Positions 1 through 64,000 are shown, counted from the stretch's first letter. The stretch is 64,000 nt of DNA from Candidatus Omnitrophota bacterium (GCA_043812495.1 JBDRMG010000016.1:2137-66136); one strand, 5' to 3'. The notes: generated by a model not told the origin, from the letters alone. Numbers and translations: made by a program.

Positions 1-559
1 GAAAATCTTTTGACCGTTTAGCCCACAGGGTCGTGCGTTCGCACGCTTTTTGGGCCTTCTTATGTTCGCAAGGATACTCCACGCATTCATCCAAAGGCAT
101 CATCATATCTGAGCCGAGGCGATTTTGAATGCGGATAATGTCTTCAGGGGCAAAGAAGTGCAGCTTCCCATCCAAATGAGAATTGAATGTCACGCCGTCA
201 TCTCTGATTTTTCTTAACCTCGCCAAGCTGAAGACCTGATAACCGCCGCTATCCGTTAAAATCGGCCCTTTCCATTTCATAAAAGAATGTAGGCCTCCGG
301 CTTGTTCGATCGTCTCTATCCCCGGACGCAAAAAAAGATGATAGGTATTGGATAAAACGATCTGGAGTTCCAGTTTCACTAAATCCTCAAGCGGAAGCGC
401 CTTCACCGTCGCATTGGTCGCCACAGGCATAAAAAAAGGCGAATGGATGGGCCCATGGGCCGTCTGAAGAAGCGCGCAGCGCGCCTTTGTTTTTGTATCG
501 GCGTGTTCGATCGTAAAAATCTTCTTCAAATTCTGAATGTTCGCAGTGCTTTTCATCAT
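1..559 (-). CDS. tgt: Queuine tRNA-ribosyltransferase (tRNA-guanine transglycosylase), N-terminal part. The gene runs off the window start.
   Basis: The minus-strand translation from ATG at 559 reads MMKSTANIQNL...HSPFFMPVATNATVKAL...NTYHLFLRPG...LTDSGGYQVFSL. This matches the conserved Tgt N-terminal region and TDSGG(F/Y)Q motif. It is absent from the ORF track because it is truncated by the window edge. It sits 6 nt downstream of the queA stop. Confidence 0.8.
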   Translation of the reverse strand, partial: MMKSTANIQNLKKIFTIEHADTKTKARCALLQTAHGPIHSPFFMPVATNATVKALPLEDLVKLELQIVLSNTYHLFLRPGIETIEQAGGLHSFMKWKGPILTDSGGYQVFSLARLRKIRDDGVTFNSHLDGKLHFFAPEDIIRIQNRLGSDMMMPLDECVEYPCEHKKAQKACERTTLWAKRSKDF

Positions 560-565
560 TTTGTC

Positions 566-1570
566 TTAAAGGACCAACATCGCATCCCCGTAGCTAAAAA
601 ATCGATATTGATTCCTGATCGCCTCCTGATAGGCGCGCTTCATAAGCGCATGTCCGGCAAAAGCCGAGACAAGCATCAGAAGCGTACTTAAAGGAAGATG
701 AAAATTGGTTAATAGGATGTCGACGAAATGGAACCGATAACCCGGATAGACAAAAAGATCTGTATTTCCTTGCAACTGTCCCGTATCGGCCACTGTTTCA
801 AGGACCCGGCAACTTGTCGTTCCCACGGCCAGAATCTTCTTTCCCTCTTTTTTGTGACGCTTGATGCGTTTAAAAGTTTCCTGGGTCATATGGTAGCGTT
901 CGGTATGCATTTTGTGTTTTGTAATATCGGTTTCTTCAACCGGTTTAAACGTCGCATAATTAATATGAAGCGTGACCTTTTGAAAAGGATGCCCCTGATT
1001 CATAAGGCGCGTGATGAGCCTTTGGGTAAAATGCAGCCCGGCTGTCGGCGCGGCCACAGATCCTTCTTTATTCGCATACACGGTTTGATAATATCGGCGG
1101 TCGATCGGTTCATCCGCTCTTTTGATATAAGGGGGCAGCGGCATATGTCCGATGCGATTCAATGCCTTGGTCAAATTCTTTTGATTAAAGCGAACCGTGT
1201 TTTTATCGATAATCTCGGCTATCAACCCATTGCCGTCAAACTGAATTTGATCATGATATTTCAATCTTCGCACAGGGCGTAACAAGGCGTGATAAGAATA
1301 CTTGTCGGCCAGCTGATTAAGAAGAAAAATCTCGACCTGCCCGCCTGTTCTTTGCTTGCGCCCTAGTAAACGGGCACAGATGACCTTGCTATCATTGAGC
1401 ACGATCATGCTTTCGGTCGGTAAATATTTTTCCAAATTCGCAAAACGGTCATGCGTTATCGTTTGCTTGTCCCGATTTAGGACTAGCAAGCGCGCTTGAT
1501 CTCTTCTTTTCAGCGGATATTGCGCAATAAGATTTTGCGGCAAATGGTAATCAAAATCTTGCAGTTTCAT
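566..1570 (-). CDS. queA: S-adenosylmethionine:tRNA ribosyltransferase-isomerase
   Basis: The ORF 566..1621 aligns along its full length to QueA (MKLQDFDYHLPQNLIAQYP, GHMPLPPYI, AAPTAGLHF, VGTTSCR, NFHLPLSTLLMLVSAFAG, RFFSYGDAML). The start is placed at the internal MKLQDF to match the QueA N-terminus. Confidence 0.9.
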   Translation of the reverse strand: MKLQDFDYHLPQNLIAQYPLKRRDQARLLVLNRDKQTITHDRFANLEKYLPTESMIVLNDSKVICARLLGRKQRTGGQVEIFLLNQLADKYSYHALLRPVRRLKYHDQIQFDGNGLIAEIIDKNTVRFNQKNLTKALNRIGHMPLPPYIKRADEPIDRRYYQTVYANKEGSVAAPTAGLHFTQRLITRLMNQGHPFQKVTLHINYATFKPVEETDITKHKMHTERYHMTQETFKRIKRHKKEGKKILAVGTTSCRVLETVADTGQLQGNTDLFVYPGYRFHFVDILLTNFHLPLSTLLMLVSAFAGHALMKRAYQEAIRNQYRFFSYGDAMLVL

Positions 1571-1610
1571 AGTTGTAGAAGTAGAAATAGTATTTATGTC
1601 TTTGCTTAAT

Positions 1611-1644
1611 CCCCCCACCACTTTTTATAAAAAAGTGGGGGGGG
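1611..1644 (-). terminator. GC-rich hairpin (CCCCCCACCACTTTTT/ATAA/AAAAGTGGGGGGGG) abutting the stop of the SpoIID-like gene and 40 nt upstream of the queA start
   Basis: The inverted repeat is visible in the sequence. There is no clear U-tract, so it may act as a terminator or attenuator. Confidence 0.4.
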
Positions 1645-2868
1645 TCAATTCGGCCTCGCACTTATGTTCTGCCCCACCTTTGGCGGGGCATCCATAAGTG
1701 CGGGCCTCATTGAAACAATGTCAACGCCGGGATAATAGAATTTTAAAATTTTATCATAGGAATACCTTTCACGAGCCATAAAATTGACGCCCCATTGGCA
1801 TAAACCGACGCCGTGCCCCCATCCTTTTCCGCTAAAATCCATATAATAGCCTTTGGGGATGGTCTGGTAATTATTGCTTTTGATGATATTGGGCCCGATG
1901 ATATCGCGAAAGGTTTTTCCCTCCATCTCTAGAGTCTTATTGTCCCTGGTTGTGATCAAGAGTTTGTCGATGCGTCCGCTTTTATTACGCTCAAGTATCT
2001 CGATATCTTTAATAAGCCAAAGAGCGTATCCCGCCGCATTCAGTTTCTCTTGAATTTCTTTTAACTGAATGTTCTTTTTCCATGAAAAATGAGGTGATTG
2101 TCTGCAATAAGGACAAACAACGCCTTTTAAACAAGGCCAATCCCCTTTCCAAAGATTGCTCGCATCTTCCGTATGCCCGGCGCAGGTGGCATGATAATAC
2201 GCAGGGATGATTTTCCCCTGATAGGTCATGACCAAACCTTTTGTGCGGTTGACAGCAATATTTGTTCGATACCTCTCGGCATGACGTCCGCCATAAACTT
2301 GAGAATAGATATCGCTTCGCACATCAAATGTCTTATTCTTATTAATGTTTTTCTGATAAAGCGCATAGGTTCTGGCCGCCACGGCCTGGGCCTTCATGGC
2401 CTCCATGGGCCAGCGATGAGAAATCTCATGATAAAGAACGCCTTTGATATAATCTTCCAAATCAACGGTATTGACAACGATACCCTGATGGTCTTGCGTT
2501 CTAATAATACTCAGGGAACCTCTAAATCGTCGACGATTGACATAAATAGACGCGTCTTTGGTCGGCTGAATGTTAATCCAATCCAAAGAATATTCTTTTT
2601 CGGCAATCATGATGCTTTTCGATGTAAATTCAACCGTAGAGTCCTTCAGGGCCTTTCTCTCTTCGCTCAGAATATTATTGTGCTGGTCCGTTAACTTATA
2701 TCCGCCCTGGATCGCGCAATCAAAATTCGATATATCCGTTAAGATGGCTACCCTGATCACAGAGGCCGCGGTATTCGTCAGCCCATAGACCGATCGTTGA
2801 GCCAAAGGAATTTGCAACAGTAGACCCAGAGCACATAAAATTGATAATTTTCGCATGCACTTGGTCAT
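1645..2868 (-). CDS. SpoIID/LytB-domain protein with N-terminal signal peptide
   Basis: The 407-aa ORF has a hydrophobic N-terminus and the SpoIID-family core (AMKAQAVAARTYAL, YHATCAGHTE, WGHGVGLCQWG). Confidence 0.75.
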   Translation of the reverse strand: MTKCMRKLSILCALGLLLQIPLAQRSVYGLTNTAASVIRVAILTDISNFDCAIQGGYKLTDQHNNILSEERKALKDSTVEFTSKSIMIAEKEYSLDWINIQPTKDASIYVNRRRFRGSLSIIRTQDHQGIVVNTVDLEDYIKGVLYHEISHRWPMEAMKAQAVAARTYALYQKNINKNKTFDVRSDIYSQVYGGRHAERYRTNIAVNRTKGLVMTYQGKIIPAYYHATCAGHTEDASNLWKGDWPCLKGVVCPYCRQSPHFSWKKNIQLKEIQEKLNAAGYALWLIKDIEILERNKSGRIDKLLITTRDNKTLEMEGKTFRDIIGPNIIKSNNYQTIPKGYYMDFSGKGWGHGVGLCQWGVNFMARERYSYDKILKFYYPGVDIVSMRPALMDAPPKVGQNISARPN

Positions 2869-3080
2869 GGTTTACGGAATAAATAAAATAGCAGACTTGC
2901 GATGAGGCTCAGAAGAATGCATGTCGTTAAAGGAAAATAGAATGTAAAATTCTCTTTTTTAATCAAAAGATCGCCGGGCAACCGGCCCATTCCGGGAATT
3001 TTGCCAAGGACAATTACCAAAACGCCCAGGCCAATCAAGAGAACACCGATCATAATTAAAACTTTACCGAAATCAAACAT
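2865..3080 (-). CDS. Small membrane protein (DUF2905-like, two TM helices)
   Basis: The 71-aa ORF is strongly hydrophobic (MFDFGKVLIMIGVLLIGLGVLVIVLGKIPGMGRLPGDLL). It overlaps the downstream gene by 4 nt. Confidence 0.5.
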   Translation of the reverse strand: MFDFGKVLIMIGVLLIGLGVLVIVLGKIPGMGRLPGDLLIKKENFTFYFPLTTCILLSLIASLLFYLFRKP

Positions 3081-3278
3081 AGCTCATTTCTTTTTTCTCG
3101 ACAATCGCATCTTCCTTCGCGTTGGCGATCTGTTATTGTCGAATCCTCTTGCCTTGATTAAGGTTCTTTCTAATTGATGTTGAATGAAAGAACCTGGGCC
3201 ATTCAATCTTTTTCATCATCTATTTGTCTTGCTTTAAGTTAAGAGATACTTATCAATCCAAATCAGAATGGCCCTTGA

Positions 3279-4316
3279 TTAATAGAGTTCTTTCTGAAGG
3301 TTACGATTTGCGGACAAGGGGGCATGGAAATGTTTCAAAGCAGTTTCCGTTATTTGTCGACCGCGCGACGTGCGCTGCAGGAATCCGATTTTCATCAAAA
3401 ACGGTTCAATGACATCGACGATCGTATCGGGCTCTTCGTTGAGAGAGGCGGCCAGCGCCTCAAGACCGACGGGCCCACCCTTATATTGCTTGATCAGCGT
3501 CTCAATCAGGCGTCGATCCTTTTCGTCAAGACCAACATCATCAATGCCCAATTTTGTCATGGATTTTTCAACAAGGGTTTTCGTGATTTGCGAGTCATTG
3601 GCCTTCACTTGCGCATAATCCCGTACGCGCCGCAACAGCCTGTTGGCAATGCGCGGGGTTCCGCGCGCGCGCCGGGCAATTTCACAGGCGGCTTCCTGAT
3701 CAATCGTTAAATTTAATTTGGAAGCGGAGTTGATCACGATGCACCCGAGTTCTTCTTCATTATAGAACTCAAGATGATAGAAAATGCCGAATCGATCACG
3801 CAAAGGAGACGCCAAAAGTCCGCTGCGGGTCGTCGCGCCGATCAACGTGAAGGGTTTGAGATTGAATTTGATAGTCCTCGCATAGGGCCCCTTATCCACC
3901 ACAAAGTCAATCTGGAAATTCTCCATGGCCGGGTAGAGAAACTCCTCGACTGTTTTTGATAGACGATGGATCTCATCGATAAAAAGGACATCGCCTTGCT
4001 CTAGATTTGTAAGAATTCCAATAAAGTCGCCGGCACGGTCGATGGCCGGGCCTGAGGTCACAGTGATACGCGTTCCCATTTCATGGGCCACAATATACGC
4101 CAGTGTCGTTTTTCCTAAGCCCGGAGGACCGCTAAAAAGCACATGCTCCACCGGCTCGCGTCTTTGTTTAGCGGCCTGCAGAGCAACATTTAAATTGTCA
4201 ATCAAGTCTTTCTGACCGACAAAATCCTGCAGCTTAGACGGCCGTAATGATAATCCAACGACGATATCTTCGTCGGTTTCTTGGTTGACGATAATCCTCT
4301 GTCGTTCGTCACTCAT
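3279..4316 (-). CDS. ruvB: Holliday junction branch migration ATPase RuvB
   Basis: Walker A GPPGLGKTTLA, the RuvB sensor motifs and a winged-helix C-terminus, across the full 345-aa length. Confidence 0.95.
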   Translation of the reverse strand: MSDERQRIIVNQETDEDIVVGLSLRPSKLQDFVGQKDLIDNLNVALQAAKQRREPVEHVLFSGPPGLGKTTLAYIVAHEMGTRITVTSGPAIDRAGDFIGILTNLEQGDVLFIDEIHRLSKTVEEFLYPAMENFQIDFVVDKGPYARTIKFNLKPFTLIGATTRSGLLASPLRDRFGIFYHLEFYNEEELGCIVINSASKLNLTIDQEAACEIARRARGTPRIANRLLRRVRDYAQVKANDSQITKTLVEKSMTKLGIDDVGLDEKDRRLIETLIKQYKGGPVGLEALAASLNEEPDTIVDVIEPFLMKIGFLQRTSRGRQITETALKHFHAPLSANRNLQKELY

Positions 4317-5089
4317 GCGTCGTTTCCTTGGGAATTGTCATCCTCTTGTTTTTCTTCAATAATCATGTTGTCTTTATTGCGAACGATTTCAATTTCCCCG
4401 AACAATCTCTTTTGCAGTACCAAAATTTCCTTCAGCCGGATCAATTCTAAAATGGCCATAAAAATCACAACGATTTCTATCTTTATTTGCGCCTGCTCAA
4501 AGAGATCCATCAAGAGAATCTTTGGTTTTTCCAACAAAAGATGCAAGATGTCATGAATTTTCTGTTCGACGGTGTGTTCGTCCTTAATGACTTGGTAAAA
4601 AGTTTCTTTGGGAACATTCTTAAGGACCTTGGTAAAAGCCGTAATCAGATCAAAAAGGCTGGCCTCGAAATAAGTTTCCTTGGCGTCTTCCTTGATCTCT
4701 TGGGTGAGCTCTTCATCGCCAATGCGCGAGAATAGATCCTGACGCTTGAGCTCCTTTTCCCTCAAGTCTTCGGCAATTTCTTTGAATTTTTTATATTCCA
4801 ACAATCGCCGGACAAGTTCATCGCGCGGATCTTCCTCTTGGTCTTCCTGGACAGTCGGATCCGGAGGAAGCAGCATACGGGATTTGATCTGTAATAGAGT
4901 GGCCGCCATCACAAGAAAATCACCGACGATGTCCAAATCCATAAGCTTAATCATTTCCAGATATTCGAGATACTGCTCGGTTACCTCGGTAATCGGGATA
5001 TCATAAATATTGACTTCATTCTTCTTGATGAGATACAAAAGAAGATCCAGGGGGCCTTCAAAGACGGCGAGTTTTAACTTGTAGCTCAT
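4313..5089 (-). CDS. scpA: Segregation and condensation protein A
   Basis: The N-terminus FEGPLDLLLYLIKKNEVNIYDIPITEVTEQYLEYL is the ScpA signature. It overlaps ruvB by 4 nt. Confidence 0.85.
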   Translation of the reverse strand: MSYKLKLAVFEGPLDLLLYLIKKNEVNIYDIPITEVTEQYLEYLEMIKLMDLDIVGDFLVMAATLLQIKSRMLLPPDPTVQEDQEEDPRDELVRRLLEYKKFKEIAEDLREKELKRQDLFSRIGDEELTQEIKEDAKETYFEASLFDLITAFTKVLKNVPKETFYQVIKDEHTVEQKIHDILHLLLEKPKILLMDLFEQAQIKIEIVVIFMAILELIRLKEILVLQKRLFGEIEIVRNKDNMIIEEKQEDDNSQGNDA

Positions 5090-6069
5090 GATCCGAAAAC
5101 CACCTTTCTGACTTCGGTCATGGTTTTTTGGGCAATGTCTTGAGCCTTTTTGGCGCCCACTTCAAGGATTTGCATAATGCGATCCTTATTCTTGCTTAAA
5201 GCGCGTCTTTTTTCTTGAATGGGCTCAAGCAGTTTCATAATCTCCTGGGCTAAACTCTTCTTGCACTCGGTGCATCCTTTCTTGGCATGAATACACCAGT
5301 CGCATACCTCTTCTGATTTCTGGGGAACAAAAACTTTATAATAGCTATAGACATTGCAAATATCCGGATGGCCGGGGTCGGAAATTCTTATTCTTTGCGG
5401 ATCGGTGACCATGCTTTGAATCTTTTGATAAACGACCTTTTCTTCATCGGAAAGGTTAATGGCGTTATCATAGCTTTTGCTCATTTTTCGATTATCAACA
5501 CCCAAAAGACGCGGTGTCGACGTCAAGATGGCTTCGCAATCCGAAAAAAGATTTGTCTTGTATAGATGATTGAAACGCCGGGCGATCTCCCGCGTAAGTT
5601 CAATATGCGGAAGCTGATCTTCGCCAATAGGAACCGCCTGGGCATGATAAAGCAAAATATCCGCTGCCTGCAAGACGGGGTAACCCAGGAATCCGTATGT
5701 TTGCAAATCTCTCGTTGTGATCTCGCGCAGTTGTTCTTTGTAGATGGGATTGCGCTCAAGCCAACCCAAAGGCGTGATGCACGCAAAAAACATGCTCAAT
5801 TCAAGATGCTCAGGTACGTGGGATTGAACAAAAAGAATGGATTTATTGGGGTCTAAACCACAGGCGATCCAATCCAAAGCCATGTCCGCAATATTTTCGT
5901 TGATTTCCTGGCTCTGTTCGTATTCCCCCATCAGGGCATGCCAATCCACGATGCCGAAGATACAGTCATACTCCTCTTGGAGTTTGATCCAATTGTTCAG
6001 GGCGCCGACCAAATGCCCCAAGTGCAGTTTACCCGTCGGTCGCATTCCGCTAAAGATTCTTTTTTTCAT
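5086..6069 (-). CDS. trpS: Tryptophan--tRNA ligase
   Basis: Class I aaRS HIGH-like motif GKLHLGH and KMSKS, over a TrpRS-length 327 aa. Confidence 0.92.
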   Translation of the reverse strand: MKKRIFSGMRPTGKLHLGHLVGALNNWIKLQEEYDCIFGIVDWHALMGEYEQSQEINENIADMALDWIACGLDPNKSILFVQSHVPEHLELSMFFACITPLGWLERNPIYKEQLREITTRDLQTYGFLGYPVLQAADILLYHAQAVPIGEDQLPHIELTREIARRFNHLYKTNLFSDCEAILTSTPRLLGVDNRKMSKSYDNAINLSDEEKVVYQKIQSMVTDPQRIRISDPGHPDICNVYSYYKVFVPQKSEEVCDWCIHAKKGCTECKKSLAQEIMKLLEPIQEKRRALSKNKDRIMQILEVGAKKAQDIAQKTMTEVRKVVFGS

Positions 6070-8426
6070 AGCGTCCTTGCAATTTTCTCGATTTCATAGG
6101 CCTCGATGATGTCGCCGGCCTGAATCTCGGAATAGTTTTCTAAAGAAATGCCGCATTCGAAACCTTCGCCAACGTCGCGCACATCATCCTTAAAGCGTTT
6201 GAGCGACGAAATAGAACCGGAAAAAACAACCTCTCCGTTCCGCAGGACATCCACTTTAGCCTTGCGATGAATTTTGCCTTTTTGTACGAAGCACCCGGCT
6301 ATGATTCCTGAGCGGCTCAACTTAAAGACCTGACGCACTTCGATTTTCGCCAAGAATTTCTTCTTTAACTTCGGCTCGAGAAGTCCTTCCAAAGCATTCT
6401 TGATATCTTTGATCGCATCATAAATGATCCGGTAGGTGCGCACATCCACGGGATTTTTCTCCAATTCCTGCTGCGCCCGAGGGTCCACATCCACATTGAA
6501 GCCAAGTATAATCGCGTCCGACGCGGCGGCCAAAATGACATCGGAGGAGTTAATCAATCCCATTCCTGTATGGATGAATTTGATCTGCACATCCTTGGTG
6601 GTAATTTTGTCAAGATTCTCTTTGACCGCTTCCAAAGACCCCTGAACATCTGCTTTCAAAATAATGCGAAGCTCCTTGATCGTTCCGGCTTGGATCTGCG
6701 CATACAAATCCTCGAGCGTAATCTTTCCGGTAGACTGCATTTTTTTATGCCGGAGCTGCTGTTGTCTCTGATCTGAAATCTCTTTGGCTTTTCGTTCATC
6801 TTCAACGACATAAAAAATTTCACCGGCTTCGGGAACACCCGAAAGGCCTAAAACCTCTGCAGGATCCGACGGTCCTGCCTCCTTAATCGATCTTTTGTGA
6901 TCATCCAACATGGCCTTGATTTTACCGTAATGCGGTCCGGCAATAATCACATCGCCTTCTTTCAAGACCCCGTTATGCACAATAACAGTTGCCAGCGGGC
7001 CTTTTCCATGGCAAAGTTCGGCTTCGACAACAATGCCCGTCGCCTTTTTCTCATAGTTGGCCTTCAACTCAAGTAACTCAGCTTCCAGTAAAATCATCTC
7101 CAGAAGAGTGTCGATGCCTTCGCCCGTCAGAGCGGAAACACCTGCAACAACCGTTTTTCCTCCCCAATCTTCGGGCGTGAGATCTTTTTTAACGAGTTGT
7201 TTCTTGACAAGATCGGGATCCGCGTTCTTTTTATCGATTTTGTTGAGCGCAACAATAATCGGAACGTTGGCCGCCCGCGCATGATCAATGGCTTCCTCAG
7301 TCTGGGGCATAATGCCTTCCTCAGCCGCCACGACGAGAACAACCAAATCGGTGATATGCGCACCGCGTGCGCGCATCGAGGTAAAGGCTTCATGACCGGG
7401 CGTATCCAAGAATGTTATTTTTCCTTTGGGCAATGTCACGGAATAAGCACCAATATGCTGCGTAATACCACCGTGTTCTTTGTCCGTAAGTTTACTTTTT
7501 CGAATCTTATCCAAAAGCGAAGTCTTACCATGATCCACATGCCCCATAAAGGTGACAATAGGCGCGCGCGGTTTCAATAGTTTCGGATCTTCTCCCTGCA
7601 GCTTATGAAAATCAATAATCTGTTCTTCTCTCGATTTAACTTTAATAAGGGCAAAACCGAATTCCTCAGCCATTTTCTTAACCAGTTCTTCATCAAGACT
7701 CTGATTGATATTGGCAAAGAAACCCTTTTGCATGAGTGATTTAAGAAGAACGCTTGGTTTCTGCTGAAGCCGCACAGCCAGGTCCTTAACGGAAATGGGG
7801 CACGCGATTTCGATTTCTTTTAAAGGCCCTTCGGCCTTTTCTTGAACTTCTTTGACTTGCGCAGTCTCCGGATGCTCAGCAATGTTTTGCGTGTCTTTCT
7901 TTTTGTCTTCAATTTTGAAAGAAGATGAGGTTGGCGCCGCAAAGAACGGTCTTGATCTTTGCTTCATGGAGTAAGGCCGCTTAAGAATAACCTCCTCAAT
8001 GACGGGTTCTTTCTTAATCTCTTTCTTTTTCCCCTCTTGAGCTTTCTCGACTTTAGGCTTTTTGACAGAGACTTTTTTCTCTTTTAAAGCACCCTTTCCC
8101 TTGGCTGTCTTTGTAACCTGCGCTTCGACTTTCTTTGACAGGGAAGGTTTTGCTTCTTTTTGTTTTTCTTGAGTTTCTTTTTTGGCTTTCTTTTCTTTCG
8201 GAGTTTTCGCTTTTGCTTCTTTCGCGGATTTCTCCTGTCCGGTAATTTCCTTTTCTTTTTTTGCCTGAGGCTTGGCAACACCCTTGAGAGCGCTTCTTAA
8301 GACAGCAATCACGGCGACATTCAGCTCTTGCTTGCCGTCCTTGGCCTTCAAATGCAAGGTTTTAAGCTTTGCCAAAATATCTTCGTTGGTGACGCCCAGT
8401 TCTTTCGCTAAATCAGAAACACGCAT
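6066..8426 (-). CDS. infB: Translation initiation factor IF-2
   Basis: A lysine-rich N-terminal region followed by the GTPase domain ([21 protein letters not shown]) and an IF-2 C-terminal domain, 786 aa. Confidence 0.95.
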
Positions 8427-8443
8427 AGATTAAAATTCACTTT

Positions 8444-9655
8444 CTAGGACTCGTTAGCCTTTAATAATTGATGGGCCTCTTTGATAATATTGTTGGCTTT
8501 GACTTTGCCAAGGCCCTTAATGGTTGTCAATTCTTCCGGTTTGGCCGCTGCAATCTTCTCATAAGAATCGTAACCCGCCTCTTGAAGCGCTTCTATTAGC
8601 TTCTGGCCGACTCCGGTTATGCCTTGAAGAGAAGTCTCCTTTTCTTCGCCGGACTCTTGTGGTGCGCTTTCTTTCTTGTCGCCTTTCTCGGCCTTTTTCT
8701 GTTTTTCCTCCCATTGGGACAGAGAGTAAACATTCAGCTCCCAATCCACAAGCTTGGCCGCTAAGCGGATATTCTGCCCTTGCTTGCCAATGCTCAAAGA
8801 CAACTGGTCATCGGCAACGATAATATCGGCTTTTTTGTTCTCCTTGTCCAAGCGCATTTGGCTGATTTCCGCCGGAGAAAGGGCTGCGCGAATAAACTCT
8901 TTGATGTCCGGAGAATAGCGGACGATATCGATTTTTTCTCCGTGTAATTCTGAAACAATACTTTTCACGCGTGAACCGCGCATCCCGACACAAGCGCCCA
9001 CGCAATCAACCTTTTCATCCTTGGATGTTACGGCAATCTTTGTTCTCTGGCCCGCATCACGCGCAATGGCCTTAACCTCCACGATACCTTCATAAATTTC
9101 AGGAACTTCCAATTCAAAGAGCCGTTTAACAAAATTCACATGCGCCCGCGATAAAATGATTTGCGGACCCTTGGTTTCGCGTTTCACATCCAAGATATAG
9201 GCCCGGATACGATCCCCCTGCTTAAATTCCTCCTTAATGGATTGTTCGCTCTTGGGCAAGATGGCTTCCGTTTTTCCTAAATCCACGACAATCGTGCCTC
9301 GCTCAAAACGATAAACGGCACCGCTGACAATTTGACCAACGCGGGTTTGATATTCGCTAAAGACGACATCTTTTTCCGCTTCTCGGATTTTTTGGATCAC
9401 AACCTGCTTAGCCGTTTGAGCGGCGATACGGCCAAAATCTCTGGATTTGATCTCCTGTCCGCCTGCAAAGGCAACGATCTTTCCTGTCTTCCGATCCAAA
9501 ACGGCTTTGACGTCCTCCTCTTTGTCGACAGTCCAGAGTTTTTTGACAGCCGAGGCTACGGCCGATTCCACGGCCTCAATCAAGATCTCTTTATTAATGC
9601 CTTTGTCTCGCTCCAATTGTTCAAGAATCATCAATAATTCACTTTCCATGATCAA
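8444..9655 (-). CDS. nusA: Transcription termination/antitermination factor NusA
   Basis: NusA N-terminal domain, S1 and KH domains, plus a C-terminal HhH region, 403 aa. Confidence 0.92.
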   Translation of the reverse strand: MIMESELLMILEQLERDKGINKEILIEAVESAVASAVKKLWTVDKEEDVKAVLDRKTGKIVAFAGGQEIKSRDFGRIAAQTAKQVVIQKIREAEKDVVFSEYQTRVGQIVSGAVYRFERGTIVVDLGKTEAILPKSEQSIKEEFKQGDRIRAYILDVKRETKGPQIILSRAHVNFVKRLFELEVPEIYEGIVEVKAIARDAGQRTKIAVTSKDEKVDCVGACVGMRGSRVKSIVSELHGEKIDIVRYSPDIKEFIRAALSPAEISQMRLDKENKKADIIVADDQLSLSIGKQGQNIRLAAKLVDWELNVYSLSQWEEKQKKAEKGDKKESAPQESGEEKETSLQGITGVGQKLIEALQEAGYDSYEKIAAAKPEELTTIKGLGKVKANNIIKEAHQLLKANES

Positions 9656-9666
9656 CCTTTCCTAAG

Positions 9667-10122
9667 CTAAATAATCTGTTTCCCTTTATTAATAGTGTAA
9701 ATAGGTATTTTTATCATTTTTCCTTCGCAGTCGAGCAAAATATTTTCTTCTTGCGCGGCTTGAAGGATTCCCGCATGTTCGATCTTCTCTCCAACAGGTT
9801 CACTCAAAAAAACGCGGATGGCTCGCCCGATAACCCTTGCGAAATCCTTACGTGTCTTTAATGGCCGATCCAGCCCGGGAGAAGATACTTCCAGGGCATA
9901 GCGTCCGGAAATAAGATTTTCCTGCTCAAGGGCGCAACTGATCTGTTTGTTTAATTGCGTGCATTCCTCAACGGTAATACCGCCGTCTGCTCGATCCGCC
10001 AGAATTTCAATGGTGATATCTCTGCCTTGATGGCGTATGTGCAAATCCACCAAATCAAGTTGTGTCTCTTCAAAAAATGGCTTGGCTAACTCTTCTATTT
10101 GTTCCGGCAATTGATCCATCAA
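9667..10122 (-). CDS. rimP: Ribosome maturation factor RimP
   Basis: A 151-aa protein with the conserved LEVSSPGLDRPL motif, in the usual position upstream of nusA. Confidence 0.88.
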   Translation of the reverse strand: MMDQLPEQIEELAKPFFEETQLDLVDLHIRHQGRDITIEILADRADGGITVEECTQLNKQISCALEQENLISGRYALEVSSPGLDRPLKTRKDFARVIGRAIRVFLSEPVGEKIEHAGILQAAQEENILLDCEGKMIKIPIYTINKGKQII

Positions 10123-10134
10123 AACCTCGAGGGC

Positions 10135-11391
10135 TTATCGAATGAGTTTCAGCAATTCTCTTTTAATCTGATCTCTCTCGACGCAGACAACCTCTTGTGT
10201 CTTTCTGTTCTTGATTTCAACAACCCCTTCGTTCAAAAACCGTTTTCCGATAATGACGCGCCAGGGAATGCCGATCAAATCAGCGTCTTTGAATTTTTTT
10301 CCTGCGCTTTCATCCCGATCATCCACAAGGACCTCTAGTCCGCTAAGTACAAGTTCCTTCTCAATCTCTAAGGCCAACGCATTGACTTTTTCTTCGCTGT
10401 TTTGAACAGGCAAAATTTCAACGTCGAAAGGAGCCACTTCTACGGGCCAAATAATACCATTTTGATCGCAATGCGTCTCTATAATCGCAGCGATGAGACG
10501 GCTGACGCCAATCCCGTAACATCCCATGATCATAGTTTGCTGCTTTCCGGATTCGTCCAGATAATTCGCGCCCTGTGCTTTGCTGTATTTTGTCCCTAAT
10601 TTAAAGATATGTCCCAATTCAATGGCGGCTAATTTTTTGAGCTTTCCTTTTTTGCATTCAGGGCAAGAATCATTTTCTTTAGAGGAACCCGTAACGCCGA
10701 CTTTGAATGAGCAAGCACTACACGCCAGCACCGCGTCTTCTCCGATAGGAGCCGGAACCATAAATTCATGGGAAACATCCCCGCCCATGGCCCCTGAGTC
10801 CGCCTCGGCAATAACTGTTTCAAGATCGCATCGATGAAAAACCTTTTTGTAGGCTTCATACATACGCTGATAATTTTGATCACATCCTTTTTCGTCGCGA
10901 TCAAAGCTGTAGGCATCTTTCATAATAAATTCACAGGCCCGGACAATACCAAACCGCGGACGCATCTCATCTCTGAACTTTGTTTGAATTTGATAAAGGA
11001 CAAGCGGAAGCTGTCTATACGATTGAACATAATTTTTCACCAAATCCGTAATTACTTCTTCATGCGTCGGCCCCAGGCACATTGGCCGCCCTTTTTTGTC
11101 CTCATAGCGAATCATTACATCGGCTAGTGTCTTATCGCGGCCCGTCGTCTCCCAAAGGCTGATCGGTTGTAAAACCGGCAAAAAAAGTTCATGCGCGCCC
11201 GCGGCATTCATTTCCTGACGAATGATATCTTCGATGCGCCTTAGTATACGTAAACCCAAAGGAAGATAAGAATAAACACCTGAGGTCAGCATATTAACCA
11301 ATCCTGCGCGCAAAAGAAGCTGATGGCTCACAGCCTCAGTGCCGACAGGAGCTTCTTTCAAAGTGGGAATGAAGAATTTTGACCAAAGCAT
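10135..11391 (-). CDS. proS: Proline--tRNA ligase (short form without INS editing domain)
   Basis: Class II aaRS motifs, an anticodon-binding domain (IGIPWRVIIG) and a C-terminal zinc cluster, 418 aa. Confidence 0.88.
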   Translation of the reverse strand: MLWSKFFIPTLKEAPVGTEAVSHQLLLRAGLVNMLTSGVYSYLPLGLRILRRIEDIIRQEMNAAGAHELFLPVLQPISLWETTGRDKTLADVMIRYEDKKGRPMCLGPTHEEVITDLVKNYVQSYRQLPLVLYQIQTKFRDEMRPRFGIVRACEFIMKDAYSFDRDEKGCDQNYQRMYEAYKKVFHRCDLETVIAEADSGAMGGDVSHEFMVPAPIGEDAVLACSACSFKVGVTGSSKENDSCPECKKGKLKKLAAIELGHIFKLGTKYSKAQGANYLDESGKQQTMIMGCYGIGVSRLIAAIIETHCDQNGIIWPVEVAPFDVEILPVQNSEEKVNALALEIEKELVLSGLEVLVDDRDESAGKKFKDADLIGIPWRVIIGKRFLNEGVVEIKNRKTQEVVCVERDQIKRELLKLIR

Positions 11392-11414
11392 TTTCTTAGT
11401 CCTTGGTAATCGCC

Positions 11415-12677
11415 CTATTCAAAGAAATCTTCTGCCAGTCGAACATTTCGTTTCTCAAATTTAATATAAAAAGATGGTTTTTTCTTGTCAAAAATCCACT
11501 CTCCATGAATGCGACCATCCTTCTCAACTTTTTCTTGCTGAAAAGAAAAAATATTATCCATGATAATTTTATTTTCATCGGGGATGTGTCTTACGTCTGT
11601 GATATGCGTGATACGGCGCGTGCCGTCCAAAAAGAGTTCCGTGTGCACAATCAGATCAATAGCTGACGCGATCTGACGGCGAATTTCTTCCACGCTGAGC
11701 TGAATTCCCGAAATTAGGATCATGGTCACTAAACGATTAAAGCAATCGGCCGGGGAATCGGCGTGGACAATGGCAAGCGATCCCGTATGACCGGAGCTGA
11801 TCGCCTGAATCATATCCAGGGCTTCTTCCCCGCGAACCTCACCGATAATGATACGGTCAGGCCGCATGCGCAAGGAATTGATAAACAAATCCCGAATGCT
11901 GATGATTCCTTTGCCTTCGATGTTGGCCGTTTTGGATTGCAGCTTAACGACATGATCCTGAAGCAATCTCAATTCGGAGGTATCCTCAATCGTGATAATA
12001 CGTTCTTCCTTAGGGATATAGCGCGATAAAACGTTTAACGTCGTCGTTTTCCCGGTGCCGGTAGCTCCGCAAAAAACGATGTTGAGCTTGGCCCGGATGG
12101 AGGCAACCAGAAACTCGGCCATTTTCTTATTCATCATTTGACGCTCTAATAAATCCTCGATCTTTGTAATTTTGGTCGAAAACTTCCGAACGGTGATGAC
12201 CGGACCGCTTAAGGACACGGGAGAAAGAATGACATTCACGCGCGAGCCGTCGGGCAAAGAAAAATCGACATAGGGAGAGGATTCGTCAACCCGTCGACCT
12301 GAACCCGAGGCGGATAAAATTTTCTGAACCGTATGAACCAATTCCCTTTCATCTTTAAAGGTCACTTCGGTTAACAGGATTTTGCCGTCCTGTTGGATAT
12401 AGATTTGCTTTGGTCCGTTGACCATAATCTCCGAGACCGATTCATCCTCCAACAGAGGACGTAAAGGGCCGTAGCTCACCACCGAACTCACAAGCTCCCT
12501 AATGATTGCGGTTCGTTCTTCCGGTGCCAGTTCTATTTCGCTCTTTTCGCAAACCTCGTCGATCCCTTTGGAGACATATTCCCTCAATTGATCTTCCGAA
12601 AGTTTGTCTTTAAGCTCTAGGAATTCCTTGTTGGTGAAAAAATAATGATTTATTTTTCTTCTTGTCTTTTCTTGCAT
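11415..12677 (-). CDS. CpaF/TadA-family type II/IV secretion ATPase (orphan)
   Basis: Walker A GATGTGKTTTLN, Asp box, Walker B and His box (GHTGSLAIVHADS), 420 aa. No other tad/pil assembly genes are adjacent. Confidence 0.8.
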   Translation of the reverse strand: MQEKTRRKINHYFFTNKEFLELKDKLSEDQLREYVSKGIDEVCEKSEIELAPEERTAIIRELVSSVVSYGPLRPLLEDESVSEIMVNGPKQIYIQQDGKILLTEVTFKDERELVHTVQKILSASGSGRRVDESSPYVDFSLPDGSRVNVILSPVSLSGPVITVRKFSTKITKIEDLLERQMMNKKMAEFLVASIRAKLNIVFCGATGTGKTTTLNVLSRYIPKEERIITIEDTSELRLLQDHVVKLQSKTANIEGKGIISIRDLFINSLRMRPDRIIIGEVRGEEALDMIQAISSGHTGSLAIVHADSPADCFNRLVTMILISGIQLSVEEIRRQIASAIDLIVHTELFLDGTRRITHITDVRHIPDENKIIMDNIFSFQQEKVEKDGRIHGEWIFDKKKPSFYIKFEKRNVRLAEDFFE

Positions 12678-12704
12678 AAGGCCCTCTGTTGATTAAAAAA
12701 TTGT

Positions 12705-13796
12705 TTAAGGCTTTAGATCTTGCCAGAATCCAACCAGCTTATCAATCCATCCAAACCGTGAAAAATCATTATAAAAAACGAAAACCGCTAAGCAAATAAT
12801 CAGGCTAAAACCAATACGGTTGATCATTTCGTCTGCTTTAACGGATAAGGCCTTTCCCCGTATTTTTTCGATCGCCAGAAAAAATAAATGTCCGCCATCC
12901 AGAATCGGTAAAGGCAAGAGATTAAAAATGGCGAGTGATGCGCTCACGACCGCCATAATCAGAATTACGTAAGACAGCCCCTGCGAAGCCGCGTCTTGTA
13001 TAATTTTATATATTCCCAGCGGTCCCGTCAAAGATTTCTTTGCGGACATGGCACCCGTAGCGATGAAGTAAAGAGCTTTATACGTCGTGGCGGTGATATC
13101 ATAAAGTTGCTCAAACGACTTAGAAATCGACTCCATCGGACCGTATTTGATGAAAACGATCTCATCGGTGGACATAATCCCAACAAGGGGAATTTCTTCT
13201 TTTTGTCCAAAAATGTTCTTTAGAATTTCTATTTGAGGAGTGACCATTTTTGTAATCTCTTGACCGTCCCGTACAACCGTAAAGGCTAAAGTGTCCTTCT
13301 TCATTGTGCGCACAGCCTTCAAAATATCTTCAAAGCTTTTAATCTTTTGTGAATCGATGCGTATGACCATGTCTCCTTCTTGAATTCCGACTTCCTGCGC
13401 AGGATAACCCTCGCGAATTTCACCAATGGTATTGGACAAATACGGATAGCCTGTCACAAAAATCATCCAAAAACACACAAAGGCCATCAAGTAATTCACG
13501 ATTGGACCGAAAACAACAATGAGAGCGCGATGCCCCGGCGGATGAGAAAAAAATTCATCTTTTTGTCCGGTGCACTGAGAGCGCTCATCACCAGCCATCT
13601 TGACATAACCCCCAACCGGTATAAGGCAAAGAGCGAATTCTGTTCCCCGAAAAACCTTTGAGACAAGCTTTGGCCCAAATCCTACGGCAAACCGCTCCAC
13701 CCGTATCCCCAGAGATTTTGCGGTCAGAAAATGCCCCAGCTCATGAACAACAATGAGGATGCTAATGACAATAAGAAATATAAGAAGACCTAGCAT
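12705..13796 (-). CDS. rseP: RIP metalloprotease RseP (site-2 protease)
   Basis: HELGH zinc motif in the first TM helix, a PDZ region and multiple TM segments, 363 aa. Confidence 0.9.
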   Translation of the reverse strand: MLGLLIFLIVISILIVVHELGHFLTAKSLGIRVERFAVGFGPKLVSKVFRGTEFALCLIPVGGYVKMAGDERSQCTGQKDEFFSHPPGHRALIVVFGPIVNYLMAFVCFWMIFVTGYPYLSNTIGEIREGYPAQEVGIQEGDMVIRIDSQKIKSFEDILKAVRTMKKDTLAFTVVRDGQEITKMVTPQIEILKNIFGQKEEIPLVGIMSTDEIVFIKYGPMESISKSFEQLYDITATTYKALYFIATGAMSAKKSLTGPLGIYKIIQDAASQGLSYVILIMAVVSASLAIFNLLPLPILDGGHLFFLAIEKIRGKALSVKADEMINRIGFSLIICLAVFVFYNDFSRFGWIDKLVGFWQDLKP

Positions 13797-14950
13797 AATG
13801 GCGACAAAACCTTTCTGGCTTCCTGCCTGGCCCAGGCATCGGCATCAAGTATTTCTTTTAAATCTGTTTTTGGTGATGCCTTGTGCCGGCAGACAACTTT
13901 TTCAACTATTTTATGTATCTTCGAAAAATTAATACGGCGTTCCAAAAACGCACGAACAGCTTCTTCATTGGCTGCATTCAAAACACAGGGAAATGTCCTC
14001 TCTTTCTTTGCCACGTCATAACACAGCGCCAGTGAAGGAAATTTCTTAATATCAGGTTTGGCAAACGTGAACTGGCCCAATTGATCAAAGTTAACTGTTT
14101 TTAAACCAGACGGCAAACGGTTCGGATAGGTTAGCGCGTATTGGATAGGCAGCTGCATATCCGTAATGCCCATTTGTGCCATGATGGAACCGTCTTGATA
14201 TTCGACCATCGAATGGATAATGGCTTGCGGATGAATCAACACGTCAATTTCTTCAACCTTTAATCCAAACAGCCATTTGGCTTCAATAATTTCCAATCCC
14301 TTATTCATTAATGTTGCGGAATCAACCGTTATCTTTTTCCCCATTTGCCACCGCGGATGTTTCAAAATCTTCTCGACCGATAGCTGGTCAAAGTCTTTTT
14401 TGCTTCTATCATAAAGAGGGCCTCCGGAGGCCGTCAGATAGACTTTCTTCAATTCTTTTCGATTATTGCCGCTGAGGCATTGAAATATCGCGCTTTGCTC
14501 ACTATCCACCGGAATAATCGCGGCCTGATGCCTTTGAGCCTCTTTCATAATGACATCACCGGCCATGACGATGGCCTCTTTGTTGGCCAAAGCCACAGTC
14601 TTGCCACAGCGAATAGCGCTTAAAAAAGGTTCAAGAGCAATGCTTCCGCTAATACCAAGAATCACAAGATCCACGCTAGGATGCGTTGTGATTCTCTCCA
14701 TTTCGAGGTGGGCATCGAGTATTTTTGTCCTTTGAGAATGAACGGCTCTTTTTAGGCGACCGATGTTTTCAGGGTGCACAGCCGCAAAAAAGGGCTGATA
14801 TTTGCGGATCTGTTTTTCCAGCAGGCGAACATTATTGTAGGCTGTCAGGCCAACAACGCGAAAACGATTTGGATATCGATCAATGACCTTCAGGGCATTG
14901 ATGCCGATAGAACCGGTTGATCCTAAGATGGCAACTCTTTTTACGTTCAT
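13790..14950 (-). CDS. dxr: 1-deoxy-D-xylulose 5-phosphate reductoisomerase
   Basis: N-terminus VAILGSTGSIG and Dxr core motifs, 386 aa. Confidence 0.93.
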   Translation of the reverse strand: MNVKRVAILGSTGSIGINALKVIDRYPNRFRVVGLTAYNNVRLLEKQIRKYQPFFAAVHPENIGRLKRAVHSQRTKILDAHLEMERITTHPSVDLVILGISGSIALEPFLSAIRCGKTVALANKEAIVMAGDVIMKEAQRHQAAIIPVDSEQSAIFQCLSGNNRKELKKVYLTASGGPLYDRSKKDFDQLSVEKILKHPRWQMGKKITVDSATLMNKGLEIIEAKWLFGLKVEEIDVLIHPQAIIHSMVEYQDGSIMAQMGITDMQLPIQYALTYPNRLPSGLKTVNFDQLGQFTFAKPDIKKFPSLALCYDVAKKERTFPCVLNAANEEAVRAFLERRINFSKIHKIVEKVVCRHKASPKTDLKEILDADAWARQEARKVLSPLC

Positions 14951-14955
14951 AGCGC

Positions 14956-15804
14956 TTACAAGGTTCCCAGCACAGCGCTCATATACAGATAAAAAGCCGG
15001 AGCCGAGAATAATAAGCTATCAATCACATCCATAATGCCACCCATGCCCGGAAGGGCCTTTCCGGAATCTTTAATATTGCAATCGCGTTTAATCAGAGAT
15101 TCGGATAAATCTCCCAGCTGGCCGACAGCTCCGAAGAAAGCGCCCATAAAGGCAACATGAATCAGGGAAAAATTCGGGACTTCCGGCAATAACGACCTTG
15201 CACAAATCGCTGTAACAATACTGAATAAAAGACTTCCCAGACATCCTTCTACGGATTTATTAGGGCTGATGTGCGGCAACAAAGGTCGCCGCCCAAATTT
15301 CTCTCCGATGAATAAGGCACCGATGTCTCCCATCTTCGTCACAAGAAGGATAAACGCAAGCAGATTCTGGCCATTGACATCGGGAAGAAGACGGATTTTC
15401 ACAAGAAAACTGAAGAACCATGAAATATACAAGATACCGAATAAAGTCGTGGATATGCCGACAATCGCATTTTTACTATCCTGCCTTCGGAATTGCAAAA
15501 ACAAAATTAATAAAAAGGCCAAAACAGTGAGCAAAAGTTCCCAATTTCTTGTCAATTCAAACCGGCTAAAGATGGATAAGGGAATCAATAAGCCGATGAA
15601 TATCCCGACATAACTATAGATGGGAATCCCTTTTTTCTTGACCATATGAAAAAATTCATAAAGCCCGCCGATCGTTAAGGCCACAATCGTGGCAATAAAT
15701 ATCCACTGGTTTAAAACAGCCAAAACGGCCAAGATTATCATGAGAAGCGCGCTGATTGTTCGCTTGATTGTCATGTTAAGATCCTGTGACTTTGATAGCG
15801 CCAT
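14956..15804 (-). CDS. cdsA: Phosphatidate cytidylyltransferase
   Basis: Polytopic membrane protein with a CdsA C-terminal signature, 282 aa, in the conserved uppS-cdsA-dxr context. Confidence 0.85.
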   Translation of the reverse strand: MALSKSQDLNMTIKRTISALLMIILAVLAVLNQWIFIATIVALTIGGLYEFFHMVKKKGIPIYSYVGIFIGLLIPLSIFSRFELTRNWELLLTVLAFLLILFLQFRRQDSKNAIVGISTTLFGILYISWFFSFLVKIRLLPDVNGQNLLAFILLVTKMGDIGALFIGEKFGRRPLLPHISPNKSVEGCLGSLLFSIVTAICARSLLPEVPNFSLIHVAFMGAFFGAVGQLGDLSESLIKRDCNIKDSGKALPGMGGIMDVIDSLLFSAPAFYLYMSAVLGTL

Positions 15805-16510
15805 AGCGTCGTTCTCGCACTTGAAAATCCGCTATGGCTTTGCGAAAATTTTTTTCTTTAAAATCCGGCCAATACGTATCCGTAAAATAAAGCTCTGCGT
15901 AAGAAAGCTGCCAGAGAAGAAAATTGCTGACGCGAAGCTCACCGGAGGTGCGAATCAGCAAGTCCGGATCCGGTTGACCCTTGGTATAGAGGGCATCGCT
16001 AAGAGTGTGCTCATCAATTTCTTGTACATTGATCTTGCCATCTTTAACATCTCGAGCAATTTTCCTGACCGCATCAACAATCTCTTGACGACTACCGTAA
16101 CTAAAAGCAACATTAACGATCAGGGTCTTGTTCTTGGCTGTCAGCCGTTCAGCAGATTCAATGGCTTCCAAAACCCTTGGGGCTATATCATTTCTACGTC
16201 CGATAAATCTCAACTGAATATCTTCTTGATCCAATTTTTTGATTTTCTTTTGCAAGACGGAAATGAGGGCCCTCATCAACATGTTGACTTCTTGTTTGGG
16301 GCGGGTCCAGTTTTCCGTCGAGAACGCATACAGGGTCAAAACCTTAACACCCATCTTCCCTGCCGCTTCAATCATTTCTTCGATTCTTTTGATGCCCTCG
16401 ACATGACCGCGCGTCCGCGGTAATCGTTTCTGTTTAGCCCATCGTCCGTTGCCATCCATAATGATGGCCACATGTTTTGGAATAGGTCCCGTCATTCTTA
16501 AGTCGGTCAT
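15776..16510 (-). CDS. uppS: Undecaprenyl diphosphate synthase (start taken at MTDLRM)
   Basis: VAIIMDGNGRWA, the cis-prenyltransferase core and a C-terminal RERRYG. Confidence 0.92.
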   Translation of the reverse strand: MTDLRMTGPIPKHVAIIMDGNGRWAKQKRLPRTRGHVEGIKRIEEMIEAAGKMGVKVLTLYAFSTENWTRPKQEVNMLMRALISVLQKKIKKLDQEDIQLRFIGRRNDIAPRVLEAIESAERLTAKNKTLIVNVAFSYGSRQEIVDAVRKIARDVKDGKINVQEIDEHTLSDALYTKGQPDPDLLIRTSGELRVSNFLLWQLSYAELYFTDTYWPDFKEKNFRKAIADFQVRERRYGAIKVTGS

Positions 16511-16637
16511 ATTCTTTAGAATTTCTATCAAACAAAATGGGGGATAAGCATCCCCCATGAAGAGATCGTAACCTTTTGGCTACTTCGAATATCAATTAAT
16601 AAAACATATTCATGCTTATCGGAATCAATGCGGTGTC

Positions 16638-17018
16638 TTAAGGCGCTGCCTCTTCTTGAAGGGGCTCGGGCACGAGGGCATCCTTGAGCTCATCCTCAAG
16701 AATATCCTTCAACTTAATGACCTTTTCATATTCTTTTCTGAGATTTCCGCTGGCGATCTTTTCTTTTTCTAAGATCGCTTGAATCCCCTGAACTTGATTG
16801 CGAACGCTGATCAGTTCATTCTCAAAGGAAGCAATTCTTGTCTGGCTTTTTTGAAGTTCTTCCTCGGCCGTGAAGCGTTTTAATCGCTCGCTACTGAGAG
16901 CTTGTTCGTTCTGCTGAACTGTTTGGCTTGCCTTGACGGCAAAGACCAAACATCCGATGGATAAAACAGCCGTTAAAATCAAGATTTTGTCTTTCAAAGT
17001 TCTCTCCTTTGCGCCCAA
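16638..17018 (-). CDS. Hypothetical membrane-anchored coiled-coil protein
   Basis: A 126-aa ORF with one N-terminal TM helix and a heptad-rich E/K/Q region. It is co-oriented with the OmpA-like gene 20 nt upstream. Confidence 0.5.
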   Translation of the reverse strand: MGAKERTLKDKILILTAVLSIGCLVFAVKASQTVQQNEQALSSERLKRFTAEEELQKSQTRIASFENELISVRNQVQGIQAILEKEKIASGNLRKEYEKVIKLKDILEDELKDALVPEPLQEEAAP

Positions 17019-17038
17019 CTCCGCTAGGCAAAGTCAAA

Positions 17039-17674
17039 CTATTTTAAGTTCTGCTTCTCAAGAATGGCTTTTTCTTTAATCGTCTTGGGCAATATGACAA
17101 TTTCCACTCGACGATTCTGCTGACGGCCTGCCTTTGTGTCGTTGCTCGTCACGGGATGATATTCCCCGTAACCTGTGGCAGATAAACGATCGGGCGATAT
17201 CCCTTCTGTGTCTGCTAAAAAGTGTAAAACACTTAATGCTCGCGCAGCCGATAATTCCCAGTTGGATTTCCATTTTGAATACTTGATGGGAATGTTATCC
17301 GTATGCCCTTCGATGCCGACATTCAAATCGCGAACCGTCGTCTTCAGGACCCGGGCAACATCGGAAAGGGTCGATAAGGCATTGGATTTCAATTCTGCTT
17401 TTCCCGAATCAAAAAGAACCTCATTGACAAAGGTAATGACAAGACCTTTTTCAAGCATTTCCACCTTGACTTCGCTGTCCGAAATCTCTCTTTTGAGAAG
17501 ATCTTCCAGCTCAAGTTTGGCTCTCTCAAGCTCGCTCAACTCCTTTTGCAGCTGCGAGATTTTCTGTGCATGAGCCGGTCTACCCTTTTGAAAAATAACC
17601 GTACATCCCGTAAGGGTCAAAACAGCAAATGACACAAGAAAGACAATAGACATAAGCATTATTGTTTTTTTCAT
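17039..17674 (-). CDS. OmpA/MotB-family lipoprotein (peptidoglycan-binding C-terminal domain)
   Basis: Lipoprotein signal ending LTGC, a coiled-coil linker and an OmpA-like domain (GHTDNIP, NWELSAARALSV, NRRVEI). Confidence 0.8.
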   Translation of the reverse strand: MKKTIMLMSIVFLVSFAVLTLTGCTVIFQKGRPAHAQKISQLQKELSELERAKLELEDLLKREISDSEVKVEMLEKGLVITFVNEVLFDSGKAELKSNALSTLSDVARVLKTTVRDLNVGIEGHTDNIPIKYSKWKSNWELSAARALSVLHFLADTEGISPDRLSATGYGEYHPVTSNDTKAGRQQNRRVEIVILPKTIKEKAILEKQNLK

Positions 17675-17940
17675 TACAGCCTCCTTTTGCGTTCGTTTAT
17701 TGACCTTTTCTCAATTTAAACATTATGGAAGTCAATATTTGGCCTTCTTCCTAGAAGAAAAATGTCAAAATTGGCCTACCTCTACGTCTTTATTAAGGAA
17801 AAGGCCAATAAATCAACAAAATTGTCCGCAACCGTCTGCTAAATTTATAGTTACGTTTCAGTAACCCACCTTAACATAAGCCAAAATCAAAGTCAAGAAA
17901 ATTTTGGAAACTCAATTCGCAGGGCATGAAATACGTCCAT

Positions 17941-19215
17941 TTAGCGAATGATAATTTCGTCCCTCTTGGAGCCGATCGAAATATATTTCACCCCCACTTT
18001 CAAAAGCTGCTCTAAGCGCTCGATATAACGTCTGGCGTTGACCGGAAGCTGTCGAAACGTTCGCACACCGTGCAAAGGTTTCTGCCAGCCACTTAATTCT
18101 TCGTAAACCGGCTTTGCTTTCTGGATGACCTCCAAATCCAAGGGGAAATCTTTTAACAGTTTTCCTTTATATCGATAGGCCGTACAAATCTTTATTTTCT
18201 TAAGGTTATCCAATACATCCAGTTTCATAATAGCGAGTTCGCTGGCCCCGTTAATAATAACGGCATACCTCACCAGAACGCTATCAAACCAGCCGCAACG
18301 TCGAGGCCGACCGGTTGTGGCTCCGTATTCTTTTCCTTTTAAGCGGATTTCATCTTTGAGTTTTGTAGAAAACTCCGTTGGGAACGGCCCCTCGCCCACT
18401 CTGGTTGTATACGCTTTAACAACGGCAATGGCCTTATGGATCCTAGTTGGTGATACACCGCTTCCGGCGCACACACCCCCGGCAATAGAGTTGGATGACG
18501 TCACGAAAGGATATGTGCCAAAATCGATATCCAAAAATGTCCCTTGCGCTCCCTCAAACAAAATTGATCTCTTATTGTCAATCGAACGGTTGAGAAGCAG
18601 GGCCGTATCGCAAATATAAGGCTTGAGGATACGGCCGTATTCCAAATATTCATTGTAGACATCTTTAAAGGAGAACGGCGGCTTATGATAAACCCTCTGG
18701 AAGGTCTCATTCTTTTCTCTAAGATTATCCTTGAGTTTCAAAGCCAGCAAGTGCGCATTGAGTAGATCTACAACACGAATTCCGCAACGTGTCACTTTAT
18801 CCGCATAACAAGGGCCTATGCCGCGGCCTGTTGTACCGATTTTATTTTTTCTCTTGGATTCCCGCAGGGTATCCAAAATTCTATGATACGGCATGACCAC
18901 ATGCGCATTACCGGAAATCTTCAACTTTTTAGGCGTTACGTCAATATGCTGACTTTTCAGCCCGTTCATTTCGCCCAAAAGAGCTTTGGGATCCACAACA
19001 ACACCGTTGCCGATGACACAGATTTTGCTTCTATGTAGTATTGCGGATGGAATCAAGTGAAAGATGTATTGTTTTTCTCCGACAACAACGGTGTGCCCCG
19101 CATTATTTCCGCCTTGATAGCGAACGGTGATATCCGCATCCTTGGAGAGAATATCAATGAGCTTGCCTTTTCCTTCATCCCCCCACTGGGCGCCAAAAAC
19201 AACGACTGTATTCAT
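17941..19215 (-). CDS. purA: Adenylosuccinate synthetase (start taken at MNTVVV)
   Basis: QWGDEGKGK P-loop, GGNNAGHTV, and the GTTGRGIGP and TTGRPRRCGW motifs. Confidence 0.95.
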   Translation of the reverse strand: MNTVVVFGAQWGDEGKGKLIDILSKDADITVRYQGGNNAGHTVVVGEKQYIFHLIPSAILHRSKICVIGNGVVVDPKALLGEMNGLKSQHIDVTPKKLKISGNAHVVMPYHRILDTLRESKRKNKIGTTGRGIGPCYADKVTRCGIRVVDLLNAHLLALKLKDNLREKNETFQRVYHKPPFSFKDVYNEYLEYGRILKPYICDTALLLNRSIDNKRSILFEGAQGTFLDIDFGTYPFVTSSNSIAGGVCAGSGVSPTRIHKAIAVVKAYTTRVGEGPFPTEFSTKLKDEIRLKGKEYGATTGRPRRCGWFDSVLVRYAVIINGASELAIMKLDVLDNLKKIKICTAYRYKGKLLKDFPLDLEVIQKAKPVYEELSGWQKPLHGVRTFRQLPVNARRYIERLEQLLKVGVKYISIGSKRDEIIIR

Positions 19216-19269
19216 GGAAGCCTTTCTTTTCAATGAGGCCTAAATTTACGGAATGAAGTGACGTAAATT

Positions 19270-19500
19270 TGACGGCCGAATCCTTCGACCTAGCTCAGGA
19301 TGTCCTTCGACTTGGCTCAGGATCATTCGAAGGATCATGAGCAACGTCGAATGAGAAGGATGGTGAGCCCGTTCGACTCACTTCGTCCTTCGAGAGGCTC
19401 AGGACTTGGCCTGAGCAAGGCGAAGCCGCGTCGAAGGCCTTCGTTCGCTCAGGGTCCTGAGTTTATCGAAGGACGAAAGTCGAACCATTGACCCCGAGCT
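19270..19500. repeat. Palindrome-rich repeat region in the purA-serA spacer. It reiterates CCTTCGA/TCGAAGG and GCTCAGG/CCTGAGC units.
   Basis: At least 7 copies of TCGAAGG or its complement and 5 copies of CTCAGG(A)/CCTGAGC within ~230 bp. It begins with the 19-nt near-direct repeat CCTTCGAC(C/T)T(A/G)GCTCAGGAT. Confidence 0.6.
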
Positions 19501-19567
19501 CGCCATTGATTCAGTAGCGAGCGAGGGGATTAAGCAAATTAAATTATAATATTTCCTTATTTCCCGA

Positions 19568-19603
19568 CACAAAAAAGCGGCGGTTCGATTTGTCCCACCG
19601 CTT
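19568..19603 (-). terminator. Rho-independent terminator downstream of serA
   Basis: On the minus strand: AGCGGTGG GACAAATCGAA CCGCCGCT followed by TTTTTTGTG. Confidence 0.8.
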
Positions 19604-19611
19604 GATACGCT

Positions 19612-21204
19612 TTACACCCTAAGCATTTTAACAAAGAGAATGTCTTTTTCTTTTCTTAATTTTTCAATAACGCTCTCAGGAACCTCGCTATCAACATTGA
19701 CGACGCTGATCACGCGTCCGCCCTGCGACTCCCGTCCGAAGGTAATCCCTCCGATATTGATATTGTCTTTGGCCAAAATCGTCCCAACCGCCCCAACGAT
19801 GCCTGGCCGGTCATTGTTATTGATAAACAGCATATGGCCCTCGGGTTTAGCCTCCACATAGACACTATTGACCTTAACAATGCGCGGTTGTTTGTTGCTG
19901 GATAAGGTCCCCCAAATCGCCAAGGGTTCTTTATCTGTTTTGACTTCAACACTGATCAGATTGACAAATTCAGCCTCTTCATTCGACGTGATTTCTTGAA
20001 TTTTGATAGCCCTCTCCTTGGCCACATCCATGGCATTCACGGCATTAACGGTTTCTTCACCCAGAATCGGAGAAAGCAGGCCATAGACGAGAGCCATGGT
20101 CACAGGAACAACTTTATACTCTGTCATCGCGCCGTTGTAGGTGATTTGGATTTCGTTGATTCGACCGCTTACCAATTGCCCGGCAAATCGGCCCATGCGC
20201 TCCGCTAAATCGATATAAGGTTCAAGGACCTTATAGCTTTTGGCATCGACCGACGGAAAGTTGGTCGCGTTCACAATGCCTTTGCCCAGAAGCGCATCGC
20301 GGATAATCTGAGCCACTTCGACAGCCACATTCACCTGAGCTTCAGAGGTGGAGGCTCCCAAATGAGGCGTCGCCACGCAATGATCGAATTTAAAAAGCGG
20401 AGAATCCGCGGGTGGTGGTTCAGTTTCATAAACATCCAACGCGCAACCGGCAATCTGACCGCTCTCCAAGGCTTTGATCAGGGCTTTCTCGTCAACAATA
20501 CCGCCTCTGGCGCAATTGATAATGCGCGCCGTCTTTTTCATTATGGCAAATTCCTTATCGGAAATCAGACTTTTTGTCTCAGCGCTTTTCGGCGTATGAA
20601 TCGTGATATAATCCGAGCGTTTCAATAGATCATTGAGTTCAACCATTTCCACTTCCATTTTTGAAGCAATCTCCATGGAAATAAAAGGATCGTAAGAAAT
20701 AATGGTCATACCGAAAGATTTCGCCATCCGCGCAATGCTTGAACCGATGCGGCCCAGACCGATAATCCCTAAAATCTTGCCGTGCAGCTCAACCCCAGTA
20801 AATTTGCTTCTCTCCCACTTGCCGCTTTTTAAAGAGGCGCAGGCCTGAGGAATATTCCTTGATAAAGCCAAAATCAGACTCATGGCATGCTCGGCCGTCG
20901 ATGTTGTGTTGCCGCCGGGCGTATTCATCACCACAATTCCTTTTTTGGTCGCGGCTTTTAAATCGACATTATCGACACCGACACCCGCTCGGCCGATGAA
21001 TTTCAATTTATCGGCAGCCTCGATAATATCCGCGGTCACCTTGGTTCCGCTGCGCACCACCAGGGCGTCATACTCTTTGATGATAGATTTTAATTCATCG
21101 GGTTTGATGCCGAATTTGCAATCCACCTCAAAATCCTTAACCTCTTTGAGGATGTCCACCCCTTCGGTGGCCATCTTGTCGCTCACTAAGATCTTTTTCT
21201 TCAT
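19612..21204 (-). CDS. serA: D-3-phosphoglycerate dehydrogenase with C-terminal ACT domain
   Basis: 2-hydroxyacid dehydrogenase fold (GIIGLGRIGS, NCARGG), a long C-terminal regulatory region, 530 aa. Confidence 0.92.
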   Translation of the reverse strand: MKKKILVSDKMATEGVDILKEVKDFEVDCKFGIKPDELKSIIKEYDALVVRSGTKVTADIIEAADKLKFIGRAGVGVDNVDLKAATKKGIVVMNTPGGNTTSTAEHAMSLILALSRNIPQACASLKSGKWERSKFTGVELHGKILGIIGLGRIGSSIARMAKSFGMTIISYDPFISMEIASKMEVEMVELNDLLKRSDYITIHTPKSAETKSLISDKEFAIMKKTARIINCARGGIVDEKALIKALESGQIAGCALDVYETEPPPADSPLFKFDHCVATPHLGASTSEAQVNVAVEVAQIIRDALLGKGIVNATNFPSVDAKSYKVLEPYIDLAERMGRFAGQLVSGRINEIQITYNGAMTEYKVVPVTMALVYGLLSPILGEETVNAVNAMDVAKERAIKIQEITSNEEAEFVNLISVEVKTDKEPLAIWGTLSSNKQPRIVKVNSVYVEAKPEGHMLFINNNDRPGIVGAVGTILAKDNINIGGITFGRESQGGRVISVVNVDSEVPESVIEKLRKEKDILFVKMLRV

Positions 21205-21207
21205 AGA

Positions 21208-22362
21208 CTACACTCCGATTTTTTGAGAATTCAATATTTTCTGAGCAGCCGCCACACCGGCTCCTTGCTTAAAGGCATAACCCATTTCTTTGAGAACCGT
21301 TTCTAAGCAGGAAATTCCCGCAATGAGATCCTCTTCGTTCACGCAACCCATGGTCGCAATGCGGAAAATTCTGCCTTTCATATCACCTTGTCCGCCGGCC
21401 ATCGTTACTCCATAGGTATCTCTCATGGTCTTGACTAATTTTCCGCCGTCCATTCCCTCCGGAACCTTAACGGCTGTGACCGCATTCGAAAGACAAGACT
21501 CATCCGTGTAAAGAGACAATCCTAAGGCCTTCATGGCTGCCCTGGCTGCTTGAGCTAAGCGGGTAAAATAAGCGAAGTGCTCCTGAAGACCGCGTTGCTT
21601 GATCAGCTTGATGCTCTCGTTAAGGGCGATAATCAAAGTAATCGCTGACGTATAGGCTGTATCTGTTTTATCCGCAGCTTTTTTGGCTTTTTTAAGATCT
21701 AAATAATATTTCGGGCTCTTGGATTGTTCAACGAGCTTCCAGGCTTTTGCACTCAGACTGATAAACGCAAGCCCGGGGGGGAGCATAAAGCCTTTTTGAG
21801 AACCTGAGACAACAACATCCACAGACCATTGATCCATGGGGAGATCATCGACGCTTAATCCGCTGATCGCATCAACCACGCAAACGGCATTCGTTTTCTT
21901 CACAATATTCGCAATCGCCTGAATATCCGTTTTGACACCCGTGGATGTCTCGCATTGAGTCACAAAAACAGCTTTGATGTCTTTGTCATTTTTGAGAGCG
22001 TTCTCAATCTGCGCGGGCTCTACGGCCTTTCCCCATGGCACCTGGATGACTTTTGGCTCAATTTTATAGGCTTTGCATAATTCCGTCCATCGCTCGCCGA
22101 ATTTTCCGCCTTCAACTGTAATGGCCTTATCACCCGGCGACAATAAATTACAGACCGCGGCTTCCATCGCGCCTGTTCCCGAGGAAGCCAGGATAAAAAC
22201 GTCATTCTGAGTTTGAAAAATATATTTGAGCCCTTCAAAGGCCTCTTTGAGATGCGCCTGAAACTGCGGCGTACGATGATGAATAATGGGCTTAGCAAAA
22301 GAAGCGTACACCTCCTCCGGTACTTTGGTCGGACCCGGCGTGAGTAACAAGTTGGTCTTCAT
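21208..22362 (-). CDS. Class V aminotransferase, probable phosphoserine/serine-pyruvate aminotransferase partner of serA
   Basis: 384 aa with TPGPT at the N-terminus and an SGSQKG PLP-lysine motif. It lies 4 nt downstream of serA. Confidence 0.75.
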   Translation of the reverse strand: MKTNLLLTPGPTKVPEEVYASFAKPIIHHRTPQFQAHLKEAFEGLKYIFQTQNDVFILASSGTGAMEAAVCNLLSPGDKAITVEGGKFGERWTELCKAYKIEPKVIQVPWGKAVEPAQIENALKNDKDIKAVFVTQCETSTGVKTDIQAIANIVKKTNAVCVVDAISGLSVDDLPMDQWSVDVVVSGSQKGFMLPPGLAFISLSAKAWKLVEQSKSPKYYLDLKKAKKAADKTDTAYTSAITLIIALNESIKLIKQRGLQEHFAYFTRLAQAARAAMKALGLSLYTDESCLSNAVTAVKVPEGMDGGKLVKTMRDTYGVTMAGGQGDMKGRIFRIATMGCVNEEDLIAGISCLETVLKEMGYAFKQGAGVAAAQKILNSQKIGV

Positions 22363-22388
22363 GGAATTGATCCTTTCTGATATTTATT

Positions 22389-22997
22389 TTATTTCTTCTC
22401 ACCCGCATGAAGAATGACTTCATCGACGATTCCGTAATCTTTGGCTTCGCTCGCTGTCATAAAGAAATCCCGGTCCGCATCGGTTTCGACTCTTTCTAGC
22501 GGTTGGCCGGTGTGCTTAGAAAGAATTTCGTTAAGTTGTTTTTTAATGCGTAAGATTTCCTTGGCCTGAATGGAAATATCGCTGGCCGCGCCCTGTGTTC
22601 CGCCCCAGGGTTGATGAATCATCACGCGCGAATAAGGAAGCGCAAACCGTTTTCCTTTTCTGCCGCTTGACAATAAAAGAGCCCCCATGCTCGCGGCCTG
22701 ACCAATGCAATAGGTACAAACATCCGGCTTAACAAACTGAATGGTGTCATAAATCGCCAAACCTGCCGTGACAGATCCGCCGGGCGTATTGACATAGAGG
22801 TTAATGTCCTTAGACGCATCTTCGGATTGCAAGAATAATAATTGCGCAATGATGAGATTAGCGACATTATCGTCAATCATCGTTCCGACGAAAATGATGC
22901 GTTCTTTGAGCAGACGCGAATAAATATCGTAAGCTCTTTCGGCATGACCACTTTTCTCGATGACCATAGGAATTAAAATTTGTGATTTTGGATCCAT
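22389..22997 (-). CDS. clpP: ATP-dependent Clp protease proteolytic subunit (start at MDPKSQ behind an AAGGAGGG RBS)
   Basis: Catalytic triad context GQAASMGA and HQP, full ClpP length. Confidence 0.93.
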
Positions 22998-23020
22998 TGA
23001 CTTTCCCTCCTTTAATGAGT

Positions 23021-23059
23021 GCATTGGCTTACGCGACCGAAGGGAGCGTAAGTCAATGC
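23021..23059 (-). promoter_or_regulatory. Leader hairpin with CCGAAGG-containing loop immediately upstream of the clpP RBS
   Basis: GCATTGGCTTACGC/GACCGAAGGGA/GCGTAAGTCAATGC inverted repeat. Its counterpart is upstream of ilvC. Confidence 0.5.
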
Positions 23060-23060
23060 A

Positions 23061-23184
23061 CGAATTAAACCCCCACACCAATTTCAGTTGGAGTGCTGAG
23101 TTTATTTAGAGAATTTTTATTATGATTTAACCTCATCTTTAAATTTTCATTCACCGTGTCAAATTGGTGTGGGGGCAAATTCGG
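23061..23184. repeat. Copy A of a MITE-like composite element: 24-bp terminal inverted repeats (CGAATTAAACCCCCACACCAATTT ... AAATTGGTGTGGGGGCAAATTCGG) flanking ~76 bp of AT-rich DNA
   Basis: A perfect inverted repeat is seen directly. A second copy with the same arm sequence lies at 60607..60721. Confidence 0.7.
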
Positions 23185-23202
23185 ACAAACAACTTGCATT
23201 CA

Positions 23203-24111
23203 CTACGTTCTGCAAGTTGTGTCCTCATTTGCCCAGGTGGCTTCCTTTAATAAAAACTCGATAACTTTATTCACCATATTTTCTTGCCTCTGGATCTCAA
23301 TTTTTTCAAGCTGAGCAATTTTCTCCACAATAAAATAGACCTTCAGATCCTTTTCGGCAACCTTTTCCAAATCCTTGCGCATTTGATCTTCCTTCTTGGC
23401 TATGTCGTCTTCCTTGAGACCCTGCTGTTTCATGCGCTCTTTCGTTTCTGAGAGACGGTGTTCAAGCTGTTTCTTAACGACTGCTTGAGGAACAGTCACT
23501 TTGGTATTCTTTAACAGATGTTCGACGATCTGATTTTCGACGTCAAAACGATTTTGCCGATCCTTGTCCACTTCCATTTGTCTTTTGAGAGAGTCTTTGA
23601 ACGCATCAAGGCTCGGATATCCAAGACTTTTAGCGAAACCATCATCAACCTTGGCCTCTTTTTCCTGACCTTGTCCCTTTTTGAACATATCAAAAACTTT
23701 ATTGATTTCCTCATCTTTTACCGCGGAACTCTTTCGCGTCACCTTGATCCCTTTATAATCTTTGACAATGATATCCGGCCGAATATCAAATTTCGCCGTA
23801 AAAGAAATAATGCCGTCCTTAAAAGACACGTCTTGAATTTCCGGTAGATCAATCGGTAATAACTGCTCTTTTTCGACACCCTCCTGATAAACTTCGGGGA
23901 TAACCTTCTGAATGGTTTCTTCCTGAGCCAGCTTTCCATAATGAGATTCCAGAATTTCTTTCGGAACCTTGCCCGGCCGAAATCCTTTGACCTTGGCTTC
24001 TTTGCCGATTTCTTTATAGACATCATCCATGGCTTGAGTCACGCGGTCTTTCGGAACCTCGATTTTCATCTCTCGTCTTGTTGCATCAATTTTTTTGACT
24101 TCCACTTTCAT
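23203..24111 (-). CDS. tig: Trigger factor, short form lacking the FKBP-type PPIase domain
   Basis: N-terminal ribosome-binding domain with the GFRPGKVP signature joined directly to a TF C-terminal helical domain. It is 302 aa against the usual ~430 aa, and is located upstream of clpP. Confidence 0.8.
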   Translation of the reverse strand: MKVEVKKIDATRREMKIEVPKDRVTQAMDDVYKEIGKEAKVKGFRPGKVPKEILESHYGKLAQEETIQKVIPEVYQEGVEKEQLLPIDLPEIQDVSFKDGIISFTAKFDIRPDIIVKDYKGIKVTRKSSAVKDEEINKVFDMFKKGQGQEKEAKVDDGFAKSLGYPSLDAFKDSLKRQMEVDKDRQNRFDVENQIVEHLLKNTKVTVPQAVVKKQLEHRLSETKERMKQQGLKEDDIAKKEDQMRKDLEKVAEKDLKVYFIVEKIAQLEKIEIQRQENMVNKVIEFLLKEATWANEDTTCRT

Positions 24112-24129
24112 CGATGATGTAATCCTTTC

Positions 24130-24852
24130 TTACATGCGGAATTTCTCACCCAGATAGAGTTCCTTGGCCTTGGGATCGTTGATCAATTGATCCGCCGTGC
24201 CGGAAATCAAAACCTTTCCGTCGGCAATCAAGTACGACCGATCGGTGATGGAAAGGGTTTCGCGCACATTATGGTCTGTTAATAAAATTCCTAAGCCTCT
24301 ATTTTTCAAATCTTTGATGATTTCCTGAGCTTCGGCCACGACAATCGGATCAATCCCCGAAAAAGGCTCATCCAAAAGAATAAAAGACGGATTGGTGACA
24401 AGCGCCCTCGTAATCTCAAGGCGCCGGCGTTCCCCTCCGGAAAGCGTATAGGCCCTGCTTTTCGCTAAATGGGCGATGTTGAGTTCTTCCAACAATGAGG
24501 CGAGCCTGCGCTTGCGCTCGCGCGGGCTGATTTCCAAAGTTTCTAAGATTGCCATGATATTCTCTTCAACCGTTAATTTACGGAAGATGGACGGTTCCTG
24601 CGCCAAGTACCCGATTCCCAGATGCGAGCGTTCGTGAATCGATTTTCGGGTGATATTTTCCTGATCAAAAATAATCTGGCCTTCATTAGGCTGGATAATG
24701 CCGACCACCATATAAAAGGTGGTTGTTTTTCCGGCGCCGTTGGGTCCCAAAAGCCCGACGATTTCCGAACGCCGAACGGAAATGCTCAGGCCATCGACAA
24801 CCCGCCGGCCGCCATATATTTTGACAAGATTATTCGTCTCCAAAAGATACAT
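24130..24852 (-). CDS. lptB: LPS export ABC transporter ATP-binding protein
   Basis: Walker A GPNGAGKTT, the signature LSGGERRRLEI and Walker B ILLDEP, 240 aa, adjacent to lptA/C. Confidence 0.92.
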   Translation of the reverse strand: MYLLETNNLVKIYGGRRVVDGLSISVRRSEIVGLLGPNGAGKTTTFYMVVGIIQPNEGQIIFDQENITRKSIHERSHLGIGYLAQEPSIFRKLTVEENIMAILETLEISPRERKRRLASLLEELNIAHLAKSRAYTLSGGERRRLEITRALVTNPSFILLDEPFSGIDPIVVAEAQEIIKDLKNRGLGILLTDHNVRETLSITDRSYLIADGKVLISGTADQLINDPKAKELYLGEKFRM

Positions 24853-25678
24853 CGGAGCCTTCCTCTGCGTAAAAAATCAATTTTGGCCGCCCGGACAGAA
24901 TCACCCTTTGATGTTCAGCTTTATACACGGCCTTTTCAGAATAGCTGGCATTATCTCCCTGGAAAATCTTCACATTTCCGGTACAGATCATTTCTGTAAT
25001 CTTATTGGATTGAGAATCAAAAAAGACTTCCATCTTGTCCGCCAAAAGCCGGCGATCTCCGTCAACAGCCACAACATTATTGTTGAAAATGGCGTTTTGT
25101 TCTTCATAATTGATTTCCAAAGGACCATCGCATGTAATAGTAATTTTTCTTTTCCCTTTGTCCTTCGATTCAACATCAACCGTAACACTAACTTCTTCGT
25201 TGAGTTGAGCTGCGTTTAAACCCGGGTTGGCCTTGGCTCCCTTGCCAACGGCGAGCATGCTCTCTTTTTTGATGACGACTTCGTCGTCCGTGCTGACTAA
25301 GTCCACATCTCGTTCCCAATTCAGCGAATCGGTCACCAGGGTCGCGCCGCTTTCCGTTGTGATAATCACATCGTTTTCAAGAAACATATTTCCGCTTGTC
25401 TTGTTCATGGTTCCGTCTTTAGCCGTTAAATGCATAACATCTTCACCATAGTTATTGGCGACAATATTTTTTATCTTAATGGTCTCTCCCAGAATATCTG
25501 CTGAATCTCCCTTGACATCCCAAGATTTCTGCCCTGTTCCATTGAAGCCGGATAAGGTAAAGCCTTCGAATTGCTGCGGTGTTTCTTCAGCGGCCGCAAG
25601 CCCTGCTGAGCAAAGAATAACGGCCAAAAGGAGGGTAATGCTTTTTAGCATGCGTAACGCTCGATCACTTTCTGCCAT
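24830..25678 (-). CDS. LptA/LptC (OstA-like) periplasmic LPS transport protein
   Basis: Signal peptide followed by OstA-like beta-jellyroll repeats, 282 aa, in an lptC/A-lptB context. Confidence 0.7.
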   Translation of the reverse strand: MAESDRALRMLKSITLLLAVILCSAGLAAAEETPQQFEGFTLSGFNGTGQKSWDVKGDSADILGETIKIKNIVANNYGEDVMHLTAKDGTMNKTSGNMFLENDVIITTESGATLVTDSLNWERDVDLVSTDDEVVIKKESMLAVGKGAKANPGLNAAQLNEEVSVTVDVESKDKGKRKITITCDGPLEINYEEQNAIFNNNVVAVDGDRRLLADKMEVFFDSQSNKITEMICTGNVKIFQGDNASYSEKAVYKAEHQRVILSGRPKLIFYAEEGSDVSFGDE

Positions 25679-26160
25679 TTGCCCTGCGCCTTTAAGATCA
25701 ATTCAACAACTTCACGGACCGCGCCTTCGCCGCCTTTGCGCAGGGTGATATAATCCGCTTCTTTCTTGGCCTCCTGGCATGCGTTGGCCACGCAAACGGC
25801 AAAGCCGACACGCTTGAGAATCTGAAGATCAATCAGATCATCGCCGATAAAGCAAACATTCTCATCTTTGACTTTGAAATAACGCAGCAGCTTCTGATAA
25901 GCGCCGATTTTGGGATCCGCATTCTGATAAACCTTATCAATCTTTAATCCCTTGGCGCGTACATTCACAACCTTGGAATATCGCCCGGTCAAAAAAGCAG
26001 TTTTGATGCCTACGCGCTTAGCCAAAACAAGGGCAAAACCGTCATAAATATCAAAACTTTTTATCTCCTGGCCCCGGCTGTCCAAAGTAATCTTGGCATC
26101 GGTAAGAACGCCGTCGACATCGCAAACCAAAACCTTAATTTTTTTAATAGCCTCATTCAT
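25645..26160 (-). CDS. kdsC: 3-deoxy-D-manno-octulosonate 8-phosphate phosphatase
   Basis: HAD motif VLVCDVDGVLTD and a GDDLIDL motif. Confidence 0.88.
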   Translation of the reverse strand: MNEAIKKIKVLVCDVDGVLTDAKITLDSRGQEIKSFDIYDGFALVLAKRVGIKTAFLTGRYSKVVNVRAKGLKIDKVYQNADPKIGAYQKLLRYFKVKDENVCFIGDDLIDLQILKRVGFAVCVANACQEAKKEADYITLRKGGEGAVREVVELILKAQGKWQKVIERYAC

Positions 26161-26167
26161 CGTGTCA

Positions 26168-27127
26168 TCAAACCAATCCTGCTTTAAGGATGTCTTGGAC
26201 ATCCAGGAGACCGACGCACTTTTTCTTCTTATCCACTACGGGAATTTCATCAATTTTATGGTCCTGAAGGATCTTTAAGGCCTCGGCGGCCAAATGATCC
26301 TTGAGGATCGCCTTGGGATTTTTGGTCATCACTTCCTTGACTCTTCTTTTCAAAATATGGGAATCAATCTCCAGCTGGCGTCGCAGATCTCCGTCGGTAA
26401 AAATCCCGACAAGCTGTCCTTTGGAATTAACGACGCACGCCGAACCACAGCGAGCACGCGTGATGGCGAGCATAACATCTTTAACGCACGTCTGTTCTCT
26501 GACCCGCGGATTATAGGAACCGGTGCGCATAATATCTTCGACCTTTAAAAGCAAACGACGACCCAAAGCCCCTCCGGGATGAAAAACGGCAAAATCTTCT
26601 TTCTTGAACTTTTTTCGATCGATCAAGCAAGCGGCTAAAGCATCGCCCATGACTAAGGTTGCTGTCGTAGAGGCCATCGGAGCTAACCCAAGAGGACACC
26701 CTTCTTGTTTGACAGAGACATCTAAAACAACATCGCTATATTTGGCAAGGCTTGACTTAAGGTTGCCTGTCATAGCGATAGTCTTCACTCCCATCTTTTT
26801 CATAAAAGGAAGAAGCTTCTTGATTTCAACTGTCTCTCCGCTGTTAGAAATCAAAATACAAACGTCTTGATAAGTGACTTGCCCAAGATCTCCGTGAATG
26901 GCTTCGGCGCAATGCATCCAAATGCTCGGCGTTCCTGTCGAAGATAAAGTGGCTGCAATTTTGCGGCCGATAATTCCTGTTTTACCCATACCTGTTACAA
27001 TCACTCGGCCGCGGGATTTCATAATCAAATCAACAGCGGCAACAAAATTCTTATCCATGCGCTTTGTTAACGCTCGAATGGCATCGGCCTCGATGCGCAC
27101 AACTTCTTTGGCTCTTTTAATAGACAT
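26168..27127 (-). CDS. kdsD: Arabinose-5-phosphate isomerase (KpsF/GutQ family)
   Basis: SIS domain (VTGMGKTG, SNSGET) plus a tandem CBS pair, 319 aa. Confidence 0.9.
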   Translation of the reverse strand: MSIKRAKEVVRIEADAIRALTKRMDKNFVAAVDLIMKSRGRVIVTGMGKTGIIGRKIAATLSSTGTPSIWMHCAEAIHGDLGQVTYQDVCILISNSGETVEIKKLLPFMKKMGVKTIAMTGNLKSSLAKYSDVVLDVSVKQEGCPLGLAPMASTTATLVMGDALAACLIDRKKFKKEDFAVFHPGGALGRRLLLKVEDIMRTGSYNPRVREQTCVKDVMLAITRARCGSACVVNSKGQLVGIFTDGDLRRQLEIDSHILKRRVKEVMTKNPKAILKDHLAAEALKILQDHKIDEIPVVDKKKKCVGLLDVQDILKAGLV

Positions 27128-27141
27128 TCTTATCCCCTTAA

Positions 27142-27969
27142 TTATCGTTTCCTTTTAACAACTTCATCTATGGCCTTGAGCTCTTTGAGAAGACTTTCTA
27201 ACTCTTTAAGGGACAGCATATTTGGGCCGTCGGAAAGAGCCTTCTTGGGATCAGGATGGACTTCCATGAAAATGGCGCTGCAACCCGCCGCAACAGCGCA
27301 TCGGGCTAAAAGCGGAATAAATTCACAGTTTCCTCCGGAAGCCGTTCCTAGCCCTCCGGGCTGCTGAACGCTGTGAGAGGCATCAAAGACCACCGGATAT
27401 CCGGTTTCGCGCATGATAGCGAGTGAACGAAAATCACTCACCAGATTATTGTATCCGAAACTCACGCCTCGTTCCGTTAAAAGAATTTTTTTATTTCCTG
27501 TTTTTTCGACCTTTTTAATCACTTGCTTCATATCCCAAGGAGCCAAAAATTGTCCCTTTTTGATATTCACGATTTTCCCTGTTTGCCCGGCCGCCACCAG
27601 AAGATCTGTTTGCCGGCACAAGAAGGCGGGTATCTGGATAATATCCAGAACGCTTTTGGCGCGCAAAACCTCACCGACGCTGTGAACATCACTTAAAACA
27701 GGAACACCGACCTTGTCTTTAACGTCTTTGAGAATTCTCAAACCTTTATCAATGCCCAGCCCGCGAAACGATGCAATCGAAGTCCGGTTCGCTTTGTCAT
27801 AACTCGCTTTAAAGATAAAAGGAATCTTGAGCCGACTCGTCATTTTCTTAAGCGCTTTAGCGCTTTGAAGTGTTATTTCTTCGCTTTCAATGACGCAAGG
27901 ACCGGCAATCAAAACCAGGGGATTTTGATTGCCTAAGGAAATCTTTTGACACTTAACGACTCTATCCAT
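27142..27969 (-). CDS. kdsA: 2-dehydro-3-deoxyphosphooctonate aldolase (KDO8P synthase)
   Basis: LIAGPCVIES, KASYDKANR and DASHSVQ motifs. Confidence 0.93.
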   Translation of the reverse strand: MDRVVKCQKISLGNQNPLVLIAGPCVIESEEITLQSAKALKKMTSRLKIPFIFKASYDKANRTSIASFRGLGIDKGLRILKDVKDKVGVPVLSDVHSVGEVLRAKSVLDIIQIPAFLCRQTDLLVAAGQTGKIVNIKKGQFLAPWDMKQVIKKVEKTGNKKILLTERGVSFGYNNLVSDFRSLAIMRETGYPVVFDASHSVQQPGGLGTASGGNCEFIPLLARCAVAAGCSAIFMEVHPDPKKALSDGPNMLSLKELESLLKELKAIDEVVKRKR

Positions 27970-28708
27970 TTTCCGCTTCCCTCTTTAACAATTTTTCTGC
28001 TTCAAAAAGATCTTCTCTGACATCGATACCGGCTGTCGGACGGTCTGTTTCCACGGTTTTAATTTTGGTACCGGCCTGCAGAATCCTTAACTGCTCGAGT
28101 TGCTCTACTTGCTCCAACTGTGAGTGAGGTAAGCCTTTAAAAGACATCAAGAATTTTCTTCGGTACGCATAGATTCCCAAATGTTTGTAATAACCAATCG
28201 TTTTTGTAGCCATTTTAGCGCGGTTAAAGGGGATCACAGAGCGCGAGAAATACAGCGCATAATGATCCTTATCGATAACAACTTTGACAATATTCGGATT
28301 TTCCAATTCTTTTTCATAATCGATCGCTTTAATGGCGGTTGCCACCATGCAGGAGCGATCCTCTTTTAAGGCCTTGACCAAACCATCGATAATGCTGTGA
28401 TGAATTAAGGGTTCATCGCCTTGGATATTCACAATGATGTCAGCCTCTAAATCCTTGGCCGCCTCAATAAGACGGTCAGACCCCGACGGATGATCTTTGC
28501 TTGTCAAAATAGCCTTGGCTTTAAACTCTTTCGCCTTAGCAAGAATTCTTTCGTCATCGCAGGCAATGATCAGATCCTTGAGCGCCTTGCTTTGCTTGGC
28601 CCTCTCCCAAACATGTTGAAGCACGGGTTTCCCGCAAAGATTGGCTAAAACCTTGCCTTCAAAACGCGTTGCTCCGTAACGAGCGGGAATAATGCCAATG
28701 GCTCTCAT
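27962..28708 (-). CDS. kdsB: 3-deoxy-manno-octulosonate cytidylyltransferase
   Basis: IIPARYGATRFEGK and QGDEP motifs, 248 aa. Confidence 0.92.
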   Translation of the reverse strand: MRAIGIIPARYGATRFEGKVLANLCGKPVLQHVWERAKQSKALKDLIIACDDERILAKAKEFKAKAILTSKDHPSGSDRLIEAAKDLEADIIVNIQGDEPLIHHSIIDGLVKALKEDRSCMVATAIKAIDYEKELENPNIVKVVIDKDHYALYFSRSVIPFNRAKMATKTIGYYKHLGIYAYRRKFLMSFKGLPHSQLEQVEQLEQLRILQAGTKIKTVETDRPTAGIDVREDLFEAEKLLKREAENG

Positions 28709-28719
28709 GAAATCCTCAC

Positions 28720-29745
28720 CTACGATTTGATAGCTGCTAAAAGTTCTTTCTTGGCAACAGGCACAGCCCCTGTCTTAGCGACAACAATGCCGGCCGCATA
28801 ATTCGAAAGATCCGCCGCTTCTTTTTTCGTCGCTCCGGCCGTGAGGCTAAGCGTAAAGACAGAAATCACCGTATCCCCGGCACCTGAAACATCGAAGACT
28901 TCTCGGGCTTTGGTATTGATATGGACCGGTTTCTTGCCTTTTTCAAATAGACGCATGCCAAGCTCGCCCAGAGTAATCAATAGAGAATCCAAATTCAGAT
29001 ACTTCACTAAAGCGCTTCCGGCGCTATCAATATCTTGATCTTTTTCCAGCTTCAGAGCGGAAACGGCCAGGCGTCGTCCGGCATGGTGCGTCATTTTAAT
29101 ATTCTGGATGGCGTTTTCGGTTTCTTTTTTATTGGGCGTAATCGCGGTCACGCCGTTATAATAGCGAAAATGCTCCACCTTGGGATCAACGGTAAAAATT
29201 TTCTTTTTCTGAATCGCTAAGGTGCACGCCTGGGTCACCAAAAGAGGCGTGATTATACCCTTTCCGTAATCAGAAATGATGATAGCATCGCATTTCGGGA
29301 TTTGATCTTTTAAAAATTTGAGAATCTTTTGGCTGAGAAGTCCCTCGTCTTGATCCTTGATTTTTTCCCGGTCAATTCGGACAACCTGTTGATGCTGGGC
29401 GATGATACGCGTTTTCATCGAGGTCGGTATTCTTCTGTCGACAAAAACACCGCGCGCGGAAACCTTGTTTTTCTTAAGCTCGCGCAGAAGGATCTTGCCT
29501 TCGGCGTCCGAGCCGATTCTTCCCGCTAAAATAGCCTCTGCTCCAAGGCTGCTTAGGTTGCTGGCCACATTCGCCGCACCTCCTACCATAAAAGCCGAAC
29601 GGCCTTCTTGGAGCACAACGGGCACAGGGGCTTCGGGAGAAATGCGGGAAACCGTTCCACGGATATACTGATCCAAAATAATATCGCCGATCACAAGGAT
29701 CCGCTTTCCCTTAAACTTGGAAATAAGCTGCGTGTAACGTTCCAT
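28720..29745 (-). CDS. D-beta-D-heptose 7-phosphate kinase (RfaE/HldE domain I, PfkB family)
   Basis: PfkB ribokinase-like fold ending in the DVSGAGDT anion-hole motif, 341 aa. Confidence 0.85.
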   Translation of the reverse strand: MERYTQLISKFKGKRILVIGDIILDQYIRGTVSRISPEAPVPVVLQEGRSAFMVGGAANVASNLSSLGAEAILAGRIGSDAEGKILLRELKKNKVSARGVFVDRRIPTSMKTRIIAQHQQVVRIDREKIKDQDEGLLSQKILKFLKDQIPKCDAIIISDYGKGIITPLLVTQACTLAIQKKKIFTVDPKVEHFRYYNGVTAITPNKKETENAIQNIKMTHHAGRRLAVSALKLEKDQDIDSAGSALVKYLNLDSLLITLGELGMRLFEKGKKPVHINTKAREVFDVSGAGDTVISVFTLSLTAGATKKEAADLSNYAAGIVVAKTGAVPVAKKELLAAIKS

Positions 29746-30006
29746 GGGGACCTTCTTTCTTAGAGAAAAATCGGAATAAAAAGGTTACGGATAACGGCGA
29801 GAATCTTTTTTCTTTTTATTCGAAACAAGCGTTAATTTTAGCATAGTTTAAATTGGTCGTCAACTGCTTCTAACATATACTAATAAAAGAATTTCCGACT
29901 AGATTTATAGGCTAGGAGACGTTGTTTAAAGTATTGAATTTTTCCATTGGGAAGAAGGGATGTTGATTAAAATATTAAAGTTGGCTCCGGAAATTACTTT
30001 AATACT

Positions 30007-30141
30007 TTAATCTTCGTCCCTCAAAAAACCTAATTGCGGGGATTCTGATGTATCTTCCGAAAGACCTAACAAAAGCGGCAGGTTGGCGGGAACGATTTGA
30101 AAAATAACCGGCGCAAAGCCGTCGATTTTGATGGTATGAAT
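30007..30141 (-). pseudogene. Degenerate remnant of a giant-gene 3' end (encodes ...IKIDGFAPVIFQIVPANLPLLLGLSEDTSESPQLGFLRDED*)
   Basis: About 80 percent nucleotide identity over ~113 nt to the last codons of the 2405-aa gene at 31528..31640, with higher identity at the peptide level. An in-frame TGA lies 10 codons upstream and there is no ATG. Confidence 0.7.
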
Positions 30142-30362
30142 CCCCGCGGGCAAGTCCCTGGTTCCATTTTTATTACGTGAGCTTCACTCACGAAAAACCT
30201 TTGGCAACCCACCACGGGTAAACCCGTGGTCTGTCTTTTCGCAATTATGAGCGGATCTATTCTGCGAAGCTGCAACGTGAAAACTTTGCAGCGGAGCAGA
30301 ATCAATGAACCACTCTCAAATATGCCTGGAGATACAAAAATGGTGGCGTATTATTCTTTGCA

Positions 30363-30773
30363 TTATTTCTGAATCACTATGGATTTTATCCAATTCAGAA
30401 ACCTCTCTGCGTGTTTTGATAAATTAACCGCTTCTCTTTGGGTGATTAACCTCTGATCATATTCCACAACGCTCTTCATGGAAACAAGATGCCGTAAATG
30501 GTTCATGTTTTCATCCGCAGCTTTATGTTTTACCAAGCTTGAAAAAAGCTTAAGAATATCATCGTGTTTGGGGCTGATACTTCTTATCCCATGCAAAGCA
30601 ACTAATAAGGCATCTGCGGAAGATATTCCGGCATGGATGGCATTTAAGCCCGCGGCATTCCATTTTCCCCTACCCAGGCTCTCTTGCGCACTTGAGAGAA
30701 ATTCCTCAGCCTTTTTTAGGTAGTTAATATAATCCGACTTGGGTAAATGTGCGGTTCTTATTTTTTTAACCAT
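30363..30773 (-). CDS. HEPN-domain protein (toxin-like component of a HEPN/MNT pair)
   Basis: 136 aa and all-helical, with an Rx4-6H-type motif (RSISPKH). It overlaps the upstream MNT gene by 8 nt. Confidence 0.7.
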   Translation of the reverse strand: MVKKIRTAHLPKSDYINYLKKAEEFLSSAQESLGRGKWNAAGLNAIHAGISSADALLVALHGIRSISPKHDDILKLFSSLVKHKAADENMNHLRHLVSMKSVVEYDQRLITQREAVNLSKHAERFLNWIKSIVIQK

Positions 30774-31392
30774 TGTAAGTGATTAATTCAGCTACGCTTT
30801 TGCCATAAATGACTTTACCCGTTCGGATAATCTCTTTGAGAAAACGGTCCTCTTTTTTTAATTTTCTCTGAAATTCATCTATCCTGAATGATGAGCATGC
30901 CAAGTGATTCCCAAAAAGCACAGTTATTTTCTTTTCCGCCTTGGACAGTTGCCTGGCGAGAAGTGCCTTGTCTGTTGGATAAGGGGCAATAATAGCCATA
31001 TCGATATCGCTGTCTGCGGAAGCATTTCCTTTGGCGAAGCTGCCAAAGAGAATAATGCTCAAGGGCCGTATAGATTTTATTGCCCTTAAAATAATCCTGG
31101 CAATATGTTCAAAGACGTGACTCTCTTTTTCAAAAGCCGGCCGGATAATTTCTTTAACCAAGAAATGCTCCTCGTTCAGCCAGTAAACAAGAGAATTACC
31201 CAGGGAACGCATGTTCACTATGCCGTGGCTGGTTAAATCCTTCAAAGCCGTGTGCGCTTTGACATGGGATATTCCGATATTCTTGGCAATCTCCCGCCCG
31301 TTCATCTGGGCTTGAACATTGATAAGGAAACGAAGTATTTTTACCTTTGAAGTCTGTCCAAAAATATCATCAAGCGGCCTGTTTAACAGCAC
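30766..31392 (-). CDS. Nucleotidyltransferase (MNT-type) with an N-terminal winged-HTH, GTG start
   Basis: Minimal nucleotidyltransferase motif ILFGSFAKGNASADSDIDMAII and an N-terminal HTH (REIAKNIGISHVKAHTALKDL). AAGGAGG lies 6 nt upstream of the GTG. Confidence 0.75.
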   Translation of the reverse strand: MLLNRPLDDIFGQTSKVKILRFLINVQAQMNGREIAKNIGISHVKAHTALKDLTSHGIVNMRSLGNSLVYWLNEEHFLVKEIIRPAFEKESHVFEHIARIILRAIKSIRPLSIILFGSFAKGNASADSDIDMAIIAPYPTDKALLARQLSKAEKKITVLFGNHLACSSFRIDEFQRKLKKEDRFLKEIIRTGKVIYGKSVAELITYNG

Positions 31393-31436
31393 ACTCTGCC
31401 TCCTTTATATGGTAACTTTTATTAACATTCGGTATT

Positions 31437-31467
31437 TATTATTACCATGTAAATTGTCTCTTGTCAA
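31437..31467 (-). promoter_or_regulatory. Sigma70-type promoter for the MNT-HEPN operon (TTGACA, 17 nt, TAATAAT)
   Basis: The minus strand reads TTGACAagagacaatttacatggTAATAAT about 45 nt upstream of the MNT start. Confidence 0.6.
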
Positions 31468-31513
31468 GGTCTTTATTTGAGCTTTTTTCGTGTTTCGAGA
31501 TGCGACCGGTATC

Positions 31514-34500
31514 TTATCGCAAAAGACCCAACTGCGGGGATTCTAATTCGTCTTCTGAAAGGTCTAATAAAAGCGGCAGATTGGTGGGAACGATTTGAAA
31601 AATCACCGGGCTAAAGCCGCCGATTTGGATGGATTGGATAGATTGAGGATCGATTGGTATGCTAAAATCTACTCCCGCGCCTTGAGTTTGGAGTTCTAAT
31701 ATATTTGGATTGAGGTCAATACCGCCGACCTTCTCTGCTGCGATATGGTCTTGCCCTTCAACAATAACTCTATCTAATTGTTCTGCCTGTACGAAATCTT
31801 CCTGCGCTTCGTCAACTGATCCAGAATTCCCTCGGTCAAATAAAGCCTGTCCAGTTGCAAAGAAACGCATAATATTAAGCAACTCATTCGGCATTTCAAT
31901 ATGATTCATTTCAAGAATATGAAAGAACCACAACAATTTTTGTCCAACACTGTTTTTTGATTGCAACACTTGAGTGACCAGTTCGTTCCGGATATCTCTA
32001 TTCAATGTGCCACCGAGCTCTTGAATTATATTTTCCAAAACATCCTTTTGGCTATCGCGGACGGCCACCATTAATTTTCCCAGCAACCGCCGATTATTTT
32101 TGTTAAGTCCAAAAGATGCTCCTGCATCAATCAAAACAATACGAACTCGACCGTTCTCGCCCTTCTGTATCAAAATATTTCCCAAGTGAGGGTCTCCGTG
32201 ATAAAAGCCCTCATAGAAAATTTCCCGTAATAGTTCATTGGCCACAGCCAATTCGACATCCTTCTGATCAACCCCTGACTCCTGCACGCGTGCTTCATTC
32301 GACAATTTAATACCATCAATGTATTCCATAACAATTAGTGAATTGTTAAAGACCTCAATTATCTGCGGAACATAAAATTCATAGTCCCCTCTTACCTCTC
32401 CCAATCGAGTGTCACCAAATAATTTCTTTAAAGAAAACTCCTTAATTCTCTTCAATACGGTTCGCTGAACCCGGGAACCTAATTCGGCCGTATTCTTTGC
32501 CTCCTGCTCAAAATCCAGTTCTTGCCGAAACCCTTCTTCTAGCTGTGAAATGAAATTATCCGGTATAACAATTCCTTCCTCCACAAAAGCCGAACGTAAG
32601 TCATCATCGAAGACATCCTTCAAAAACTTCATGTCGGCCTCAATAGTCTTATCGACTTCGGATCGTTTAACTTTGATAGCCACTATTCTGCCATCGCGCA
32701 TCTTGGCTCGATAAACGCCAGCAATTTTTGCACTGCCCAAAGGTTCTTCAATGCTCTCAAACTGTCCCGTCAAATCAAATTTTTCCAACATATCAAAGAC
32801 CACTCCTTTATCCATCCTGCGAGCACTGTCTTGAACCAGCGACAATTCATCCCGCATAACCGGAGTGACCCACAAAGAACGAGCCAAAACTTGTGCCAGT
32901 TGGCGACCGACTAATCCAAGCGACTCCAGAAACATACGCACTGCACGAGCCTCTTGCCTCTCCGGAGTGATGTTTGGCTGACCAGCTTGCATTTCACCAC
33001 GCTGTAAGGACAAAGTCCAGGCTAACGAAAGAAAAATTTCCTCACGGCGAGATTGGTCAGCTTTCTCAAAAACCTTATCAAAGACTTTTTTTAGAACGCT
33101 CTTATTCGGACCATCTTTGATTAGGAAATCAAACATGCCGTCCAGCAAATTTGACATGGCTGTGGGATCATTAAAAATGCCTTTTTCGCCATATAGAAAC
33201 GGCTCCAGAGCCTCCCGTTGTGACGACTGACCAGCCAAAGGATAATATTTGCTCTGCCTTCGGCCAAAATCTTCTCGCATGCTATCTGCATTAACGTGGA
33301 AATTATATTCGAAATCAATAAGGAAAAACGGCTTCTCGTCTGTGATGCCCATAAGCCAAAGAAGAAGATGCGCTTTCTCAGTTGGGCTGCGATCCTTCAT
33401 CCATGCGCGAAATACATCAGCATGCATTGCCGTTCGCGCCGTTTCTTTAAGATCCAAATCTTTGGTCTTTTTGAACGGATCAAGATAAAGCGCTCTGACC
33501 TGCTCGTATTGCTCACGCGTCTTTGTCAAGAATTGTGCTGTCTCTGAAAGAATATCATCCCTGATTAACGAAGCTTCTGGGAAGAATCTCTGAATTTTCT
33601 GAAGAACATCATCCAACGTTCCAAATTCTTCAGGATGTTCCGTGCGATATTGATCAAAGACGCCTAACGCCAGATTATCCCGCAATTCGCGGTTATGAAC
33701 CATCGCCAGCAGTTTTTCAATCTCATCGACGGTCTTGTCTCGACCCTCAGCCTGAATTGCCTCTTTAATCCATTTGTCCCTTACCAATGATGATTGCGGA
33801 TAATACTTTTCAATAGATTCTCTTTTAGAAGCCAATGATAACTCTGAAAAACCGATGATGTTTCTCATTTCCTCTTCGGCCAAACGGCTAACAAACACAT
33901 ATAATTGAGCAACGGGTCCTCCCGGATTAGAATAAATCATATCATCGTAATCACCACTCTCCTGATTATGCTCTTGGCGAATAGCAGTCTCATCTAATTG
34001 AGGAGCATTTTTGGAGTATCGATCTCTCCAATAGGCCGCCACAGTTGCTTCATTAGACTTTTCCATAATTCCATCATGAACAAAATATGGCGCGATTGCC
34101 GCTATGGCCGATAAAACACCCGCTCTTTCATCTGTCGATAGCCCGGCAAGATGCATCTGCATCCTTTTAATATCAAAAATTGCGTCGTTATGGCCAGTAT
34201 ATCCGGCCTGATTAATAAGCACCCGATTGACGAAAAGCATATAAAGAACAAAATTTTTGAATACTGATGGCGGCATCTCTCGAACTACCACATCAACAGC
34301 CTCCTCGTAATCTGCAGGAAGCAAAGCGATAAAATCAAATAACCGCATAAAATCATCAAAGGCAATTTCCTCTCTCATGAAGCGAACCGCGTTCCTAGGT
34401 CGTTGCTTAGTGGCTTGTTTGGTATAGTCAGCCTCTTCAGAAACCCCCTTGCCTGAAATGTCTCCGGCAAATACACGCCAAACACTACTCCCAAGCCTGA

Positions 34501-37500
34501 CATCATCCTCTTTAAGTCTCACGTCATAACCAAGCTCCACGAACAGTGCCTGCAAATAAACCGGCGCCGTATACTTTCCAAAGGCCTCTTCTTGCTGTTC
34601 CGGTGTTGAATCTTTTTCAGATAATAATTGACCAATCGAATGGCGATTACGCTCCAGTAACTCCTTGATCAAGCCAAATTCATCGTTGTTAACATTTTCG
34701 ATTCTCCGTTCAGGATTAATCTCATTCCAACGATCAAAAATCTTGAGCCGATCCTTGTTAGATAAAGCATTATATCGTTCTGATAAATCTTCTTCATCAT
34801 AAACTGGACGCTCAGGCTCGGCGTTTTTGATAAAGGAAATAATTTGTGGATCAGAAAACATGCTTCCCTTTTTTTCTCTAACACGCAATGCACCGAAAAT
34901 AAAATTTCTCAAATTCTTTCCTTCCGGGATTCCCCCCCCCAGGGCAATAACATAAAAAATTGGTCTTAATTCGCGTCGTGTCCTCTCAATTAAAGGCCTA
35001 AACTCCTTGGGTATATGCTCAAAAAGAACTCTTTCAAAAGCATCACCAGTAAACATTTGACTATCTCCACGTGCCCTTAGCCAAAGATCGCGGAAAATAC
35101 CCAAATCATTATTGATGTGTTCTTCTCTAAATTTCGTGAAAATCTTTTGATGCACAAGAACAAGCTCTTCAGAAGAAACTTTGTTGGCTTTTGCATGCGC
35201 GGCTTCAACAAAAACTTTCAATACATTCTGCATATTCTTAACAATGTTTTTATTCGCCAATAAACTGTCCAAGTATTCTATCCTGCTTCCCAGAAAGACG
35301 ATGCCTTGGCCTTCCTTAAATAGAGTTTGTATATCCAACTTTATAAACTCGGCTCTTAATGAATTCCACCCATCATCCCGACGTAAAAGCCAGTCCATAA
35401 GTTCCTTCTTTGCGTCAGGAGAAGTATTGCGAGCAAGTTTGTATAATTCCTCGGCAAGTCCGTCCGCTTTTAATGCATAATTGACCTTGGTCCCTAAAAT
35501 TTCATAAACACGAATCAGGAGCCTGATGTCTTCTGATTCTAACTGACTTCGATAAACAGTGGATGAAGTCAAGACTGATGCCATTTGACTTAACGGTTCA
35601 GCAAATAAATAACCTTTGAAGTACCCTTGTGAATCCTGCATATCTATCAAGTCAGTAAGAAAATGGCGGGCCTGTTCTAATGTCAGTTTGCCTTGCTGGG
35701 CATCCTTAACCATTCTTATATACAATCCATACAGGAAGCCGCTGGCATAGTGCTTAAATCGATCACTCGCACGCCTTGGCCCTTTCATAGGAAGGACATA
35801 AGAATCGAGCCTTGAAAGAACTCTTTTAGCTTGTTCATGTCGATCATTCATCTTTTGTTTCTCCACATCAATTGACATAGAGAAAATACCCGGAACGCCT
35901 AGTTCATAAATTTGAACGATCGTTTCAGGGGATAATAACTGACCAAGGCCAAGAAAAGAATTCATGTCTGAGCTTAAATCTTCTCTCTTTAGTCCAAGCA
36001 TCACATAGATTTCATCCCTCATATATTTAAATAAAACTTGTTTGGCTTCATCCTCACCGGAAAATTCTTTTATCCGTTGTTCAAATACCGTTTGAGCTAG
36101 AAGATAAAATTGCTTTTCAGTATCAGGTAAAACCTCATAACCAATCAACATCGCAAAATGCAATTCTTCAATTGTCTTTGCCTCATTCAATAAGGATATG
36201 AGATTCGATGTGTTTGTAACATTGATAACTCTTTCTTGAAATTCTCTAAATCGCGTTCTTTGTTGAGAAAGGGGAACAGATTTTAATGCCGTAGGCGGGA
36301 CGTCTTGATTCTGCCAGTGATATGTCAGGATCTGGTGCTGCAACTTTCTTAAACGTTCTTCTATTTGGGGGTGAGTGCCCCAAAAAGCGTCACGTTCGCC
36401 GCGTGCCGTCAGCCAATGCTCTATGCCAGCAAGAATATGTGGCGCCGACCTAACTGAAAAACCAGCTCTGTCCATCAACCACAAAGCTAATAAGTCACTC
36501 TGATATTCCTTGCCTCGATCTTCCGCATGACGATCTATCAATCTTTTCTTTTCATCAAACCGACCTTCATCAATTTCGCGACGGTTCTGCATAATATGCA
36601 AAATTTCATGAGACAAAACCCAAGCTAACGCATCTTGCGTTACATCAAGATTATTAGTGCTCGCATATTCCGTGAGCATACGAATAAGCCCCAAATTAAC
36701 TACGATAGTATTATAATAATTCACGACATAGGCATTAGGATCAGTCGTATCCGCGAGGAAAAATTGAAATTCTTGTGGGTTCAGTCCCTGAGCAATTAAT
36801 AATCGGTCTATAACACTACGTACCTCATCATATAACGTCTGAAACTGCTCGAAATCTTCCTTCCCAGGAGCAATGAAGCGATCAACGACATCCTTTTGTT
36901 TCAGAAACTTTTCTTTACGATCAACGTCTCGGTTATATTCGCTCTGAGATTTTAAAGGTGTCCCCGGAATAGTTTTTCCAACCTTTTTCCTGTCCGATAC
37001 AGGAACTCTTCGGATGCTAGGACTGATTATATCCCTTCTCGCAACCTCATATTCTTGCCGGGCGGTTTCTTGATCAATCTGCTGATCGCCGGCCCGTAAT
37101 CTCTGGCGTGCGTTATTGTGGGCGATAATCCAATGCTTCCCTGCTTTTCTTTCCTGAACTTCCTCTCGCTCAAGGTCAAGCTGCTGATCAATTTCACTTT
37201 CAAAGACAATGATTTTCCAAATCTCGTCTGTGCCTTTAAAGTTAATCGCCTGAACGCCACCCTTCGGATCCATGACCCATCTTTGAATGGCTTTTCCTAA
37301 ATCCGTTTCCTTAACCGCATCTGAAATGACAAAAACGCGGACATCGTTTTCTTCATCCATTGTCTCAGCAATTAATCCTTGTTGTTCGAGATGGCCTAAA
37401 ATAAACTCTAGAATTTGATCTTCAGTGGCATCATTTGCAACTTCGGGAACATTCTCACTCCTAGCCAGAATATTTATTAACCTACGAAAGCGGTCTAGAT

Positions 37501-38731
37501 TTTTGACAGGATCTAAAACAGTCGAAACTGTTCTTAGCGATCCGGCTGTTGTTTCATTTGCTTTGGCTAAAGTTTCAACTCCACTCTTTGATTCAACTGA
37601 AAGAGCTTCATCAATTGCCTTTCCTCGGAACTCCATCCCGCCAGAAAAATATTTCCTGGGTATAATCTGTCGAGTTGTTGGATCATAATCTTCTTTGATG
37701 TAGTTATAAACGCCTACTTTAAACGCTTCGACATACTGTTGATAAATTTTTTCTCTAACCTTCTTGTCCTCAATGTCAACCCCACTGACTTTATTTTCAC
37801 CAACATAAACTTTTCCCAAAAGACTTTCTTTAAGATTACGCTTAAACCATGTGGCCAGAATCATGGAATGATATATCTGACGCAATAATGAAAAGTTTTC
37901 TCCGTTATTAACCTCTTTCTCAATCTCCGGGATAATGACTTCTCTCACAATTTCAGAAGAAATATTGCTGAGTTGTTCAACATCCTCTTCATCTAACTTA
38001 TCCGTGCCAATTGTTTCTTTGTTTAGATTTTCCTTGAGAGCAAGATAATCCCCTTCCAGCATGACTTTTAAATGGCTTTCAATAATAAAAGCCGTATCTC
38101 CGGTCTCGTACACAAGAGCTTTTTCCGGAACAACCCAGACTTTATTGAAAGTATTTATTGGTATTTCTGCCGTCCCATAACGCTCGCGCGCCTTCTCATA
38201 GACTCGATTCCAAAACTGTTCCCCTAATTCGTCTTCAGGATAAATCAACGAAGCCGTTAATTGCTTGAGGATATAGTCCTGGCCCAACAAATCCCTGCCC
38301 ATTTCAGTAATACCTAATTGATCAGGGATAATTCTATCCTGTTCATAAGGGGATAGATTGACCCATAATTCGTCCTCTGGCACCGTTAGGGAAGCCAGGA
38401 AATATTTGATAAGTTTGGAAGATTCTGTCTGTAAAGTTTCATCCTCGAATTGAGCGCTGCCTGTATCTATGATGAAATCAAATCGAAGAGGATTATTCAC
38501 AAAGATCTTGATACCTTTTATAACGGCAGGGGTAAAATTCGGGGTTGGCATAACCATAGCTCCGACCGCAGGAAGATTCAACAGACCCTGGGCATGAGCA
38601 GGCGGTGGCGGGGTGATGAGGCTTGAGAGAAACGCCAGAATAACAAAAGACACAGCGCATCTGTAAGGGGCCCTGGAGGTAGCGTTTGATTTTCGGCTTT
38701 GAGAAAGCATCCCTTTAATATGAATATTCAT
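31514..38731 (-). CDS. Giant 2405-aa secreted multidomain protein with an M48-like zinc-metalloprotease segment and a C-terminal ABC1/UbiB-type atypical kinase domain
   Basis: A single uninterrupted ORF. The N-terminal signal peptide is hydrophobic (AVSFVILAFLSSLI), then PPPPAHA/QG. Around aa 690-720, DPNAYVVNYYNTIVVNLGLIRML...ALAWVLSHEILHIMQ follows the M48 NAF...GLL...HEXXH pattern. The C-terminal ~300 aa match ABC1 motifs: LGSAKIAGVYRAKMRDGRIVAIKVKRSEV, FYHGDPHLGNILI and LIDAGASFGL. Confidence 0.85.
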   Translation of the reverse strand: MNIHIKGMLSQSRKSNATSRAPYRCAVSFVILAFLSSLITPPPPAHAQGLLNLPAVGAMVMPTPNFTPAVIKGIKIFVNNPLRFDFIIDTGSAQFEDETLQTESSKLIKYFLASLTVPEDELWVNLSPYEQDRIIPDQLGITEMGRDLLGQDYILKQLTASLIYPEDELGEQFWNRVYEKARERYGTAEIPINTFNKVWVVPEKALVYETGDTAFIIESHLKVMLEGDYLALKENLNKETIGTDKLDEEDVEQLSNISSEIVREVIIPEIEKEVNNGENFSLLRQIYHSMILATWFKRNLKESLLGKVYVGENKVSGVDIEDKKVREKIYQQYVEAFKVGVYNYIKEDYDPTTRQIIPRKYFSGGMEFRGKAIDEALSVESKSGVETLAKANETTAGSLRTVSTVLDPVKNLDRFRRLINILARSENVPEVANDATEDQILEFILGHLEQQGLIAETMDEENDVRVFVISDAVKETDLGKAIQRWVMDPKGGVQAINFKGTDEIWKIIVFESEIDQQLDLEREEVQERKAGKHWIIAHNNARQRLRAGDQQIDQETARQEYEVARRDIISPSIRRVPVSDRKKVGKTIPGTPLKSQSEYNRDVDRKEKFLKQKDVVDRFIAPGKEDFEQFQTLYDEVRSVIDRLLIAQGLNPQEFQFFLADTTDPNAYVVNYYNTIVVNLGLIRMLTEYASTNNLDVTQDALAWVLSHEILHIMQNRREIDEGRFDEKKRLIDRHAEDRGKEYQSDLLALWLMDRAGFSVRSAPHILAGIEHWLTARGERDAFWGTHPQIEERLRKLQHQILTYHWQNQDVPPTALKSVPLSQQRTRFREFQERVINVTNTSNLISLLNEAKTIEELHFAMLIGYEVLPDTEKQFYLLAQTVFEQRIKEFSGEDEAKQVLFKYMRDEIYVMLGLKREDLSSDMNSFLGLGQLLSPETIVQIYELGVPGIFSMSIDVEKQKMNDRHEQAKRVLSRLDSYVLPMKGPRRASDRFKHYASGFLYGLYIRMVKDAQQGKLTLEQARHFLTDLIDMQDSQGYFKGYLFAEPLSQMASVLTSSTVYRSQLESEDIRLLIRVYEILGTKVNYALKADGLAEELYKLARNTSPDAKKELMDWLLRRDDGWNSLRAEFIKLDIQTLFKEGQGIVFLGSRIEYLDSLLANKNIVKNMQNVLKVFVEAAHAKANKVSSEELVLVHQKIFTKFREEHINNDLGIFRDLWLRARGDSQMFTGDAFERVLFEHIPKEFRPLIERTRRELRPIFYVIALGGGIPEGKNLRNFIFGALRVREKKGSMFSDPQIISFIKNAEPERPVYDEEDLSERYNALSNKDRLKIFDRWNEINPERRIENVNNDEFGLIKELLERNRHSIGQLLSEKDSTPEQQEEAFGKYTAPVYLQALFVELGYDVRLKEDDVRLGSSVWRVFAGDISGKGVSEEADYTKQATKQRPRNAVRFMREEIAFDDFMRLFDFIALLPADYEEAVDVVVREMPPSVFKNFVLYMLFVNRVLINQAGYTGHNDAIFDIKRMQMHLAGLSTDERAGVLSAIAAIAPYFVHDGIMEKSNEATVAAYWRDRYSKNAPQLDETAIRQEHNQESGDYDDMIYSNPGGPVAQLYVFVSRLAEEEMRNIIGFSELSLASKRESIEKYYPQSSLVRDKWIKEAIQAEGRDKTVDEIEKLLAMVHNRELRDNLALGVFDQYRTEHPEEFGTLDDVLQKIQRFFPEASLIRDDILSETAQFLTKTREQYEQVRALYLDPFKKTKDLDLKETARTAMHADVFRAWMKDRSPTEKAHLLLWLMGITDEKPFFLIDFEYNFHVNADSMREDFGRRQSKYYPLAGQSSQREALEPFLYGEKGIFNDPTAMSNLLDGMFDFLIKDGPNKSVLKKVFDKVFEKADQSRREEIFLSLAWTLSLQRGEMQAGQPNITPERQEARAVRMFLESLGLVGRQLAQVLARSLWVTPVMRDELSLVQDSARRMDKGVVFDMLEKFDLTGQFESIEEPLGSAKIAGVYRAKMRDGRIVAIKVKRSEVDKTIEADMKFLKDVFDDDLRSAFVEEGIVIPDNFISQLEEGFRQELDFEQEAKNTAELGSRVQRTVLKRIKEFSLKKLFGDTRLGEVRGDYEFYVPQIIEVFNNSLIVMEYIDGIKLSNEARVQESGVDQKDVELAVANELLREIFYEGFYHGDPHLGNILIQKGENGRVRIVLIDAGASFGLNKNNRRLLGKLMVAVRDSQKDVLENIIQELGGTLNRDIRNELVTQVLQSKNSVGQKLLWFFHILEMNHIEMPNELLNIMRFFATGQALFDRGNSGSVDEAQEDFVQAEQLDRVIVEGQDHIAAEKVGGIDLNPNILELQTQGAGVDFSIPIDPQSIQSIQIGGFSPVIFQIVPTNLPLLLDLSEDELESPQLGLLR
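31528..31640. repeat. Direct repeat copy 2: the 3' end of the giant gene, duplicated in diverged form at 30029..30141
   Basis: The two segments were aligned by eye at ~80 percent identity. The pair brackets the HEPN/MNT cassette. Confidence 0.7.
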
Positions 38732-39007
38732 AATATTTTTAATAAGTAAATTTGTTAAGAAAAGTATACCATGATATTGATCGAGAAAGGGTTCAATGGG
38801 GCGTTTTTGAGAAAACGCTTTCTTATTTTTTATCGACGGAAAATAGCAGAATTATTAATAATGGACCGAAGAAGGGGATATTTATTGCGGATTTCTTGGG
38901 ATAAGGGCATCCCAAATGGGCTGGTTAGGATTTACACTTGTCCGCATTGTGGGCAGCTCAGTTTTCTGGTTTTCCTATAAGGAAATATTAAATTGTATTT
39001 ACTCTAT

Positions 39008-39089
39008 CCCCGCCCGCCATTGATTCGGTGGCGGGCGGGGTCAATTCGCACTGATCAGTTACGTTCCCTACAGTCACGTAACTGATGTG
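39008..39089 (-). terminator. Tandem GC-rich hairpins downstream of the DUF4143 ATPase gene
   Basis: CCCCGCCCGCCA/ttgattcgg/TGGCGGGCGGGG, then ATCAGTTACGT/tccctacagtc/ACGTAACTGAT. Confidence 0.5.
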
Positions 39090-39105
39090 CTCATTGATTT
39101 GTTTT

Positions 39106-40269
39106 TTATATAACCTTATCTGCCCATAGGCGGTTTAAGAAATTTTCCCAGGGCCATATGTCCATCTTGTTGTGAAGTCTTTTTTCTTTTTCGTTGCAAA
39201 CCACGATACTTTTTGAGGGTGAAAAAATTTCCCTAAAGGCATTTAACCCACGCAAATCTTTTCTTCCGATGCGGCTAGAGCCTTTGACTTCAACGGCCGC
39301 TTCTCCTTTTCCAAGCACAAAATCGACTTCCATGCCTGTCTTGGTTCTCCAGAAATGAATGTCAAAGTTCTTATTGCTGTAGGAGCGATAGGCAACGATT
39401 TCCATCAAGATAAAGTGTTCAAAGGCCCTTCCAAAGTCGCTGCCCCGGGTCTGGGCCACATGCCTTTTTGTCAAATACCCCGCGACACCCACATCAAACA
39501 GATAGTATTTCGGGGTCTTTGTGATCACCTGCCGCGATTGTCTTTTGCGAAAGGGCTCAAGGCGGATAGCCAGCAATGTATCGATAAGGATTTGATAATA
39601 TTCTTTGACTGTCTTGGAATCAACGGCGCATTCGCGGGCAATGTTGGAATAATTTGTCAGTTCTCCGTGGGAGTAAGCAAAAGCATCAAAAAATCTTGAA
39701 AACGCCGGTATATTGCGCGTCAAACCCTCGGCAAAAATTTCTTCACGCAAATAATCCTGAACATAGGCCTTTAGCGATCTTTGCGCCTCTTCTTTATTCT
39801 GCAAATAATGAATCGGAATCATCCCCTGATTTAATGCACGCAAAAGGTCGACTTTCATTAATTCCCGGCTCACAAAGGGAAACAATTCGTACCGCCAGGC
39901 CCTGCCGCCCAAGAGGTTGGCATGGCCTCTTTTTAACTTTCGCGCACTTGAACCGCAGAGGATGAACCTCAATCCTTTATTTTCTATCAACCAATGTATT
40001 TCATCCAGAACCTGCGGAATCTTCTGGACTTCATCAATAATGATGGGTTTCTTGAAAAAGGAATCCTCTTGGGCAAGAATACGCTCACGCAATAGCGCCG
40101 GATTCTTGGATATTTCCATAAATAAATCCGTTTTCAGAAAATCATAAACAAGGCTGTCTGGAAACCTCTCTTTTAAGAAAGTGGTTTTGCCGGTTTTCCG
40201 GGCGCCCCAAAGAAACGCCGATTGCCCCCGGGAAAGCTTCAAATCCAATATTCTTGGTATCCTTCTCAT
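39106..40269 (-). CDS. AAA-superfamily ATPase of the DUF4143/COG1373 type
   Basis: Walker A GARKTGKTT, Walker B IIIDEV and a C-terminal DUF4143-like region (WRTKTGMEVDFVL), 387 aa. Confidence 0.7.
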   Translation of the reverse strand: MRRIPRILDLKLSRGQSAFLWGARKTGKTTFLKERFPDSLVYDFLKTDLFMEISKNPALLRERILAQEDSFFKKPIIIDEVQKIPQVLDEIHWLIENKGLRFILCGSSARKLKRGHANLLGGRAWRYELFPFVSRELMKVDLLRALNQGMIPIHYLQNKEEAQRSLKAYVQDYLREEIFAEGLTRNIPAFSRFFDAFAYSHGELTNYSNIARECAVDSKTVKEYYQILIDTLLAIRLEPFRKRQSRQVITKTPKYYLFDVGVAGYLTKRHVAQTRGSDFGRAFEHFILMEIVAYRSYSNKNFDIHFWRTKTGMEVDFVLGKGEAAVEVKGSSRIGRKDLRGLNAFREIFSPSKSIVVCNEKEKRLHNKMDIWPWENFLNRLWADKVI

Positions 40270-40435
40270 TCTGAATGTCCTCCGAAATAGTCTAACTATT
40301 TAGGAGTATACTCCATATTGGTATTTTTGTCAAATTTTGTTTTTTGGGGGTTTGGGGACATGCTTTGGCTAGCCTTTAACCTTCGGGAAAAATCGGCCCA
40401 ACGATTCCAGTAAGGATGAACATCAGAATCAGGAT

Positions 40436-41503
40436 TTAAGCCTCTGATTTGGATCTTTCAGGAAGGGAAATTAAGGATTCCACGGCCCGGAAGACCTCTC
40501 GCGCTTCAATTGCCTGAAGACACGAGAGGCAGGATTCCTCATCGCTTTGCGCGCATTCTTCGCACCCCTGGTCACGGTGGATCGCAAAAGCCTTTTGGCC
40601 TAAAGGACGCCAGCGCGTATGACTGATACCACCGCTTCTATGGCCAAATATGGAAATCACAGGGGTGCCTACGGCGCTCGCAATATGCACAGGACCCGAA
40701 TCATTGGAAATGAGCAAGCAGCTTTGACGTAAAAGACAAACCAGTTGACCCACGGTCGTTAGGGCTACGGCATCCATAAAGGGCCACCGGCATGAGGACT
40801 TGATCGCATCAGCGATTTCCTGGGTCTCCAACCCTCCTATGAGCATCATGCGGACAGAATATTTTTCTCGGATAAGACCAATCAATTCCGCGAACTTTTC
40901 AGGCGGCCAGCGTTTGGTTTCGTCGCTGCCACCTGGATGGATGGCGATAAAAAGATCCTGGCCTTTAATATTATGCTCAACGAGAAATTGCTTTACCCAC
41001 ATTTCGTTTCGTGTTTTGATGGGAACATGGAGATTCATATAATTGGTGGCCTTAATGCCCAGCGCCTCGAGTAAATCAAGACAATACTGCGCTTCGTGCT
41101 TTGTCCCTAAAGGACGGTCGTCTTGAATCTTTTTCGTCAACAAAAAACCGAATTTGTTGTTGTGATATCCGACTCTTTCCGGAATCCCGGCCAAGAAGCA
41201 AATCAAATTGGTCCTTTTTTTCGTGTGATAGACAATCGCACAATCAAATTTTTTCTTTCTTAAGGCAAAAATAAATTTCCAGAAACGGATGGGTCCTTTG
41301 TCTTTTTCCTGGCGATCATACACAATCACTTCATCAAGATAAGGATTTCCGTCAACCAGTTCCACCGTCGCGGGTGTGACCATAAGTGAAATTTTTGACT
41401 TTGGATAGGCTTGGCGAAGATACGCCAAGGCCGGTGTTGTGAGGATCACATCCCCGATTCTGTCGGTGCGTACAACGAGGATATTTTTCAAAGGCTTAAT
41501 CAT
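40436..41503 (-). CDS. Glycosyltransferase family 9 (LPS heptosyltransferase)
   Basis: N-terminus ILVVRTDRIGDVILTTPAL and a C-terminal GT9 motif (ISNDSGPVHIASAVGTP), 355 aa. Confidence 0.85.
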   Translation of the reverse strand: MIKPLKNILVVRTDRIGDVILTTPALAYLRQAYPKSKISLMVTPATVELVDGNPYLDEVIVYDRQEKDKGPIRFWKFIFALRKKKFDCAIVYHTKKRTNLICFLAGIPERVGYHNNKFGFLLTKKIQDDRPLGTKHEAQYCLDLLEALGIKATNYMNLHVPIKTRNEMWVKQFLVEHNIKGQDLFIAIHPGGSDETKRWPPEKFAELIGLIREKYSVRMMLIGGLETQEIADAIKSSCRWPFMDAVALTTVGQLVCLLRQSCLLISNDSGPVHIASAVGTPVISIFGHRSGGISHTRWRPLGQKAFAIHRDQGCEECAQSDEESCLSCLQAIEAREVFRAVESLISLPERSKSEA

Positions 41504-41509
41504 GAATTT

Positions 41510-42499
41510 TTATTTCAAAAGTGAATGGATTTCAATGACATGAACGATATCGTCCAGCGTAATCTGCGCCATGCAGGTATGCTGGTCATTTTTTTTGGGA
41601 CGCTCGCAAGCCGGGCAATTCTCATTTTTTCTTACGGCAAAACTTTGCGCACTCCATGGTCCGTAAGTACCCGGATCCGTCGGGCCAAACAAAGCCACAA
41701 TAGGCCGGTCCAGATAGCTGGCCAAATGCATCACCGCGCTATCATTGGCCACCACAAGGCAGCATCGCTTAAGAAGCGCTGCCAGTTGAATAAGCGTCGT
41801 TTGGCCGCATAAATTTATGCACGGATTTTTCATCTTTTTGATGACGGCGTTTGTGGTTTTCTCATCCGCTTGATCCCCCACAAAAATAACCTTCACTTGA
41901 TAGCGTCCCGTGATTTCATCCGCCAGGCCCGCAAAACCATCCGGCGCCCATCTTTTCTTTTCATCCGCGGCTCCGGCGTTGATCACGACAAATCGTTTTT
42001 CTGCCCCCAGCTTCGCCTGGATCATGCGATCCGCGGAATCGCTAATGTCTTTGGGAACAGAAAAAACGTATGAGTGATCAGCTTCTTGAGGAAAATCATA
42101 AACGGTTTTTAATTGTTTGAGGTGCTTGCTTTTCCTGTGCAGCCCTTTGGGTCCGGCCACAAAGAAAGATGTTCGGTATTTTGATCCAATCAAGAAAGGA
42201 ATGGCAGTATTGCGCAAATCAACCGCTAAATCAAATTTTTCTTTTCTCAAATTCAAAATCCATCTCAGCTTATAGGAAATCGACCCGTATTTGTCAAATG
42301 TATAGGCGCGAACAATCGCAGGATTGTCGTTGACTAGCGCCAAGGCCTTGGGCCCGACGATCACGGATAATTTAGCCAAGGGAAAGTTTTCCTTGAGAAT
42401 ATCCATGACGGGAAACGTCAAGATGACATCCCCCAAATTGCTCAGAGAAATGACAAGGATTTTCTCGACGTCAGATTTTTTTAAACGCTTCGCATACAT
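41510..42499 (-). CDS. Glycosyltransferase family 9 (LPS heptosyltransferase)
   Basis: ILVISLSNLGDVILTFP and ANDSAVMHLASYLDRP motifs, 329 aa. Confidence 0.85.
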   Translation of the reverse strand: MYAKRLKKSDVEKILVISLSNLGDVILTFPVMDILKENFPLAKLSVIVGPKALALVNDNPAIVRAYTFDKYGSISYKLRWILNLRKEKFDLAVDLRNTAIPFLIGSKYRTSFFVAGPKGLHRKSKHLKQLKTVYDFPQEADHSYVFSVPKDISDSADRMIQAKLGAEKRFVVINAGAADEKKRWAPDGFAGLADEITGRYQVKVIFVGDQADEKTTNAVIKKMKNPCINLCGQTTLIQLAALLKRCCLVVANDSAVMHLASYLDRPIVALFGPTDPGTYGPWSAQSFAVRKNENCPACERPKKNDQHTCMAQITLDDIVHVIEIHSLLK

Positions 42500-43520
42500 C
42501 GTTCACCGTAATCGATTTCATACAGGAATTATCCGGACATACCAGATGGTAACAAGCCGCGCGATTGCAGCCAATATCATTCTGCAAAATTTCACAGGTT
42601 GCTTTTCCCCTGGGACCTGTGATTTCGGATCGCGTGGGACCAAAAAGGGCAATGGACTTCGTCCCAACACTATTAGCGATATGCAAAGGACCGCTATCAT
42701 TAGAAATAACGCAAAAGGCCTGTTGCATCAAGGCGGCTAATTGTTTTAAATTTGTTCGGCCGGCCAAAAGAACCGGTCGGTTGCTGCAAAAATCCGCAAC
42801 TCTCTTGATCAAATCTTCATCCTTGGCGCTTGCGATCAAGACAACCCGAACATCCCTTTCTTTCTGCAGTCGGTCGATCAGCAAGGCAAAGTTCTTCTCA
42901 GGCCAACGTTTTAGATTCCAATTGCCGCCGACGTGAATCACAACAAAACGCTCATGAGCATCCATATGATTTTCTTTTAAAAGCTGTTCGATGTAATGCT
43001 GATCTTCTTCTGTTGTCTTGATAGCGCAAGTTCGGTCCTGCGCTTGTACGCCGAAGGACTCAATCACGCGAAGATAATAGTCCGCGCGATGCAACGGCTC
43101 CTTTGCGGACTGAACTTTATGCGTCAGAAGAATGCCTCTTTTCTTGGCCTCATAACCGACGCGCACGGGAATTCCCGCCAAGTAAACCAAGAGAGCGCGC
43201 GTCCAGGAGCGATGCAGAAGAAAACAGGCATCAAATTTCTTCTTGCGTAATTCAAGAATAAGACCAAGCTTCGTCCAGGGATGAATGTGCCGGCCTTTCT
43301 CATCGTAAAGAATGATATCGTCCACGTCCGGAATCATCTCTAATATTTCTTTGACGCGCGGAACCGCCATGCAGGATATGCGCGCCTGAGGATAAGCCGT
43401 TTTGAGGGCCTTAAAAATGGGGGATGAAAAGATCACATCACCGACCCAATTGACATTCACCACAAGAATATTATTCATGTTCGCCCATGGCCTTTTGGTA
43501 GCAAGCGATTGTTTTTTCAA
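42471..43520 (-). CDS. Glycosyltransferase family 9 (LPS heptosyltransferase). The true start may be the internal MNNILVV at 43478.
   Basis: ILVVNVNWVGDVIFSSP and SNDSGPLHIANSVGT motifs. Confidence 0.82.
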   Translation of the reverse strand: MKKQSLATKRPWANMNNILVVNVNWVGDVIFSSPIFKALKTAYPQARISCMAVPRVKEILEMIPDVDDIILYDEKGRHIHPWTKLGLILELRKKKFDACFLLHRSWTRALLVYLAGIPVRVGYEAKKRGILLTHKVQSAKEPLHRADYYLRVIESFGVQAQDRTCAIKTTEEDQHYIEQLLKENHMDAHERFVVIHVGGNWNLKRWPEKNFALLIDRLQKERDVRVVLIASAKDEDLIKRVADFCSNRPVLLAGRTNLKQLAALMQQAFCVISNDSGPLHIANSVGTKSIALFGPTRSEITGPRGKATCEILQNDIGCNRAACYHLVCPDNSCMKSITVNDVCEAFKKI

Positions 43521-44574
43521 CCATCTTTTCCGCGGAGAATTCTTTCTGAATAAAAAGCCGCGCTGATTCTCCTATTTTCTTGGCCCTGATGGGGTCTTTC
43601 AATAGAGCGATGACGGCCCGGCCAAGCTCCTTGGGATCTTTGCTTGAAACCAAAACACCTGTTTCATTGTCCTGGATGAGGCTCGGAATACCGCCCACTC
43701 TTGAGGCCACAACGGGTAAACCCACCGCTTGCGCCTCCATCACCGAAAGGCCTAAACCTTCTTGGATTGACGGCATAACAAAAATATCAAAAATTGGTAA
43801 GATCCAGGCCGTTTTATTGACGATAGGATAAAAAGAAATGTTCTGCGCCAAGCCCAGCTCTTTGGTCATTTGCTTTAATAAGTCTTCTCTTTTCCCTTCA
43901 CCAATAATCATCAAGCGTGCCTGAGGAATTTCTTGCACAATATGCTTCATGGCCGAAATCAATATGTCATGGCCCTTGACATCGGATAACCTGGCGATGA
44001 TTCCAATCACGGGGCCTTGATCCAGATGAAATTCTTTCCGCCTATCTTCTTTCGTCTTTTCATCAATGAGGCGAAACTCATCTAGATCAATTCCGTTGGG
44101 AATAAGGTCAATTTTGTCTTTCGGAACGTGAAAATCCTTTTCAAGATGACGTCGCACGGCCTCACTGATGGCAATAGTCCGGTTGCCCCAGCAGGGAAAT
44201 ATTTTTCTGGATAAACGGGGTTTAAAAAAACCGTGGCATGTGCAGACACAGGGTTTTTGAGACATTTTCTGAAGAAAAAAGCCTATAACTTGCGTCACGC
44301 GCGTATGCGCATGAATAATGTCAATCTTTTCGTTTCGTATAAGCTCTCTGAGCTTTTTTAAAGACAGATAAAGTCTTGGATTTAATTCGGATTTTGTGCG
44401 AAGCGCGAATGTCTGATGCCTAGCGCCCATCGCTATCAAATCATTGACTCGGTCACCGCCGCTCGAGACAACAATCACGCGATGCCCTCTCGATAAAAGA
44501 CTTTTTGTGAGCGTGAGAATATAACTCGCAATTCCGCCTGTATGGCAATGAGTCGACAGAATAAGAATGTTCAT
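43471..44574 (-). CDS. Glycosyltransferase family 4
   Basis: GT-B fold with a C-terminal EGLGLSVMEAQAVGLPVVAS motif, 367 aa. Confidence 0.85.
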   Translation of the reverse strand: MNILILSTHCHTGGIASYILTLTKSLLSRGHRVIVVSSGGDRVNDLIAMGARHQTFALRTKSELNPRLYLSLKKLRELIRNEKIDIIHAHTRVTQVIGFFLQKMSQKPCVCTCHGFFKPRLSRKIFPCWGNRTIAISEAVRRHLEKDFHVPKDKIDLIPNGIDLDEFRLIDEKTKEDRRKEFHLDQGPVIGIIARLSDVKGHDILISAMKHIVQEIPQARLMIIGEGKREDLLKQMTKELGLAQNISFYPIVNKTAWILPIFDIFVMPSIQEGLGLSVMEAQAVGLPVVASRVGGIPSLIQDNETGVLVSSKDPKELGRAVIALLKDPIRAKKIGESARLFIQKEFSAEKMVEKTIACYQKAMGEHE

Positions 44575-46673
44575 CTTTTCATCTTTACTAATTTCAAAAC
44601 TTCATCAGCCACTTCTTCGGGCTTAATTTCTTCCATGCACAAACGGCTGGGCATCCGGCACATCGGACTGTAGCAAGGGCTGCATTTGATTTCCTTCTTA
44701 AAAATAATAGGATTCTCGCAGGGCGGCGCATGCCTTAAGGGGTTTGTCGGCCCAAATAGGGCAATAAAAGGAGTGTGCATGGCTGCGGCGATATGCATGG
44801 GCGCCGAATCCGGCGTAATGAATACCTTGCATTTTCTAATGAGGACCGCCAACTGTAAAATATCTGTTTTCCCGACCAGGATCGCAGGCTTGGACTTTGT
44901 TCTGTTGAGCAATTCCCTTGCTCTTTCTTTGTCCTGTTCAACGCCGGTAACAACAATGCGCAAATTCTTTTGAGAAAGAATATCGCATAACCGGGCCACA
45001 TGATCCAGAGGCCAGTTTTTGGATATCCATTTATCGGAAGCCGCCAGATGAATACCGATTATATTTTTTTCATGCCCCATCCATTCGGAATCCAAAAGAT
45101 TCCTAACGAACTCTTCGTCTTCGATCGATGGCCATAGTTCCAAAGAAAGGTTGCCCTCATATTCAATGCCCAACATCTTCAGCACCTGAAATTGATGCTC
45201 GACGGGCGGCAAAAACGGATGTTCGTTCTTGATCCGCCGCGAAAGAAGAAAACTTCCCTTGCCGTTATCGTATCCGTAACTGTTTCTCGCAAAACTCAAG
45301 AATGCCAGCATATGACTCCTGCGATTATTCTGCAAATCTATCACCTTGTCGAACCTGAATCTGCGCAATTGACGGGAGAAGCGAAACAGCCTCCAGGCGC
45401 CCCGGTCATTTTCTTGGGGATCGATCACGATGAATCCGTTGATATAAGGACAGCGCTTGAGGACAGGGCTGGCTTCTTTTCCGACCAGGCAATAGATCAG
45501 GGCCTGCGGATATCTTCGACGCAATGCTCTCAAGGAAGGAATGACCAAAACAACGTCGCCGATCGAGCTGATTTTAATCACCAAAATATTCAAAGAATCG
45601 AGCAATTCTTTATACACCTCCAGAGTCTTACTGGCCATATGCTCAAGCGTATATTTTAATTCAATTTTCTTGCGGGCCTCCGTGACTAAGCTTTGAGCCA
45701 ACCGCCTGTCTTTCAAGACTCTCATCACGGCTTGGGCCATGGCATCCGTGTCTTTCGGTAACACCAAAAGGCCTGTTTGTTCATCATCAATAATTTCAAT
45801 CACGCCACCCACTTTCGTTGCCACCACAGGAACGCCGGCGGCCTGGGCCTCAACCACAACACGGCCAAAGGATTCCGGTTCTATGCTTGAGAGGACCAGA
45901 ACATCAATACGCGAAAGAAGCGCGGGGACGTCTTTTCGATTTCCCAAAAATTCAACGTAATCATGAAGCCCCAATCGTTTGATGAGAATCTGGAGCTCCT
46001 GCTTATAGGATTGTTTGCTCGCGGGCGCATCTCCGATCATCCAAATCTTGACATAGGGCATCGAGCGAACGACCTTGGCCATCGCTTTCAGGAAATACGC
46101 ATGTCCTTTAAGCGGCGTCATGCGGCCGATAATGGCGACCACTCTGTCTGCCTTCCCTGTTTTCTCTTCATGCGGTTTACTAAACCGCTTGAGGTCAACA
46201 CTGCGGGGAATCAGGCGGATGCTTTCTTGGCGGACACCAAAATCATCGATCATGTGCCGGCCGATCACTTCGCTCGGGACAATCACAAGCTTGGATGAGC
46301 CCATGACGCGGCTAAAGAGATGCTTTCCGTAATACCCATGGCACGTCGTGATAAAGGCCGTATCGGTCTTATGACAGGCAAAAAAAGCGATCCATGCCGG
46401 AACGCGGCTGCGCGCATGAACAATATCTACCTTTTCATCCATAATGATCTTTTCTAATTTCTTGATGGAGGAGATGATAGAAAATAAATTTTTCCGATGT
46501 GCAGGAAGTTTGTAATGTTTGACGCCGGCCGCTTCGATATCTGCTACAAGGTCTCCGCCGCTGGAAACAACAACCGCTTCATGACCGTGTTGAATTAAGT
46601 ATTTGGCAAAATCCACCGTGCCGGTTTCGACGCCGCCGACTTTGAGCTCGGGAAGTATTTGCAGAACTTTCAT
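44571..46673 (-). CDS. Bifunctional GT4-GT9 glycosyltransferase fusion
   Basis: The N-terminal ~350 aa are GT4 (ESFGRVVVEAQAAGVPVVAT). The C-terminal ~350 aa are a GT9 heptosyltransferase (ILVIKISSIGDVVLVIPSL ... TPDSAPMHIAAAMHTP). Total 700 aa. Confidence 0.8.
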   Translation of the reverse strand: MKVLQILPELKVGGVETGTVDFAKYLIQHGHEAVVVSSGGDLVADIEAAGVKHYKLPAHRKNLFSIISSIKKLEKIIMDEKVDIVHARSRVPAWIAFFACHKTDTAFITTCHGYYGKHLFSRVMGSSKLVIVPSEVIGRHMIDDFGVRQESIRLIPRSVDLKRFSKPHEEKTGKADRVVAIIGRMTPLKGHAYFLKAMAKVVRSMPYVKIWMIGDAPASKQSYKQELQILIKRLGLHDYVEFLGNRKDVPALLSRIDVLVLSSIEPESFGRVVVEAQAAGVPVVATKVGGVIEIIDDEQTGLLVLPKDTDAMAQAVMRVLKDRRLAQSLVTEARKKIELKYTLEHMASKTLEVYKELLDSLNILVIKISSIGDVVLVIPSLRALRRRYPQALIYCLVGKEASPVLKRCPYINGFIVIDPQENDRGAWRLFRFSRQLRRFRFDKVIDLQNNRRSHMLAFLSFARNSYGYDNGKGSFLLSRRIKNEHPFLPPVEHQFQVLKMLGIEYEGNLSLELWPSIEDEEFVRNLLDSEWMGHEKNIIGIHLAASDKWISKNWPLDHVARLCDILSQKNLRIVVTGVEQDKERARELLNRTKSKPAILVGKTDILQLAVLIRKCKVFITPDSAPMHIAAAMHTPFIALFGPTNPLRHAPPCENPIIFKKEIKCSPCYSPMCRMPSRLCMEEIKPEEVADEVLKLVKMKR

Positions 46674-48646
46674 ATGATTTTTTTAATGGCTTCCAGGATG
46701 GTCGGATTGTCGTCTAAGGGTTTTGTTTTGATGGCCTGATTGGCTAACTGATCAATATGTTCCGCCAAATGATTTTCGTCGCTTGCGACAACATGCCCCT
46801 GGGCATGCAATTGCTCAACAAAAATTCTATGTTTATTGCGACGCGTTTCGGCTTCCTTCTGTTTAGGTAAATACACAATGGTACCTTTCTTTGAGCAGGC
46901 GGCTTCGCTGATCATAGAAATACTGTCCGCTGTGACTACAATCAAATCAGACAACCCCAGAATCCCGCCGATAACTTCCGGAAAATTCTGTTTATTGGCA
47001 ATTACCAAAAGTACGCACAGAGGAAAACCCTTAAGTTCATTCTCAAGGATATCCCCAATCGCCGCGGGAGTCCTGCGAGAGGTTGTCACCAAAATTTCTG
47101 CGTTAAGTTTTTTAGCAACTTCCTTGATTTGTGAAATAACAAGACGGGCCTGCGTTTCATCAAAAGGATTGTTTTTTCCCGCCCCACCCAATAGAATGCC
47201 GATTTTACATCGATCGTTTTTTTTGATATGGGGAAATCGCTTCATCAGGGCAAGCGACTGAGATTCCAAATACGCCTGATCGATAAGATTGGGCGCGCCT
47301 TCTGTAATAATAATTTTTCCTTTTGTTTTACGATGGGCCTGGCGGTCATGCTGCGGCAGAATCACAAGGTTGAATTTGTCAAACCCCAGAAGACCCGGGG
47401 TAAGAATCGCAATGCTTTTAGCGCGACAATCGCTGGATAAAAGAAAATTCGCGCCGGCTCCGGCCGACCCGCAGGACACAACATAATCGGCTTTGATACT
47501 GGAAATCTTACGGTAGGACTCTTTGGTCAAAAACCATTTAAAATACCTCATCCGCCCCTGGCAAAAACGCGCATTAGCGAGGAAGCTCAAGAGCGCAAGG
47601 ACTTTGGTCGAAAAGGCATTTTTAAAATGGATATCGACAATCTGTGTTTCGGAATGGATGCCCCGCTCAGCTAAGGCGGCATCAATCATCTTGGCCACGG
47701 CCTGGGATTGGCGAAGATGCCCGACTTTTCCGTCATGGATAATCACCGTAGCCGATTCTTTGGAATATTTCCAAATCTTGTAAAACCAGACATATTGATC
47801 GGGATATTTTTCGATATAAGACTCCATAAGTTTCACAACTTTTTCAAGATTCCCAGCAACATCTTGCTCGGTATTCCCGGTTTTGATGAGCTCGAAAGCT
47901 GGATGAATGACGAGCCGATGACGATAATCAGGGCCTTTTTCGCGAATGATAATCGCAAAACAAACAGGGGTCCCAAATTTTAAAGCCAAACGAATCGCCC
48001 CCACGCTCATGGAGGCCTCCCGGCCGAAGAATTTTACCAAAACGCCGTCTTTTCCGCCTTGATCAGCCACCATGCCGATGATTTCATTTTTGCGCAAAGA
48101 TTCAATGATTTCCCGCGTTCCTGAGCCGCGTGAAATGATAACGGACCCGGCGCATTCCCGGTAAGAATTTAAAATTTCGTCCAGTTTGGTATGTCGTTTC
48201 TGGGGCTTGACCACAACCCTGTAGGGATGTTGGGCCATATGGGACATGAGGCTCGAAATCTCCCAGCTGCCAAAATGCGGCGGCAGGAGAATCAGGCCTT
48301 TGCCTTCTTTTAAAGCAGCATCGATATGTTCTTTTCCTTCTAATCGAACGTACTTTTCAGGCCCTTCTTTGAGAATCAAAGGCAAGCGCAGCAATTCGAC
48401 CACATTCATGCCAAAATTCTGGAACAACCGCTTAACGATACATTTAATTTCACTCGGCTTTTTGGTTTTGGCAAAGGCGATTTTCAGGTTGGCGTAAGCC
48501 AGGGATTTGTGTTTGGCATCGAAATAATAACCGAGGATACCCATGGCGCGGCCAAAACTAAGCGCCATGCTGAGCGGAAGACGACGGATAATAATGCCGA
48601 AAAATCTAACGATGTAATAGATCAGAGATTCGGTTAAAGAATTCAT
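46670..48646 (-). CDS. Lipid A acyltransferase (LpxL/HtrB family) fused to an ELM1/GtrOC1-family putative glycosyltransferase domain
   Basis: The N-terminal ~300 aa are an LpxL-like acyltransferase (PPHFGSWE). The C-terminal ~350 aa carry ELM1 motifs HDGKVGHLRQSQAVA, ILLGG and VTTSRRTP. Total 658 aa. Confidence 0.75.
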   Translation of the reverse strand: MNSLTESLIYYIVRFFGIIIRRLPLSMALSFGRAMGILGYYFDAKHKSLAYANLKIAFAKTKKPSEIKCIVKRLFQNFGMNVVELLRLPLILKEGPEKYVRLEGKEHIDAALKEGKGLILLPPHFGSWEISSLMSHMAQHPYRVVVKPQKRHTKLDEILNSYRECAGSVIISRGSGTREIIESLRKNEIIGMVADQGGKDGVLVKFFGREASMSVGAIRLALKFGTPVCFAIIIREKGPDYRHRLVIHPAFELIKTGNTEQDVAGNLEKVVKLMESYIEKYPDQYVWFYKIWKYSKESATVIIHDGKVGHLRQSQAVAKMIDAALAERGIHSETQIVDIHFKNAFSTKVLALLSFLANARFCQGRMRYFKWFLTKESYRKISSIKADYVVSCGSAGAGANFLLSSDCRAKSIAILTPGLLGFDKFNLVILPQHDRQAHRKTKGKIIITEGAPNLIDQAYLESQSLALMKRFPHIKKNDRCKIGILLGGAGKNNPFDETQARLVISQIKEVAKKLNAEILVTTSRRTPAAIGDILENELKGFPLCVLLVIANKQNFPEVIGGILGLSDLIVVTADSISMISEAACSKKGTIVYLPKQKEAETRRNKHRIFVEQLHAQGHVVASDENHLAEHIDQLANQAIKTKPLDDNPTILEAIKKII

Positions 48647-49685
48647 TGTGTCCTTGCGTAATTTGTATTTTTATCTTCAAACATAAAAAGTCACAGGCAT
48701 GGATCAGCTGATCCAAGTAAGGTTCAATTTTAACCACATCTTTTTCTGTCGTGACCAAGGTATCGATCTTATTTTGCTTGCAGAAATGGATGATGCCCTC
48801 GATATCCTCTTTGGAATAAATATGATGATCAAGAAAAGCAAAATTCATCTTTAAGTGAGCACCACAATTGACCAAAGTCCTTGCGAATGATTCGGGATCA
48901 CCGATACTGCAAAACGAACAGACGGTTTTTTCTTTTAAAAAAGATACTTCTTTGTCGAATTCTTTCTCTTTAAGATCAATGAGCCCGCCGGCTTGATACT
49001 GAGCCTCGACGATTAAACTATCAGGGCAAATACGCAATAATTTTTCTTTGATGTCTTTGACATTGTCCTTTCCCAAGTCAGACTTCGTGATAACAAACAT
49101 CTGGGCTCTTTGTAAATGCGAAACAGGCTCTCTCAAAATGCCGCGGGGAATCAAATAGCCGTTTCCGAAGGGCTTGGTGGCATTAATGGCAACGATATTC
49201 AAATCTCTTCGAAGGCGCCAATGCTGATATCCGTCATCCAGAATAAAAACATCCACAGGTCCCTGCCTTAAGGCCGAAAGAGCCATTTGGAACCGATTGG
49301 CCCCGACCATCACAGGAACATCATTCAAGGTTTCCTGCAGAACCACAGCCTCGTCGCTGATGGATTCGTTCTTCTTCAAACCATGGGCTTTGTTAACCAT
49401 ATAGCCTCTTGTGAGAACGGCCGGCTTAAAACCTTTTTCCTTCAAATATTCACAGATACAAATGACCAAAGGCGTCTTTCCCGTCCCGCCCCATGTAATA
49501 TTCCCGACAGAAATCACAGGTTTAGAAAGAGCTTGCACGCACAGCAGCTTAATCTTGTATCCAAAGAGGATGATTTTCACAAAAAGTCCGTAAGTCAAAG
49601 ATAATAAAAGAAGAATCGGCTTAAGGCATTTAGCGGCAAGGGTATTGATCTGATCTGTGGCACATTGATATAAGTAGATTCGCAT
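48606..49685 (-). CDS. lpxK: Tetraacyldisaccharide 4'-kinase
   Basis: N-terminal TM helix, then VISVGNITWGGTGKTP and LTRGY motifs. Confidence 0.9.
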   Translation of the reverse strand: MRIYLYQCATDQINTLAAKCLKPILLLLSLTYGLFVKIILFGYKIKLLCVQALSKPVISVGNITWGGTGKTPLVICICEYLKEKGFKPAVLTRGYMVNKAHGLKKNESISDEAVVLQETLNDVPVMVGANRFQMALSALRQGPVDVFILDDGYQHWRLRRDLNIVAINATKPFGNGYLIPRGILREPVSHLQRAQMFVITKSDLGKDNVKDIKEKLLRICPDSLIVEAQYQAGGLIDLKEKEFDKEVSFLKEKTVCSFCSIGDPESFARTLVNCGAHLKMNFAFLDHHIYSKEDIEGIIHFCKQNKIDTLVTTEKDVVKIEPYLDQLIHACDFLCLKIKIQITQGHNEFFNRISDLLHR

Positions 49686-49686
49686 T

Positions 49687-50952
49687 CTAGGCTTTCTTGA
49701 GAAACTTTGAGATTATGTTGATTGTTTTCTGCGTGGCGCCGGCATTGGCTTCGACAACCTGTTTGGCCAACCGGCCGATTGTCTTCATTTCTTCGGGATT
49801 TCTCAAAAGCTCGCGCAATTTGAATAAAAGTTCTTGTTGATCGTTGACCTGCATGATGGCTTCATTGCTCATAAAAATTTCAACGATATCACGAAAGTTT
49901 TCCATGAACGGCCCGATTAAAATCGGTTTGGCAAAACAAGCCGGTTCAATAATATTGTGCCCTCCGCCTACGGTCAGGCTTTTGCCCACAAAGACCAATG
50001 TCGCCATCGCGTAAATAGATTTCAAGTGCCCCAAGGTATCCACCACAATCACATGGCCTTGCTCAAACTTTTTGTTTTCGATGTCTGAAAATCGGATGGG
50101 GTCAAATCCTTCCTGCGCGACGATCTTGAGGATTTCCTCTGTTCTTTCCACATGACGCGGGGCGATCACAAGCCTAAGGTTCGGAAAATCATTGAGAAGA
50201 GATTTAAACACCTTTAAAAGGATTTCCTCTTCGCCCGAATGCGTGCTTCCGGCAACCAAAAGCTGCGTGTCTTTTTCTGTCTCAAAACATTTCTGGCGAT
50301 ATTCCCCTTCACCGGGTAAATCGTCAAACTTGATATTACCAACGACATTCGCTTTTCTGGAGTCGGCACCAAGCTCAATAACTCTTTCATGATCCGTTTC
50401 GCTTTGCATGCAAAAGGCGCTGATGCGGTTAATTTCTTTCTTGAAAAAGAAATGTATTTTCTTATACCCTTGAAATGATTTATCCGAAATTCGGCCATTC
50501 ACTTGAACAATCGGAATGTTTCGCTTATTTAGGCTTGTTAATAAATTCGGCCAGAGTTCGGTTTCTGCCACAATATAAATCTTTGGATTGATGAGATTCA
50601 GGACTTTTCGAACCACAAAACTGAAATCCAAAGGCGCGAAAATAACAACATCGGCAGCGCCTTTATCTTTTGTGGCCATGGCGTATCCGGTTTTGGTGAC
50701 GGTCGAAAGAACAATTTGATGCCGGGGAAAGGCCTTTTTAATATTTTGAATCAATTGTTTGACCGATAGAACCTCGCCCACGCTCACCGCGTGAATCCAT
50801 ATGTTTTCTTTGCTTTTGAGCGCTTCTTTGATTTCCCCGGGCAAGCACCCAAACCGCATCAAAAACTTCTCATGCCATTTTTTTTGAATGCATAAATAAG
50901 GCATATAAAATAACATTGACAGTAAATATAATAAATCGTAAATGATCCACAT
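49687..50952 (-). CDS. waaA: 3-deoxy-D-manno-octulosonic acid (Kdo) transferase
   Basis: IWIHAVSVGE N-terminal motif, full KdtA length of 421 aa. Confidence 0.9.
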   Translation of the reverse strand: MWIIYDLLYLLSMLFYMPYLCIQKKWHEKFLMRFGCLPGEIKEALKSKENIWIHAVSVGEVLSVKQLIQNIKKAFPRHQIVLSTVTKTGYAMATKDKGAADVVIFAPLDFSFVVRKVLNLINPKIYIVAETELWPNLLTSLNKRNIPIVQVNGRISDKSFQGYKKIHFFFKKEINRISAFCMQSETDHERVIELGADSRKANVVGNIKFDDLPGEGEYRQKCFETEKDTQLLVAGSTHSGEEEILLKVFKSLLNDFPNLRLVIAPRHVERTEEILKIVAQEGFDPIRFSDIENKKFEQGHVIVVDTLGHLKSIYAMATLVFVGKSLTVGGGHNIIEPACFAKPILIGPFMENFRDIVEIFMSNEAIMQVNDQQELLFKLRELLRNPEEMKTIGRLAKQVVEANAGATQKTINIISKFLKKA

Positions 50953-50959
50953 GCTTTAA

Positions 50960-51820
50960 TTATGCCCTTGGATGCGCTTTATCGTAAACACTCTTTAATT
51001 TTTCTGTTGTTAAATGCGTATAAATCTGCGTTGTCGACAAATTCACGTGGCCTAACAATTCCTGGACGCTGCGTAAGTCCGCCCCGCGGTTTAAGAGATG
51101 CGTGGCAAAGGAATGACGCATGGTGTGCGGGGAAATGCCGCTGCGCATACTTAAGGCTTTAATATATTTAGCTATAATCAACCGCACCCCGCGGTCCGTT
51201 AATCGTGTCCCGTTTTTATTCAAGAAAAGGGCCTTGGATTGCTTTTCGCGAGTGTTGAGATAATCTCTGATAGCGGAAAGCGCCATTTCGCCAATCGGCA
51301 CGATTCTTTCCTTACGGCCCTTACCCATGACTTTAACGATATTGCTGATTAAATCGACGCTATCGGTATCCATGGCCACAAGTTCGCTAACGCGGATACC
51401 TGTGCTGTAAAGCGTTTCGAGAATAGCCCGGTCGCGCTTATCCAACGATTTAATTTTCAAAGGAGACTCGATGAGTTTATTGGCCTCCTCTTCACTCAAA
51501 AATTCCGGAAGTTTCTTGTCCAATTTTGGGGTCATTAAAAGCAACGTGGGATTATTTTTGATGAGCCCTTCGCGATGCAGAAATTTAAAGCAGCTGCGCA
51601 AGGCCGAAAGCTTGCGCGCGAGGGTGCGGGGTCTGTGTTGTTTGGTTTTGATCACGGCTAAGTACCGGCGGCAGGTCAAATAATCAACGTTTTCAACGCT
51701 CTGGTCTTTGATAAACGCAAAAAATTCCTCAAGATCAAGTTTATAGTTCAAGATAGTGTGCGGAGAATAATTTTTCTCGATCTCTAGATAAGACAGGAAT
51801 TTTTCGACATAGCGGTTCAT
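50960..51820 (-). CDS. xerC: Tyrosine recombinase XerC/XerD family
   Basis: RHSFATHLL and LGHVNLSTTQIYTH catalytic motifs, 286 aa, in a housekeeping context beside topA/dprA. Confidence 0.85.
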   Translation of the reverse strand: MNRYVEKFLSYLEIEKNYSPHTILNYKLDLEEFFAFIKDQSVENVDYLTCRRYLAVIKTKQHRPRTLARKLSALRSCFKFLHREGLIKNNPTLLLMTPKLDKKLPEFLSEEEANKLIESPLKIKSLDKRDRAILETLYSTGIRVSELVAMDTDSVDLISNIVKVMGKGRKERIVPIGEMALSAIRDYLNTREKQSKALFLNKNGTRLTDRGVRLIIAKYIKALSMRSGISPHTMRHSFATHLLNRGADLRSVQELLGHVNLSTTQIYTHLTTEKLKSVYDKAHPRA

Positions 51821-53790
51821 GAGGTCTTCTGTTCGTCACTGGGCTGAGGCAATTTGTTGGCGATAAATCGGCATTCGGGATATTTGCTGCAACCATAAAA
51901 CATCTGACCCCGGCGGGAACGCCGCTCGACAAGCTCTCCGCCACAATTGTCCTGGGGACATTTGACGCCTGTTAAATACGATTCAGAATGTTTGCATTTG
52001 GGAAAATCGGAACAACTCAAAAAGCGGCCGTTACGGCCCCATTTGACGGTGAGTTTTTTCCCGCACACGGGGCATTCCTTGTCGATCAAGGTACGTGTCT
52101 TTTCGATATTGTCCACGGCATAATCCAATTCTTCCTTAAACGGCGCATAAAATTCCTTGAGAAGCTCGTGATATTTCATCTTGCCTTCTTCCACCAAATC
52201 CAGGTCCTCTTCCATGGTGGCGGTAAAGCCGATATCCATAATTTTGGGGAAATATTCGACCAGCAAATCGCAAATCAAAATCCCGAGGTCTGTCACACGA
52301 AAATATCCCCGCTCGCGGTGCGCATAGTTTCTTGTGACAAGCGTATAAATAATCGAGGCATATGTGCTGGGACGGCCAATGCCGTCTTCCTCAAGCGCGC
52401 GTACCAAAGTGGCCTCGGAATATCTGGCCGGAGGTTTGGTGAAATGCTGCGAAGGGCTTACATTCAACAAAGCCAGGGAATCATCCTGCGCATAATGAAA
52501 AAAATCTACTTCGGCCTTTTCTTCTTCGGCATCGCGGTACACGGCCAAATAGCCGTCGAATTTTACAGTGGACCCTGATGCGCCGAATTGGAATTTGCCG
52601 GCTGTGATTTCAATTTTTCGGCTGTCAAAAATAGCCGGCATCATCTGGCAGGCCACAAAACGGTTCCAGATCAATTCATAGAGCTTGAGCTGATCCTCAG
52701 ACAAATATTTCTTCAAATCCGAAGGTTTGAACGTCACATTGCTGGGCCGAATCGCTTCGTGCGCTTCTTGGGCTGACTTTCGGGACTTGTAGACATTTGG
52801 CGCTTCGGGTAAATAGGAATCACCGTATGATTCTTTGATGAATGTTCTGACGCGTTCAATCGCCTCTTTGGCGATATTCACCGAATCGGTACGCATATAG
52901 GTGATCAAACCCGCGGATTCCTCTCCGATCTCAACGCCTTCGTACAATTGCTGGGCGATCATCATGGTTTTATTGGCGTTGAATCTTAATTTATTGAACG
53001 CCTCCTGCTGAAGCGTGCTTGTGATAAAGGGAGGCGCAGGATTTCTCCTGATATCCCTTTGCGTGATATTGGACACTATGAATTTTTCTTTTTTGATTTG
53101 ATCAACAAGATCTTGGGATTCTCCTTCATTTTTAATTTCAAAGGCTTCACCGTTGATCTTTTCCAAGAAGGCCTTGAGGATTTCGTCATAGCTTTCTTTC
53201 TTGAGATCCACCGTGATTTGCCAGTATTCCTTAGGTATGAATTTTTCGATTTCCCGTTCTCGCTCGACCAAAATGCGTAGCGCCACCGATTGAACCCGGC
53301 CCGCGCTCAGGCCCGCTCCGACTTTTTTCCATAACAGGGGACTCAATTGATAACCTACAACTCGGTCCAAAATGCGGCGCGCGATCTGCGAATCTACTTT
53401 GTTTTGATCAAATTCGAAAGGATGCTCAAAGGCCTTGAGGACCGCTTCTTTGGTGATTTCATGAAAGGTCACCCGAAAAACTTTCTTTCCTTCGCCGATC
53501 TGATTGACAATATGCCAGCCGATCGCTTCGCCTTCGCGGTCAGGGTCGGTGGCGATATAAATTTCTTTTTTCTTCTCGGCTTCTTTTTTAAGGCCTTTTA
53601 AGATCTTTTGTTTTTTGCGCACAATAATAAATTTCGGCTCAAAATTGTTTTCGATATCGACGCCAAAGGTGGACACAGGCAAATCAATCAAATGCCCCAT
53701 GGAGGAGACAACCTTGAATTTCTTGCCTAGAATCTTGTTGATAGTTTTTGTCTTAGCCGGAGATTCAACGATCACAAGTGCGTTTGCCAT
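51817..53790 (-). CDS. topA: DNA topoisomerase I
   Basis: TOPRIM N-terminus LVIVESPAKTKTI, catalytic Tyr region and C-terminal Cys4 zinc ribbons, 657 aa. Confidence 0.92.
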   Translation of the reverse strand: MANALVIVESPAKTKTINKILGKKFKVVSSMGHLIDLPVSTFGVDIENNFEPKFIIVRKKQKILKGLKKEAEKKKEIYIATDPDREGEAIGWHIVNQIGEGKKVFRVTFHEITKEAVLKAFEHPFEFDQNKVDSQIARRILDRVVGYQLSPLLWKKVGAGLSAGRVQSVALRILVEREREIEKFIPKEYWQITVDLKKESYDEILKAFLEKINGEAFEIKNEGESQDLVDQIKKEKFIVSNITQRDIRRNPAPPFITSTLQQEAFNKLRFNANKTMMIAQQLYEGVEIGEESAGLITYMRTDSVNIAKEAIERVRTFIKESYGDSYLPEAPNVYKSRKSAQEAHEAIRPSNVTFKPSDLKKYLSEDQLKLYELIWNRFVACQMMPAIFDSRKIEITAGKFQFGASGSTVKFDGYLAVYRDAEEEKAEVDFFHYAQDDSLALLNVSPSQHFTKPPARYSEATLVRALEEDGIGRPSTYASIIYTLVTRNYAHRERGYFRVTDLGILICDLLVEYFPKIMDIGFTATMEEDLDLVEEGKMKYHELLKEFYAPFKEELDYAVDNIEKTRTLIDKECPVCGKKLTVKWGRNGRFLSCSDFPKCKHSESYLTGVKCPQDNCGGELVERRSRRGQMFYGCSKYPECRFIANKLPQPSDEQKTS

Positions 53791-53791
53791 A

Positions 53792-54907
53792 TCAAATCCT
53801 CACGAATAATTTTCCCGGTAATTGTTTGATAAGATGTTTGAGTTCCAATTGAAGCACAACGGCCATGGTGCGCGCGATAGAAAACCGGCACTGATCGGCT
53901 AATTCGTTAATCTGGATCGCCCGGCTGTTAATACATGAAAAAACCTGTTTTTCGTCATCCGAAAGCTTTGCCTCTTGATGGGAGGCCCCGGATGAATCAC
54001 TTGGCTTTTTCTTCTGTGAAAGAAAATCTTTGAACTGGGGTTTCAATTCTTCAATGATGTCATCCACACTAGCAACAAGCTTGGCGCCTTGTTTGATGAG
54101 GCTGTGGACTCCGCGAGAATTGGGAGAATCAATCTTCCCGGGCACTGCAAAGACCTCTTTGCCCTGCTCCAGGGCAAAATCGCTTGTGATCAAAGCCCCG
54201 CTTTTTTGGGATGCCTCGACCACAACGACACCCATCGAAAGACCGCTGATGATTCTGTTTCGTCTTGGAAAATTGCAGGCCAGCGGTTTCTCATCCATGG
54301 GAAATTCCGATAGAACAGCTCCGTCTTTTTGGGCGATTTCATCCATTAATTTCTTATTTTCCGGTGGATAGGCGCGTGATAATCCGCAACCTAATACCGC
54401 AACGGTTGAGCCTCTGACGCAAAGCGCTCCCCGGTGCGCGGCTGTATCGATGCCACGCGCCATCCCAGAAACGATGGTGATCCCTAATTCGCTAAGTTCC
54501 ATGGCAAGCTTTTGCGCCATGGATGTTCCGTACACTGAGGCCCTGCGTGAGCCCACAATAGCCAGGGCAAGTTCAAAACATTCTTTTAAAATTCCTCTAA
54601 CGTAAAGCAGGATCGGCGCGTCATAAAGATTTAACAGTTGTTGTGGGTAATTTTTGTCTTTGAAACTAATCACATTGACCTTATGCTTTTGAATCAAAGA
54701 ATATTCCATTTTTAAAAATTCTTCGCGAGGAAAACTCCTCAGATTCTCTGCGACAGCTTGAGGAAGAATATTTTTCGAAATTAAGTCTTTAAAGTCAGCG
54801 CTAAAAACATTTTTGGCGCAACAAAAATAATCCAAAAGCTTGCGGATACGCACCGGACCAAGTCCGTTAATGGCGTTTAAAGAAAGAAGGCAGTCGAGTT
54901 CGGTCAT
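53792..54907 (-). CDS. dprA: DNA processing protein A (Smf)
   Basis: SAM-like N-terminus and a Rossmann core (AIVGSRRAS, GMARGID), in the usual dprA-topA arrangement. Confidence 0.88.
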   Translation of the reverse strand: MTELDCLLSLNAINGLGPVRIRKLLDYFCCAKNVFSADFKDLISKNILPQAVAENLRSFPREEFLKMEYSLIQKHKVNVISFKDKNYPQQLLNLYDAPILLYVRGILKECFELALAIVGSRRASVYGTSMAQKLAMELSELGITIVSGMARGIDTAAHRGALCVRGSTVAVLGCGLSRAYPPENKKLMDEIAQKDGAVLSEFPMDEKPLACNFPRRNRIISGLSMGVVVVEASQKSGALITSDFALEQGKEVFAVPGKIDSPNSRGVHSLIKQGAKLVASVDDIIEELKPQFKDFLSQKKKPSDSSGASHQEAKLSDDEKQVFSCINSRAIQINELADQCRFSIARTMAVVLQLELKHLIKQLPGKLFVRI

Positions 54908-55410
54908 TTAGATACAATTTCTATGATTTCGTCAACGATTTGCTGAATGGATTTATTGTCGGTTGCGACCGTATGGTCTGCTTTCGCGTAACCGGCTTTT
55001 CTTTTTTCCAACAATTCGATAATCTTGGCCTTGGGATCATCCACATTGAGCAAAGGTCGGTGTTTCTGATGTTTGACCCGCTCGATAATCGTTTCCGGTG
55101 TAGCGGATAAGAAAACGATGAGGCCATTGTTTTTCAAGCAATCCATGTTGTCTTGATCGAGGACAACCCCGCCGCCGCAGTCGATGACTAAACCATTTTG
55201 CAAAGCTATCTTTTGGATTATTTCTTTCTCGACTTTACGGAAATAGGCTTCGCCGGAATCGCGAAAAATATCGACAATTTGTCTTTTTTCTTTGGCTTCA
55301 ATACGCTCATCCGTTGACACAGGCTGGCGTTTGAGAACCTTGGCTAATTTCTTAGCCACAGTTGTTTTTCCTGAGCCCATGAATCCGACCAAAGCAATAT
55401 TACGGTTCAT
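54904..55410 (-). CDS. aroK: Shikimate kinase
   Basis: IALVGFMGSGKTTV P-loop, 168 aa. Confidence 0.88.
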   Translation of the reverse strand: MNRNIALVGFMGSGKTTVAKKLAKVLKRQPVSTDERIEAKEKRQIVDIFRDSGEAYFRKVEKEIIQKIALQNGLVIDCGGGVVLDQDNMDCLKNNGLIVFLSATPETIIERVKHQKHRPLLNVDDPKAKIIELLEKRKAGYAKADHTVATDNKSIQQIVDEIIEIVSK

Positions 55411-55589
55411 TCTTAATTTCTAACCTCTTATTTTTCATAAAGTTACTAATGAAAGGAAACGTGCTCACTAATCGCAGATTGTAACACATAGTTTTTTGAG
55501 TGTCAAACCCTACCGATTTTGGATTCCTACTATAACTAATGTAAATATTAATAAATAAAAGATTAACTAAAATATTTTGGAGGGGTAAA

Positions 55590-56384
55590 TCAATAGAGTC
55601 CGTAGCCGCTTAAAACCCACACGATGATTTCCTGGGACCAAAAAAGACTGATGATTGCCCCAAGGGCAAGAAACGGACCATAAGGAATGAGGCTTTCTTT
55701 GGTGCGGATTTTGACAATGATGCCCGCCACGGCACCGAATAAAGGAGCAATGAAAAAGGCCAGTATGGCTGACGGCCAGCCCAAAAAGGCACCGATCATG
55801 GCCAGGAGCTTGACATCTCCTCCCCCCATGGATTCTTTTTTAAAAATAAAATCACCTAAAAGACCCATGGCGTAAATGGATCCACCGCCGATGAGGATGC
55901 CCAAGCAAGATCTTTTGGCGGCCAAAAGGACGGATGATGTCTGCTGCAGATCTGGAATCGCAAGGCTTAAGAGAAATCCGACGACAATACCACCCACGCT
56001 GATTTCATCAGGAATGATGCGATACTTGATGTCAACGAATGTGGCGATGATCAATCCGCATACAAAAATCAAATAGGGAATCAAGACCGGGTGCAAGCCA
56101 TAGGTATTGTAAAAAACAATAAAGAAACATGCCGTCAATAGCTCTACGAGAAAATAACGAATCGATATTTTCTCTTTACAAAACCGGCAGCGACCCCGCA
56201 ACAACCAGTAGCTTAAAAGCGGAATATTGTCAAACCACAAAATATTTTTTTTGCAGTGGACACAATGGGAGGACGGCCAGATCACGGATTTTTCTTCGGG
56301 CATCCGGACAATGCACACATTGAGGAAACTGCCCACGGCCGCTCCAATCGCAAAAATGAAAACTTTGATGACGCTATCGATCAT
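55590..56384 (-). CDS. pilD: Prepilin peptidase (A24 family type IV leader peptidase/N-methyltransferase)
   Basis: N-terminal CxxC...CxxC zinc cluster (CVHCKKN...CRFCKE), polytopic membrane domain with conserved Asp residues, 264 aa. Confidence 0.85.
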   Translation of the reverse strand: MIDSVIKVFIFAIGAAVGSFLNVCIVRMPEEKSVIWPSSHCVHCKKNILWFDNIPLLSYWLLRGRCRFCKEKISIRYFLVELLTACFFIVFYNTYGLHPVLIPYLIFVCGLIIATFVDIKYRIIPDEISVGGIVVGFLLSLAIPDLQQTSSVLLAAKRSCLGILIGGGSIYAMGLLGDFIFKKESMGGGDVKLLAMIGAFLGWPSAILAFFIAPLFGAVAGIIVKIRTKESLIPYGPFLALGAIISLFWSQEIIVWVLSGYGLY

Positions 56385-57249
56385 CGCCTGCGGCCTCCCT
56401 AAGACTTCTTCTCATTTTATCCTTGATATCATCAGCCAATTCGATATCCGCCCAGTGCTGAAAAGCCAAAACCGCTTGATAAAAAAGCATGCCTAACCCA
56501 TTGGCTGTCCTGGCTCCTTGTGCCTTGGCCAGCTTTAAGAGTTTTGTCTCAAGGGGTTTGTAAATACAATCCACCACCAGCAACTTCGCATGAAGTGATT
56601 CTCCGTCGATGAGACAGGGATCTGTTTCTTTCATCCCGATGGGTGTCGCGTTGATCAAGAGATCGCTGATTTCAATATTCAGATCATTAATGTCGGAAAC
56701 GCTTTGCACAATACTGGCATCTAATTTTTGACCCAAATCGGCAATTAATTTTTCCGTCCTAACCGGATAAAGATCATAAATCTTGATAGAGTTTGGCTTT
56801 TGGGGAAGTACGCAAAATGCCGCAACAATCGCCCGCGAGGCTCCGCCGGCACCGAGAATAGCAACTCTCTTTTCTTTTGTGTCAAAACCAAGTTCGACCA
56901 GATGAGTCAAGAAGCCCGGGCCGTCGGTATTAAAACCTTTGAGCTGCCTTTTTTTTGTGATCACGATGGTATTGACGGCATTGGCTTTTTGCGCAAACGG
57001 ACTTAATGAGTCTAAGAAAGGAATAACTTTTTCCTTGTAAGGGACCGTGACATTAAGCCCAAAAATACAAGAAGATTTTTCCTTTAAACGCGTAAAGAAA
57101 TCACCAAGCTCATGTTCCTCTAAAGGAAAGAGTTCATAAACGGCGTCAACGTTAAGTTCCTTGAAAGCGATATTATGAATGACGGGGGAAAGGCTATGGA
57201 CGACGGGATTCCCGATGAGACCATAGGTTGTCTTTTTCTGCTGGGGCAT
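56374..57249 (-). CDS. aroE: Shikimate dehydrogenase (start at MPQQKK)
   Basis: GLIGNPVVHSLSPVIHN, a GAGGASRA NADP-binding loop. Confidence 0.88.
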   Translation of the reverse strand: MPQQKKTTYGLIGNPVVHSLSPVIHNIAFKELNVDAVYELFPLEEHELGDFFTRLKEKSSCIFGLNVTVPYKEKVIPFLDSLSPFAQKANAVNTIVITKKRQLKGFNTDGPGFLTHLVELGFDTKEKRVAILGAGGASRAIVAAFCVLPQKPNSIKIYDLYPVRTEKLIADLGQKLDASIVQSVSDINDLNIEISDLLINATPIGMKETDPCLIDGESLHAKLLVVDCIYKPLETKLLKLAKAQGARTANGLGMLFYQAVLAFQHWADIELADDIKDKMRRSLREAAGDDR

Positions 57250-57256
57250 AATAAGC

Positions 57257-58774
57257 TTACGTCTCGGCGGAAAGCACCTTATTGATGGCATTGACATACG
57301 CTTTGGCGGAAGCGACCAAAATGTCCGTGCTTGTGCCGTGCGTGATGACGCTCTTATTTTTTATTTTGACCTTGACCGTGACTTCGCCCAAAGCGTCTTT
57401 TCCGCGCGTGACGGATTGGATGGAATAATCCAAAAGCTCACCCTTGGTCTTAGTGATAGAGTCAATGGCTTTGTAACAGGCATCTACCGGGCCATCACCC
57501 GATGAGATTTTCTTATATTTTTTTCCTTTGGACTGCAAGACAACCGTCGCCTTCGGCGGAATATCGGTTCCGCTGGTTGTTGTCAAGCTCACCAAGGTCC
57601 AGATATTGCGGACCAATTTGATTTCATCCTCAGCGATCGCCACAAGGTCTTCGTCAAAAACCTCTTTTTTCTTATCCGCGACGCTCTTGAACCGTTCAAA
57701 AGCGCGGTCAACCGCTTCATCCTTGAGATCAATTCCCAGGGATTTCAATCTGACTTTGAAGGCATGGCGTCCCGAATGCTTTCCCAGGACAAGACCTACA
57801 CCCACAAAACCAACATCTTCGGGTTTCATGATTTCATAGGTCGTGCGTTCTTTGATCACGCCATCCTGATGAATACCGGATTCGTGACGAAAGGCATTGG
57901 CGCCCACAATGGCTTTGTTGGGCGCGACGACAAAACCGGCCAATTTGCTCACCAATCGAGACGTCTTGCAAATTTCCTGTGTATGAATATTCGTTGCACA
58001 ACCATACAAATCAGGGCGTGTTTTGACAGCCATGACGATTTCTTCCATGGACGCGTTGCCGGCGCGTTCTCCGATACCGTTTACGGTGCATTCGACCTGC
58101 CGGGCGCCGTTTTTGATGGCTGAAAGAGAATTCGCCACAGCCAAACCCAAATCATTATGGCAATGAACCGAAATAACCGCCTTATGGACATTCACAACAT
58201 TGTTCATGATGCCTGCAATCAACTGACCAAATTCTTCCGGCGTGCTGTATCCCACCGTATCCGGGATATTGATCGTTCGCGCGCCCGCTTCAATGGCGAC
58301 TTCAACGATCTTATAGAGAAAGTCTTTCTCGGTGCGCGACGCGTCTTCGGGTGAAAATTCAATATCTCCCATTTTGCTGTGCGCGTATCGAACGGCTTCC
58401 TCGGCCGCTTTCAAGATTTCTTCTTTACTTTTCTTCAGCTTAAACTGCCGATGGATTTTGGACGTAGCCAAGAAAACATGGATCCGGCCTTTTTTAGCGC
58501 TTTTCAGGGCTTCGTAGGCCGCGTCGATATCCTTTTTCATGGATCGCGCCAGACCGCAGACAATAGAATTTTTGACGGCTTTGGCCACGCGCTTGACAGA
58601 ATTAAAATCACCTTCGGAACTGATGGGAAAACCGGCTTCGATGATATCGACCCCCATGCGCTCCAGGGCGTAAGCAATCTCAAGTTTTTCGTTTTCGTTC
58701 ATGCTTGCGCCCGGTGCTTGCTCTCCGTCGCGCAAGGTTGTATCAAAAATCAAAACTTTACTTTTGTTGTCCAT
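57257..58774 (-). CDS. leuA: 2-isopropylmalate synthase (or citramalate synthase) with LeuA-type regulatory C-terminus
   Basis: LRDGEQ and HCHND(L)G motifs, 505 aa. Confidence 0.88.
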
Positions 58775-58787
58775 CGCGTTTTCTCTG

Positions 58788-59405
58788 TTATTGGTTGTTT
58801 TGAAATACTTTTACCTTTTCCTTGGCTAGGCTAAGCGGCAAGATCGCTTCTCCGATTCCATAATCGTTGGCATGAGAATAAATTCGTATGTCGTTTAATT
58901 CTTCGACCGGAACATATCTTTTTTTAGTACCGATAAAGCGGATGTTCATGCCCTTGGTTTTAATTTCCATAGGCTCAATGCCGAAAAGCTGCGTGAAATC
59001 CTTCAATGTCTTTTTTGAGTATCCCCATTTGTGATTTCCGAAATGACCCAAATACACTTCAGAGCGCAGCATATTCTCTCCAAATAATGAGTCCACAAAG
59101 TTATCAAAATCAAGCTTAAAGTAGCTCAAGAGTATCTTGCGAAAATCAGGAACTTGCAGAGTGATTGTTCCGCCTATTCTTAAAACTCTCGCCCAATCCC
59201 CAAACACAATAAACCTCATGTATTTATCAAAATGTTCCAGAAGGTCTTCGGCCAAAATTTCGTCGACAGACTGATCGGCATAAGGCAAGGGTTTTGAAAT
59301 ATCGTGCGCGAGATCCGGCTGGCAATCTTTAACGGAATCAATATTCACCCAACCGGATAACTTGTTCGTTCCACAACCTAAATGCAGCTTTAAGGATTCA
59401 GACAT
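58788..59405 (-). CDS. Class I SAM-dependent methyltransferase (Methyltransf_11-like)
   Basis: Motif I LHLGCGTNKLSGWVNID, 205 aa. Confidence 0.7.
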   Translation of the reverse strand: MSESLKLHLGCGTNKLSGWVNIDSVKDCQPDLAHDISKPLPYADQSVDEILAEDLLEHFDKYMRFIVFGDWARVLRIGGTITLQVPDFRKILLSYFKLDFDNFVDSLFGENMLRSEVYLGHFGNHKWGYSKKTLKDFTQLFGIEPMEIKTKGMNIRFIGTKKRYVPVEELNDIRIYSHANDYGIGEAILPLSLAKEKVKVFQNNQ

Positions 59406-59450
59406 TCATTTGACCGTTTATTTAGTCTTCCTCCAAGGCATCATAAATGA

Positions 59451-59540
59451 CCCCGCCGCTTTTTGCTTTTTTCTATAACAAAAAGCAAAAGGCGGGGGAA
59501 TTTATCCCGAGCCCGCCTATGATTTGATGGCGGGCGAGGG
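59451..59540 (-). terminator. Two consecutive GC-stem/AT-loop hairpins downstream of ilvC
   Basis: CCCCGCCGCTTTTTGCTTTT/ttctataac/AAAAGCAAAAGGCGGGGG, then CCCGAGCCCGCC/tatgatttgat/GGCGGGCGAGGG. Confidence 0.55.
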
Positions 59541-59543
59541 ATT

Positions 59544-60536
59544 TCAATGTTTCATCCAAGGCATCATATCTCGTAATTGACGCCCCACGTCTTCGATTTT
59601 GTGCTGGTCGGCTTCTTCGCGCCATTTGGTCAGATTGGGCCGGCCTTTTTTATTTTCGCGAATCCATTCGCGCGCAAATTTCCCTGATTGAACATCGGCA
59701 AGCATCTTTTTCATGATCTTGCGCGTCTTATCGTTGATCACTTTCTTACCGCGGGAAAAGTCTCCGTATTCCGCTGTATCCGAAACACGTTTGCGCATCC
59801 CTTGAATACCGACTTCATAGATAAGATCCGTGATTAATTTTAACTCATGCAGGCATTCAAAATAAGCGATCTCGGGCTGATAGCCGGCTTCCACAAGCGT
59901 ATCGAATCCGGCCTTGATCAATTCGCTCACGCCGCCGCAGAGAACCGCTTGCTCGCCAAAAAGATCAGTTTCTGTTTCTTCTTTGAAGGTCGTTTCGATC
60001 ACGCCAGCCCTTGTGCCGCCGATTCCTTTGGCGTAAGCCAAGGCTTTTTGCAAAGCTTTGCCCGAGGCATCCTGATGAATGGCCACTAGGCAAGGAACGC
60101 CTTTGCCTTCCTCATACTGACGACGGACCAAAGCGCCGGGACCTTTGGGCGCGATCATAAAAACATCCACATCCGCCGGAGGATCAATCTGCCCAAAGTG
60201 AATGTTAAACCCATGGGAGAACATAATGGATTTTCCGCTTTTTAAATGCCGTCGGATGGATTTCTTATAAACCATGGCCTGGATATGGTCCTGCGTGAGG
60301 ATCTGAATAATATCGGCATTCTTGGCAGCGGTATTGGCATCCACCGGATCAAAACCGTCTTGTTTGGCCATCTCATAATTGGGTGTTCCCTCAAGTTCGC
60401 TGACGATAACTTTCAAACCGCTATCGCGCAGATTCAAGGCCTGGCCGCGACCTTGAATTCCATATCCCACAATCGCAATCGTTTGATCGTTGAGAATATT
60501 CGAATCAGCATCTTTGTCATAATAAATTTTTGCCAT
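59544..60536 (-). CDS. ilvC: Ketol-acid reductoisomerase
   Basis: [11 protein letters not shown]-terminal motif and the class I KARI core, 330 aa. Confidence 0.95.
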
Positions 60537-60556
60537 AATGAAACCTCCTTCAATGA

Positions 60557-60603
60557 CGACACAACTTATGGAGTCCGAAGGACGACATAAGTTGTGCGTC
60601 GGG
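60557..60603 (-). promoter_or_regulatory. Leader hairpin with CCGAAGG-containing loop immediately upstream of the ilvC RBS
   Basis: CGACACAACTTATG/gagtccgaaggacga/CATAAGTTGTGCGTCG. It sits in the same position and has the same loop motif as the clpP leader hairpin. Confidence 0.5.
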
Positions 60604-60606
60604 ATT

Positions 60607-60721
60607 GAACCCCCACGCCAATTTTCCTGAAATACTAAAACTTAACCTAATATTGCTATTATTTTCAAACTACATATAAATATTCTCCCCACATAATAAA
60701 AATTGGTGTGGGGGTAAATTC
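60607..60721. repeat. Copy B of the MITE-like composite element (arms GAACCCCCACGCCAATTTT ... AAAATTGGTGTGGGGGTAAATTC)
   Basis: The inverted-repeat arms share their core with copy A at 23061..23184. The ~72-bp interior is AT-rich. Confidence 0.7.
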
Positions 60722-60726
60722 AGCCT

Positions 60727-60769
60727 ATGACTTAGCTCCCCCGATGATACATCGGGGGAGCTAAGTCAT
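60727..60769 (-). terminator. Perfect 19-20 bp hairpin (ATGACTTAGCTCCCCCGAT g ata c ATCGGGGGAGCTAAGTCAT) abutting the fba stop
   Basis: A perfect palindrome seen in the sequence, with no U-tract. Confidence 0.5.
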
Positions 60770-60777
60770 GGCTTCAT

Positions 60778-62094
60778 TTAATCGTCTCCCTCACCGTCTA
60801 GAACAGCTTTCGATGATTTGATGCCCAATTTAAAATCCTTGGGCTGGATAAAATCCTCAACGGTCTTCTTGGTGTCATTCACTCTCAGTTGCTTGAAGAG
60901 AAAATCGAATTTTGACTCGATCTCTTGCGCAATACCTTCTTTGATTTCTTCGGGAAGCTCCATAATCTCTCTTTTAAAAGGACCCAGGGCTTTCTTGCGT
61001 GTCTTGTAAATAAACTGATCTTCCGTCTGCCCGTCTTTCATTTCTTTAGCGCAATTCTTTTTCAACCATGCATACATCTTATCTTTGAGTTCCTTCGGAA
61101 AAATCGTGCTATCGAACATCATGTTCTGAAAGTTTGTCGCCAGATGAACTTCCAGTGTTTCGTTGTCGGGTAATTTTCCGAAAGCCGCCGGAGGCAAGGT
61201 GGACGCTCCATGCTGAACCGTTCCGCCCAAATGATAATTTTCCCGTCCATACTTTGCAAGATTTTTAAGGACATCGAAATCGACTTTGACCTGCGCAATC
61301 GAGCCATCCGGTAGAACAACGCCTCCGTGCGAGGTTCCTGTCTGAACGCTGATTTTGCTGATTCCCTCCATTCCCGGAGGAAGGCTGTCTAAGTAGCCGT
61401 CCATATAGGCCTTGAGTTCCTTAATGTTAGAATTCTTTCCGCCCACTTCGCCGATTTCACCGCCGACGGATACCACAATGCCCTCGGGCTGAACCTTGCG
61501 AATGTATTTGGTCAATTCGGCGCATACCTCAAAATTGTCTCTTTGTTGTTCCAGGATTTCCTTTCTCTCCAAATCAACAACGGTAGAGCTGTCGATATCG
61601 ATATTGAGGAAACCGGCTCCCACGGCATCGTCAATGAGATGTTTTAAACCGTTGACTTCTTTTTCGCGATCCACAGCAAACATTTTAGCATTGAGCTGAA
61701 AATGATCCCCTTGGATAAAAACAGGACCGCTGTATTCCTCTTTAATGGCGGCCGCCAGAATAACGCCCGTGTATTCCATGGGCGGTTGATCGGTGTAGCC
61801 CATTTCGGATTTGGCAATCTCAAAGATAAAGGCCCCGGCATTGTTTTTCTTGGCAACACGGAAGATCGCCCTCGCTAAATAATAGGTCAAATTTCTCAGA
61901 TTGATTGCCGGCACTGTAAAACCAGAAACTTTGCCTTCTCCTACCGCTTTGTACAAATCATGAATCGAGGCAAGAAAAATACCCTTCTCTTTAGCCATCG
62001 CTTGAATTTGATTTGTGATTTTCTGCTTTTTTTCGGCGCTCTCGGTCATGATGAGATCTTTTGCGATTTGATCAATATCCTTTTTGCTTGTCAT
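60778..62094 (-). CDS. fba: Fructose-bisphosphate aldolase, class II (long form)
   Basis: 438 aa with class II aldolase metal-binding His context (GDHFQ, TSHGG). Confidence 0.8.
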   Translation of the reverse strand: MTSKKDIDQIAKDLIMTESAEKKQKITNQIQAMAKEKGIFLASIHDLYKAVGEGKVSGFTVPAINLRNLTYYLARAIFRVAKKNNAGAFIFEIAKSEMGYTDQPPMEYTGVILAAAIKEEYSGPVFIQGDHFQLNAKMFAVDREKEVNGLKHLIDDAVGAGFLNIDIDSSTVVDLERKEILEQQRDNFEVCAELTKYIRKVQPEGIVVSVGGEIGEVGGKNSNIKELKAYMDGYLDSLPPGMEGISKISVQTGTSHGGVVLPDGSIAQVKVDFDVLKNLAKYGRENYHLGGTVQHGASTLPPAAFGKLPDNETLEVHLATNFQNMMFDSTIFPKELKDKMYAWLKKNCAKEMKDGQTEDQFIYKTRKKALGPFKREIMELPEEIKEGIAQEIESKFDFLFKQLRVNDTKKTVEDFIQPKDFKLGIKSSKAVLDGEGDD

Positions 62095-62146
62095 TTGAGT
62101 ATCCTCTGTTTGTTGATTGGTGAAAAAAATGCGTAAGCCGATGAAT

Positions 62147-63403
62147 TTATGTACCTATCTCCCAGCTCGATAAATATTTTGTTTGCTCGGCTGTGAGCGT
62201 ATCAATCTTAATGCCAAGGCACTCCAGCTTAAGCTTGGCGATCATGCGATCGATTTTTTCCGGAACGCAGTAAACTTTTTTCTCTAATTTTTCGTAATTC
62301 TTGGCCACATACTCTGCGCTCAGCGCTTGATTCGCAAAACTCATATCCATGACAGAGGCCGGATGACCTTCTCCGGCGGCCAGGTTAATGAGCCGTCCCT
62401 CTCCTAATAAATAGATACATCGGCCGTTTTTTAAAGTAAATTCTTCGACAAAATCACGAATTAACCGTCTTGATTTTGTGATTGTTTTTAGCCCATCAAG
62501 GTCCAGTTCCGCATCAAAATGACCGGCATTGGCCATGATTGCGCCATCTTTCATCAAAAGCATATGTTCGCTCCTAATGACATTCAGATCGCCGGTCACT
62601 GTGACAAAAATGTCTCCTTGTTGTGCCGCTTCTTTAATCGGCATAACTTCATATCCGTCCATATTGGCTTCAAGGGCTCTTAAAGGATCAGTTTCCGTAA
62701 CAATAACGCGCGCACCCATTCCATTAGCCCGCATGGCTGTTCCGCGACCGCACCATCCGTAACCGCAAACGACAAAAACAGATCCAGCCATCAGTCGATT
62801 GGTGGCGCGAATGATTCCATCCACCGTGGATTGTCCTGTCCCGTAACGATTATCAAAAAAATGTTTTGTCATGGCTTCATTGACAGCGACGATAGGATAC
62901 ATGAGTAATCCTTGGGCTTCCAGGCTTTTTAGCCGGATGACTCCTGTCGTTGTCTCTTCTGTCCCAGCCCAAATATTTTTGGCTAAATTTTTTCTTTTGC
63001 CATGCACTTCGGAAACCAAATCTGCTCCGTCATCCATTGTGATGTTGGGTTTGGGATCCAGAACAGCATTGAGATGCTGATAGTAGGTCTTTGTGTCTTC
63101 ACCCTTAATCGCAAAAACAGGTATTCCAAAATCTTTGACAAGGGAAGCGGCCACGTCATCTTGGGTAGATAATGGATTGGAGGCGCAGACATAGGTCTTG
63201 GCTCCTCCGGCCTTAAGCACGCGAGCCAAATTTCCCGTTTCTGTTGTCACATGCAAACAGCAAGCAACGGTCGCTCCTTTTAAGGGTTTTTCTTTCTTAA
63301 ATCTTTTTTCAATACTATGTAAAACGGGCATATCCCTACCCGCCCATTCAATGCGCAGTTTTCCTTTCTTTGCCAATGCCAGATTTTTAACATCATATTT
63401 CAT
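62147..63403 (-). CDS. ahcY: Adenosylhomocysteinase
   Basis: NAD-binding GYGWCGRG motif and an AhcY C-terminus, 418 aa. Confidence 0.93.
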
Positions 63404-63406
63404 GAA

Positions 63407-64000
63407 TTATGCATCCTTTCGCAATTTCTCGGCTTTGTCTGTCTTCTCCCAGGTAAATTCTTTACGGCCCAAATGTCCGTAGGCGGCAGTCTTCTGATAA
63501 ATCGGCCGCAATAATTTCAGTTCTTTGATGATCCCTTGCGGCGTCAGTTGAAAATGCTTTTTCACCAGATGGACTAATTTCTGCTCGGAAACTTTTCCCG
63601 TTCCAAACGTATCGATCACAAGGCCGACAGGTTCGGCCTTGCCGATGCAATAGCCGAGCTGAACCCAGCATTTTGTTGCTAATTTGGCCGCAACAATGTT
63701 CTTAGCGATATAGCGTGCCATGTACGTGGCCGAACGATCGACCTTGGAAGGATCTTTGCCCGAAAAAGCCCCGCCGCCGTGAGACACAATGCCGCCATAG
63801 GTATCTACGATAATTTTTCTTCCCGTCATCCCCGTATCGGATTGGGGTCCGCCCACAACGAATTTTCCTGTTTGATTGACGTAAAATTTTGTTTTTCTGT
63901 CGATCATCTTGCCCAAAACAGGAGTAGCCACTGTCCTGATAATTTCTTGCCGTGCTTTGTTCGTAATCTTCTTGCCTGTTTTGTCTAAGATATCCGCTGT
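63407..64000 (-). CDS. metK: S-adenosylmethionine synthetase, C-terminal part. The gene starts beyond the window end.
   Basis: [31 protein letters not shown]. The upstream reading frame continues through ...[10 protein letters not shown] to the window edge. Confidence 0.9.

Follow-up and report, generated by a model that had tools for sequence, protein, structure and literature searches.

A probable MITE-like non-autonomous transposon nested in a palindromic frame upstream of ilvC in a Candidatus Omnitrophota bacterium, and its relatives in several phyla

Introduction

The spacer that separates a class II aldolase gene from ilvC in a Candidatus Omnitrophota bacterium probably consists of inserted mobile DNA. 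The stretch analysed, hereafter the window, comprises 64,000 nucleotides (GCA_043812495.1 JBDRMG010000016.1:2137-66136); its IlvC and ClpP are 100% identical to proteins of a Candidatus Omnitrophota MAG. The most probable explanation of the palindromic structure found there (copy B) is a non-autonomous MITE-like transposon of ~105 bp, here called E, lodged within a palindromic frame, the composite being inserted DNA and not a leader specific to ilvC. E would be delimited by the termini 5'-CCCCCACACCAAT...ATTGGTGTGGGGG-3', which would enclose an interior of ~78 nt free in sequence, and it would insert at TNNA with a 4-bp duplication. The spacer from the aldolase gene to ilvC would thus owe the whole composite of ~230 bp to insertion, and a second composite (with copy A) lies between tig and clpP. 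E belongs to a family, its size is constrained, target-site duplications flank part of its copies, the corresponding sites are empty in relatives and the frame keeps a constant orientation with respect to the downstream gene.

Two copies with common termini and unrelated interiors

Copies A and B (Table 1) share the termini CCCCCACRCCAAT / ATTGGTGTGGGGG, and their interiors of 79-80 nt are unrelated and do not align with each other. Each arm of each copy contains the 15-mer CCCCCACRCCAATTT (23070, 23161, 60610 and 60700), which makes four occurrences in the window, whereas 0.30 are expected and none of 100 shuffles reached four. An earlier interpretation, made from the sequence alone and hereafter called the sequence-only reading, was therefore right in matching the arms of copy B to the core of the copy A arms and in describing the AT-rich interior as different. 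As delimited by a repeat finder, the arms of copy B (60609-60625 / 60699-60715) are 17 nt long, 73 nt apart and 94% complementary, their single mismatch being G:T on the plus strand, that is A:C on the gene-sense strand; those of copy A are 15 nt long, perfect and 76 nt apart. The additional bases that the same reading had included at the ends of copy B (GAA.., ..TAAATTC) belong to the flanking target and to the frame, and the true ends lie at 60610 and 60714.

With a length of 105-106 bp and no ORF confined to E, both copies have the size and the non-coding character of MITEs. Neither interior resembles any of the 144 other interiors among the matches listed; the possibility that they are tRNA remnants was rejected, as none of the other interiors is similar to them, even among those with a tRNA gene. 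The features make sense on the minus strand, which is the strand of ilvC and clpP. In both copies, this strand shows a stop codon and a hairpin, next the two arms around the interior, and then a hairpin whose loop is cUUCGg, followed by AAGGAGG and ATG.

Table 1. Coordinates of E, of its frame and of comparable elements (positions refer to the window unless a locus is named; motifs of the frame are given on the gene strand)
Feature	Position	Strand	Description
ilvC start codon	60534-60536	-	ATG
ilvC Shine-Dalgarno	60544-60551	-	
Frame motif a'	60544-60556	-	UCAUUG, then Shine-Dalgarno GAAGGAGG
Hairpin H2	60555-60601	-	47 nt; leader hairpin of the sequence-only reading; stem ..CAACUUAUG / CAUAAGUUG.., loop cUUCGg
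Frame motif b'	60602-60609	-	UUCAAUCC
Flanking tetranucleotide of copy B	60606-60609	+	TGAA; partner TAAA at 60715-60718
E, copy B	60610-60714	.	105 bp; terminus, interior, terminus; same termini and spacing in at least 118 other loci
Left terminus, copy B	60610-60622	+	13 nt, CCCCCACGCCAAT; one transition relative to the family consensus CCCCCACACCAAT
Interior, copy B	60623-60701	.	79 nt, AT-rich; no sigma-70-like promoter, no Rfam match
Right (inverse) terminus, copy B	60702-60714	+	ATTGGTGTGGGGG
Frame motif b	60715-60723	-	CUGAAUUUA, including the TAAA flank; can pair with b', which lengthens the arm helix
Hairpin H1	60722-60773	-	52 nt; perfect 20-bp stem 60727-60746 / 60750-60769; begins directly past the aldolase stop
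Frame motif a	60772-60780	-	UAAAUGAAG; includes the aldolase stop
Class II aldolase gene (upstream of ilvC), stop codon	60778-60780	-	
Composite A, entire	23013-23231	-	a', H2 (23019-23061), b', E, b, H1 (23184-23224), a
E, copy A	23070-23175	.	106 bp; termini 23070-23082 and 23163-23175; flanks TAAA, CAAA
tRNA-within-tRNA nests (examples)	L001 805-905; L047 2637-2748; L069 6176-6286; L108 1455-1567		
tRNA-within-tRNA nests (further)	L112 7248-7352; L141 3661-3769; L147 785-908; others		
Second family (termini with CACCCCGTTAGA)	L135 ~1857 (-); L140 ~1395; L144 ~232		Complete pairs: L016 5273-5360, L088 6972-7070
Planctomycetota subfamily with ORF	L019 6580-6680; L014 5536-5635; L109 4892-4991; 14 further loci		L019 copy between rplV and rpsC

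A family of elements spread over several phyla

One genome per species was scanned for CCCCACNCCAAT followed, after 65-95 nt, by ATTGGNGTGGGG. Both termini were found at the spacing of E in at least 118 loci of other genomes, with identical termini of 12-13 nt, a few of these loci in GC-rich genomes (L004, L007 and L011) being probable chance matches. Among the matches listed, the hosts are many classes of Patescibacteria, Planctomycetota (Phycisphaerae, Sedimentisphaerales and Planctomycetales), Omnitrophota, Cloacimonadota, Stahlbacteria and bins labelled Bdellovibrionales and Gammaproteobacteria, and a genome often harbours at least six loci. The start-to-start spacing of these listed matches extends from 82 to 107, with a mode at ~90 and a pile-up at 86-95, within an allowed range of 77-107. 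This narrow spacing inside a wider allowed range indicates that the interior is held near 78 nt.

The 13-nt termini are invariant, and pairing extends inwards by a further 2.4 bp on average, in lineage-specific sequence, versus 0.5 bp for shuffled partners. Among the matches listed, the interiors include one subfamily of 17 copies in Planctomycetota, one of 5 in Patescibacteria and one of 4 in Omnitrophota, besides several groups holding tRNA genes. Common internal sequence within a genome, as MITEs display, was not observed, since A and B are unrelated and 77 of the 146 listed interiors are singletons. Such unique interiors between perfect termini are untypical of MITEs and only partly explained: they result in part from ascertainment, because the scan demanded intact termini. 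The sequence-only reading had proposed a MITE family, and this proposal is supported by the additional loci with their identical termini, clustered spacing and drifting interiors, as well as by the target-site duplications and empty sites described below.

Target-site duplication and the search for a transposase

Immediately outside their CCCCC/GGGGG ends, 34 of 97 copies among the matches listed carry an exact 4-bp direct repeat, versus 6.9 expected when left and right flanks are re-paired at random (2000 trials; mean 6.9, maximum 15). The enrichment is limited to length 4 and offset 0, lengths 2, 3, 5 and 6 and shifted offsets all being at chance, and only 6 flank pairs are inverted rather than direct. 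The duplicated tetranucleotides (TAAA, TTTA, TATA, TCAA, CTTG, TGAA and similar) have the consensus TNNA. This flanking repeat is a target-site duplication, the signature of DNA transposition by staggered cuts, and therefore argues for E being a MITE-like non-autonomous transposon. In the window itself, three of four bases match in the flanks of copy A as well as in those of copy B, and the latter form a degraded or uncertain target-site duplication.

In one case, L047, removal of E and of one repeat restores the intact anticodon arm of a tRNA-Gly(CCC). The flanks of the Omnitrophota copies, GAATT-TNA / E / TNAA-TTC, are compatible with an insertion into the middle, TTAA-like, of a GAATT...AATTC palindrome. 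As the preferred target, (R)TNNA(Y), is itself palindromic and the copies located in stable-RNA genes sit in loops, E seems to insert preferentially at the tip or centre of a palindrome.

E may be mobilised in trans by a transposase of the DDE type, for which the termini would be the binding sites. The sequence-only reading had offered, as an alternative to a MITE, a pair of protein-binding sites separated by a fixed distance; this is compatible with the data insofar as the termini presumably bind a transposase. Neither the window nor ~1 Mb of DNA from 150 loci yielded an autonomous copy or a transposase, and no transposase was found among the ORFs located beside solo arms, between arm pairs 130-4000 bp apart, or between CCCC...GGGG inverted pairs 600-3500 bp apart (~1 Mb of loci). 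Phages were rejected as vectors of E, with one match in 2.9 million viral contigs. The piggyBac elements have a TTAA target next to CCC...GGG ends. The CC(C)...(G)GG ends of E and its 4-bp T..A duplication presumably recall these elements and the IS1380 family, from which E differs in that its target is TNNA (TAAA, TTTA, TCAA, CTTG and others) and not strictly TTAA; as no transposase was found, this resemblance can serve only as a lead.

Empty sites in relatives

The gene order lptB, tig, clpP, aminotransferase, serA is conserved in four relatives (ClpP 79-85% identical). In all four, tig and clpP overlap or are 32-62 bp apart, without hairpins or arms. Composite A (~215 bp) aligns as an insertion between ...ACCTGGG and AAGGAGGGAAAGTCAATG, the Shine-Dalgarno sequence and the start codon of the host being retained. 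At 23203-23231, the tig reading frame enters composite A and ends in ..WAN-EDTTCRT*, while the relatives stop a few residues past a conserved FLLKEAxW; the C-terminus of the annotated trigger factor is therefore partly derived from the insertion. E is thus a practical source of mis-called gene ends and, as an example below suggests, of contig breaks in the MAGs concerned.

The closest relative with the aldolase-ilvC order (IlvC 87% identical) has an unrelated spacer of 163 bp with one long imperfect hairpin. This spacer (L119 2338-2500) is made of GATATCAG/CTGATATC-like repeats and may be another palindromic element at the same site. A relative at 86% (L120 1-34) shows an end of the H2 type, ...GTGCTCATTAAAAGGAGG, before ilvC; its contig stops 34 nt upstream of the gene, inside the hairpin, and repeats of this kind probably break MAG assemblies. 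In two further relatives, ilvC lies 19-22 bp behind pfk or ilvH. The Planctomycetota copy L019, located between rplV and rpsC, is absent from this position in three relatives, whose spacers differ; the ancestral sequence ...ATGTAAATATG... is deduced, and was not directly seen in them. E therefore shows the dispersed copies of a MITE and, like one, is present or absent among related genomes, with two copies in the window and with tig-clpP, aldolase-ilvC and rplV-rpsC spacers that lack it in relatives.

These comparisons also bear on the ilvC leader in which the sequence-only reading had placed copy B. The same module precedes clpP and other, unrelated genes, and it is missing before ilvC in relatives, contrary to what would be expected of a T-box, an attenuator or a riboswitch. 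As the spacers of relatives are devoid of the module, the structure is not a conserved ilvC leader, which is consistent with the lack of any Rfam match in the whole window at gathering thresholds and in the 261-nt spacer at E<=10, where only spurious matches to miRNA hairpins appeared. Scans of both spacers for sigma-70 promoters and intrinsic terminators detected nothing inside the interiors, H1 being terminator-like on the wrong strand only. A false lead is thus removed: the apparent leader is inserted mobile DNA and not a control element of branched-chain amino-acid synthesis.

Copies in stable-RNA genes and a possible coupling ORF

A complete tRNA gene is present inside 32 of 144 E copies among the matches listed, and a second scan, directed at a subfamily flanked by CTTG...TGAA, yielded 23 metagenome loci, of which 17 enclose a tRNA. 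In 20 of the 32 listed copies that bear a tRNA gene, the adjoining outer DNA duplicates part of the inner tRNA, in direct orientation in every case (20/20, 0 inverted). The site of insertion in the host tRNA gene is the D-loop, the anticodon loop, the variable loop or the T-loop, and the gene so interrupted is present in full inside E, sometimes together with a few bases of the DNA that flanks it. The inner and the interrupted tRNA have the same anticodon in at least 11 of these copies. Many of the interrupted halves have degenerated or are truncated (L001, L052/L133, L144), which argues against splicing. In copies located within tRNA and rRNA genes, the flanks are constant, CTTG...TGAA, and are not a duplication; simple cut-and-paste does not account for the tRNA nests, and we were unable to derive them from ordinary transposition. 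Duplication of flanking sequence into the interior was rejected as a general rule of cargo capture, as it is seen only in the copies that hold a tRNA.

A second family, with the termini (TTCA)CACCCCGTTAGA(N)AT...AT(N)TCTAACGGGGTG, also interrupts tRNA genes and encloses an intact tRNA. Within 23S rRNA genes of Patescibacteria, E copies were found at L009 6764-6870, L077 5048-5156 and L107 2086-3994. The LSU match of L107 spans an insertion of ~1 kb that holds two tRNA genes; in L077, a 5.8S-like match precedes that of the LSU by 110 nt, and further in there is a group I intron.

In a Planctomycetota subfamily, a small ORF, MK(M)KSLSK(K/R)QFTLVWG*, crosses the right terminus and stops at the TAA of the duplicated TAAA. 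The ATG of the next gene follows 1-8 nt further on in 12 of 15 copies among the matches listed, and the reading frame survives indels of 9 nt. This ORF looks like a possible device for preserving translational coupling, for example between rplV and rpsC.

A wider interpretation would unite E and the CACCCCGTTAGA family as cross-phylum, 'expression-neutral' mini transposons with a slot of tRNA size, in which tRNA self-compensation, excisable stem-loops in rRNA and the coupling ORF of the Planctomycetota would each spare the host, tRNA capture reflecting a new mechanism of transposition or repair. An insertion that carries a full duplicate of the tRNA gene that it interrupts could enter even an essential tRNA gene, and would be self-compensating and therefore hard to lose. 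We put this forward tentatively, as an interpretation that is rather doubtful in its entirety.

The outer frame

The sequence-only reading had described a composite element. The composite aspect reflects two nested things, the ~105-bp E and an outer hairpin frame specific to Omnitrophota: the element looked composite because E sits centrally in a second palindromic frame, made of two hairpins and conserved bases. On the gene strand, the order around copy B is stop codon, AAAUGAAGCC, H1, GGCUGAAUUUA, E, UUCAAUUC, H2, CUCAUU, Shine-Dalgarno and ATG. The frame is present in all 13 Omnitrophota/Stahlbacteria copies among the matches listed, with a constant orientation relative to the downstream gene, and has the consensus (U)AAAUGA(A/G)GCC, H1, GGCUGAAUUUA, E, GUUAAUUCGCAC, H2, GUGCUCAUUAAAGGAGG, 5-9 nt, ATG. 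The flanking leader hairpin of the sequence-only reading exists (60560-60596, within H2). The CCGAAGG loop motif to which that reading drew attention does occur in both window hairpins (on the plus strand, cUUCGg on the gene strand) but is incidental, other family members being devoid of it.

The stems of H1 and H2 vary from locus to locus with pairing kept, and the junction motifs are conserved. The latter are complementary to each other, AAUGAG to CUCAUU and GAAUU to AAUUC, so that the whole can adopt either a fold of three hairpins or that of a four-way junction. The folding of the composite is far stronger than that of shuffled sequences on the gene strand (z = -11.3) and on the other strand (z = -12.6). 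A small ORF that would begin with the ATG contained in the AAATGAAGCC motif was rejected, as it is not conserved, and so was coding through H2 in Omnitrophota, as the frame differs between copies A and B. At L042, the centre of the frame is occupied by a 26-nt hairpin, CCCCGCCC...GGGCGGGG, in place of E, and at two sites of the window (1570-1715 and 59441-59545) by short C-run hairpins.

Such a structure could also be a host-selected RNA whose three hairpins would form an intercistronic cassette for processing or stability, possibly with an AAUGAG/CUCAUU four-way junction, the arms acting as a recognition helix for an RNase or an RNA-binding protein and not as transposon ends; it would be kept because of what it does to the expression of the neighbouring genes. 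The conservation of the junctions beside stems that vary with pairing kept speaks for it, as do the strength of the fold (z = -11.3), the location of the module from just past the stop codon to just before the Shine-Dalgarno sequence, in the same orientation to the downstream gene in 13 of 13 listed copies, the small ORF kept in frame in the Planctomycetota subfamily and the extended ends of copies in stable-RNA genes, which mostly form G:U pairs on the sense strand. A comparison of sense and antisense folding as a test of selection on RNA gave a mixed answer: among the matches listed, H1 folds better in the sense orientation in 12 of 13 copies, whereas H2 folds better antisense in most copies, and whole composites fold equally on both strands. 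Against selection as host RNA stand its absence from the same spacers of close relatives, the 4-bp direct repeats, which indicate insertion of DNA, the A:C mismatch in the copy B arms on the mRNA strand and the lack of any matching Rfam family. An RNA of this kind, unlikely as the explanation of the module, is compatible with a mobile origin, and the two are not exclusive.

DNA inversion and RNA splicing as alternatives

Near-perfect inverted repeats at a fixed distance immediately upstream of genes would also suit a DNA switch, in which a recombinase would invert the ~79-bp interior as an invertible promoter, or paired operators would loop the DNA upstream of ilvC and clpP. In one Omnitrophota genome, the interior of L059 (1808-1913) seems reverse-complemented relative to its frame in comparison with L010 2297-2402, L066 7727-7831 and L081 7257-7362, all four having the same H1/H2 frame family; the similarity is weak (70-73%), and the apparent flip may have arisen by inversion between the termini or because E inserts in either orientation. 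Such a switch is very improbable: neither window interior holds a sigma-70-like promoter, the interiors of the copies are unrelated to one another, the inner tRNA is oriented as the interrupted host tRNA in all 20 listed cases, copies lie inside rRNA and tRNA genes, an inversion system is not expected to generate 4-bp direct repeats and no recombinase gene is found near copies A or B.

The occurrence of E in tRNA loops (D-, anticodon, variable and T-loop) and inside 23S rRNA genes would fit an intron-like intervening sequence removed from transcripts and spreading through RNA, but this can practically be discounted, since splicing would not restore the degenerate or truncated tRNA halves (L001, L052/L133, L144), no excision boundary restores the host consistently (L069), the target duplication is of DNA type, and E, which has no Rfam match, falls far short of the size of a group I or II intron.

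Possible consequences for transcripts and comparison with known elements

The absence of a sigma-70-like promoter from the interiors and the tight tig-clpP operon of relatives make it most likely that the spacer is transcribed through. Co-transcribed with the flanking genes, it would form three stable hairpins, of which the arm helix of 17-22 bp would be a likely target of RNase III, by analogy with Correia elements. Cleavage would leave an upstream mRNA that ends in H1 and an ilvC mRNA that opens with H2 and whose Shine-Dalgarno sequence is free. The host would in that case tolerate the insertion, and the stability of one mRNA might become independent of that of the other. These consequences at the RNA level are conjectural, both strands folding equally well and the arm mismatch of copy B being A:C on the mRNA strand.

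A study of the Correia MITEs of Neisseria (PMC2649163) documents binding and cleavage of their hairpins by RNase III, and reports that these elements (CREE) can be cleaved or protected by this enzyme and can affect neighbouring genes. Like E, the Correia/nemis elements are ~100-150 bp long, non-coding, intergenic and close to genes, with terminal inverted repeats and a target duplication; they are co-transcribed as a long hairpin, and E, judged from its sequence, would be likewise. They are unrelated to E in sequence, have 26-bp repeats with a conserved core and a TA duplication and are confined to Neisseria, whereas E has invariant 13-bp termini, a 4-bp TNNA duplication and a free interior of fixed length, occurs in several phyla and displays no detected promoter or IHF site.

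The intervening sequences of bacterial 23S rRNA are stem-loops of ~100 bp at helix tips, with a stem formed by inverted ends, and E copies are also found in the 23S genes of Patescibacteria (L009, L077). However, the window copies lie between protein-coding genes, and E also occurs in tRNA genes and intergenic DNA, so that the window copies do not belong to this class. REPINs and BIMEs, mobilised by RAYTs, share with E two conserved inverted units ~100 bp apart with a less conserved spacer, and the Omnitrophota frame (H1, centre, H2) resembles a BIME in its clustered, differing hairpins between genes and its conserved junction motifs. E is nevertheless not a REP or a REPIN: its arms are not self-palindromic and lack a signature of the GTAG type, no RAYT gene was seen, and single-strand transposition of the HUH/RAYT type makes no target duplication, whereas E has one of 4 bp.

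Searches of the literature for the core sequence, for bacterial tRNA introns and disrupted tRNAs in CPR, for MITEs in these phyla and for CPR rRNA insertions, together with a 2024 review of prokaryotic MITEs, found no description of E. As far as the searchable literature shows, E is a previously undescribed small mobile element. It is common to Patescibacteria, Planctomycetota and Omnitrophota, phyla in which mobile DNA and expression signals are poorly known, and offers handles on the way in which minimal genomes tolerate transposons, through insertion at helix tips of rRNA and tRNA, tRNA nests and, in one subfamily, a built-in coupling ORF.

Other palindromic modules in the window

A third hairpin module of the same frame lies on the minus strand at 1570-1715, upstream of a queA-like gene. 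It comprises CAATGAGGCC, an H1 with ..ACTTATG/CATAAGT.. and then AGGCCGAATTGA, without H2, and its centre is a 33-nt hairpin, C8ACTTTTTT-ATA-AAAAAGTGGTG6, instead of the 105-bp E. On the same strand, just downstream of ilvC (59441-59545), are a hairpin (59507-59541), AAATT, a C5GCC...GGCGGGG hairpin (59452-59499) and TCATTT; ilvC therefore has hairpin modules on both sides. Other large inverted repeats, unrelated in sequence to E, are located at 19382-19477 (24-nt arms, 48 nt apart) and 29918-30021 (26-nt arms, 14 nt apart).
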